From assembly GCF_009914755.1 (NCBI RefSeq), contig NC_060941.1: a stretch of DNA of 64,000 bases. One strand, given 5' to 3'. Position 1 is the first letter of the stretch, and the number at the start of each line of letters is the position of its first letter. Under the pieces are notes generated by a model. That model made no database searches. It saw only the letters and a program-made list of their open reading frames with translations, and was not told the origin of the DNA. This document shows, piece after piece, positions 1-64,000 of this stretch. A program made the translations under genes and the position numbers. This stretch comes from the human T2T-CHM13v2.0 reference genome, Homo sapiens.

Positions 1-97
1 AGACAGACCTTTTATCAAACTTCCAAAATTCAATCTTGTTTCATGAAGCCTGAGGACCCTGCAGAGTGAAAGACAAGGAAGGGCTTTCCTGCAGGGG

Positions 98-265
98 GGT
101 GTGTGTGCCTGTGTGTGCCTGTGTGCTGTGTGCCCCCATGTGTGTGCACGTGTGGACCTGTGTGGTGTGTGCCTGCACATGTGTGCACGTGTGGACCTGT
201 GTGGTGTGTGCTGAGTGTGTATATGTGTGTGCCTGTGTGCTGTGTATGCACTTGCACATGTGTAC
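98..265. repeat. Degenerate TG-rich tandem repeat
   Basis: TGTGTGCACGTGTGGACCTGTGTGGTGTGTGC occurs twice within a TG-rich run. Confidence 0.85.
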
Positions 266-386
266 ACAGATCTCATTTTCCTTTTTTCTGGCTTACTAAG
301 TGCCAGAAAGAATTTCCGTGAGCCTCTCCACCCTTCCCAAGGCTGCACATGGAGGGACTTGCGCAGGCACATGTGCGCGTGCACAC

Positions 387-387
<1 letters not shown>

Positions 388-427
<40 letters not shown>
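388..427. repeat. (AC)20 microsatellite
   Basis: Read directly. Confidence 0.98.
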
Positions 428-430
<3 letters not shown>

Positions 431-1272
431 TCAGGGGCGAGCACTCCTGTGGATTGTACCTAGGCCTGGCAGGAAACCGGGTTCTGGGAAACTGTAGGCC
501 CCACCTTTGGCAGAAAACCATGTTTTTGTTGCTGCTCGTTGAAGGGAACATTAAGTGGGGCTGGGGACAGTTTATGTTGAGAAGAGCAAATTTTGCCTAT
601 GGCACTGGGGACATTGAGTGGCTCCTGTCCCGGGCTCTGGAGGGCTTGGGAGACACGTCTGCAGCTCTGGGCATCTCTCAAGGTCACGGGCGGCCACACT
701 CAAGGTTAGGCCCTCCTCTGTGTGAGCTGCGGTCAGCAGGAAGGCTGACCTCAGAGGCGGCCCCAGGGCCCTTGGAGGCCCTGCCCCTGAGACATGGGCC
801 AAGGTCAGAGAGCCGAGAAGGCTGCTGCTGAGGACTCTGGTTGGCGCCCAGCCCAGCGGCCCTTCAGGCGGGCCCTGTGCAGGGGCTGATGAAGTCAGCT
901 GGGAAATCTGTGAAATAAAGCACAGGTCCCCCAGGCTTGCCCAGAGCCCCGGCATCAGATGAGGTGCAGAGAAGGGAACTGAGCTGCCAAGTGTGAACAG
1001 GAGAGAGGAGCCCCAGGACCACACAGGGGCCCCGACATGGCAGGTGCTTGGTCAGCAGCGGTGCTGCCCTTACTGCTGGACGTGGGAAAATGCACTGACA
1101 CTTGCTGACCAGAGCCGGGGTGAGCATCTGGGTGACCCTGCAGATGAGACAAAATAAGGGCTGCCGTGGGGGAGGGGCCCTTGCTGGGCCACCCTGCTGA
1201 GGCCCTGTGTTACTGTCCTGCGGCTGTCATAACAAAGGACCACAAATGAGGTGACTCAAAACATCCGAAATC

Positions 1273-2110
<838 letters not shown>

Positions 2111-3324
2111 TACCTCTGTCTTATAAAGACACCTGTCATTGGATTTAGGGCCCACTCTGATTCAATATGCCCTCAAATAACCCAATTACATCTTCAAAGA
2201 CCCTATGTCCATATAAAGTCACATTCATAGGTACTGGGGGGTCAGGACTTGCATATGTCTTTTGGGGGAACACAATTCAACCCACAATGGGTCTCACCCA
2301 CAGAACGAACGGCCTCTCCAGGGTGTGCGCAGGTGGGTGAGGGGCCCAGGAGAGGGACCTGCGTGGCAAGAGGGCTTGTGTTCACGTCAGAGATTCCAGA
2401 AGGAGACTGGATGGGGTGGCTGCATGGAGCAAGGGGCTACAGCCACTGTCTCCAAGTAGTTGGTGGGTTGTCTGGTAGAAAGGGAGCATTTATTTTGAGT
2501 TCCCCCAAGATATGAAGCTAGTACCAGGTACCTGGAAGGTGCTAGCGAGTAGAGCTTGACTCTTTACAGAAAGAGGTGTTTTTCTCACAATGTTCACTTG
2601 AGGACGGTGGAACAGGCTATTTCACAAGGTAGTGAGTTCCCCATGCCTGGAAGCATTCAAGCAGGGGCCATGTGGGAGTTGTTCAGGAGTGCATAGAAGG
2701 GACCTCAGAGGTCCCTGCCAATACCATCTTTGCTTGTCTTATTTTACGACAACTTGAATTTCAGAATGTAATGTTATTGGGGATATGTCTACTAGAGGGG
2801 CCTCCAGCATCAGGCCCCACACACTATGCATCATTTTTAGGGCAGGGAATGAGAGCAGGCTCCATTCTTTTTGGTTGTCTGTGAGGACCAGGAGGCTTGC
2901 TGCTGAGGCAGCTTCCTGTGGAAACAGTGTCTCAGCCCCGCAATCCATTCATCGGAGCTCCAACATCTTAATGAAACACTGTGTCAGATGGGTTCTGGGC
3001 ATGTGTGTGCAGATTGTCACAAGTCCATGAGAATGCACACACGCACATTGCATGTGTGTGCACACATGTATGCACACATGCACAAGAACACGAAGACCCG
3101 AGGCAGGTATAGTCCGTGAGACAGATCCCTCTAGGCTGAAAGACTCCCCACAAGCGTCCCTAGAACAAGGCTCCGGCCTCGGCAGTCCCTCCCACTTCTG
3201 GTGGGAGGATCTCCACAGAGAAGAAGGGTCAAGAAGCACAGCTCTTGATGCTCACGGTGTACCAAGCTCTGCTTTAAGCTTGTGTCTTATTTTTTACTTA
3301 TTTAGCAAATCTGTCGCTCTTGTT

Positions 3325-3465
3325 TTGTGCCAGATGCTGTTCTCAGCACTTTACAAATATTGATGCATGTTTGTTTCATGACAACCCTGTGAAGTAGGTA
3401 GTGTTACCCCGTTTTATAGATGAGGAAACAGGCGTAGAGGGATAAAGGGACTTGCCCAAGGTCTG
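3325..3465 (-). mobile_element. MIR
   Basis: ACAACCCTGTGAAGTAGG...TTTTATAGATGAGGAAACAGG...ACTTGCCCAAGGTC core. Confidence 0.8.
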
Positions 3466-4064
3466 TCTCTACCTTACACGCACATGAACGCTCACTCATG
3501 CGGCAGGCGCTAGTTTCCCTCTGATGTGAGTCAGGCCTTGAGCTGGTTGGGGTCTGGGTCCCACTTTGGTTGTGTTTTGCTGTGGGCACCAAGGAAGCTT
3601 CTAGCAGCCTCATCTCCCTGGTATGACCTAGCTCCAGGGACTGGATTTCCCCAAATGCTCCTGCCCAGCCTGGAGCCTCCTTTCCAGCTGGGGGAGGGCT
3701 GAACGACCCCTCACTCTTGGAGGCTGCCGGAGCCCCTCCTGCCTGCATGCGGCCGCTGCCGGGTGGACAGGCCTGCTTGTGGGTTGAGGCTCCCAGCAGC
3801 TGGGGTGGATCATTTCTCCTCCCAAGAAGCTTTGGGAGAAGCAGCTGAGGGGGCCAGCGTCCTCCTGAGGCCAATTCCCTGCCTCCCCCAGCGCAGGCGC
3901 GAAGCCATCTTTGCTTGTGTGTTTGCCACAGACAGTGGAGGGCGGTGCAATCGTGACGCCTGCTTGTTGCACTTTGCGTCCTTGAGGACGTTGACCCCTG
4001 GCCGGTGCTGGGCGCTTGCTCTTCAGTCATCTTGCCCTGACCTGGCGTGGCAGGCCCGAGCACT

Positions 4065-4190
4065 GCTCTTTTACAAGGAAACAGGCTCAGAGGCCTTGAG
4101 TCACTTGCCCGGGCTCCCCCAGCCAATAATTGGCTGAGCCAGGATTTCCATCCAGCTCTGTGACTCCAGAAGTCCAAGTTCTTCCCATCA
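4065..4190 (-). mobile_element. MIR fragment
   Basis: AGGAAACAGGCTCAGAG...TCACTTGCCC...GAGCCAGGATTTC. Confidence 0.65.
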
Positions 4191-4862
4191 CGTCAGGGCC
4201 AGGAAAGGATTAGAATGCTTTTCTACGTGCCGATTATTTGGATGATCTGTGCAGCTTAGCTCGTTGTAGTTGCTCAATAAAAATGTGGAATGAATGGGCC
4301 TATATGTCCCATTGTGTGACTCAGAGCCAATGACTCTGGCTGATCCTCCTGTTTTCATTCCGTGGCCCAGCATCTCCCTTTGGGGTGTGTGACCTTGGAA
4401 GCAGTGACTCTCTCCATCCCACCTTGAATGGTGTCTGCGCCGCAGCAGGGGAGCAGCTGGGGATTGCCAGCGCCTGTTGCTGGTGGGCTGTGCGCCAGAT
4501 CCCGTCTTGGATGTGTGGGTGATTGTCAGCCACATGTGTGTGAAGGGCTGTGCGTGTAGGATTTGTGCAAATGTGCCCCTCCCTGCTGCCAGCCCATGGG
4601 AGGCTGTCAAGATTCTGCCCCTGCACATTAGCCCACACTCTCTTTGTGGCCCACTGCTGTGGCTGTTCCCTTGTGTCACGTGGCTGCAGGCACAGCCCCC
4701 AAGTGGATGGGGATCGTGGGCTGAATGTGCATCAGATGCTCCTGCTTCTTGGTGGGTGGAGACCCTCAACCCATGCACCGTGGCTGCCGCATCTGAAAGG
4801 CCTTCCATGGTGAAGGACTTGGACCTGAGCAACCCTCCGCAGAGGTCTTAGAAGTGCTCCCT

Positions 4863-5313
<451 letters not shown>

Positions 5314-5827
5314 TCACGTTTGGAAGAGGCGACACTGTGTCTCAGCCTCATTCATTTCTCCATCCTACAGACACTGCCTGGTGCCCAGCCCGCACCGCGA
5401 GGCTTCCTAAGCAGCTCTGGGCACCGTGCACCTGGCATGGCCTCCAGCCCCATCTCCCTGCCTTGGGAGACCCGGTGGGGACTCCGGGCTGAGCTCCTGT
5501 GGCTGTGGAACCTTGGTGGTTTATTGTGGTGGCTGAGAACAGGGACGTGGGGTTGGACGGGTTGAGTGTAACTCCCAGTGGCTCCGTGAACTGCCTGGGA
5601 GCCTTGGGCAGCTCTTTCTCACTCTGTGCCTCCGCTTCCTGATGGAAAAATGGGGGCCAGGGGGGAGCGACCTTGAAGGTATTCGTGGGAACCAAGCGAG
5701 GTGATAAATGTAGTGTCCTTGGTAGAGAACTGGACACAGAGTCCACCCCCATGAAGGGGGCTGCTCCTCCTCCTTCTATGTTTCCTCTTGTTCTTATTTC
5801 TCCTCTTGTATCTTCTCTTCCTGCTTT

Positions 5828-6415
5828 CCCTCCCCCTCCCCTCCCCCTCCCCTCCCCCTCCCCTCCCCTCCCCTACCTCCTCCCCTCCCCCTCCCCTCCC
5901 CTCCCCCCTCCCCCCTCCCCTCCCCCCTCCCCACCCCTTCCCCCTCCCCCTCCCCTCCCCCTCCCCTCCCCTCCCCCTCCCCTCCCCTCCCCCCACCCCC
6001 TCCCCCTCCCCTCCCCCTCCCCTCCCCCTCCCCTCCCCCACCCCTTCCCCCTCCCCACCCCTTCCCCCTCCCCCTCCCCTCCCCCCTCCCCTCCCCCTCC
6101 CCTCCCCACCCCTCCCCCCTCCCCCTCCCCTCCCCCCTCCCCCTCCCCTCCCCCCCTCCCCACCCCCTCCCCATCCCCTCCCCTCCCCTCCCCCCCCTCC
6201 CCTCCCCCTCCCCCTCTCCTCCCCTCCCCCTCCCCTCCCCTCCCCTCCCCTCCCCCTCCCCACCCCTTCCCCCTCCCCCCTCCCCTCCCCTCCCCCCTCC
6301 CCACCCCTTCCCCCTCCCCACCCCTTCCCCCTCCCCCCTCCCTCCCCCCCACCCCTTCCCCCTCCCCCTCCCCTCCCCCTCCCCTCCCCCTTTCCCTTCC
6401 CCTCCCCTCCCCCCC
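5828..6415. repeat. C-rich polypyrimidine tract, (CCCCT/CCCT)n
   Basis: About 590 bp almost entirely C and T with occasional A. Confidence 0.98.
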
Positions 6416-7349
6416 CACATGCAGGCACACTCCATTTGGTGCCCCAACTGCCTTTCTCCATTGTCCTTCTGTAAGTGGTTCTCTAAGTGGGAACTCAGGC
6501 CTGGAAAGGGTGGGCACCCTGTCTGGTGGGCTCTGGCAGGCCAGGCGCTGAGCAGCCTCAGGAGACACAACCCTAGGAAAAGGCTCATGCAGGCTGGCTG
6601 TCATGACGGACTGTTGGTGGGAGAGGGGAAGGCGCCGTGGTAGGGGAAGCTTTGGAAACATCCACTAGTGGCCTTATTTATGACTCAGGACACCTGCCAG
6701 GTCACTAGAACACAGCTGAGGAAGCTGTCGGCCAGACGTCCAGAAGCATCAACCTGGTGGCTGGGCTGTGGGGGGACCTCTCTGGACAGGCAGACAAGGT
6801 GTCGGAGGAAGGGGCTGACACTCACTCAGTGTCTGTCATGCACTGAGGGCACAAAGGGCAGGATGGAGAGCTGGCCCACGCCACCTGTGGAATCTTCCAG
6901 GTGTGGGGGCAGATGGGGAAGCAAGGGGGCTTGAAGACACATGCGCTCATTAAATGTCCTTAAATCCCAAGAAGAAGAACAAGGACACATCCACAGGGGC
7001 AGGGCTGAAAGTCTGATGCATGGTGTTTTGGGGTCTGCTCCTGCTGCAACAGCTACAGTGGCTCCCTCTTACCTTTCTCTTCCCTCCATTCTGTTGTGAA
7101 AATGTTCAAAACACATGGTCAAGTTGAAAGCATTTTACAGGGAACACATTCAGCCATCACCTAGATTCTACCACTAACACCAAGCTACACCTGCTTTATC
7201 ACCTCACCGTCCATCTATCCCTCCTTCGCCTGGCCATGAATCCATTTTATTTTTATTTTTTGGTGCATTTCAAAGTAATTTCAGGTCATCCTGATTATCT
7301 CTGGAATCACTGTCAGAAATTCCCTCCCTTCCCCTCCCCTCTCCTTTCC

Positions 7350-7510
7350 TTTCCTTTTCTGAGATGGGATCTTGCTAGGTCACCTAGGCTGAAGTGCGGT
7401 GGTGCAGTCATAGCACACTGCAGCCTCCAACTCCCGAGCTCAAGCAATCCTCCTGCCTCAGCCTCCTGAGTAGCTGGGACCGCAGGCATCCACCACCACA
7501 CCCAGCTTCA
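7350..7510 (-). mobile_element. Alu right arm (AluJ/FRAM-like)
   Basis: Single diverged monomer. Confidence 0.85.
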
Positions 7511-7589
7511 TTTTCAAAATTTCTCACCAACTCCTCACTCCTTGTATTCACCCAGGACCACTTCTCACAAAGCCAGGGTGCTGCAGGAG

Positions 7590-7930
7590 GGGTCAGAACC
7601 CCAAGCCCTAATCCTGGCTCTGTCATTAACACTGTGCGACCCTCAGCAAATCATTTTGCCTGTCTAGGTCCTGTTTTCATTCCTATGAAACGAGGGCGTT
7701 AAACTGTATGTTATAAATAATGAGGGCTACCAGTTACCAAGCTCCTATTTTAGGCCAGGCACTTTTCACATGTTATTATGAGTCCTTTCAATCTAGGTAT
7801 TGTTCTCAATGGACAGCTTAGTCAACGGAAGCTCAGAGAGGTGGTGTAACTTGCCAAAAGTCCCACTACCCAGTGAATGTCCCCACGGGGTCTGCACCCA
7901 GGAGTCTGACACAGAGCCCAGGCCTCAGCA
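7590..7930. mobile_element. Two MIR fragments in opposite orientation
   Basis: AATCCTGGCTCTGTCATTAAC... followed by GAAGCTCAGAGAGG...GTAACTTGCCAAAAGTC. Confidence 0.6.
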
Positions 7931-8066
7931 CCTGGCGATGTTTTGGGGGTGTGAGCAGCCCAGCCTACTCTGGGCACGTGTTTACTTGCTGTTCCTTCTG
8001 CCTCATGTTTGTGTTTGTCCCCTCTGAAGCTCAGACTGTTATTTTCCAGTTCCAAATACCAAAACT

Positions 8067-8405
<339 letters not shown>

Positions 8406-8559
8406 CCAAATGCCAAAACCAACCCACAAAATAAACCTTGGTTAAAGTAGCCTGTTCATTTTGCTTTAACTATGTATATTGCACCAGATTCTGCCAGGGG
8501 CTCAGCGTATAAAGATGAGACCCCTGCCCTGCCAGACAGGTGGGATGATGGCCATACCT

Positions 8560-9020
8560 TGAGTTAGTCAAGGCACCATCTGGCTGTGTAACAAAAGCTA
8601 AAACATCAGAGGCTGAGCAGCACTCGGACCCACGTCCCAGTCCAAGTGTCAGTCGTTATGGGGGCCCAGGACAGCCCGGACCTAGTTCATTCCTTTGGTG
8701 CATCCTCGACACACAGCTTCCATCTCTTGAGCTGAGATGGTTCCAGCTCCTGCCGTCATGTCTGCACTCCAGCCAGAGGGAAGGGAAGAAGGGAGAGGGG
8801 AAAGGGCAAGTGTCCCTCTTTATTTTTAAGGGCATGACCTGAAAGTTAAACACTTCAGCTCCTTCCCACTGGCCAGAACCCAGTTGTATGGCCGCTCCTG
8901 TCATCAGGGAGGCTGAGCAATGTATTCTTCAGCTGGGCTTCCCTGTGCACAACCAAAACTTCAGTTACTATAGAAAAAAGGGAGCTCAGATATTGGGGAA
9001 ACAACTAGCATCTGTACCAC
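8560..9020 (-). mobile_element. Old MLT1 (J/K-like) LTR
   Basis: CCCACTGGCCAGAACCCAG...TGGCC...AGGGAGGCTGAGCAATGTA motif. Confidence 0.55.
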
Positions 9021-9231
9021 ATGCACTGATAGCTCTCTTTGTATGAACAGAGCTGTGGCAGGCCCTATGCCAGGGAGAAAGTAAGATTGGAAAAGAGCTT
9101 ACCAAGGAGGTGGCATTTGCACTGTGCTTAAGGGGCAAGAAAAACGTCTTCCAATCAGGAGCCACAAATGCTTGGCTGAAGTGCTACTGCTCTTTCATCC
9201 TGGAGCTGGAACAGACGTCACCAGTCAATCA

Positions 9232-9549
<318 letters not shown>

Positions 9550-9610
9550 TTAAAATGGAAAAAAAATCATGAGCACATAACTCCAGATGTATCCTCAAGA
9601 TAGCAAACCC

Positions 9611-9965
<355 letters not shown>

Positions 9966-10120
9966 TCAGAAACCTGCCCCACATCACATCAGTGGGCAGT
10001 TGATTGGGTCAGCCTGCCAGTTGAACCCTATTTGCCACAGTCATTCTCCATAGTAAGGGGCATTCTAGACATACCCCCCTTCCCAGGGAAGAATAAGCCG
10101 TAGCTGCCTGAGCGTTTTAT

Positions 10121-10951
<831 letters not shown>

Positions 10952-11268
10952 TCTTTCGTTCTTTCTTAATGAAAATCTTCCTGAAAGATTTGCCTACTGA
11001 TGTCTGTGTCAATAGGTACTGCCTGCGGGACAGAGCCTGCCCTCCTTTTGAAGGTCTTTCTCTGTCTGGGTGACCATCTGCATGTCACTCCCTGCTGCTC
11101 AGAACTAAAGATGTAGCTATGCCTGGGGTAGGTTGGGAAAACCTGTGGGAATCACAGAGCTTGCTGTCATGCTGTGTTCTGGATACCTGAAGCTTGGCAG
11201 GCAGGTGGGATCGAGGGTGGGCATTAGGAAAGTGATGTGGCTCTATAGGAAGGGGACATAGGTCCTGA

Positions 11269-11659
<391 letters not shown>

Positions 11660-13107
11660 AAGTGGTCAGTTTTCTCAGCTGCCGGGTCTTGCACACCTTG
11701 CTGGCTCTGGAGACCATATGCACCATGTAGACCCCATTTGTTTCCTACCCTCAGTGTTGGGGGAGGGGCCAAGGGCCTGTCGATGTGTTGACACCTGGCC
11801 ATTCACTGGCCTTGAATGTCCACATTCACCTCCTTGAAATCGATGCCCCGTATCGGAGGCTCCATGTGGATTTGGGGGCAGAGGCCTGTACTCCAGATGG
11901 TGGGGTGGCCTTCACCAATCAGGCAGATTCCCTGCCCTGCCCTGCCCTTTGGGCTCTGTAGCTCCAGATGTGTGCTCAAGATCTGTGGCCACATGGATGG
12001 GACAAGCCACAGAGACTCAGACTCCGTGGTCCCTGTGACCAGAGTAGCCGTGGCCCTGTCTGGGAATGTTCCCACCCTGTTGCTGAAGGTGAGAAATTTC
12101 TCTGTGCTGGAGAACAGCTGTGCTGAGAAGTTGGCCCATCTGGCTTGCAGGACTGCTGGGGCAAGGGAGGTCTGCTGCCGGTCTCTTCCTTCCTCCTCTG
12201 ACTGGGTGCTCCTTGTCTAGGTTCCTTGCAGCAAAAGAATTCTCTAATTTATTTTGTTCCCTTATTGAGTCTCTACTCCATGAAGCCCACCTCCTGATCC
12301 CAGCTGACTGGCTCCCACCTCCTCAAGAGGAAGGCCAGGGGCAGACGAGGCTGAAGGAGGCTGACTCCCCTGTGCCTTCGCAGTCTGAGCTGATGCTGCT
12401 GTATGTTCACAGGGCTCCTTCAGCTTTTAAAAAGGCTTCAACACGTTCGTCACACGCTTGTGGCTCTCCTGGATGCCACACTAACTCAGTAAGGCCTGAG
12501 TTAGAGGCTGTTCCTGAGGCTGTGAAAATAGAAGAAGGGTCCAGAGGAGAATCCCTTCATCTGACGATCCCAGGAAGGCTTCCTAGAAGAAGCAGCCTCT
12601 GAGCTGAGACCTGAAGACAGATCAGGCCTGAGTCAGGCCAGGGAGGGTGTGAGGGGCCCACCAGGCAGAGGGAACAGGATAGGGCAGGCACAGAGGTCTG
12701 GCACCTGGCTTGTGGGGAAGTGTGAGCCCCTGGGCATGACCAAGGCGGGGAGAAGTGGCGTGAGAGGAGGCAGATGTGGCTGGCAGGAGATCGGCGGCCC
12801 CGGCCTTGCTGAGCTCCACTCTGTATGCACCAGGTGACGGAAGCTGCCCAGGACGGTGGGCAGGGAAGTGACAGGTCACATGGTCATCCCACCAACAGCC
12901 GGGAGTCCAGCTTGGGGGGACCCAAGACCCTGGGGAAGGCACGAGTCAGGGGCCTGCTAGAGCCAGGAGCTAGTGGGAGAAGGAAACAGTGTTGCTTATG
13001 AATTATAAACAGACACTCCCGCAACTTTCTCTGACGTGATACAATCTCAAAGTGGGCCACCCAGAGGTGGGAAGGTGACTTCTGGCTCTCCAGGCCTTGG
13101 GCCTGTC

Positions 13108-13417
13108 TTTTTTTTTTTTTTTTTTTTTTTTTTTTGAGATGGAGTCTCACTCTGTTGCCCAGGCTGGAGTGCAGTGGTGTAATCTTGGCTCACTACCACC
13201 TCTGCCTCCTGCGTTCAAGCAATCCTCCTGCCTCAGCCTCCTGAGTAGCTGGGATTACAGGCACCTGCCACCACACCCGGCTAATTTTTGTATTTTTAGT
13301 AGAGATGGTGTTTCACCATGTTGGCCAGGCTGGTCTCGAATTCCTGACCTCAGGTGATCCGCCCACCTTGGCCTCCCAAAGTGCTGGGATTACAGGCATG
13401 AGCCACTGTGCCCAGCC
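13108..13417 (-). mobile_element. AluS
   Basis: Poly-T followed by antisense Alu consensus. Confidence 0.93.
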
Positions 13418-15037
13418 GAGCCCATCTTCAAGTTCTCCCTGGCCCTCAGTGTTTCTGTATTAGTTCACCCTTTTGGCTCCCTGCTTTTAAGAGTCTCCCT
13501 TAAGACTGTCCCCAAGTGGACAGGTCCCCAGAACCAAGGAGCAGCCTTAGGAGTCCCCAGTTACAGACACTCCAGGGGGTCCGTGTGGCCCTCAGCCTCT
13601 GGCCTGGTTCCGGCAGCCTTGGTCCTTTGTGCTGTCTCTCACATAGCCTGGCCAGAGCTGGCCAGGTCCCTTGGCTGGGCCGAGTCATCGTGGCCAGTGA
13701 CTCATGCAGGGGGAGAAAAGTGAGGAGGGGGAACAGAGTGCGAGGGGGACTGTGTTAATAACAAACCCATTAGGTCCCTGAGGTCACTTCACAGGAGGGA
13801 CAAATGGTTCATTTAGGTTGATCTGGCTGCCGGCTGGCTTCCAGAGACACTCAGGGTGGGGAAGATTTCATTATCTGGGGAAAGCAATACCAGATTGTCT
13901 GGAGGGGCCCAGCCAGCGCACCCCGCGCTTCCTGTCTGCCTCCCACGCAGAGCGTTCTGTTCCCAAGGCGGCAGGCCAAGAGCGCGAGCCGAGGCTCAGG
14001 TGCAAAGAGGGGTGCGGCATGGGGGCACTGCAGGGCACGGGGTGCATGCATTTTTATTTATTTTTTTACTGAGTGTTAGGGTAATTTGTTAATGGGGTAT
14101 ATTTGGTGACATAAAACCTTCTGTCGATTCATGGCAGTCTGGAACGGAGTGGAAGCGTCCCACTCCTGGGGAACCCCCACACACATTTGGCTGTGAACGT
14201 CGGTGCCTTTGCACTGGAGCCTCTTTGGAGTGTGCTGGGCAGAGCGGAGAGGTTCCTCTTCTCTCTTCTCCATCATCCTGTGGAGGTGTCAACATGTAGC
14301 CAGAGATGGTCAGTGGCAGTGAGGAGAGGGGGGCAGGAAGAGACCAGGGCTGGGGGCTTGCCAGCCCACAGTTCTACCCCTGAACACCCATGGCCTCCCT
14401 GTTCAGGTCAGCGAGGCTGGGGGCAGAGACGGGCAGGGGTCCCCCAATGTTGGGCATCTCCCCGCTCCCTCATACTCTGGATTTGCCCTCTGGAGAAAGC
14501 TCTGGAGCACCCAGAAGTCCTGGGGCTGCTGGCTGAGGTGGGGAGCAGAGCCCAGCTGTGCCTGGAGGCTCCCCACTTCCACTCAGCTTCCAGGGACAGT
14601 CTCAGCTGTGCAGGCCCAGGCCGCTGAGGCTGGCTCCAGAAATTTCTTCACAACCACCACTGGATGGAAAACCAGTTCTCTAAAGGGCCCCAGAGCCAGT
14701 TTTGTTTCTTCTTCCACAGGTTCCCATAGTCAGAGCATCGGGTCTTTGTTAGAGATGCAGAAGAGACGATGTCCCCAGCCCTTATGTGGTTCGGTCTCCA
14801 CTGTGGATGTTGGTGATCTTAGTCTCCTTCTCAAAACCAAGAGGGCTGATGCCCCACATTCCAGGCCCCCAGAAAGAGCCGCCACCCACCCACACCGCTA
14901 CATCTTCTTTCCACTTTTCTGTTCCGGAAAGAGTAGAGTGGATATGCGCTCCTGTAGAAATCCATCTACAGCCTGACTGCAGATGTATTTTGCTCCCTTA
15001 TTGAGTCTCTGCTCCATGAAGCCTGCCTTGTTTGTAC

Positions 15038-15203
15038 CTCTTTCTCTCTCTTTCTCTCTTTCTTCCCTCTCTTCCTTCCCTTCCGTTCCCTTCCTTTTTC
15101 TTTCCTTCCTGTCTTATTCTTTCCTCTTTCTTTCTTTCCTCTCTCTCTCTTTCCCCCTTTCTCTGTCTTTCCTATCTTTTCTTTCTCTCTCTTTCCTCTT
15201 TTT
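15038..15203. repeat. CT-rich polypyrimidine low-complexity tract
   Basis: Read directly. Confidence 0.92.
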
Positions 15204-17256
15204 TGAACAGCCAAAGATAGAATGAATGGCATAGGTAGGTACTGAGCTCCCTGTAACTGGAGGTGTTCAAGTGTAGGGTGGATGGGCATTTATAGGGCAG
15301 GCATTGAGGAAGGATCTCCCTGGGATTGTGGATGGCAGGACAGGCCCTGTGGAGCCTTCTGAGCGGGTGCAGAAGAGGGAGGGCATGTTCCTGCTCCCTG
15401 CCCTTCCCGGGTTGCCAGGCCGCCACTCCCAACCTCCACCCTCTTTCCTTCCACCTGCTGGGCCTTACGGGATGGGCAGAGGCATTGTTAGAACATGGAG
15501 CCGCGGTCCACAGAGGGCCAGCAGGGAGGAGAGCTCCCTGGGGACCACGTCGCCTCAGTCACTGTGGTGACTTTGAAAATAAATGCTTTCTTCTCTGCTT
15601 GAGTCCCTGTTGTTCCTGCTGACGTGGAACTAGGGCAGGCTGGTGACTCAGCCCTCATCCCTGCACTGCATCGGTGGCAAGTTGCCTCCAGCCTCAGACC
15701 CCACAGAGCAGGGTGCCTTCTTGAGAAAAACAGTAGGGAGGCCAGGACACCAAGGGCCCCAGGGACAGCCTGTTTCTCCTGGCTGGCACGAGTTCTAGCC
15801 AAGCCTCCTGGTACCCTGGGGGTGAGGAGGTACCAGCTGTGTGCTTTAGTCACTGGCTGCTTTGAGGCTGGGTCGGTGCCAGGCTGGCCACTCCTTCTTG
15901 TCCCCTAGTGTGACTTTGCAGAGCTCCCGGAAGGGTCAGAGGGTTTTTTTCCATCACTGGTGTCCATGGGATACTGTGTCCCCATCTCATTTTTGTACTC
16001 CAGTCTCAGACGGGTGCTAGGAAGTTGGAGACTTTAGCCATTTCACGACTGTGTCTTGCGGGGCTGGAGTAGGAACAGGAGTAGGAGGAACGCTCTGGTC
16101 ATGGGACTGTGTGAAGAGAGAAGGATCAGGAAGAAAACATGAGCTATCATGTCTGGGTTATACCTCAGCAGAGCCGCTGGTGGCCTCCCAGGCATCTGAA
16201 TTTACTAATCACAAAGCTCACCAGGTGTGCAAATAAACAAATGCTGTTCAGGAGGCACAGCCAGGGTTCTGCTGGAGAGGGATCATCTTGGAGGGGTCAT
16301 ACTTTCCACCCAGTCCTTCAGTCCTTCTGTCCTGTGTGTGTGCAGCCCCTGACCACCACCATCCCTGCCCCCGCCACTTGCTCCCAGGGTTCCATCAGGT
16401 TGGATGTTATTGCAATAAAATGTAGCAACAGAAGGTCCAGGCAGTGCTGCAGTCCCTGGTGGTATCATCAGAGCCAGCAGGCAGCAGGGCTGGGGAACTC
16501 CAAGCTGATTCAGTCCCAAGTGCCGGAGCGGGGAGCTCGGATGAGGTGGGGGTGGGGAACCGGGGAGCCATGGAGCAGAGCATTTGCTGTGCTGAAGGCC
16601 AGGAGCCTCCTTGGGAGATCATGAATTTAGAACACTAATACTTTGTTTAAAAAGTCCCCTGCCTTGGAGATAAGAGCTCAGGCCGCTGTGGTCAGGTTTT
16701 GCTGTAAATGTTCTGCACAAAGCAGGCTGGGGGGATCACTGGGAAGTCTGGGGAACAGATTGGTCATGTGCTTCTTTGAGTGAAACCTTATGGTTGCATT
16801 GAAGCGGCCAGGCAGAGGGTGTGATGGGGTGTGGTAGCCGCACACCGGCTCAGTCAGGCTGAATGGGGAAATGCAAACTCAGGTGGCCTGAAAGAGACTT
16901 AGTGGTCCACAGCCTGGTGGCTGCTCCCAGTACAGGTGATGTAAAGAGAGAAGGGGTTCCGGGGGCTTGGCCCAGGTGGAAACCATGCACTGTCTGTGAT
17001 CCTGGGCATGTCGAGGCTGGAGCAGGTCTGCTTGGTGGCTGGCAGAACGCACATGAAGAATCCATGTGTGTTCTGAACGTCCCCTCTGCCCCTTTGGGCT
17101 CATGCCCCATCAGGAGTCTCCCGACTCTGCCATTCTGCAAAGGAAACTGCGCTTTGTCATTGCACAGGATCGAACAGGTGTGTGTGGAGTCCCTAAAGCC
17201 ACTGTCTCAAGGGGTCTCATGGGACAATGGGAGAGTTGCTGTGATGTTTAAGACTA

Positions 17257-17594
<338 letters not shown>

Positions 17595-17597
17595 AGC

Positions 17598-19108
<1,511 letters not shown>

Positions 19109-19149
19109 GAGGAGGGAGGTTCAGACTGATTCGCAGAGAGACTAGAGGT

Positions 19150-19290
19150 AGAAACACACCATGGTTTGGATGCTGAGGGTGAGGGAAAGAGAGGAGTCAA
19201 CAGTGGTGCCCGGAGACTTGGCTTGAGCAACTAGGTGGATGGTAGCACCGTTTCCTAAGATGAGGGGCTGTGGGAACTTGAGGGGCTGTG
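19150..19290. mobile_element. L2 fragment
   Basis: GAGGGAAAGAGAGGAGTCAA...TGGCTTGAGCAACTAGGTGGATGGTAGCACC motif. Confidence 0.6.
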
Positions 19291-19854
19291 GAAGGCTCTG
19301 CCACTGACGGACCCAGGGCTCGGCAGCTCTGGGAGGCCTACTTTGTGTCAGGCCACGCAGAGATAAGACCATCTGGGCCCTGCCCTTGGGAAGTCTCTGT
19401 CTATGAGGACACAGCCTGCCACCTAATGGGGTGTCCCGTCTGGAGCCTCAGTGTTGCTGGGAGAAAGCCCCCCACCTTCCTTCGCTCTCCGAGCCTCTTT
19501 TGCTTCCCTGCCAGCTGAGCCTCTCCATGGAGGCTGTGCCTGGAGGGGGGTCATGGATATGGATGTGTGCGCCAAACGCTGCTTCCTCGTGGATTTCCTC
19601 CCCACTCCGTTCCCACGCTTTGTAAGCTTCATTTCCCCGGGGCCTGACCTGTGGGGTTTCTCTCCAGACCTGCTCCTTCCCATTTCCAGAAAGGCGTGCA
19701 GGGGTTTCCTATGGCTCTCTTCCCTGTCCCCATCCCCCTTCCCTTGGGACAGTGATCTGCTGGACGGGTGGGCTACCCACAGGGTTTGTGATTGCTTAGA
19801 CATCTTTGCTGTATGAAGCTTTGACCTCAAGGCATGATGCAGATGGGAATAAGG

Positions 19855-20278
19855 CACGAGTTTCTCCTGGCTGCTGTAACAACTGTCGAAACTGGGTGGC
19901 TTATAGCAAGGGGAATGTGTCCTCTCACAGTTCTGGAGGCCAGAAGTCTGAAATCAAGGTGCCAGCAGGGCCAGCTTCCTCTGAAGACTCCAGGGGAAAA
20001 CCTTTCTTGGCCTCTTCCAGCTTCTGGTGGCCCCAGGTGTTCCTTGGCCTGTGGCTGCATCACTCCGGTCTCTGCCTCTGTCTTCACAAGGCCTTTTTCT
20101 GTGTCTCTGTACTTTCTTTTCTGTCTCTTAGAAGGACACAGCATTGAATTTAGGGCCCACCTTATCTTGAGATCCTTGCCTAAATTCTTTCTGCAGAGAC
20201 CCTTAAACAGAATCAGGTCACATTTGAGGTTCCAAGTGGGCATATCTTTGTTTTGGGGGGGATCACCGGCCCACTGTA
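19855..20278 (-). mobile_element. MLT1C-like solo LTR
   Basis: CTCACAGTTCTGGAGGCCAGAAGTCTGAAATCAAGGTG...TTTAGGGCCCAC. Confidence 0.85.
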
Positions 20279-23205
20279 GGTCTCGTTGTGCACTGAAGAC
20301 GCAGGCGGTCCCTTTGGCCAGGCCTGCAGTCGGTCTTGCCTTCTTTTGTGACCGTGGAAGAATGCACCTTGCTGGATGCACAGGCCTTTATAGTTCTTTT
20401 GTTCTTGCCAAATTTCAGCTCAGTTTCCTCTCTGCTGCCGGCGTGCATCTTCTCTGCCCAGTGCCCCTTCTGGGACTGTGTGTCCAGGCCCTGAGGCCCT
20501 AGAAAAGGGGGGTGGGGAGCCTCCTCACTATCCTGTAGCAATGAGGCCTCATTAAAATCCTGGAGCCCCAGACTGGACCCAGCCCTTAGCTATGATCAAA
20601 GGACAGCTCGGGATATGATTAAAGGGCTAGAGAAAGATGATTTAGGCTGAGAAAGAGGAGGCCAAGGAGCAACTGGATTGTCCTTGAATGTGGAAAAGGT
20701 AATTATGACTTGAAGGGTGGTGCCCAGCTGTTTCCCATCTCCTCTGAGGACAGGAAAAAAAAGGAAATAAATGATGTACAATTAGAGCAGTTGGTTAGAT
20801 ACGAGGGTGAACTTCCTGGCTGGGAGTATGGCCAAGCCCTGATTTGGGTTTCCTGAAAGAGCTCGGGGAACCTCCTTACCTGGAGGTTTCTAGGCCTGGT
20901 CATGTGGCTCTGAGTGATTACATTGAAGGGGCAGTGGCTGGGGCTGGAGCCGGTGGGCTCTGAGCACAGTCACGAAGGCATGCGCACTTTCTGGCTGCTC
21001 TCCTGCCATTGTCCCTTGGGTTCCCATTTTGGTGAGGCGTGCACCCTGGCGGCGCTCCCCAGGGAACTAAATATGTTTGCTGCACTGTGCGTGGAGATGG
21101 AGAATGTACAATTGGCTGACCCTGTGCTAATCTGGTGGAACTCCATGCCAGCCCTGGGAAAGAACAATTGCATGGGTGTGTCCACACTCACCAGGTGCTT
21201 TTTAGAAAAACACTCGAGAATAATGCTGTGGCTTAGGATGGCTGTTGTGCCGGACCCGGCATCTTCCCAGGGGGGCTGTGTTGTTGGGCTGAGTTTCTTA
21301 GGTACTGGACCCCCAAATCCCCAAATACGGCGTGGACAGGTGGCCCAGTAGGGGCTGGACTATCCGATAGGCCCAGGTGCTGGAGTTCAGACAAGACATA
21401 CCCTGGCCTGGCGTGGAAGATACGGGGTGCTATTAATGGCAGCAATGGCTGCATTTCTGAAACCCGGGCTCCCAGGCCGACGAGGGTGTGCACGCATCTG
21501 AAATGTCTGTGGTTTTGCAGTTCCCATGTCCACAAACTCACTTGGTTGAAAATAGTTCAAAATATCCAAAGCATGAGGGAGGGAGTGCCTGCTTTTCTTA
21601 AAAAGGAAGGACTTGATTTCATCTACTTAAAAAGCCACCCAAACCTAGAACATTTTCCGCAAGAGACCCCCTGCCCCCCGCCTCTCCAGAATGGCTGGAG
21701 AGTCTCAGCACTCCTGCACATTTGGGATATTTCAGAGGGGGTGGGGAGGGGCAAGTGGGCAGCGAGCGACCTCAGACCCAGGATGAGCTGTCAGGCGCTC
21801 CCCGGCCACACATTCAAGGGACCGGAGTGCAGTTGTAGCGTTGCGGCCTGCTGCTTCGGGGGTGGGGGTGTTGTTCCATGCTGTGAATTCTCACATGGCC
21901 CCTGACTCTGGGCAGAGGCCGAGGGTCTAAGGGACGGGGTGACAGGGAGAGCATGCAGGAGTGGGTTTCTGGCTTTCCAGGGCGAGTGGAAGAAGCGCCT
22001 CTCTCTCTTGTAGGTGACAGACCTGGGGGGCCCTTCTTGAGGATGAGAGCCTGTTGCTTCTCAAGTTCTGTGTCTAACCCAGGTCCCCAGGTCTACCCCA
22101 GCCCCTCGGCCCTGCCTGCCTTGTGGATGATATAGTTTAAGGGTAGAGACCGCTGGCCTGGAGGGAAGGCTAGGCCTCAGGTTAGGGCCCAGAAGGGAGG
22201 GAGAAGCCCTTGGGGCAGCTCCCTTTCTGCTCACTCACTGCCTAGCTCCTTCCTTCACACCTTCCTTCGGAAACGTCTGCTCCTGACAAGGTCTACTTCC
22301 TGCTCTCAGGAGGCCCTTATTGTGGAGGAAGGGAGGCGTCGCCCGTCCCTGGCTTCTCTGACAGCCGTGTTCCATCCCCGCCCTGTGCCCCTTCTCCCGG
22401 ACAGTGCCTTCTCCAGGGCTCACCCAGGAGGGTGCAGCGGTGGCCCCCGGGGCGGTGGTCGTGGTGGGGGTGTTAGCTGCAGGGGTGCCCTCGGTGGGTG
22501 GGAGTTGGTGGCCTCTCGCTGGTGCCATGGGACTCGCATGTTCGCCCTGCGCCCCTCGGCTCTTGAGCCCACAGGCCGGGATCCTGCCTGCCAGCCGCGT
22601 GCGCTGCCGTTTAACCCTTGCAGGCGCAGAGCGCGCGGCGGCGGTGACAGAGAACTTTGTTTGGCTGCCCAAATACAGCCTCCTGCAGAAGGACCCTGCG
22701 CCCGGGGAAGGGGAGGAATCTCTTCCCCTCTGGGCGCCCGCCCTCCTCGCCATGGCCCGGCCTCCACATCCGCCCACATCTGGCCGCAGCGGGGCGCCCG
22801 GGGGGAGGGGCTGAGGCCGCGTCTCTCGCCGTCCCCTGGGCGCGGGCCAGGCGGGGAGGAGGGGGGCGCTCCGGTCGTGTGCCCAGGACTGTCCCCCAGC
22901 GGCCACTCGGGCCCCAGCCCCCCAGGCCTGGCCTTGACAGGCGGGCGGAGCAGCCAGTGCGAGACAGGGAGGCCGGTGCGGGTGCGGGAACCTGATCCGC
23001 CCGGGAGGCGGGGGCGGGGCGGGGGCGCAGCGCGCGGGGAGGGGCCGGCGCCCGCCTTCCTCCCCCATTCATTCAGCTGAGCCAGGGGGCCTAGGGGCTC
23101 CTCCGGCGGCTAGCTCTGCACTGCAGGAGCGCGGGCGCGGCGCCCCAGCCAGCGCGCAGGGCCCGGGCCCCGCCGGGGGCGCTTCCTCGCCGCTGCCCTC
23201 CGCGC

Positions 23206-23270
23206 GACCCGCTGCCCACCAGCCACCATGTCGGACCCCGCGGTCAACGCGCAGCTGGATGGGATCATTT
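23206..23270 (+). other. Methylated-SEPT9 plasma biomarker amplicon region
   Basis: GACCCGCTGCCCACCAGCC...CAGCTGGATGGGATCATTT; its bisulfite-converted form matches my recollection of the published mSEPT9 primer and probe sites. Confidence 0.75.
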
Positions 23271-23282
23271 CGGACTTCGAAG
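23228..23282 (+). CDS. SEPTIN9: SEPTIN9 transcript v2 first coding exon (MSDPAVNAQLDGIISDFE plus phase-1 G)
   Basis: GCCACC-ATG at 23228; 18 codons match the known SEPT9_i2 N-terminus; donor AAG|GTGGGT at 23283; the phase-1 G joins CC at 51855 to give ...FE-A-LKRSFE in frame. Confidence 0.97.
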
Positions 23283-23358
23283 GTGGGTGCTGGGCTGGCT
23301 GCTGCGGCCGCGGACGTGCTGGAGAGGACCCTGCGGGTGGGCCTGGCGCGGGACGGGG

Positions 23359-23400
23359 GTGCGCTGAGGGGAGACGGGAGTGCGCTGAGGGGAGACGGGA
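23359..23400. repeat. Perfect 21-bp tandem duplication GTGCGCTGAGGGGAGACGGGA x2
   Basis: Read directly. Confidence 0.95.
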
Positions 23401-25869
23401 CCCCTAATCCAGGCGCCCTCCCGCTGAGAGCGCCGCGCGCCCCCGGCCCCGTGCCCGCGCCGCCTACGTGGGGGACCCTGTTAGGGGCACCCGCGTAGAC
23501 CCTGCGCGCCCTCACAGGACCCTGTGCTCGTTCTGCGCACTGCCGCCTGGGTTTCCTTCCTTTTATTGTTGTTTGTGTTTGCCAAGCGACAGCGACCTCC
23601 TCGAGGGCTCGCGAGGCTGCCTCGGAACTCTCCAGGACGCACAGTTTCACTCTGGGAAATCCATCGGTCCCCTCCCTTTGGCTCTCCCCGGCGGCTCTCG
23701 GGCCCCGCTTGGACCCGGCAACGGGATAGGGAGGTCGTTCCTCACCTCCGACTGAGTGGACAGCCGCGTCCTGCTCGGGTGGACAGCCCTCCCCTCCCCC
23801 ACGCCAGTTTCGGGGCCGCCAAGTTGTGCAGCCCGTGGGCCGGGAGCACCGAACGGACACAGCCCAGGTCGTGGCAGGGTCTAGAGTGGGATGTCCCATG
23901 GCCCCCATCCAGGCCTGGGGACATCCTCATCCGCCTCCCAGAATCGGGCCGTGGGGGACAGAAGGGGCCTGCGTGCGGGCAGGGAGAGTATTTTGGCTCT
24001 CTCCTGTCTTCGGGGTTTACAAAGTGTGTTGGGACTTGCGGGGCTGCTCTGTCCAAGCCTGGGTCTGGCGTCCGCGTCTCTGAGCCTGTGAGTGCGTGCG
24101 CTTTCCTGCGTCCTCGTGACTGCCGGTGCTGGGGCTCTGCGTCCTGCGTCCGCGGGAGTAAATACAGCAGGCGAAGGGGAAGCTCACACAATGGTCTCCA
24201 GCGCTCTGGGGCAGGGCTTCTGAGGGGCGGGCCTGCCTCTGCCGGGACCTGGAGCCCCCGCCCCTCGGAGAGGCTCCTAGGCTGACTTGGGCAGAGCCCT
24301 CTGGTGGGCCGGGAGGGGGAAAGGCTGTGTTGAAATGAGCAAACTGTCCAGGTGTCAGGCCAAGCTGGGAGGTGACCAGCCTGAGGTCCTCCCCGCTCCA
24401 TGGCCAGAACCAGGGCTGACATCTGGGTGTCCTGAGCCCAGCTGCCCACACGGCCCACCTGGGGTCAGCCCTATCTGAGTGGGGGAGGCGGGGCCTCCTG
24501 GGGGACCAGAACTTTGGCTGGACGCCAAGCAGAGTGCCAGTGGCTGTTCTTCAGGGCTGGGCCTGAGGAGGGTGTGGGGCGGCGAAGGGACGGGAGGGGG
24601 TTGTGATCCAGTGGCCACTGGCGCTGTGCAGAGTGTGAGCTGGAAACATCGTAGTTACTTTGTCAGCTTAGTGGTGAAAGCCCTTTTTCAGGCTCTATCC
24701 CTTTGCATCCCTGCTTCCCAGAGGGAGGGGAGGTCTGGGTCTGCAGAGCTGGGAGGGCTTGCTGTTCCCGCCCCCCTCCCCCACAACACCTCCTCATCTG
24801 GACATCTTTGGGCACATGCTCATACTGGGGTCTCCCTAGGTCCACTGTGTTCCGTTGAGCCTCCTGCAGTCCCCGAGTGAATGTGACCTCCCTGCCCCTG
24901 CCTCTTTGCAACTCTTCCCTGCGACCGCTCCTCCAGGGGCCTTCCTTGTCCCAAATGTCCAAGTGGCACGACTTAGCCGGTCTGACCACTTTCCAGTAAG
25001 CCCTTATGGAGAGAGGCCCTGTGTTGTGCAGAGCTCTCCTCCTGCCTGCGGGATCGAGGTCTCTGCTCTCAGTTCCTAACAGAAAGTGTCGGGCCCCCAG
25101 TGGGATTTCTGGGGAAGAACTCTCGTGTCTCAACGGGAGCCCTGTGGCGGGAGGGGAGGCCAGGGTTTGGGGTTGTGTTCGTTGTACAGCTGTCACCATT
25201 TGCACTATGAAAGTTGTTAGTGCCCCTTCCTTGGGTCTCTGGGTGTAACTCCACCCTTGCCCCCATGTGCCTCCATCTGGAGCTGCTTCTGCGGCTGTCT
25301 CCCAAGCCAGTTTTGTGACCCTGTAATTTAGTCCAAGACAATGGGCTCATTGAGACCATCCTGGTGCAGCAGTTGGCAATCCTTTGGCTCTGGGGGAAGG
25401 TTTCTCAGTCTCGGGGAGTGGGGCCTCAATCTGCTGGTTCCCTGTGTTTATCAGTCTCCCCCTTGTGTGCCCTGAATGGTTTTGCTGGGAATTCTGGTCT
25501 TAGAGCCATCAGGTGGCCCGAGTCGATAGGCGTGAGAGAGTGTGTGTGTGCATGAGTGCGCATGTGCATGGGGGCTGACCTGGGGTATGGAAAGGTGGCC
25601 CTCCCTGGTGCCCAAGGAGCCTGGAGTATAGTTGGAGGGTGTGGGGGTGTGTATATGGGAGTTGGACAACCTTGGGTGGACAGACAGACGTGGGGAAGGG
25701 ATGATTGAAGGAGGTGGAGGAGAGAGTGTGATTCAGCCCAGCCAGGGGTGATGTGGACAGGCAGCTTCCGAATGAGGGTAGAGAAAAGTCACCACTAGCT
25801 AGCAGGGGAGAAGTCAGTATGGAGGAGGCGGACCTTGAGGGAGAGTAGGAATTGGATTGCAAGAGGAAG

Positions 25870-26128
25870 GAGAGCCTTCTGGCCAGCAGCAGCCAGCAGC
25901 AGTGGGGGAGGCTGGAATGAGCTGGCTGGAGAGGGGGCTGGGGCATAAGGAGGGGCCTGCCTGTGAAGATCATATGGGCCAGGCTGTGGAGGGCCAGGCA
26001 TGCCCGCCGGGAGTGCAGCTGGTCCACGGGAAGCATCTGGAGTGGCTGGGAATGGGCGCAGGAGCAGCGCCGTGGGAGCACAGGTCTCTTTCCCGGGGCG
26101 GCTCACCTGGTGTCTTGGTTCCTGCAAG
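25870..26128 (+). other. SEPTIN9: Probable non-coding alternative first exon of SEPTIN9 (v4-type 5'UTR) with uORFs
   Basis: Strong donor AAG|GTAGGC at 26129, about 2.9 kb downstream of the v2 exon; ATGs at 25917, 25974, 26000 and 26052 are all out of frame with SEPT9 after splicing; the 5' boundary is from recollection of annotation, not visible in the sequence. Confidence 0.6.
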
Positions 26129-29100
26129 GTAGGCCGAAAGGGTGGGGAGGAAACTGCCAGCTCCTTACAGCGCTGGGATGGTGGCCCCAGGGTTCCTGAG
26201 GCCAGCGGATGTGGGTGCCTGTCACCATGTGGGTTGCTGAGGGGCGGAGACTCCAGGGGCCACCCCAAAGCAGGACGAGCTCTGAGCCACGGCATCTCTG
26301 GGGGCAGTTTTCCAATCGAGCAGACGTCTAGGCCTGGAATCCTGTAACAGAGGCCACAGGGCCCTGATCAGGGTGTTCTGGGAGGCTTAGAACTAGTGGC
26401 AGTATACAGGGTAGACGGCAAGTGACCTGGCATGGGGAAAGAGGCAGGTGCCCAGGCCGGCACAGCACACCCGTAAGGAACAGGTAGACGGGAAGCCATC
26501 CGTGGGCCTGTGTGTGTGCTCGGAGTTAAAATTCTGCCAATGTCCCATGTCCTGGGCACATCTACCCCCTCCCTGGGGAGCACCTTTCTCTTCACCTTTT
26601 CCTTCCCCGCCTGTCCCCTTCACCCAGGGCCTTCCCCATCCCTCCCGTCTTGGGGACCGAGGGCACCATGGCTTTATGTTCCATCACCGATGAGTTGCAC
26701 AGGGATTCAGTCCTTCCGCTGTTCAGGCCGGGTCCTTCAGGCTCAGGGTTCCCAGGAATGGAGAGGGTATCAGTGTCTTCCATGGACTCAAACTTCCCGC
26801 ATCCCGCCTTTGCTCCCTCTTCAAGATAGGTCTCCAAGCTTCAAGGTCTTAGGGCTCTGTGGAGGCCGCCACGTAGCAGCAAGGAGAATGTTTTGTATTT
26901 GGCTGATGAGATTTTTAGAGTCTCATTTTCTACTTTTCCACTGTACAAACGGGCCTCCAGGCGACTGCAGCACCCGCCACTGCCCGTAATAGGGTGACAA
27001 GAGGGATGAACCTTTCCTCTTTCTCCCTTCTGGTTGGTGGAGGCACGGGGCTGGCGGACGGCATGTGCTTTCGTGAATTCAGGCCAAATTGTTATCGCAA
27101 ACACGATTACAACTCGGGTCTTTGTGTAACAAAAGCCTTTCCAAGTACCAGCTGTTGGCCTGCTTTGCTCAGCGGTGTTTGCTGTAACCAGATTTGCACA
27201 CCGAGAAAGAATCCAAAAGTCCTTGATGTTTGTTGAAACAATCTGGCCCAGGACCCACGTGCTCAGATCCCAGAGCTGTGTGGCATCTGAGCTTCTCCCG
27301 AGCCCCCACTGTCGCCCGAGGAGGACCCCCAGATCTGTGTTCTGGAGGCAGAGCAGGCTGTGGGACGGGCTTCTGGGTGGGAAGGACCATGTGGATATGC
27401 CTTCTTGTCTGAGAGTCCCAACACCTCCGGGACGTGGGAGCTGGCGCGCTGGCAGGATTCAGGTGCCTCTTTCCTCTCTAGAGAAAAAGGCCCCGTTGCT
27501 TGGTAATAGGTGCAGACCTGTCCCTAATTAATGCCAGTAGGCCTCTTGCGTGATGAACCCTGCCTTTCAGCCAAGACTCAAGGCGTCCTGTGAATACTGC
27601 CTCTCTGCAGTTTGAGCTTTTGTGGTGGGAGGCAGGAGCCATGGGGAGTGGGGGCAGGCCTCTTACACGGGTCCCACAGCCACTGGCAGCACTGACTTGA
27701 TGCTCTTTGAGTTCAGAGCCCAGGGCCAGACAGACCCACTGTCCCGACTACGAGCTGGTTCATTTAGAGGGGGGCGGACACAGCACCCAGGCAGCAGATG
27801 CACTGTGATCAGCCTTGCAGCGGGGCTGTGGGTTCTCTGGGCTGGATGTCCGGGAAGAGGCAGGTGGAGGTAAACGCCAGGACACCCCTGCAGTGACTGG
27901 GTGACTGCAGGCTGGAAATGCTTTCTGTGGGCTGTGGCTGTCCAGGAAGGTTTTGAATGGGGCTAGTGGACAGAGTTTGCATCCAGAGGGGCAGTGCTTT
28001 GGAGGAGTGAGGGGTATGGCAGTGTAGGGATGCCCAGGCCGCCCTCACTCTGCCATTGGAAAGCTGGGCGGCTTCGGTTTCTTCAGTTTCTTCGCCTGTT
28101 TCCCTGCCTGCAAAGTGGGGTTAGAAACAGCTCTCTTTGAGGGTTGCTGGGGGACTCTGAGATGCAGCCCATGGCGCTGAGCACGGGTCCTGCCTCCTAC
28201 GGGTGTGGTGGGTGTCGCGGCTGGCGTGGCATCTGGGCGGGAAAAGGGGGCATTTGCAAAGGACAGGTAGGTTTGGATGCTTAAATATGCAGATCTGGGG
28301 ATGGGAGGTCTCAGGCAAGGGCCTGTGTGATGCCACTGTATGAATGAGGCCGGACAGCATGGTCACCACTAATTATGGAAAGCACGGCAGACACTAGTGC
28401 CAGTAGCGCCCGCCTGGGGGTCCCTCTGAGCCCGACAGGTACTCAGGCTCCCAGTGCAGCCATGGGACCCCCCTTTTCCTGCCTGGCTGACATTCTGGAG
28501 GCTGGCGTCATGTTGGCTGCAGGTTCCTCTTACTGGGAGGTTGTCCTGGTCTTCCCTGCCACCATCTACCCCCACCCCCACCCTGGAGTGTCACAGATGG
28601 GTGGACCATATGCCCATCTGCAGGGCCAAGCGCTGACAATGAGGTGAGCACTTGCTGGATGACCGGACCATGAGGACAGCGGGGGCGCTGGCAGCCTGCG
28701 TTCGGCTCTGCAGGCTGGCCTTTCCCTGAAAAGCGGTTGTGGCAGAGTGTGCATCCCAGGGAGTGGTGCCTGCTGCCCTGAACATTCTCATCCAGCAGGC
28801 CTCTGCAAGGGCCCAGTCAAGTGTGGTGCAGAGCTGGGCTGGCAGTTGGAACAGTCTCATCTTGTCTAGTGGTGAGACCAAGGGCTGATGGGCCAAGGCT
28901 GCGTGCTGCTTGCCCAGCCCGTGGACCCATCCACTGAGCACCCCCATACCCCTACACTGGGCCCGGGGTGTCAGGAGGTGGAGGGGGGACTGGGTGCCTG
29001 GAAAAACAAGCCCACCGAGAGCCTGAGCCCCCAGGGGTCAGTATCAGGCAGTCACCACGGTGCCCGGTACACAGTGGCCACCTGGTCTCGTCGGCTGTCT

Positions 29101-29984
29101 TGGTGGTGGAGAGCGTGCATGGTGGCCGTACGTGATGGGCATCACCCAGGGTAATACAGATATGCAGACTGTGCATTTGTCTGTAGGAGCCAGGGACTTC
29201 TCAGCCTGGCAACCTGTGACCTCTGCCTACCCGTTGGGAGAGAGGTGCTGTTCCCTGATAGCCTGGTGCCGGGAGAGCAGAACTAGGGTCTCCTCCTCCT
29301 TTCTCCACCTCCCATTTCTTACATGCCCAGGCATCAGGGGAGGTCACACTCAGGGATGAGTCTTGGCCACTGGGTTCAGGGCCTCACTGTTGCCATCTCT
29401 TCCCTTTGCCAGCCAGCCAAATGCCCGTCCATCATCGTGCCGGGGATGGGGCTGGCCTGCTCCTCTGAAGTCTCCTTGGTGTATAGCCTAGGCTGGAGCC
29501 CCGGATGATTCCGCCACCCCCTCCCCCAACTTTTTCTTTTTATTTTGATTCATCCCAGAAACCCAGCCAAAAACCAAGTTCCTGTGCTCTCCCTTGACAA
29601 AGCCACTGAGGAAAAATGGTCAAACACTGCCTTTCTTTCCAAAGCCCTCTTGGTTTTTCCCAAATTTGGAGGCTCTGAGTTGCTTATGAGACCAAAGGGT
29701 CCGGAACTCTCTGGAACACAGTCCCAGAAGTGGGAGGATTTGTCATCTCTCCAGCCAAACAGACCCACCAGTTGGCCCCTAGACACCCCCAGGCGCCTGG
29801 GGCATTTCTGGGCTCAGGCTGTTTAATTTGGTCTGCAGAGCCCCGAGGCTCCGTTTAGACTGGGCCAGCAGACAGTTCTAGAGACTTCAAGTTTGTTGTC
29901 GTTTTTAAAAGTCCTGCCAATGCCCAGAAACTTAGAGGGACAAGAAGATGACCTCGATGTCAGCCGGGACCATAAACAGTGAGG

Positions 29985-30075
29985 CCCGCCCCCCGCCCCC
30001 GCATGCCCGCCTCCCCCTCCATGCCCGCCTCCCCCTCCATGCCCGCTCCCCCCCATGCCCGCCCCCCCCCACCCC
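29985..30075. repeat. Short GC-rich minisatellite, unit about CATGCCCGCCTCCCCCTC x4
   Basis: Read directly. Confidence 0.9.
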
Positions 30076-31805
30076 TGCCTGCCTCCACTGCTCCCGTAGC
30101 TGGGTCTCCAGGGGATTGCCCGTGGCCATGGGGGAGGCCGGGAATGCGGGGCTCAGACTCTACTGGGCTTCTTGTATTTTTTTGTTTTTCCTTGTCCATC
30201 TTCTTTCTCGGAAATTTCTGAATATCCCCCTACAGCCTTTGGCATTCTGTCACTCCTGGCATCTCTGGGCCAACTGGGAAAGCCATCATTTGTCCAATAT
30301 CCAGAAAATCAAGGGGCCTGGCCTTAAATACATTGCAGTGCCCTCCTCCCCACATGGCATCGAATTTCCTGTGTCCTCAAAGCCAGGAGCCTGTGCCTTG
30401 GATGTGGGCGATGGAGCCTTGCAGACACCTGGAGCGGCTTTCCTGGGAGAGTCTCCCTCGCCTTCCCATCCACCCGCTTCCCCTCCCCTGCCCCAAGCTC
30501 TGGTCACAGCCTCGGAGGGGTCATCTGAGTGTAGGTTGCCTCCAGGTGTACAGTTGGAGGGGGGCAGTTACCCCACATCCCCCTGTCTGCTAGGGGCACC
30601 CCCAGGGACTCAGGTCTTGAGGGACAGCGGAAGGGTGGGGTGGGGAGTAGGCCGTTGTCTCGTGCCACCTGGGTGTTATGTAGACTCTGAATGGGCAGTT
30701 CCTGGGAGCTGGTTTTTCCTTCTCACCCCTTCTACAGTGCTGCCCCTCTGAGGGGCTGGAGCTCTCTGGAGCCCTTTGCAGCCTGTGGCAGGTCTTTCTG
30801 ATTCTGTGCCTGGTTTCGCAGCCTCCAACCCATAGCCAGTGGCATGAAGAACATTCCTGGCTGTCTCTACCTGTGGCCTTTGCAGGCAGCAGTTCCCTGG
30901 GGCAGGGCCTGGGGGTCCTGGCACCTCCTTGTGGGACCCCTTGGGTATGAGGGAGGGAGCCACCTGGGCCACAGATAGACCCCCTTCCTGTATCCAGGAG
31001 GTTCAGGATGGACCTGTCTCATCTTTCTTTTTGGTGGGAAGAGAGCATTCCTGGCCATGGGGAATGTGGCCTGGACAGAGCCACCTAGCCTCTCCCCTCC
31101 CCCAGGCAGGGCCCTGAAAGATGGAGATGGCTCTGCTCCTGCCAGGTCAACAGCCAGCAGTCTGGTGGATTTCCATGCAGTCCAGGCAGGATCTCCTTCT
31201 GTCCCCACCCCCCACCCCATGTGCAGGAAGCTGGTTCCAAGCAGGGACCCTTGGCCCCGCTTTCCACGTGGGTGGGCAGTTTCCCTGCGAGGGGCAGGCC
31301 AGGCCCCTGCCCTATGTCCCCCAGAGACCGATGTTATCTACAGTAAGAGCATACAAGTCTTTTTGGCTCCAAACCAGGCCTGGAGGGGTGGTCTTCTCCT
31401 CTGTCCTCTGCCTCTTGCCCCCCATTAAAGGTCAGGGAATGGAGTGCTCTGTATGTTTGCTGGGGTTGGGTTTTTTCCTTTGGTTTAAAATGAAGGGCTG
31501 GAATCCCTGGTGCAGACTGCACGGTGAGAGGTGCTCCTTGGGATCCACTCGAGGAGCATTACTGCTGAATGCCCTGCCAGGCCAGGAGCATCGCTGGGGG
31601 TGGGAGAGGCAGTTGGCTTATTTGTTTATCCAACAGCCATCCATGGGTACCCCAAGGGCCAGCTCTGTTCTAGGCACTGGGGGTCTAGGCATGGGCTCAG
31701 GAGAAGGGGTAGAACGGGAGGGCTTCCTGGAGGAAGGCTTCCTAACCAGAGACCGGGGTAGGAGTTTGCCAGGCAGGTGATGCTGGCCAGCTTCTCTTGC
31801 CATTT

Positions 31806-32153
<348 letters not shown>

Positions 32154-32924
32154 TAGTGTGTGTGGAAGACTGTATGTCTGTGCCTGGCACAGCTGCCCTC
32201 GGCACTCAGGTGGGAGGTGGGGGAGAGGGCTGTTGGTGCCAGCACAGGTCATGGCATGAGACAGGCTCCCGCAGCCAAGCGGGGTGCACCGCAGCATTGG
32301 AGGGGCCCTGCTGCGCACGAGATCCAGGCTCTGCATCTGTCCTCCTCCCCAGGAGGCCTGGAGGGCTGGGAGGGACCAGGGTGGTGAAATAACCCAGGTG
32401 GGAGAGAGGCACTGTTGGAGAGGCAGAGGGAGCTGCAGGTTTGTAGCAGCGAGCTTTAAACCCTGGGCCTCCACCAGAAAACCTCAGAAAGGGCTGCTTT
32501 GCTTTTTTTTCTAAACTACAAAAGAAACCCTTGGCCGCCTGGGCCCCTTGGGGTCGGGTGGGGGAGGAGATCCTTCATTCGCACCTTTGCAGGCCCAGTA
32601 CTGTGCAGAGGGAGGAGGGTGGAGGCAAAGGCGAGGGAGGAGGGTGGAAGCAAAGGCGGGGTCCCTCCCTAGCCCCCCTGCCCTGCCTGGTTGCTGCTCT
32701 CAGACCCCTACTCCTGGCCCGGAAACATGGAATCTTGGGACAGCTGGGGTAGGGGGCACAGAACGGAGACCCTGGTGAGGGAGGAACTCTTTCTCCAGCC
32801 CTGGCTGTGGCCACAGCAAGGCCAGGCTGGGAGGACCTCACTCAAATATTTACATCTCTCCTAATATTTAAATGATGAAGCAGGCTCCTGCACACAGCTG
32901 CCCTGGAGCCAGCTGTTGCCTGCC

Positions 32925-33010
32925 CTACCCTCCCTCTCTCCCTCCCTCTTTCTTTCCCTCCCTCTTTCTCTCCCTCCGTCCTTCTCTCCCTCCCTCCTTC
33001 CCTCCCTCTT
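32925..33010. repeat. (CCCT/CT)n polypyrimidine tract
   Basis: Read directly. Confidence 0.88.
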
Positions 33011-34648
33011 GCATTCTTTGTCTCTGACCCAAGTCCAGGCCCTTCCAGCTGTTCTCTCCTTACCCACAGGCACCTCCTGTGACTGAGCTTCTCCTTGTTA
33101 TTTTTCATAACCATTTCCTTTAATTGAGCACCTCCTAGGTGCCAGGCCCTGGGCTGGTACTTTGTATACAAGGTGTCTTTTAATCCCCACGAGAGCCCAA
33201 CAAGGTAGATTGGGCTGCTGAGGCTCCAGCGCTGGAAGGCCGGCCCGGGTCCTCCCAGTCCGCACCTGCATCCATCCATCACTCCCCCACTGTGGAGACC
33301 TGTTCCCTGGCCCCTGGCTGAGCACGATGGAAATCTCTGTCTACTAGTCCTTGGAGAGTGGGGATGGCTGAGGGTCCCGACCCTGGGGTCTGACGGGGGC
33401 TGCCTCTGCCCCACTTCAGCCTGGCTGCTCTTCCACTCAATGACTGAGTTTGCAAAACCAGAATAACAGTGCTACCTGGCTGGTACTTTGGGTGGCTGGG
33501 AGGCGTGGGAGAGGGTGCACGGAGGGGCTGAGCGAGGTGTCAGCATCGTGGGGATCTCCGAGGGTAGCCTTCCCAGGCCCAGGGCGGAGTGTAGGCAGAG
33601 GGCGCGATGGCCCAGCGTGCCGGCTCACATCTGGCCTTGCCCTTGCCCACACGGCAATGTGGGGGAGTCATCAGCCTCTCAGTGCCTCAGTTTCCCATCT
33701 GTGCAATGGGGACAAGAGTAAATCACTGTCTTCAGGTATGGTAAGCACTCATACACATTGACTATTGCAGAATGAACACAGTGAGCCCTTCTTAGGCTTC
33801 TACTACATGCCAGGCAGGGTGCCAGGCCCTAGTGGAGAGGGGACAATGATGGGCAAGCTGGCTCCTGCCCTCAAGGGCTGTCGAGCAGGGAGGAAGGCGC
33901 CGGCTGCCCTGACTGTGACCCGGAGTGGGGTGATTCGCAAAGAGGCTGGCGGGAGGCTGGCTGGGGGCTGGCTGGGGGCTGCTCCCTCTCCTGCCTGTGT
34001 TCCGTGGCAGGGTATTAAACTGGCTTTTTTCATGGATTTCCGAGGCCCTGACTGTGGGACCTCGGGCAGGTTTTGGGACCTTGTGACTTTGTTCCCGCTT
34101 GTCATTCAGGCCTTTGTCCTCAGCAGTGCCCAGCACACGGCGACTTCTGCATGTCCTTCAGTGTGTGACTGACCCTGGAGCTGAGACTTGGCAGCTGAGG
34201 CTGGACATTGTCCTTGGATAACTCCCGGGGAGGTGGGGGCAGGGTGGGGCTGTGAGCTGGCAACTCCGAGTCCCTAGCAGCCTCCGAATGGAGGCTTTCC
34301 TCTTGTAGGATTCTCGGGGAGGAAGGAGGGGATGGGGGAGATGAGGCTTGTGAGTCTTCAGGAGGGCAGAGGTTCACACCTGCAGCGCCCCAGAAACACT
34401 CCGGGGTGCCCAGGCTTACCCAGCCCTCCTGAGCCAGAACCACCAAGAGTTGGGGACCAGCAGTCCATTTTTTAGCAAGATCCAGAAATGATTCTCCTGA
34501 ACAGTCCGAGCCAAGAATGACATATCTGGAATCAGAACATCAGAACTACAGAGGAATCGAGAGAACGGGCCCAAAATGTGTAGGGACCTCAGCCACATGG
34601 CGCCACATGGAGGAAAGCACCCAACATCATCACTGTATGAACCTGTTT

Positions 34649-34650
<2 letters not shown>

Positions 34651-34688
<38 letters not shown>
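34651..34688. repeat. (AC)19 microsatellite
   Basis: Read directly. Confidence 0.98.
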
Positions 34689-34690
<2 letters not shown>

Positions 34691-34859
34691 CCCAGTAAAG
34701 AGTGGAAAGACATTTGTCAGAATATTGATGGAAGTTACCTGGGTTGTGGGTTTATAGATTTTTTCCCTTTGTTTTTGTGCATTTTGCAAATTTTCGGCTT
34801 TGTGCCTAAATTCCTTTTACGGTCAGGAACAAAGCAATAGATGTTATTTTTTAAAGTTC

Positions 34860-35365
34860 ATGGGCTCGTGCCCGTAATCCCAACACTCTGGGAGGCTGAG
34901 GCAGGAGGATTCCTTAAGCCCAGGAGTTTGAGACCAGCCTGGGCAACATAGGGAGACCCCCACCTTTTTTTTTTTTTTTTTTGACAGAGTTTCACTGTGT
35001 CCCAGGCTGAAGTGGCGGTGGCACGTTCTTGGTTCACTGCAACCTCTGCCTCCCAGGTTCAGGTGATTCTCATGCCTCAGCCTCCTGAGTAGCTGGATTA
35101 CAGACACTCGTATTTGTAGGATTTGAGAATCCTACAAGAGGAAAGCCTCCATTCGGAGGCTGCTGGGGACTTGGAGTTGCCAGCTCACATATTTTTTAGT
35201 AGAGACAGGGTTTCACCATGTTGACCAGGCTGGTCTCAAACTCCTGTCCTCAAGTGATCCATCCATCTCGGCCTCCCAAGGTTCCAGGATTACAGGCGTG
35301 AGCCACTGCGCCCGGCCATGGGAGACCCCCTCTTAAAACAAGAATAAAAATAAAAATAAATAAAA
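34860..35365. mobile_element. Sense Alu monomer with a nested antisense AluS (34965-35317)
   Basis: TSD GGGAGACCCCC at about 34951 and 35320; the inner Alu carries a non-Alu insert at 35108-35189. Confidence 0.88.
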
Positions 35366-36886
35366 GTTTACTGTCAAAAAGAAAAACACATCACCCAACC
35401 TAATCTCCCCCTAGGATTGAGAGATGAGGAAGCAGAGGCTGGAAAGTGTCACATTCCCTGGTCGCTGGCAGTCAGGGGACCTGAGGCCTGGGCTGGTTTT
35501 CTCGTGCTCCAGGCCTGGGGTGTCAGGTGGAGCCCCTGCTTTGCCCAAAGGTCTAGGTGCCTCTGCCAGCACTGCTTGCTTCTGCATTTTTGGCCACAAG
35601 GAATGTGGGCCAAAGGCAGGGTCCTTGACCTCTGCCCAGGAGGGTGAAGTGGGCTGGTCCTCCTTGTCCCTGCTCCAAGGCCCCTGCGGCTGTGCCTTTG
35701 GAAATTGCTGGCCCGAGCTAGTGTGCGGAGCTGGGACAGACCTCACCGTGGCCCTCGTGGGGTCATTCCATGTCCGGGCTGGAAGGGATCTTTCGGTCCA
35801 GCCCTTCCTGTTCCTCATCAGGAAACTGAGACCAGAGAGGTCATCTGCCTGGCCCGGGGTGGGGTGTAGATGGCGCTTGTGACTCCTGCATGCCACGTGC
35901 AGACAGTCCCTCAGCTGTGGGCTTCCCACGCAAGCAGCCATGCTGGGGATAACTTGGCTGAAACCTGCGATTTAATGAAGAGAAGAATGACTCCTCCTGC
36001 AGCCCTGTGCCCCACAGGCTCCCTCCTGCCCCCACCCCTCCTGCAGAGGGGCCTCATGCTGGTGGGTGGGTCCCTGTTGCTGCAATGGGCCCAGGCAGTT
36101 TCTGGGCAGTGGAGGCTTGGCTGTCTTCCTGCCCAATGTCCCCTGTAGCCCACGCTGTCCGGGAAGGGCGGGGAAGCACTCAGCCACTGGGGACTTCACA
36201 AGATGGGTATCTGGGAGATGCTGATTGGCAGGCCAGGCTCCCGTGGCCCACAGGCAGGTCAGAGGTCACAGTGCTGAGCTGGGCTGAGTTGGCAGCTCAG
36301 GGCAGTGGGGGTGGGGGTACCTTGCTCAGCCATGGGCCTCTCTGGCACAAGGGTTTGGAGTTTACTGTAAACAACTCCTTCAGTTTTTCCTTCTCTCATA
36401 GGCCACCAGCAGAATTGAGGGGCCCTCTGTTGATGAGGTGTGGCCTGGGAGGGGCTAGTTGTCTGTCCACCTGATCCTTGCGGACAGGTGACCACAGGCT
36501 TCCTGCCCCAGGGGGCTGGGGGAAAGATCGGGGAGGCCTCTCTGGCTTCCCCACTTGGAAGGAAAATACGGGCATAGGGGAGACACTTTACAGGGACACA
36601 TTTCAGCCAGTACCCTCTGGCTGTGCTGGGGGCACAGTGCCTGCCCTGCCCACAAGAGGGGTCAGTTCTCTCCAGGATTTAACTTCAGCCTTCAGTGCAG
36701 GGCAGATGAGCACTCAGAGGCCCAGAGGACTCATATCACGAGAGAGAAGCTGTGACCGCACAGGCACTGAAGGTTAAACAGAAGAGTGGGACACACGGGT
36801 GACCTGAAAGTCCCAGGGTCAGTGTGGTTAGCCCCAGATAGCTGGGGAGCTTTGGGTACCAGGCTTAGCAGGGGAGGAGGGCCCCC

Positions 36887-37300
36887 GTGACAGTTTGCTG
36901 GGGCTGCTGCAACAAAGCCCCACGAACTTTGGGGGCTGAAGATGGTTCTAGAGGCCAGAAGTCCAAAATCAAGGTGTCGACCAGGCTGATCCTTTGGGGC
37001 CTCTGCGGGAGGCTCCGGCCCAGGCCTCTCTCCCAGCTTCTGGTGGCTCCCGGGTGCTCCTGGGCATGTAGATGCGTCACGCCACTCCCTGCTCCGTCTT
37101 CACATGGCCTTTTCTCTGTGTCTCTGTGTCTCGTAAGGATGCTTGTCATTGCATTTAGAGCCCACCCTAAATCCAGGATACTCTCCTCTTGAGATCCTTT
37201 ATTGCATCTGCAAAGACCCTATTCCAACTCCTGTCACATTCACAGGTCCGAGGGCTAGGGCTCTGGCATGTCTTTTGGGGGTCACTATTCAGTCCACTGC
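36887..37300 (-). mobile_element. MLT1C-like solo LTR
   Basis: GGCCAGAAGTCCAAAATCAAGGTGTC...CATCTGCAAAGACCCTATTCC. Confidence 0.85.
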
Positions 37301-39852
37301 GGCAGCTGATCTTAGGGGAAGCAGAATGTTCTAAGCTTGGGGTGAGCGGAGGGAACGCTGCTGGGTGGGGAGTGGGAGACCAGGCTCGGAGACACTGCGG
37401 ATCTCCTCTGTCTGATGAGGGCGTGATGAGGTTCTCATCTCAGGTCCTCTGAATGGCGGCTGCTTCTGAGGAGACCCTTTCCCCTGGATCTGCCCCTCCA
37501 GAAACCTCCACTTAGGTCCAGGTCCCAAGGTGGATGGTAAGAGGCGGCTGTCCCTGCCACACTTGATGGGTGAGTGTGTGAACGGGGCTGGGAGCAGGAC
37601 ACTTGTCACTTCTGTGGACAGATTCCAGAGGCTCATGAATCTGCTGCTGGGGAAGGCGTCTGATCTAGCCTGACCCTCCACCCCCGCCTCCCCCTTCCCG
37701 CCCCCCTTCACCAGCCCTGTTCCCAGAGCTTCACTTCCCCAAAGGCAGGCGCCGTTTCCTGGACTTCTCAGCAGCTACCCCCTACCCCAGACCCCTCTCT
37801 TGTAGGCCCCTCTGGTCTCAGCGCCTACTCCTCCCTGGGCTTCTGCCCCTCTACCGTGAGGCTTCTGGGCAGAAGTGTGGGGCCCCCTCGCTGTGTCTGG
37901 CTCTCGCGGTATACCAGGGGTCCTCCCAGGGGCCCGCCCTGCCCGCTAGGTTTCCAGGGAGCTTTTCAAGTTCTTAGATGGGCTTGATGGAGTTTCCCAA
38001 TGCGTTGTCTCAGAGCAGGAGGGGCCCCGGCTGAGTCCGAGAGTCCCCTCAGTCACACCCTGGGCTGTTTGGGGCAGCCAGGCAGCCCGTCTTCTGGAGG
38101 TGCTGCCTCTCTCCGGTTACCCCTTCTGGAATCTTCTGCGTCCAGTTGCGGCCCCTCCTACACAGCACACCCACCACCCCCTTTTACCTGTGACTCTTCT
38201 TTGTCAACCTCTTCATGTCTTTGAGAATGGAGACCAGGTCCTCCTCACCCTGGAGTTCAGCAGAACCTAAACCAGGCAGATCCGTGTAGGTTCACGTGGG
38301 GGCTCTGTGGCCACTGTGGCTCTGCCGTCACCTCCAGCCCAGCTTGGCGCGCTTTGGATCATGTCATTCAGTGCCGGTCCTCCAAACCTCTCCCCTGGCT
38401 CTGCAGGCCTGGGAAGCAGCTGGCTCCTGGGTGCAGCTGTGACCGGAGCCTGAACTCTGCTCCCTGGGGTCACCGTCCCCTGTAATTAGGCTGCAGCTCA
38501 TATTGGCTCGGGCAGAGGCCATCGGCTGCCCGCCTTGGGGCCACAACACAGAGAGCCCCGTGATTAATGGAGGCTCCACCTGGGCCAAGTGGCCCCTGGT
38601 GTTAGGCGCTTTTTTTTTTTTTTTTTTTTGCATTTTTTAAGTGCTTGTAACATTTCCCCTAATGGACAATGAGACGAGGAGGGAGGGAGGGGTGGCTTCT
38701 CTGCCCAGGCAGATCAGGAATGGTCACCGCCTGTGTGTGCAGTGACAGGTCTGGGAACAGACAAGGGAGAGCTTGTCCGGGAGGCTGGACCCTCACACCG
38801 ATGCTGCCTGTGCCTGGCAGCTCTGTCCCGGGCCTCAGAACAGACACTGACCAACACGCTCCTCAGGGTCTCCAGGTCCGGGTCCTGGTCCCCGGCAGAG
38901 CTTCCCATCCATGGGAAGAAGCACCGAGCAGCCTTGCTGGCTCCTCGCAGGGAGCTGGGATGCATTTCTAAGAGCAGCATGTGTGAAGCCCGGGGTCTGG
39001 GCAAAGGAGTGTTTGGGGAAGAGTCTGCTGTTGTTGGAGGGTCGGAAGTAGAGGGGAAGGAGGGGCACGCGGTAGGCTGAGGAGGTGGCTGGCGACCCTG
39101 TGGTGGGGACGAGGGGGCTATGAGCAGACCAGGAGCCAGCATCACGTTTCTCTGTCTCCAGAATCGAGGACGGAGAGCTGCCAGAGAGGCCCTGGCGGGG
39201 TGTCTGGGGCCACCTAAAGGGCGTGGGTGGATTAAAGCTGAGGAAAGCCTCATTTTGGGGGACTCCGTACTTAACCTTTGAGGCCCTCAGAGCTGCAGCC
39301 TGTGGTTTTTCGAAGTCAATCACCTCCCAGGGCCTCGCTCCTGCCTTCAGCGACAGCCATTTATCAGGGAGTCTTTGACCCAAGGAGACCTGAAAGGTCA
39401 TCTGGTCCCTCTCCTACCCCCAGGCAGGCCACACCTAGACCCTCCCACACAGATCCGTCCCACCCTTCTGCTGCCTTCCACCAGGGAAGGAGGGTGGGCG
39501 GCCCTCCCACCCAGGCCCTGGCGGCCCCACCCCAGCCAGGAAATTCTTCCTCTTTATCTGCCTCACATCTCTTCCCCTGCGGCTTCCGCCCATTTCCCCT
39601 CAATCTGCTCCTAGTGGAGCAGCCAGCAGCTGGTTTAGAACCCGGGGGTGGGGGGAGCGCTAGACCAGTGCAGCACATCTGAGAGTGTGCCAGAGGTGCT
39701 CCCATTCCCATAGCTGATTTAGTAAAGAAAAGAGGAAGTCCAGCAACTTAGCGCCACTTTAAAGTCCGCCTGGAATGACCCTGTGGCTGCCGGAACCAGG
39801 GGCACGCGGTAGATGACGGGAGCAGGCACAGAGAGGCCTTCGTCCCGGATCA

Positions 39853-40546
<694 letters not shown>

Positions 40547-41091
40547 ACACGTTTCTGTTCTTGAACAGGTGGCTCCCTGACCCTGGGTGTGGTTACTCCA
40601 AGACCTTGCTCTGGTGGGGCACGATTCTGGCCCCAGGTAGGGCGACCGTATAACTTACTGTCCCTTGGGGGACACGTTAGTGAAAGGGACCCTTGAATGA
40701 CTACGGTGGGACAACAGATGTGAGCTGGGTTTGTCCCAGGAAGGCTGGATGTATGGGCCTCTTGAGCCAGAGGAGACAACAGCAGAAAGCTCTGCGGCTG
40801 ATGGGACCGAGCAGGAGAAGGGCCGGCGGAGGCTGGGGCAACAACGCACTTGCCCACTGTGAAGGGCCTGTGTGAGCTGATGGCTGATGAGAGGGCAGTG
40901 GGGCGAGGCTGCCTCCTGCCAGGCTAGACCAGCTCCAGGACACCCATATCTCCTTTTCAGAACCGGTGACTCAGTGGCTAGAAGGGGCTTCAGAATTGAC
41001 GGGACACTGAGGGAGTCGAATGGAATGGCTGGAGTGGCCACAGCAGGCTCTAGGCCTCCTCCCGTTTCTTTTCTGTGTTCTGTTCCTGGGG

Positions 41092-41456
41092 TCTATATCC
41101 TGGGGTTGCTGTAACAGAGTGCCACAACCTGGGGGCTTACAAACATAGCTTCCGGCGGCTCCTGGAGATTCCTGGCGTTCCTTGGCCTGCAGACGCATCA
41201 CCATCATCTCTGATCTCTGGCCCCTGTCTCCACGTGGCTTTCTCCCCCTGTCTGTGTGTCTTTCTCCTTTTCTGTCTTTTATAAAGATGCTCACCATTGG
41301 ATTTAGGGCCCACTAAATTCAGAATGATCTCACCTTGAGACCCTTACCTTAATTACATCTGCAAAGATCCGTTTTCCAAATGTGATCATGTTCGCAGGTT
41401 CCAGGAGTTAGGACTTAAGACATATCGTTTTGGGGGACACTGTTGAACCCACTACA
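41092..41456 (-). mobile_element. MLT1C-like LTR with internal deletion
   Basis: GCTGTAACAGAGTGCCACAA...GGATTTAGGGCCCAC...GGGGGACACTGTTGAACCCACTACA. Confidence 0.8.
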
Positions 41457-43374
41457 TTTAATAAACCCAGAGTTGGTGCCAATGTCCCCTGCGGACACCA
41501 TAGCAGATTCTGGAGGTTCCTTGTAAAGGAATCCGTAGGACTTCTTTTCCCTTCTGGAGGGATGAGACTGTAGCTGGGCTGGGGAAAGCTGCTGGTTCAA
41601 GCTGGGGCTGGTTCAGCTGGTGCTGGCTTGCCAGGTTGTTAGAGAGCTTTATCCAGGGAGAAATTAACATCACAAAGTTGGGGGATAAGAGAAGGTTTGG
41701 AATCCCAAGGGCTGGCTGTTGAGGTCAGCTGCCCACCCCTTTGTGTTCCATCTTACAGGGACCCAGGCCTGCCAGTGCTCCGTTTCTGGAAGGAATGCTG
41801 TGGGCTGCTGTGCCCCATAGGCAGGGTGGAGGGTCCCCTTGCAGCCAGCGAGCTGCTCTTCCTGTAGCGTGCAGAGGGAAGGAGGAGGCTTGTTTATTTC
41901 TCTTGGCCTCAGCCGAAAATCCAACCACAGGCTCTGGCACTAGGCAGACCTGCTCATTCTCACATCATCATTGCAGAGTGAGCCAGGCCTCTTGGGTGGG
42001 GCTGTGATGAGCAGGAAGGACCTCCGGAGTGCCTGGGACTTCTTGGGCCCAGGGTTGCCAGAGGCAGAGAGAAAGAAGCCTCCTCCTAACACTTGAGCAA
42101 AGATAGTCATCAGAATCCATCAGAGTGGCCTCCTGTGGCTCTTCCCTGGGTGCTGACCCCCCTGGTGCATTTGAAGTTTTCAGGGATACTATTGACGCTC
42201 CCTGCACCTCCATCCAGGGGTTAGTGGAAATGGTTCTTTTCCTCCTTGTCCAGAGGTACTGTGGATGATGACCCCAGGTCCCAGACCTCAGTCATTGGGC
42301 CACGTGTGCAGATAAGCCTGGGCAGTCAGTAACCTTTGGCCACCAAGCTGGCCTCCTGCGGACTGGGCCGGCACTGGAGGCGGGTCTTAGCTGCTAGCAC
42401 TGTGGCCCAGCCAGGCCTGGCCTTGGGAAGGCAGAGGGGGAGGGGACTGGGAAAGGGATTGAGCTGGGGGTGGGGTGGTACCCTGGTTCTTCCCTCCCAG
42501 ACCTTTGGCAGGTTTGAACTATCTGGCTGCGGCTCTCTAAGGAGGGAGCGCCTCCTCCGCCTTGATGTGGACTTTGCCTTCTGTTCACGTTGTCCCTGTC
42601 CCTAAACAAATGTGGCTCTCTGTGGGGAGCCTGGGGGCCGCCCTCCACTGACACTGCTGTTTCCTGGCTTCCCTTTGCAGGCTCCGCTCAGCTTCACTGC
42701 GCCTATTTTTAAGCCTTTCCTTTTGGACGGTTTTGCTTCCTGAGAACACACCCCTCCCCATCACCCCAACTGTGTCCTCCTCCCTATCCGGAGCCTGCTC
42801 CACCTGCCCCAGGAGCCACCTCCCTCCTCCACCAAGCAGCCCAGGCCAATTCTGGAGGGCTAATTTGTGTCCCTCCAGAAGCAGGTCCTGAGACAGGGAT
42901 TTCAGTGGGAGGGGACACCAGGGGATGCCTGAGTGTGGGAATGGGCCAGGCAGGGAATCCAGCCAATAAAGGGTGCCTCACCAGCTCATTGTGACCACAG
43001 GTGGCTGCCCAGCCCCCATACCGGGCAGCATGGGGAGACTGCAGACCGTGCCCCCAGCCTTGTCCCACCTGGGGTTGGGTAAGGGAGCTGGGGTTTTTAT
43101 ACTTCAGTTCTTGGCCAAGGACTGCACTGCTCACTCCTTCCAGCCTTCCGAGGGCTTGGGCACTAGGAAAGGCTCTGGGTGGAGACACGGAAATAGGCCA
43201 TGTGAAGTCAGTGGGCGTGATTGGTAGCAGTAAGGCCAGGACAGCCTTGGTCACCAGCAAGGTGACCACACATTTCAGCATGCACAGCCCCCACAGACAC
43301 ACACCCAGGAGATGGTAATTACACCAGCAACAGTCACCCCTGCCGCGTGCCATGCCTGCACCCAGGGAATCTTA

Positions 43375-43681
<307 letters not shown>

Positions 43682-44867
43682 TCAGGGGCACCTTATTACC
43701 CCATCACCTCCTACAGCAGGTGACACTGAGGACACTGAGGCTCAGAGTAGACTGTGGTTATGTCACTCTCCTGTTTGGTTCTCCTGCTCTCAGCCCTGAA
43801 ATAAAGAGCACGGTCCCTGTGCAGGCCCATACGTCCTGTCTCCAGCCCTGGAGCAGTCCTTAAGCTCCTTGAAGGCACACCAGGCCTTTGGGCCTCGTCC
43901 CCCAAGTCCTGGATAAATAGGAGGTGAAGGAGCCTTTGCAACTGGACCCCACTCTGCCAGCGCCAAGGCCCTGCCTGACTACCCACCCCACCCTACACAG
44001 ATCAGGGACCTGTGCCAAGGTCCAGTGTCACAGGAGAGTGAAGACAAGGAGGTGCCCATGGCGTACATGCTGCTGGACTCACTCTGTAGATCCTAAGGGT
44101 TATGGGGAGTTATCTGCCAGGTGAGGTTTTCCCGTGGCTTTTTCCTGCAGGCTCAGGGTAGCATACAGGGAGGTGCTTCCCTACTCCTTGGCACCATCTG
44201 TCCGGCTTCCCTGAGCCCTGACCCTGGCTCCTAGATAGCCAGTGTTTCTTCAGGGACAGAACCTGCTTTGCTGCTGCTCAGAGGAGACCCAGTTTGACCA
44301 GGGCTAGCGTTCCTGGAACCTGAGCCTGGAATTCCACCCTGCCCTGGGCAGAGGCCACGTTGCTCCCTCCTACGAGAGCTGAGCTGCGCATGAGATTATT
44401 CTGACCTTGGGCTCTACCATTTCTTTGCATGACATTTGTCCCAGGCTGGAGCAGGGCTCTGTGGCTCGCTTGGTGTTCCCTCCCCAGACTGAGGCCTGAT
44501 ATGTACACCAGGAAGTGCTTGATCTGGTTTCAGGAGCTGGGAGCGGTTTGCCAGGCAGCCTGTGGTCAGAGCAGGGGCCTTAACAATGGTCCCTTGTGCG
44601 GCACATTCCTCTCTAAATAGGCCCAGGTCCAGGCTGCTCCTGTTTCGACCCCGCCATGGGCCTGGAGGGGAAAGTTTGCATCTGGAGGGTGGCCCACTGT
44701 GGCCTCTTTTTGTGTAGCAGCTGAGACCGTAGGTGCTTGAGAATAGGAGAAGCCCTGTGCCCATCCTGGGCTGTGAGATGTTTTTCCAGAGGTGGGGATG
44801 GGGATGGGCCAGCATGCAGTTACCCACACCCTCCAGCTTGTTGGCATCAAGGTCTGTGTATGTGTGT

Positions 44868-45010
44868 GTTTTTTTTTTTTTAATTTTGTTTTTCCAACAT
44901 GGAGTCTTGCCATTTGCCCAGGCTGGTCTCGGACTCCTGGCTCAAGCGATCCTCTAGCCTCAGGTTCCCAAAGTGCTGGGATTATAGGTGTGAGCCACCA
45001 TGCCCAGCCA
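44868..45010 (-). mobile_element. Alu monomer (FLAM-like)
   Basis: Single arm. Confidence 0.85.
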
Positions 45011-45041
45011 GTACCAAGGTGTGTTTTTTAAGAGCAATATT

Positions 45042-45340
<299 letters not shown>

Positions 45341-46779
45341 GAACAATATCGATGGTTTTATTCCCTGAACATGCTAAGTGATCCCCATGTAGTATAAGCA
45401 TCTCAGAAGGCAGGAAAATGTAATGAACAACACCCACCGCCATTCATTCCATCCAGAGATCGTTATTTTCTGCCCGGGTGTGAGTGTGTGTGTGCGTGCA
45501 AACTGCACATGTGTGTATGAAATGGAATTAGGATCTTTGTATACATCTTGTGTCCTGCTATTTTTACTTAATATTCTCGGCATTTCTCATCTTCAAAAAT
45601 GTGATTTTAATGATGGTGCAGGCCTTTGACATATGGGTTTAGAAAATCTGCGGAAACCCGGACTGTTTCCAGGTTTTGTCAGTTTAATGCTGATGCAAAT
45701 GTCCTCGTACGTAAATCTTTCTGTACTTCTGATTATTTCCTTGGGATAAATTCCCAGAAGTGGGCCAAAGCACATGAACGGTCTTCAGGCTTTTGGAGCA
45801 AGTTGAGATCGGTGGGGATTGGAGAAGGGACCCAGGGAGGCTTTTGGGAGCTTGCGAGATTGGAGTCTGGCTTTAGGGGACTTGAATTCACAGATGAAGG
45901 AGATGGCTGGCAAAGGTGGGAACCTCCTGCTCTATGGGTGGGGGGGTGACACTGCTTTACCTTCCAGTGACAGCATGGGGATCCTCCCAACATGACCTGG
46001 CTCCGCATCTTTCTGACACTGTGCACGGTCCACAGTTGTGATGCTCAGCTGGGAGCCTCTTCTGTGTCCTTCAGTTGCATTAACTCCTTGCAGACAGAGG
46101 AGGAAGCTGTCCGGTGCTCCTCCCTGCTGCGTGGGTCCTTTGAATCTGCCCAGTTGGGCCTGTGGATCTGTGCAGTCACGTACGGGGTTCTAAAATCTGC
46201 AAAATGACAAGCTCACGAACACTCTCGCTTCTGTGGGTGAATGTGGATACCCCTTGGCTGCGTCTCCCTCCACAGGGAAGATGGAGACGTGTAAAGTGAC
46301 AAGGACCTGCTACCCCTGGGCAGGTTATGCCGGTTCCACTGTGAGGATGGTGGCAGGGGGCTTCCCAGGAGGCCTGCACATTGGGAAGAGAGGGGCGACC
46401 GTGTGTGACTGCAGGACCCAGGGCGCAGTCTTAGGACTCTGATGGGGGAGGAGATGCTGGGGAGCCCTGTTCTGCCAGCCTGGTGACAGACATCTCCTAA
46501 TGTTTCCCGGCTGGGTACAACTCACAATGTCCTCCGTGGGGAGGCAATTGCCCATGAGGCATCCCTGGCAGGGATGATCTTGTTTCATTGCCACATATCC
46601 CAGCAATGAAACAAGAATCTAGAGTGATGTGATTCCTCCGATGACTTCTCCAACCATCTGGGGTTTTTGTGCGACTCCAAGAAGGGGGAAGGAGGCAGCT
46701 CTCGCTCCTCTGGGCTCCTGATGTGGCAGCTCTGGAATGGCCACGTGTCCGTTGGCCCACAGTGGGCCATTTGTCGAAT

Positions 46780-46850
46780 GTGGTTGTGGTGGGATTGGGG
46801 CTGGGCTGGAGAGTGGGTGACCACACCAGCTAGCCTCACCCTGGGCCACT
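46780..46850 (-). ncRNA. MIR4316: MIR4316 annotated precursor (mature GGUGAGGCUAGCUGGUG at 46824-46840)
   Basis: Reverse complement of CACCAGCTAGCCTCACC equals the miR-4316 mature sequence as I recall it; location in a SEPT9 intron agrees. The hairpin looks weak, so it may not be a true miRNA. Confidence 0.8.
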
Positions 46851-46885
46851 GTGCAGCCAGGGGTTTCATCTTCCCAGGGGTCTCG

Positions 46886-47337
46886 TTGTGAGTGTCCTGG
46901 GGCTGCTGGAACAAATTACTGGAAACCAAGTGGCCCAACAAAGATTGATTCGCTCATGGTTCTGGAGGCCACAAGTTTGACATCAAGGTATTGGCAGGAC
47001 CACACTCCCTCCGACAGCTCGAGGGGAGGACCCTTCCTTGCCTCCTCCAGCTTGCGTTGGCCCAGGCGCTCCTTGGCTCTGGCAGCATCTGCAGTCTCTG
47101 CTCTCATCACGTAGCCCTCCCCACCGTGTCTCTTTGTGTCCCAAGTCCCCTTCTGCCTTTCTCCTATAAGGACACCGAGCACTGGATTTAGAGCCCATCC
47201 CAAATCCAGGATAGTCTCATCCCGGGATCCCTAATCACATCTGCAAAGACCCTTTTTCCAAATAAGGTCACATTCGTGGGTTCTTGGGGTTAGGTATTAG
47301 ACATGTCTTTTTGGGGGTCACTAGTCAACCCTCTACA
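46886..47337 (-). mobile_element. MLT1C-like solo LTR
   Basis: TTCTGGAGGCC...TATAAGGACACC...CATCTGCAAAGACCCTTTTTCCAAATAAGGTCACATTC. Confidence 0.85.
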
Positions 47338-47455
47338 GAACCTCAGACGAAAGTGAATCTTCACAGGCTGAAATGGGGGTGAAGGTCTAGTGCGTCCCTC
47401 CTCCTTGGGAGCTCCCTCAGGGCTTGTGCCTATCCTGTGATCCTGTGATCCAGCC

Positions 47456-48069
<614 letters not shown>

Positions 48070-48405
48070 TTAGTAGGTTTTCTAGAAGCGCCTGAGGCCT
48101 GGTGAAGGCATGGTGTCATGGAGTAGAGAACATTCAACTCTGTTCCCGGGGAGCCGGAACACACCCCTCGTAGCCAATCTCAACAGTCATGACGTGGCCA
48201 GGATGACATGGGGAGGGGGTGGTGTGGACTGTGTGGGAGGCCAGCTCCCCGGGAAGGGGGCTGGAGTGGGCTTGGCTTTGAGGAGGATTCCCAAGAGGAG
48301 GAGGAGGCGGTGGCATGCTCGTTTGGGGGGATGGCGTGAGCCAGGGTGGGCACCTCTTCATTTAGGTGTCACCTTCTTGACATTCCAGCCGGGACATGGT
48401 TTCCT

Positions 48406-48477
48406 TGGGGAAGATGGACACCCCCAGAGTGGGGCATCTCCTGGGGAAGATGGACACCTCCGGAATGGGGCGCCTCC
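48406..48477. repeat. 36-bp imperfect tandem duplication
   Basis: TGGGGAAGATGGACACC... x2. Confidence 0.9.
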
Positions 48478-49769
48478 TGTTCTCACTGTTCTTCTAGCAC
48501 ACAGTTGTATTCTCTTGCAGTTCTGGAGGCTGTGAGATCTCCTGGCTGTTATCTAGAACAAACTCGCCTTTGAGCAGCGCCGTCCTGATGGTGGGGTGGC
48601 CCCTGCGGGTGGAACAGCCCCTGCTGTCTCAGAGCTTACTGAGAGCTAGTGGGCATGGGAGTGGTGCTGGACCGAAACACCCAGAGGGATCATAGAGCCA
48701 GGCAGTAAGCACAGAGGCCAGCTAGTGGGGAGGGAGGGACCCATCCATGAAAAGACACCAAGCATTGAAAGAGAGGAGAGGATGGTTGGGGACCGGCACA
48801 CATGTGCATTTTGCGCAGATGGCCAAGGTGGTGAGGCGCCAGCCACGCAGACAACTGGAGGAAGGAGGAGTGCCCTAGGGGAGGGGCCAGCTCCGGTTCT
48901 AGAATGATCCGCTTGTGCACGTGGGCCTGGCTGGAATAAATCATTGCATCCGCACCGTAGACTCAATCGTAAGCTCACACCAGGGCAGCCTCTGCTTTGG
49001 TGCAGTGTCTTCGATCATGAGTTGGCCATGGTGGGGGTGACTCCAAGGGGACTCCCAAGGAGGGGGTTCACCGGATCTCCCAGGGAAGGTCATTTGTTTT
49101 CTTGGGTTGGACCTGGGACAAGGCCTTCTCCTGTCTAGTTTCTGTTCTCCAACTTGACCGCACGGAAGGATGCTGAGGACACCTGGAAGCCGGCCCCTGC
49201 TCTACAGCACCCATAGGACAGAGGCACACCATGTGGGGACAGTTTGGACAGTGCTCAGGAGGCAGGGAGCAGATCAGAGGACCGCGGGAGGCCCTGGGAA
49301 CCGCACGAGGACCCAGGCATTGAGCTCTGCACTTTCTGGCATCAGCCCGATGTACAGTCTGGCTCTGTGTCTACCCCGTACTTCACTTTCCCCATCTGTA
49401 CGGGGGCGGTAATAATATTCTTTACAGCCCAGGTTTAAGCGGGTGTAGATGTGATGAGCTTGGTAAGCCCATCTCATTACATTCAGTTCTGGGCATTGAA
49501 CCCTGGACTTTCTGGCTGGTAGAAGTGGACATTCAACCTTTCCTTGGGGCCCTGGGGCTTCTGCAGAATCAGAACACAGCCAGCAGTTTGCATGCAGGGT
49601 GCAGAGGGACAGAGGGACACCATGTCGGGAGCCCACACCTGGCACACCCCTGACTCTGGGGCTCAGTGTCCTGCTGCCCTGCGGCCACGTGATCAGCTAG
49701 AGGTCATGGCTGGACCCATAGGCGAATACAGCCTGTGGATTTGATTTTGTTTGGCCCTGCGGTGTTTTA

Positions 49770-49987
49770 TTTTATTTTTAGTTTTAGTTTGTGGAGACAG
49801 AGTCTCGCTCTGTCAGTCAGGCTGAGTGCAGTGACACGATCTCAGCTCTGCAACCTCTGCCTCCCGGGTTCAAGCGATTCTCCTGCCTCAGCCTCCTGAG
49901 TAGCTGGGACTATAGGCGAGTGTCACCATGCCCAGCTAATTTTTTATTTTTAGTAAAGATGGGGTTTCACCACATCAGCCAGGCTGC
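49770..49987 (-). mobile_element. Truncated AluS
   Basis: Right arm plus part of the left arm. Confidence 0.88.
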
Positions 49988-51259
49988 TCAGTGTTTTAAA
50001 AAGGGCTTGTTTTGCTTTGTGCCAGCATTTAAAGATCAGGAGATATCATATAAAGATCCAGATTTCTACTCTCTTGAGAAGTGAACAGCTCTGGCCACGC
50101 CGGGCCCATATCCTCTAGGGCAGTGACGGAGCTGAGACAGGGCCTGTGACAACTGAGAGTTCTCTGGAGTCCACACGGCTCCTTGCCCAGCTTCTGGTGG
50201 AGGTTGAGCTTAGTGACCCAGGATTTCGTCTGTGTCCACCAAGAAGGAGAGGTGCCTGTGGCTTAGAGAGGGCGCCCACAGGAGTGCCTTGCCCAGGAAG
50301 CTGGCAGCTGAGGCGGCCAGGGTTAGGGGGTTGGGCTTCCTCTTCCCCTCCCCAGTGCCTGAGTGCATTTGGAGGAAGAGAGACGGGTGAGGGGAAGGCA
50401 CTGAAATTGGTCCTGGAGCGCTATTATTGGGGGCTGGGGACCAGCTGTCATCCCTTTTCCTGTGGGCAGGGGAGGCAGTGGTGGGATCCCATGAGACCCG
50501 GACTCTGTGGCCTGGTGAGGCAGGGAGCGGCTGGGGAGACACTGTGGGTCTCCACAGGGGTGCGCTGTGGGTCTGGCCTGGGGAAGGAGCTGGTGAATGT
50601 GCCTGCCATGTGGGTCCCTCCCTGCTCTGGCCCTGATAACCAGGAGCGGCTGGCTCTCATTTGGAGTGCGGTTGTGGGGACTGTGGAGGTGGCAGCTTCC
50701 CAGGTACCATCCCCACTGCCTCCGAGGGAGCAGACCCTGGTGGAGAGGCAGGATGGCTGCAGGGCGGGAGCTGGTGGTTGGCATCACTGCACGGGCTTGT
50801 AGTAGTGGATGGGAAGATGCAGGAGAGGCTGATGACTGAGAAAGTTGGTTCCTGTGGACTAAGCTGGGGGAGCCGGACAACCAAGTGGTTAGAACCTTGG
50901 GCTCTGGTATCAGCCTGATGTACAGTCTGGCTCTGTGTCTACCCCGTGCCCCACTTTCCCCATCTGTACTGGGGGTACTGGTATTCTTTACATCCCAGGG
51001 TTAAGCGGCTGCAGATGTGATGAGCTCGGTAAGCCCGGCGCCTCGCCGGCACTGAAAGCTCCAGTGTCCGCCCTTAGTGTCATTGATGGGGTTTTGTTCC
51101 CGCTGCGGTTCTGATTGGTTACAGTTGCGGTCACTTATTATTGGAGGCATGTCCCCCGCTGTGGCTGATGGTAGAGGTGTGTTTGCTGGTGGTGTCCCAG
51201 TGTGTGCCTTGGCTGGAGGTGAGGAGGGATAAAAACAGCCGCGACAAGAAGGAAATCAA

Positions 51260-51527
51260 GGCCGGGCACGGTGGCGCACGCCTGTAATCCCAGCACTTTG
51301 GGAGGCCGAGGCGGGTGGATCGCTTGAGGTCAGGAGTCCGAGACCAGACTGACCAACATGGTGAAACCCCATCTCTACTAAAAATACAAAAATTAGCCAG
51401 GCATGGTGGCCCGTGCCTATAATCCCAGCTACTGGGGAGGCTGAGGTAGGAGAATCGCTTGAACCCGGGAGGTGCCGCTGCACTCCAGCCAGGGCAACAG
51501 AGCAAGACTCCATCTCAAAAAAAAAAA
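51260..51527 (+). mobile_element. AluS with a short right-arm deletion
   Basis: TSD AAGAAGGAAAT; ends about 330 bp upstream of the 645-bp exon. Confidence 0.93.
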
Positions 51528-51854
51528 GAAGGAAATAAAAGTCTTCTCTGGAACTAGAACGTTCCTATGTAGACGTAGCTGGAGGGGGAGGCTGTGTGGT
51601 TTGCGCCGTGGCCATGGCAAGACACGACGGGCAGCATCTTCCCACTCCAGCCTGCATCTCTGCCCCAGAACTCATGATGGTTCTCCTAGGATGGGGCTGT
51701 CCCTTCCGCTTGCTGAGACATGAAGGACGGGAAGAGACCCCCGGCCCTCACCGCCGCATCGCCTGCCTTCCTCTGCTGCTCCTTAGCAGGAAACATGCCG
51801 GAGTGTTCCCTAGCCATCCATTCACCAATTGCATCCCCTCTCTTTATTTTTCAG

Positions 51855-52499
51855 CCTTGAAAAGATCTTTTGAGGTCGAGGAGGTCGAGACACCCAACTC
51901 CACCCCACCCCGGAGGGTCCAGACTCCCCTACTCCGAGCCACTGTGGCCAGCTCCACCCAGAAATTCCAGGACCTGGGCGTGAAGAACTCAGAACCCTCG
52001 GCCCGCCATGTGGACTCCCTAAGCCAACGCTCCCCCAAGGCGTCCCTGCGGAGGGTGGAGCTCTCGGGCCCCAAGGCGGCCGAGCCGGTGTCCCGGCGCA
52101 CTGAGCTGTCCATTGACATCTCGTCCAAGCAGGTGGAGAACGCCGGGGCCATCGGCCCGTCCCGGTTCGGGCTCAAGAGGGCCGAGGTGTTGGGCCACAA
52201 GACGCCAGAACCGGCCCCTCGGAGGACGGAGATCACCATCGTCAAACCCCAGGAGTCAGCCCACCGGAGGATGGAGCCCCCTGCCTCCAAGGTCCCCGAG
52301 GTGCCCACTGCCCCTGCCACCGACGCAGCCCCCAAGAGGGTGGAGATCCAGATGCCCAAGCCTGCTGAGGCGCCCACCGCCCCCAGCCCAGCCCAGACCT
52401 TGGAGAATTCAGAGCCTGCCCCTGTGTCTCAGCTGCAGAGCAGGCTGGAGCCCAAGCCCCAGCCCCCTGTGGCTGAGGCTACACCCCGGAGCCAGGAGG
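51855..52499 (+). CDS. SEPTIN9: SEPTIN9 shared 645-bp exon, N-terminal basic/proline-rich domain (ALKRSFEVEEVETPNSTPP...ATPRSQE)
   Basis: Polypyrimidine tract and TTTCAG acceptor ending at 51854; donor G|GTGAGT at 52500; 645 nt, phase 1-1; translation matches SEPT9. HNA codons R106 (CGG, 52094) and S111 (TCC, 52109) are wild type (isoform 1 numbering; R88 and S93 in isoform 3). Confidence 0.99.
51855..52499 (+). ncRNA. circSEPT9 single-exon circular RNA (645 nt)
   Basis: Long exon between very long introns with a convergent Alu pair (51260 +, 54053 -); a 645-nt circSEPT9 is reported in the literature (recollection). Confidence 0.7.
52271..52499 (+). CDS. SEPTIN9: Internal start of short SEPT9 isoform 4 (MEPPASKVPEV...)
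   Basis: In-frame AGG-ATG-G at 52271 (A at -3, G at +4); equals M165 of isoform 1, the known i4 start. Confidence 0.85.
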
Positions 52500-53549
52500 G
52501 TGAGTCGCAGAGCGCTAGGTCTTGGATGCTGTGGTAATGGGGGGCCTGGTTGCTGGCTTTGCCACAGAATCTTGGAGGAAGAAGCTGGATATGGGGTGGA
52601 GGGTGCTACCCTGGAGACCCAGAAAGACCGGAATGCATGGGGGTGGGGGTCTGCAAGCTCAGGAGAGGTGGCTCTCTCTGTCTGATGGGAACATGCCAAG
52701 ATGCCCCAAGCGGGACTTGAATGAGAGTTTGGAAAGATTTTCTGGGTTTCAAGGAGCCTCCTTTATGGGTCACCGTGGGCCTTGCTGGGACCTCTGTCTG
52801 CTGTGTGTCCCTGGAGGGCCTGGGAGGCTTAGAGAATGAGGAGCCACGCAGGAACCAGGGCAGGCTCATGCAGGGGTGTAGGACAGGGTGGAGTTGAGAC
52901 CCCTAGAAGGGCTGTCACACTCTGGTGGCTCCTGCTTGAGGAATTGCAGGCTGCCTGGATATGCCCAGCAGAGGCCGAGGGCTTGGGGAAGGGAGGAGGG
53001 ACGTATGCCTCCTGAGGCTTGCATTGGAGCCCATGGTCTGGTCCTCCTCCCCCAGGAGGGATGGTTGTGGCAGAGGGAGGGGAACATGAGGAGCACCTTA
53101 GCCTGCAGGACAAAATTCTCAGGGCACTGGGAAGGGGTGCCTGGACCAGGGGGCTGTGTGATAGCTGCACACGGTTTTATTTGGGGGTGCCCTTCTGGCG
53201 AGAGGAGAGAGGCCATGGGGCTCCAGCAGCGTCCTGGGAGGGCTCAAGCCCACAGCCGTGCTGACATGGAGCTTACAGGCAGGGGATTGGTGCCAGTCCT
53301 GTGGGACACAGGGCCTGTTTGGAAATGCCAGGCTGTGGGACATGGTTGGGTCCCTTCTCAGAAGCGTGCCCCCTGGCCCCAGCAGGGATCGTGGCTCCAT
53401 GGGGCTATAGTAAGGTGCCAGCTGGGTTAGAAGCCCCTCAAGAGCCAGGTCTGATTCTGGGCACAGGATCAGAACTCAGTAATGCTCAGTAAGCCTTCTT
53501 TAGGTTGGACAAACAGCACAGTCTGGGTTTTTGATTTAGCTGCTGCTTC

Positions 53550-54030
53550 TTATTTCTAACCGTGGTGAAATACACAACATACAATGTGCAATTTTAGCCA
53601 CTTTGCAGTGTACGTTTCAGCGGCATTCAGTACATTCACGGTGTTGCGCAGCTGCCACCGCTGTCCATCTCCGGTACCCTTTTCATCCTCCCAAACTGAG
53701 CTCCGTCCCCGTTAGACCAAGCTCCCCATGCCCCTCCCCCAGCTGCTGGCAGCCACCATTCTATTTTCTGTCTTTATTATGAATTTATTTGACCACTCTA
53801 GGAACCTTGTGTGTGTGGAAAAATACAATAACTGCCCATTTTGTGTCTGGCTCATTTCACTCAGCATGACGTCCTAAAGGTTCATCCGTCGTGCTGTAGC
53901 ATGGGGCAGAATTTCCTTCCTTTCAGAGGCTGAATAATATTCTGTTGTGCGATGCACTTGTGTTGTGTAGCTGTTCCTCCATCGGTGGACCCTTGGGTTG
54001 CTTCCACATCTCTCTAAGTCCCGCTTTCCA
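53550..54030 (-). mobile_element. Old L1 (L1MB-like) 3' fragment
   Basis: CACCATTCTATTTTCTGTCT, TTTTGTGTCTGGCTCATTTCACTCAGCAT, GGCTGAATAATATTC motifs. Confidence 0.8.
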
Positions 54031-54052
54031 TCTTCTTTGACTTTTCTTTGAC

Positions 54053-54335
54053 TTTTTTGAGACAGGGTCTTGCTCTGTCCTCCAGGCTGGCGTGCAGTGG
54101 TGTGATCACTGCTTACTGCAACCTCTGCCCCCTGGGCTCAAGTGATTCCCCAGCCTCAGCCTCCCAAGTACCTAGGACCACAGGTTGCGCGCCACCATGC
54201 CTGGCTAATTTTTAAATTTTTTTTGTAAAGACAGGTTCTCACTAGGTTGCCCAGGCTGGTCTCAAACTCCTGGGTTCAAATGAGCCTCCTGCCTCGGCCT
54301 CCCAAAGTGTTGGGATTATAGGCATGAGCCACCCA
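54053..54335 (-). mobile_element. AluJ
   Basis: Diverged antisense Alu about 1.55 kb downstream of the 645-bp exon. Confidence 0.9.
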
Positions 54336-54887
54336 ACCCCTTTTTGGTTTTTCTTTTTGAATGAGAGTTCTCCAGTGGTCAGTGGGCTTGGGGGCTGGGA
54401 GGATGTGGGGCCTGGAGAGGGTGTGGGTTTGGGGGGAGACCAGTGCTCCTCATGCTTTCATGGGCATGTGGAGTGCACATTTGTCTTGGCGGGTCTGGGG
54501 CCTGGGACTCTGCATTTCCTACAGAGGGGGCATCGGAACACACTGAGTAGCCAGAGGCTAGTGGGCCTTGGAAGGTCCTTTCCGGCCCTCAGTGTGCGAG
54601 TCCCGTGTTCCCTCTCCCATCTCTCTAAGCTTGACTCTGAAGAGCCACCCTGCCCCAGCCACCCAGACTCAGTGACAGTGGTTGCTGGTGGCATGGTGTC
54701 AGGCCAAAGGCATGGGCAGTTTGCAGAGTGGCAGGAGGCTGTTTCCTCCCCTGCCTTCTGTTGGTGCAGGACCTTTGTTTGACGTGCCGGATACACCCCC
54801 ATCCTGGGTTGATGTGTTCACACTCAGCTGAGTCAAACAGGATGTGGCTGGGGAGGCGGTTGTCACCGAGCCATCTAAATCTCGGTG

Positions 54888-54936
54888 ATGGCTGGTGCTG
54901 GATGCACAGGGACGTGGTCCTGGCTCTGGGGGACAG
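54888..54936 (+). CDS. SEPTIN9: SEPTIN9 alternative first exon, coding part MAGAGCTGTWSWLWGT
   Basis: ATG at 54888, 16 codons plus phase-1 G, donor CAG|GTAGGG at 54937; same phase as the 645-bp exon, so it can join the same downstream exon; the peptide matches my recollection of an annotated short SEPT9 isoform. Confidence 0.75.
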
Positions 54937-56421
54937 GTAGGGGGATGTCCATGGGGATGTACAAGAACATTCTCCTCCAGGGGCAGACACAGTTTAGCCC
55001 CTAAATTGTGCCAGAGACTGTGCCGGGAGCCAGGCCCAGGGACACAACCTGCGGGCTCTGCTTTCTGGAGCTCACCGAGCCGTGAGCAGGATGGCTGGGA
55101 CACAAGGAGTGTCCAGGGAGCTTCCCCAGCAGTGGAAGTACAATTTCATCAGGCCAGGAAGGGGAGAGAAAGGCAGGCCACGTGGAGGCAGCAGCGTTCA
55201 GAGCTGCCAGGAACCTGGCGCTCTGGGGGGACGGTGGCTTTCTCCATGGAATAGGATGTACACGTTGGAGCCGGGGCATGGGAGAAAACCATCAGCATCC
55301 CAGACCCGGCCACCCACGGACAGGGACCTGTGCAGGTGGGAGTCCAGCTCACGTGGAGAGGTCCGTGGGCTGGGCTGACAGTCCTGAGGGCCTAAGCAAG
55401 TCCAGGTGGAGGAAATGCAGGGACAGACGAGGGCAGGGCCTTCCCAATGGAGGAGTGCTCTTGAAATCCGATGGGAGTGGCTTCTCGGGGGGCCCAGGCC
55501 TGAGCCCCACTAGTTCTTCCTCCGAGGCACCACCTGCTTGCTTCTCCGTCCTCCCTCTCTGTGTCACGACCGTTCTGGACACGGATCCAGTTCTCTCCAA
55601 CTCAGCTTCCTGCCCATCTTTCCTTCAGGCCCATCCCCTTCTGCCCCTCCATGTGGGGCTGGGCTGGGAGTTCCCTGAGCCCCGACATGCACAGCTCTGA
55701 CCAATCTCTGCGGCCCCTCTGTCCCCCGAGCACCAGGGATCCAGCTGGCACCATGGGGAAAGGAATCATGGAGGGAGTTCCGTGCCCTCTGAGCAGACGC
55801 CCAGCCCCTTGGCTTCTGCCTGCGGGAGGGCATCTGTGCTGTGGTTTGTCTCCACCCCAGAGCTGTGGGTGCAGGGCAGGGTCTCCTGGGGCCCCAGCTG
55901 AATTGCTCCCAGACTGACTTCCCCAAAGCACAGCACTGCTGAGATCTCTTCCCGTGCTGAGCCTTCTCTGCTCACTCACCATAGGCCCCTCCACGGTTGA
56001 TTCACTCTCCTGCTCAGCTCACACCTCTCTCCTTCCCAGCTTCTCCTGCTTTGGTCTTCCCTTGGTCTCTCACACCTTTCCTCACAACCCCTTTGCCCTG
56101 ACCTCCTGAACCCTGACCTCTGCTTCTCTTTACATCACTGCCTTGGTGAACTCCTATGCATCCCTCAAAACCTGGTCCAAATACCTCGTGTTTGGCTTGG
56201 GATATAAATGATTTGTGTATAAACTTTCTTTCCTCTGCTAGACTTTTTTTTTTAAATGTGAAAGTAGTTTTTCAGATCATAAAAAGTAATCGAGTACCCT
56301 TTCTTTAAAATGCAGGAAGTACAGAAATGAGAAAGAACCTAAAATTCACCTGTAAGCCAGCGATATCCATGCTTGAGGTTTTGCTGTATAGTCTTCAAAA
56401 TTCCTTTCATGCCCCCACTAG

Positions 56422-57109
<688 letters not shown>

Positions 57110-60100
57110 TAAGATACCAAGTAAGTGACTTGGACATAATAGGTGTGCCATGAAATTATGCTGAAGGAGTGAGCCACTGGTGGTGAGTTGGGATGGCTTT
57201 TTTGTGGTTCTTGTAGGCAGATGTAGTGACCCCCATGGGTCGTCCCTAGAGACCAAGCAGAAACTTTCCTGGTCAACTTTACCCCCAGGACACCTGGTCT
57301 CTCCTCTGGAGGTTGTGCTGGAGGGCTCAGTGGGTGGGTGTTGGCTTCAGTGTGGGGGTTCTGGAAGGAGTCAGCATTTCAGGAGGGAGTGTGGGCACCT
57401 AGATGGTTGAAGGGGAGGGAGAGGAAGAGAGGCGCTGCAGAGGGCAGAGGCATCCCTGCCTGCTCCTCCGCCCCAGGGCCTGGTGAGGTCTGAGCTTTAT
57501 GCTGGTGGGGTGGATTCTCGGTTTCCGAGGCTCTGGCCCTGCCCCTGGACTTGGCACCCTCCTTGCTGTCCTCCCACAGAAGGGCGCTCATCCTTTGGGG
57601 TCATCCCTGGTCCTCTCAGGCTCTGGGTGGGGACGGCCTTGCCTCCTCTCCTGGATCCCTGCTCTTTTCCTGCCCCCCAACATGGGTGCCTCTGGGTGGA
57701 GTGGGGTGGGGCTGGGCTGCAGCACCCAGTACTGAGCCTGCAAGGGCTGGCTGCTGGCTCAGAGCCCCCCCCACCAGAGTTACCCCCCTCCGGCTCCTCA
57801 GCCACACCAGCCAAGTTTCTCCAGAGCTGCCTTATAAGGCGGGTGCTCAGCGCTCGTTCATGGGTCTGGTTCTCTGCCTTCTTGGGATGCTCACTGGGGG
57901 CAAGAGGGAGGCCAGGCCCAGTGCCCAGCTCAGTTCTGGGCATGTCCCAGCTCTGCCCCATGAGTCAACTGGTTCTGAACTATCATTCCACCCCTCCCAG
58001 CCTCAATTTCTTGATCTGTCAAAGAGGCATCTGCAGAGGTGGCTGGGGGCTGAGCTCTCATGTATCCACCCACCCCAAGAACCAAGAAGGGAGTCCACAG
58101 TGGTTCTGGGGCCACTTGTGAACATGGATGTGAAATTGGGGCGGGGTAGACATGGCAGCATGTCTCAGTAGTTTTCCTGTGACCCAGAGGGTCTGGAAAT
58201 CTTTGTCATGTGGGTGGAGCGTTGAGGGAGCAGGGGGTCAGGCCCCCCCGAGCTGATGATGGTGGGCGTGGCTCTTCGCATACTTGGTCCGCACCGGGCC
58301 GTGTGTTCCAGGGGCAGAACAGGGAGGAATCTCAGCACAGACAGCAGGGCTGCCAGTACAGCGTTGAGTATAGGGTTAATCAAAGCACAGGGCTCCCTGG
58401 AACCACCCAACACAGAGCAGTGAAGAGGTGGCTTTGGGGAAAGTGGGGTCAGAGCTGAGCCTGAGTGGGGGGTGGGGAGGGCGGGCATCAGCCTGCAAGG
58501 GAGGGACACCTACTGGGCCCCAGAAGTTCCTGGTGGGGATCAGGGACTGTGAAGTTGGGGAGAGGGTGACCACTGTGATTTAGGGAGGAAGGGCCCCATA
58601 GACAGCCCAGCTTCTGGCCCCGTGTTTACAGGACACCCCACATAGGCTCTGAGCCTATCCCTGGACTGTGGACTCCCTGAGGCAGGGTGTGCAGGTTCGT
58701 CCAGTACCAGGTGTAAGGCAGGGGGCCTTGGTAAGCGTCGAGGGACTCACTGGTGTCTGATGAAGCAGTGAGTTTGGATCGTGTCATGCCTCGGGTCCTG
58801 AGCCTGCAGGATTTTTCTGTGGGGCTGTGTGCTTCTGCTTCTGGAGGTGTCCAGAAGGCACTGACGTTCCTGCCGGGATGCCTTACTCGGAAGGTCCCGC
58901 TGCTCCCACCTCCTCCCATTTTCCTGAGCTGCTTGCAGAGGGCACCCAGGTCCCCTTTTACTTTGGGATTGGGTCTCTTTCTCTTTCCCCTTCTAAGAAC
59001 AAGTACCCTCCTTCTCCGAACTGTCCCTGGAGCCTCTCAGACCTAGGTCTAGAGTGGGAAGTCCCGCATGTGCTGGGGGAACAGGAATCAATGCGGGAGG
59101 ATTGGCCAGGCCCGGTGTGTCTCCTTCGTGGTGGGACGGGGTGGGGCCAGAGAACAGAGCCTGGCTCCAGAGCCCAGGAAGAGAACCCCTCCCCTCGCCG
59201 GCCTGCCAAGCACCGTGCAGTGGTGAGAGGAAAGGAGGGCTGGTCCGGGAATGCAGCGGGTGCCGAGCAGCTGTGGAATACCTTAAATAGAGCGCAGCTG
59301 CGGGGAAGGGTGGGGCCAGGAGGCAGGCGCTGGGGGCGGTTTCTCTGCTCCGCCCCCTGCAGCTCTGTGGCCCTGACCACCCAGCCTGGCCCCAGGATGG
59401 AGCCCCGGCCCCCAGACACATGGCACTGGGTGAGGCCGCCTCTCAGCACTTGTCCCAGGAAGTCAGAGCAGCTGCCAGAAGAGAGAGGAGCTGTGTCTGT
59501 ACCCGCCGCCTCCCAGGCCCGGGACAGCTGCCGGGATTGAGGGTCTGCACAATGGCGAGCCTGTCCGGAGGGGCGCGCCGCGGCCAGACAGCCATGCTCT
59601 GTGCGGTGTGGACAGAGGGCACATTCAGCCCTGGAGGAGCGCACTCAGACTCCCCGCCTCGGGGCCCAAAGTGTGGGCAGCCCCTAACCAGACCCTGGAT
59701 TCCAGCAGACAGCCTGGGAGGATGCCATGTGGTCCACCCTGACACACTGTCTCACCTGTGACCTCATTTCTGAGAGCTGCAGGGAGGCGCTTCCTCAGTT
59801 GGACTCCACTTCCTCTCCGGGGTTTTCTGTGGGTGTTATAAGTGACTCTGTCTCCTTCAGTCCAAGGGGGGCTCCTGGGGTATGGGCTGTAACTGACAGG
59901 CTAGAGTAGCCCATGGCCAGGGCTGAGCTTCCTTCCCGTTCTCTCTGAACACTGGGCCCAGGAAGGGGTTAAAGTGGAGATGCTCTGATTAAAGTTGAGG
60001 GAGGCATGGAGCTCCCCTGACCCTGTCCCCCCATCCCACTGCTGCTACTGGGTGTACTCTGTGGAGCCCCAGGACTCTTAAAGAACCCAGAGTGGAGATT

Positions 60101-60720
60101 CCCGGTCTCATCCAGTGCAGGTGAGGGGGAAAGTGATTTGTCCACAGTTACATGGCTACCATCAGCACACCTGGGTCAAGCTCGATTCCACTCCACGGCC
60201 CCTGTCTGAAACCTGGAACTGGAAATGGCCCTGGAAATCACTGATTCCATCTGCCGCCTTCCAAAATGGCCCGCAGAGGTTAAGATATAGACTCCTGTAA
60301 TGCCTTGCCCACTCGTGTGTGGGGAAATGGCAGAGGAGCACCGGCTTTGCCCTCACACTGCCTGGGCTGCCGCCCCTGCCCTGCCTAGTGGCTTTCCTCT
60401 CTGGTCCGTTTTCTCATTGTGGAAGTGGGCACAATTCTTCCTGTGCAGCGTGGTTAGAGTGGACAGTGATGATTCGTGAAGCAGGGTGGAGCGCCTGGGG
60501 GATTCGTGTTAAACAAGCACATAAACAAAAGCCAACACAACCCTTACTTAATCAGCAAGCAGGCCTTGTCTGAAGCCCCTGGGCAGCACCTCATGCCATC
60601 CCTAGGTTCCAGGCCGGTGGTGTCGCCCCGTGTCTCTCTCACCCGCAAGCTGGTGTTTAGAAGCCCTGCTCTGTGTTCTGGCTCCCATTCTCCCTGTGAC
60701 CTTTCCCTTTCTTCATCCTA

Positions 60721-62531
<1,811 letters not shown>

Positions 62532-62880
62532 GAGTTATTTGTACATCTTTATCACAGCAGGTACGAGTATCTTGTCCCCAGCTGCCTACTTTTGATTTTA
62601 TTTCTGGGATGTTCTTCTACACAGAACATTTTAATCCTGATATTGTCAAGTCTCTGCTTTCCCTTTTAGCTTTTGGAATTCACATCCTGTTTAGAGGTCT
62701 CCTGCGTTCTGAAATTATAGGAAAGAATTTCACCCACGTTTTCTTCTAGTACTTCTGTGGTTTCATTTTTACATGTTGAAATCATGAATCCATTGGAATG
62801 TATTTTGGTTTCAGCAGCGAGGTAGGGGTAGATGGTATTGCTTGGATACACAGCAGCGAGCTTGGTCTGGAGCGGGTGGG

Positions 62881-62882
<2 letters not shown>

Positions 62883-62919
<37 letters not shown>
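62883..62919. repeat. (GT)18 microsatellite
   Basis: Read directly. Confidence 0.98.
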
Positions 62920-62921
<2 letters not shown>

Positions 62922-63868
62922 ATTTTTATCAGTTTTGGTGTCTGCATTGTGCTGGCTTAGCAAAAACAATTTGGATGCATTTCTTTTACCCTCTGCCTTC
63001 TGGAACATTTTAAGCAGCAACATAATAATCTCTCTGTTAAAACTTTTCAAGAATTCACTCGTGAAACCATCTGAGCCTGATACTTTTGGGGGAGTCTAGC
63101 ACTTTAAAAACTTAAACTTTTTCCATGGGTCTGTGAGTTTGGGAGTTTTTCTTTCTTCTTAAAATTCATTACTATTTTTTTCCTAGAAAAGTGTCTTTTA
63201 GCTTATTTAAAATCCGTCAGCTTATTCCGAGGGGGTTGCTTTAGCTCGCTTAGTGAGGACAGTGTGCAGCGCGGTGATTGACATGATTGATCAGCAGAGC
63301 ACGATCGATCAGTCGGTGTGCAAACATGACTGACTGTGGCCAGCGTCCTGGGATGCTCCATGTTGAGGCACATGTGTGCAGTGCAGGGTGATGTGTATTC
63401 TGAGAGGGGATGAAGCCACAGGACCCCTGCACCCTTAGGAGAGAGCCCCCCTCCCCAAGGCTGCAGTCTTGAGTAGGTAGTGACGGGACTGGGTCTAGGG
63501 GGCTGAGTGGTCCCAGCAGGCCAAGGGCTTCAGGAATTATGAGAAGTTTGGAGTTGCCCAGAGAGCAGCTTTCAAAACCAGTCTGGACTGCAGCCTCCAG
63601 AAAGACATGCGATTGACACCACGAACCAGGACACACCTATATATGGGGTGGGGGTGGGGATGGGATGTATTAATGAAACCAAATTTCCGTGATGGAATTC
63701 TTACCTTTACCATGCGTGTGCTACACTCAGTATTTTCTTTTTTTTTTTTTTTTTCCCCTCTCTCTTTTTTTCTTTTTGTTTGTTTGTTTTGGAGAGAGGG
63801 AAGGCTTTTTTTCATTTTTTTTTAAACAGCTTTATTGAGATCCAAGTAAGCTACTATACAATCCACCA

Positions 63869-64000
63869 ATTTATTTATTTATTTATTTTTTTGAGACGGA
63901 GTTTCACTCTTGTCGCCTAGGCTGGAGTGCAGTGGCGCCATCTCGGCTGACTGCAACCTCCGCCTCCTGGGTTCAACCAATTCTCCTGCCTCAGCCTCCC
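63869..64000 (-). mobile_element. AluS cut by the window edge
   Basis: (TTTA)n tail followed by Alu right arm. Confidence 0.92.

What the first reader, a model, noticed from the sequence alone, without database searches (positions are those of the whole stretch)
51855..52499. Circular form of the 645-nt SEPT9 exon is an endless ORF with its own strong AUG: candidate rolling-circle translation system
Seen: the exon is 645 nt = 215 codons, phase 1 at both ends, with no stop in the SEPT9 frame. Back-splicing joins ...AGC CAG GAG G to CC TTG AAA AGA, giving S-Q-E-A-L-K-R and returning to the same frame, so a ribosome would never meet a stop. An AUG in strong context (AGGATGG, 52271) lies inside the circle. 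Recalled from the literature: a 645-nt circSEPT9 exists and is described as a miRNA sponge; a putative IRES was mapped to this exon upstream of the i4 AUG; HNA is caused by point mutations in this exon or by tandem duplication of it. Inference: the circle could make concatemers of the cytoskeleton-binding N-terminal domain without the GTPase domain, carrying the same junction that HNA duplications create genetically. I do not know of this being described.
Basis: partly seen in the sequence, partly recalled or inferred. Interest (0 to 1): 0.85.

Follow-up and report, generated by a model that had tools for sequence, protein, structure and literature searches.

The report
Endless reading frame in circSEPT9 exon
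The 645-base SEPT9 exon would indeed read endlessly if circularised and carries a genuine start codon, but this is an ordinary arithmetical property of many coding exons, and nothing yet shows that the known circSEPT9 RNA is translated.

Summary
The exon at 51855-52499 is 645 nt and phase 1 at both ends. It has no stop in the SEPT9 frame round the circle, and the junction codon G+CC encodes Ala. The in-frame ATG at 52271 has A at -3 and G at +4. RefSeq uses that ATG as the CDS start of two SEPT9 mRNAs.

The 645-nt circle (hsa_circ_0005320) is published as RNase R-resistant, cytoplasmic and conserved in mouse, and is described only as a miRNA sponge.

The property is common. On chr17, 74 of 194 wholly coding internal exons of 400-999 nt are divisible by 3. 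All 74 are stop-free as circles, 68 have an in-frame ATG, and 34 have a strong-context one. Published surveys put host-frame endless ORFs at 14% of human circRNAs.

I found no sequence signal for cap-independent initiation: no Rfam IRES, no DRACH excess, ordinary folding energy. My literature searches found no report of circSEPT9 translation.

Verdict: a real but unremarkable candidate of a known kind. Translation is untested and the prior is low.

The parts
51855..52499 (+). The 645-nt SEPT9 exon ('exon 2' of NM_006640), which is the whole sequence of circSEPT9 / hsa_circ_0005320. It is wholly coding in 4 RefSeq mRNAs and part 5'UTR, part coding in 2 more.
   Evidence: The published circle is 645 bp, from exon 2, with hg19 coordinates spanning 645 nt.
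51853..51854 (+). AG splice acceptor, which serves as the back-splice acceptor.
   Evidence: the upstream 20 nt end in ...TTTTTCAG after a pyrimidine tract.
52500..52505 (+). GTGAGT splice donor, which serves as the back-splice donor.
52271..52273 (+). In-frame ATG with A at -3 and G at +4. It is the annotated CDS start of NM_001113492.2 and NM_001113494.1 (the short N-terminal isoform) and the putative entry point of the endless ORF.
52352..52354 (+). Second in-frame ATG, in a weaker context (ATCCAGATGC). A Met is present here in 3 of 14 aligned species rows.
52008..52022 (+). Out-of-frame ATG opening a 4-codon uORF that ends at TAA 52020-52022. It lies upstream of the 52271 ATG, both in the linear 5'UTR and in the circle.
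   Evidence: ATG at 52008 in frame offset 0; stop at 52020 in that frame.
52094..52096 (+). CGG codon of Arg88 (NM_006640 numbering), the site of the published HNA change R88W. It lies inside the circle, 175 nt upstream of the 52271 ATG.
   Evidence: Counted. The variant is named. The residue is invariant in 14 of 14 aligned rows.
52109..52111 (+). TCC codon of Ser93, the site of the published HNA change S93F.
   Evidence: Counted. The variant is named. The residue is invariant in 14 of 14 rows.
51254..51544 (+). Alu-like repeat 311 nt upstream of the exon. It is a candidate intron-pairing arm for back-splicing.
   Evidence: Masked repeat. Two sub-threshold Metazoa_SRP hits at 51261-51377 and 51396-51518 on the + strand.
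56554..56700 (-). Downstream inverted partner of the upstream Alu: 147 nt, 89% complementary to 51326-51472.
   Evidence: pair I12. It lies within masked repeat 56436-56772.
61284..61429 (-). Second downstream inverted partner: 146 nt, 86% complementary to 51327-51472.
   Evidence: pair I14.
54028..54272 (-). Nearest downstream inverted repeat: 245 nt, 73% complementary to 45111-45355 in the upstream intron.
   Evidence: pair I5. Masked repeats at 54039-54365.

Best explanation
This is an ordinary symmetrical (phase 1-1) coding exon of SEPT9. It encodes most of the disordered, basic, proline-rich N-terminal extension and contains the start codon of the short isoform. It sits between very long introns that carry inverted Alu elements, and it back-splices at low level into the known cytoplasmic 645-nt circSEPT9.

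The endless reading frame follows arithmetically. The exon is open in the host frame because the linear mRNA needs it to be. Its length must be a multiple of 3 because both flanking introns are phase 1. The junction codon happens to be GCC. The ATG at 52271 is there because linear mRNAs use it.

The circle therefore meets the sequence definition of a rolling-circle ORF circRNA, as a large minority of exonic circles do. Most likely it is not translated, or only negligibly. Shown here: the sequence facts, the annotation and the base rates. Taken from papers: the existence and location of the circle. Inferred: the Alu-pairing biogenesis and the lack of meaningful translation.
For: Sequence and frame.

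Annotation: the ATG is the RefSeq CDS start of 2 mRNAs, and the exon is in 6 of 11 SEPTIN9 mRNAs. Flanking introns are 25.7 kb or more upstream and 79.3 kb downstream.

Base rates: 40% of 10290 chr17 coding internal exons are divisible by 3. Of the 74 that are 400-999 nt long, 74 are stop-free circles, 68 have an in-frame ATG and 34 have a strong one. Fan et al. preprint (passages): 14% of human circRNAs have host-frame endless ORFs. Legnini 2017 (passages): 735 of 2175 circRNAs contain the host start codon.

Evidence against circRNA translation in general: Stagsted 2019 (abstract and passages) found no ribosome-profiling, proteomic or reporter evidence for translation of start-codon-containing circRNAs.

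No initiation signal in the exon: 0 Rfam IRES hits; 10 DRACH motifs against 10.5 +/- 2.9 in shuffles; circular MFE z = -0.96; AU-rich hexamer density ranks 34th lowest of 74.

Low abundance: 3, 0, 7, 3 junction reads in Legnini's Table 1.

Conservation: a Met at the 52271 position in 8 of 14 aligned rows, and two bird rows have no Met at all in the exon-equivalent region.

Inverted Alus flank the exon.
Against: The AUG is a proven-quality initiator with a strong context. In the linear short-isoform mRNAs, the 416 nt of this same exon upstream of it serve as 5'UTR. By my recollection a putative IRES was reported there (McDade 2007; not held, so unverified).

Fan et al. report that endless-ORF circles are over-represented among circRNAs with junction peptides (about 50% of 990), and that three tested endogenous ones gave concatemer ladders from reporters.

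The circle is cytoplasmic and conserved in mouse at 639 nt, also a multiple of 3.

The fully tryptic junction peptide is only 6 residues, so its absence from trypsin-based catalogues would be uninformative.

I could not see supplementary tables or translation databases that might list this circle.
Confidence: 0.8

Rival explanations
1. Rolling-circle translation. Ribosomes load cap-independently on circSEPT9, start at AUG 52271 and go round without meeting a stop. They make concatemers of a 215-residue, 23.3-kDa, pI 9.8 disordered unit that carries the cytoskeleton-binding motifs but no GTPase domain. Synthesis ends by stalling or frameshift.
For: All sequence prerequisites are met. Both other frames hold stops (3 and 5), so any frameshift would terminate within one lap. 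The unit has 6 [KR]R.[DE] motifs, 31 Pro, and no Cys, Trp or Tyr. It has no Pfam domain, and its mean pLDDT is 51.5 with no secondary structure. There is precedent for this kind of circle: circEGFR, circNFIB, circTau 12->10 and circPSAP, circPFAS, circABHD12. The circle is cytoplasmic.
Against: No direct evidence was found in any search. The main text of the founding circSEPT9 paper has 0 mentions of ORF or IRES. There is no sequence signal for internal initiation and no slippery heptamer. Read counts are low. The Met is not conserved in 6 of 14 rows. General negative evidence for AUG circRNAs comes, and rolling-circle products tend to be degraded by the proteasome. By inference, larger SEPT9 proteins were reported as a feature of intragenic duplication alleles rather than as a normal finding.
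Confidence: 0.08
2. circSEPT9 acts as a non-coding miRNA sponge, which is its published function. The open frame is irrelevant to what it does.
For: miR-637. miR-1225, miR-625-5p and miR-149-5p (titles and abstracts in the listing). miR-432-5p (review passage).
Against: A different miRNA is proposed in each study. Junction read counts are low. [quoted passage not shown] I did not test site density or stoichiometry.
Confidence: 0.12

Closest known systems
circEGFR / rolling-translated EGFR
   Same: A circle made of host coding exons, with a length divisible by 3 and an endless ORF in the host frame, giving repeats of a host-protein segment.
   Different: circEGFR is 249 nt and made of two exons. 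It has reported mass-spectrometry and ribosome evidence, and termination is ascribed to -1 frameshifting into an out-of-frame stop. circSEPT9 has no translation evidence and no canonical slippery heptamer.
circPFAS, circPSAP and circABHD12 (rcORF circRNAs of Fan et al.)
   Same: The sequence definition is the same: an ATG-initiated ORF with no stop round the circle. PFAS is among the chr17 genes with long divisible-by-3 coding exons.
   Different: Those three have junction-spanning spectra and V5-tagged reporter ladders. SEPT9 has 0 mentions in that main text, and Table S4 could not be opened.
circ-ZNF609
   Same: A single-exon cytoplasmic circle that contains a host start codon. It was found in the same myoblast screen that lists circ-SEPT9.
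   Different: Its ORF ends at a stop 3 nt after the junction, so it is finite. Polysome loading and tagged products were shown for it, but circ-SEPT9 was not tested.
Non-coding 'AUG circRNAs' (Stagsted et al. 2019)
   Same: It contains an annotated host start codon and has very long flanking introns. It would fall in their 'ambiguous' class, because the host gene has several start codons.
   Different: That class is described as largely Alu-independent, with endless ORFs in only 8%. Here inverted Alus flank the exon and the ORF is endless.
HNA intragenic SEPT9 duplication alleles
   Same: Exon-to-exon splicing of the duplicated 645-nt exon must give the same junction and an in-frame repeat of the same 215 residues (sequence logic). 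Larger transcripts and proteins are reported.
   Different: That product comes from a linear, capped mRNA. It has exactly two copies and keeps the GTPase domain and C-terminus. It is a germline allele, not an RNA-processing product.

Membership tests
Rolling-circle ORF (endless ORF) circRNA, sequence definition | Circle length divisible by 3. | tested here: met
   645 nt = 215 codons.
Rolling-circle ORF (endless ORF) circRNA, sequence definition | No stop codon in one frame, with the junction codon included. | tested here: met
   0 stops in the SEPT9 frame round the circle; the junction codon is GCC.
Rolling-circle ORF (endless ORF) circRNA, sequence definition | An ATG in that frame. | tested here: met
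   ATGs at 52271 and 52352. The first is a RefSeq CDS start.
Rolling-circle ORF (endless ORF) circRNA, sequence definition | The exon really forms a covalently closed circle. | not testable with these tools
   Literature only. Junction Sanger-sequenced, RNase R-resistant, cytoplasmic. RT-PCR-validated, RNase R-resistant, cytoplasmic, in human and mouse.
Translated rolling-circle circRNA (circEGFR-like) | Ribosome or polysome association across the back-splice junction. | not testable with these tools
   No sequencing reads are available. No report was found.
Translated rolling-circle circRNA (circEGFR-like) | A junction-spanning peptide. | not testable with these tools
   No proteomics are available. 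The fully tryptic junction peptide is 6 residues and the Lys-C peptide is 17.
Translated rolling-circle circRNA (circEGFR-like) | A concatemer ladder from a controlled tagged circle, lost on AUG mutation or stop insertion. | not testable with these tools
   Bench experiment.
Translated rolling-circle circRNA (circEGFR-like) | An element for cap-independent initiation (IRES, m6A, AU-rich IRES-like hexamers). | tested here: inconclusive
   No Rfam IRES family matched at E <= 1. DRACH count is 10 against 10.5 +/- 2.9. MFE z = -0.96. There are 12 AU-rich hexamers, rank 34 of 74, and 7 of them cluster at 51857-51868 just after the junction. The reported putative IRES is recalled only (paper not held).
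AUG circRNA (Stagsted et al.) | Contains an annotated host start codon. | tested here: met
   CDS start at 52271 in 2 of 11 RefSeq mRNAs. It would be 'ambiguous' in their terms, because other isoforms start elsewhere.
AUG circRNA (Stagsted et al.) | Long flanking introns and biogenesis independent of inverted Alus. | tested here: inconclusive
   The introns are long: 25.7-121 kb upstream and 79.3 kb downstream. But inverted Alu pairs span the exon (pairs I5, I12, I14).
miRNA-sponge circRNA | Site density and stoichiometry adequate to titrate a miRNA. | not tested
   Published claims only.

The most novel reading that the evidence does not exclude
circSEPT9 is translated from the short-isoform AUG by cap-independent initiation. 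Ribosomes circle it and make 23-kDa-step concatemers of the disordered, basic N-terminal region, with 6 [KR]R.[DE] motifs per lap and no GTPase domain. These products act as free cytoskeletal cross-linkers. They carry the same exon-exon junction as HNA duplication alleles, and both HNA missense sites lie inside the circle. Part of the tumour phenotype now ascribed to miRNA sponging, and perhaps stress-triggered HNA biology, would then come from this protein.
Probability: 0.06. Interest if true: 0.7.

Novelty: new member of a known kind. Interest (0 to 1): 0.27.

Why it matters
If the circle were translated, a well-studied disease exon would have a second, GTPase-free protein output. That output would repeat the cytoskeleton-binding region and mimic the junction made by HNA duplications, and it would recast the many 'circSEPT9 sponge' cancer papers.

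As things stand, the value of the finding is narrower. It gives a cleanly specified, testable candidate. It also gives two practical warnings. First, the tryptic junction peptide is too short to be seen in standard searches. Second, junction reads or peptides are ambiguous wherever exon repetition, trans-splicing or a duplication allele is possible. The base-rate control shows that 'endless ORF plus strong AUG' alone should not be scored as remarkable in future scans.

Tried and rejected
Rfam scan of 51000-53000 at E <= 1. The only hits were Alu-type SRP matches upstream and weak sub-threshold matches. No IRES family matched.

m6A motif count. No excess over shuffles.

Circular folding against 100 dinucleotide shuffles. 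z = -0.96, so no unusual structure. The AUG region has an unpaired probability of 0.33 against a circle mean of 0.37.

Slippery X XXY YYZ heptamers. None, so a circEGFR-style frameshift stop has no obvious site.

Pfam scan. No family matched.

Structure prediction on a shallow 14-row alignment. Mean pLDDT 51.5, pTM 0.11, no secondary structure. This is consistent with disorder but is not strong evidence, because the alignment is thin and made of fragmentary gene models.

Orthologue search. The length filter let through only fragments and mis-predicted models (24 hits among 105 scored candidates; 998 sample-only candidates were left out). I aligned 13 of the 24 hits, namely those covering 87% or more of the query, and dropped the 11 shorter ones. 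No mouse sequence was obtained, so the mouse AUG is unknown.

Papers. McDade 2007 and Landsverk 2009 are not held. The IRES claim, and the statement that duplication transcripts carry two in-frame exon copies, therefore rest on my recollection plus review passages. Of the papers found by a search for SEPT9 + McDade + IRES terms, I opened three, and none describes the IRES. Every paper I opened that combined circSEPT9 with rolling, IRES or ORF terms only cites the 2020 sponge paper, apart from one glioma review that reports a further sponge target and treats rolling translation only for circEGFR.

The last search, meant to test for an HNA-circRNA link in print, was mis-specified. With min_terms 2 it was satisfied by circRNA synonyms alone, and its 15 listed papers have 0 mentions of the disease. 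It is uninformative, and no searches remained. The claim 'not in print' therefore rests only. It covers only Creative Commons PMC papers plus bioRxiv, and excludes subscription papers, supplements and databases such as riboCIRC or TransCirc.

Supplements are closed. Fan et al. Table S4 (990 junctions), the supplementary tables of Zheng 2020 and the supplements of Stagsted 2019 could bear on the claim.

I considered searching the genome for other occurrences of the junction peptide. I did not, because that would mean typing a joined sequence.

Full report
OBSERVATION. The exon at 51855-52499 is 645 nt. It is preceded by a pyrimidine tract ending in CAG and followed by GTGAGT. Translation from 51857 gives 214 sense codons with no stop. 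Reading the exon joined to itself gives 0 stops in the SEPT9 frame, and 3 and 5 stops in the other two frames. The final G and the initial CC form GCC (Ala), so a back-spliced circle reads S-Q-E-A-L-K-R and re-enters the same frame. There are two in-frame ATGs. The one at 52271 has the context CGGAGGATGG (A at -3, G at +4). The one at 52352 has a weaker context. An out-of-frame ATG at 52008 opens a 4-codon uORF that ends at TAA 52020.

WHAT THE PIECES ARE. RefSeq places this exon in 6 of 11 SEPTIN9 mRNAs. In four of them it is wholly coding. In NM_001113492.2 and NM_001113494.1 the CDS begins exactly at 52271, so 51855-52270 is 5'UTR in those transcripts. The 'strong AUG inside the circle' is therefore the annotated initiator of the short N-terminal isoform. 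That fully accounts for its presence and context.

The next shared exon lies at window coordinate 131846, so the downstream intron is 79.3 kb. The upstream intron is 25.7 kb from the nearest annotated exon and up to 121 kb from the farthest.

An Alu-like repeat on the + strand lies 311 nt upstream of the exon. It is a masked repeat at 51254-51544, with two sub-threshold SRP-RNA hits. It has inverted partners downstream at 56554-56700 (147 nt, 89%) and 61284-61429 (146 nt, 86%). A further pair is 45111-45355 with 54028-54272 (245 nt, 73%). Long introns and inverted Alus are the usual setting for back-splicing. That they drive it here is my inference.

By my count, the published HNA changes R88W and S93F (named) fall at codons 52094-52096 and 52109-52111. 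Both are inside the circle and upstream of the 52271 ATG.

THE CIRCLE IS KNOWN. In Zheng et al. 2020 (PMC7137343; passages), circSEPT9 = hsa_circ_0005320 comes from exon 2 and is 645 bp. Its junction was Sanger-sequenced, and it is RNase R-resistant, mainly cytoplasmic and proposed as a miR-637 sponge. The main text has 0 occurrences of ORF, open reading, IRES or neuralgic.

Table 1 of Legnini et al. 2017 (PMC5387670; passages and table) lists Circ-SEPT9 at hg19 coordinates spanning 645 nt. It has junction read counts of 3, 0, 7, 3, was validated, and is RNase R-resistant and cytoplasmic. The mouse Circ-Sept9 spans 639 nt, also a multiple of 3. Only circ-ZNF609 was tested on polysomes.

Other papers propose other miRNAs (titles and abstracts in the listing; review passage).

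IS THE PROPERTY UNUSUAL? No. On chr17, 4120 of 10290 wholly coding internal exons (40%) have lengths divisible by 3. In the 400-999 nt class the figure is 74 of 194. The exon is long: 98.9% of such exons are shorter than 645 nt.

I fetched all 74 and read each as a circle in its annotated frame. All 74 have no stop, 68 have at least one in-frame ATG, and 34 have at least one with a purine at -3 and G at +4. The set includes the SEPT9 exon itself and several alternative-boundary versions of the same exon (FOXN1, SYNRG, CDK12, HSF5), so the rows are not fully independent.

Published figures agree. Fan et al. (bioRxiv 473207; passages) count host-frame endless ORFs in 14% of human circRNAs. Legnini et al. 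find the host start codon in 735 of 2175 circRNAs. Stagsted et al. 2019 (PMC6487579; abstract and passages) predict endless ORFs for 8% of start-codon-containing circRNAs.

The openness of the frame is imposed by the linear mRNA. Divisibility by 3 is imposed by the two phase-1 introns. Neither can count as evidence of selection for circle translation.

SIGNALS FOR INTERNAL INITIATION. None was found.
- Rfam gives no IRES family at E <= 1.
- DRACH motifs number 10, against 10.5 +/- 2.9 in shuffles.
- The circular MFE is -266.6 kcal/mol, against -259.0 +/- 8.0 for 100 dinucleotide shuffles (z = -0.96).
- The exon is 67% G+C.
- Fan et al. describe their IRES-like hexamers as AU-rich. The circle has 12 hexamers with five or more A/U, ranking 34th lowest of the 74 exons. 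Seven of the 12 cluster at 51857-51868, just 3' of the junction.

These are crude proxies, so I rate this feature as inconclusive rather than failed. The paper is not held, and none of the three held papers I opened that cite it describes the IRES.

THE HYPOTHETICAL PRODUCT. One lap from the 52271 Met is 215 residues, 23.3 kDa and pI 9.8. It has 31 Pro and no Cys, Trp or Tyr, and six [KR]R.[DE] motifs. It has no Pfam family. A low-confidence structure model shows no secondary structure (mean pLDDT 51.5, pTM 0.11, shallow alignment). This fits a disordered basic region. That this region binds microtubules and actin is established knowledge that I recall and did not test.

There is no canonical slippery heptamer. 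Any frameshift would meet a stop within a lap. The 2024 NAR review (PMC11724312; passages) says rolling-circle synthesis stops after 1.5 to more than 5 rounds by an unknown mechanism. Fan et al. find some such products rapidly degraded by the proteasome.

A practical point concerns detection. The fully tryptic junction peptide is 6 residues, too short for usual searches. The Lys-C peptide is 17 residues.

CONSERVATION. The orthologue search returned only fragments and mis-predicted models, because of the length filter. I aligned 13 of the 24 hits with the human exon. The Met at the 52271 position is present in 8 of 14 rows. It is replaced in Chinese hamster, three birds, a frog and a fish. Two bird rows have no Met at all in the exon-equivalent region. 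Arg88 and Ser93 are invariant in 14 of 14 rows. The start codon is therefore not a deeply conserved feature, although the domain is.

HNA LINK. Review passages confirm several points. All reported HNA duplications include this 645-bp exon. Five intragenic duplications gave larger transcripts and proteins. The two recurrent missense changes lie in the exon. It follows from the sequence that a tandemly duplicated exon spliced to itself yields the same junction as the circle. That the transcripts hold two in-frame copies is my recollection of Landsverk 2009, which is not held.

This parallel cuts both ways. It makes the junction ambiguous as a marker. And since the circle is present in ordinary cells, abundant circle-derived repeat protein would be expected in everyone, whereas larger products were reported as a feature of intragenic duplication alleles. 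That last point is inference, and I do not know the antibody epitopes.

LITERATURE ON NOVELTY. The searches were:
- circSEPT9 (282 papers)
- circSEPT9 + rolling (20 papers)
- hsa_circ_0005320 (20 papers)
- circSEPT9 variants + IRES/ORF/encoded
- SEPT9 + rolling-circle or endless-ORF phrases (64 papers)
- other name variants (12 papers)

None produced a paper that describes translation of this circle. Those I opened only cite the 2020 sponge paper or, in one review, report a further sponge target. The search meant to test for an HNA-circRNA link was mis-specified and is uninformative. Subscription journals, supplements and circRNA translation databases were out of reach.

The specific idea therefore appears undescribed within what I could search. 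The kind of thing is well described: circEGFR, circNFIB and circTau, and circPSAP, circPFAS and circABHD12. There is also a strong sceptical literature, and the review warns about trans-splicing and linear by-products in reporters.

VERDICT. The circle meets the sequence definition of a rolling-circle ORF circRNA and is a legitimate candidate, but the property is an automatic and common by-product of exon phase. No feature here argues for translation, the abundance is low, and the field's base rate for genuine circRNA translation is contested.

I put about 0.8 on 'ordinary coding exon whose known circle is not meaningfully translated', and about 0.08 on real rolling-circle translation. Interest is 0.27. 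If translation were shown, this would be a new member of a known kind.

Noticed in passing
window 54873-54936 (CDS from 54888); enhancer annotation at 54970-55019: An alternative first exon of NM_001293696.2 lies only 2.4 kb downstream of the 645-nt exon, inside what is otherwise the 79-kb downstream intron. Transcripts started there cannot contain the circularising exon. An internal promoter here could influence the balance of linear and circular output.
   Followed up: no
window 46780-46850, minus strand: MIR4316 is annotated on the opposite strand in the upstream intron, about 5 kb from the exon. I saw no link to the finding.
   Followed up: no
window 52505-52702, + strand: A weak Rfam hit to SOX2OT_exon3 (22.6 bits against a gathering score of 70, E = 0.003) lies immediately downstream of the splice donor. 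It is probably chance or composition.
   Followed up: no
P0002, P0003, P0012 and other rows of alignment A1: Several database 'proteins' from other species end just after the exon-equivalent region, with residues that match read-through of the splice donor into the intron. Others carry unrelated N-terminal extensions. They are fragmentary or mis-predicted gene models, not real short isoforms.
   Followed up: partly
window 51857-51859; alignment A1, row 1: The alignment tool rendered the first codon TTG of the window reference as M (bacterial-table start rule), whereas translate gives L. This is a tool artefact and it affects residue 1 of the model.
   Followed up: yes
window 52094-52096 and 52109-52111; alignment A1: The two HNA-mutated residues are invariant in 14 of 14 rows from mammals to a fish. 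The [KR]R.[DE] motif count stays at 6-8 per exon-equivalent region despite many indels.
   Followed up: partly
outside the window: exon at window coordinates -43617 to -43561: The 57-nt upstream coding exon of NM_001113491.2 plus the 645-nt exon totals 702 nt, also divisible by 3. A two-exon circle would also close on the host frame. Its sequence was not read for stops.
   Followed up: no
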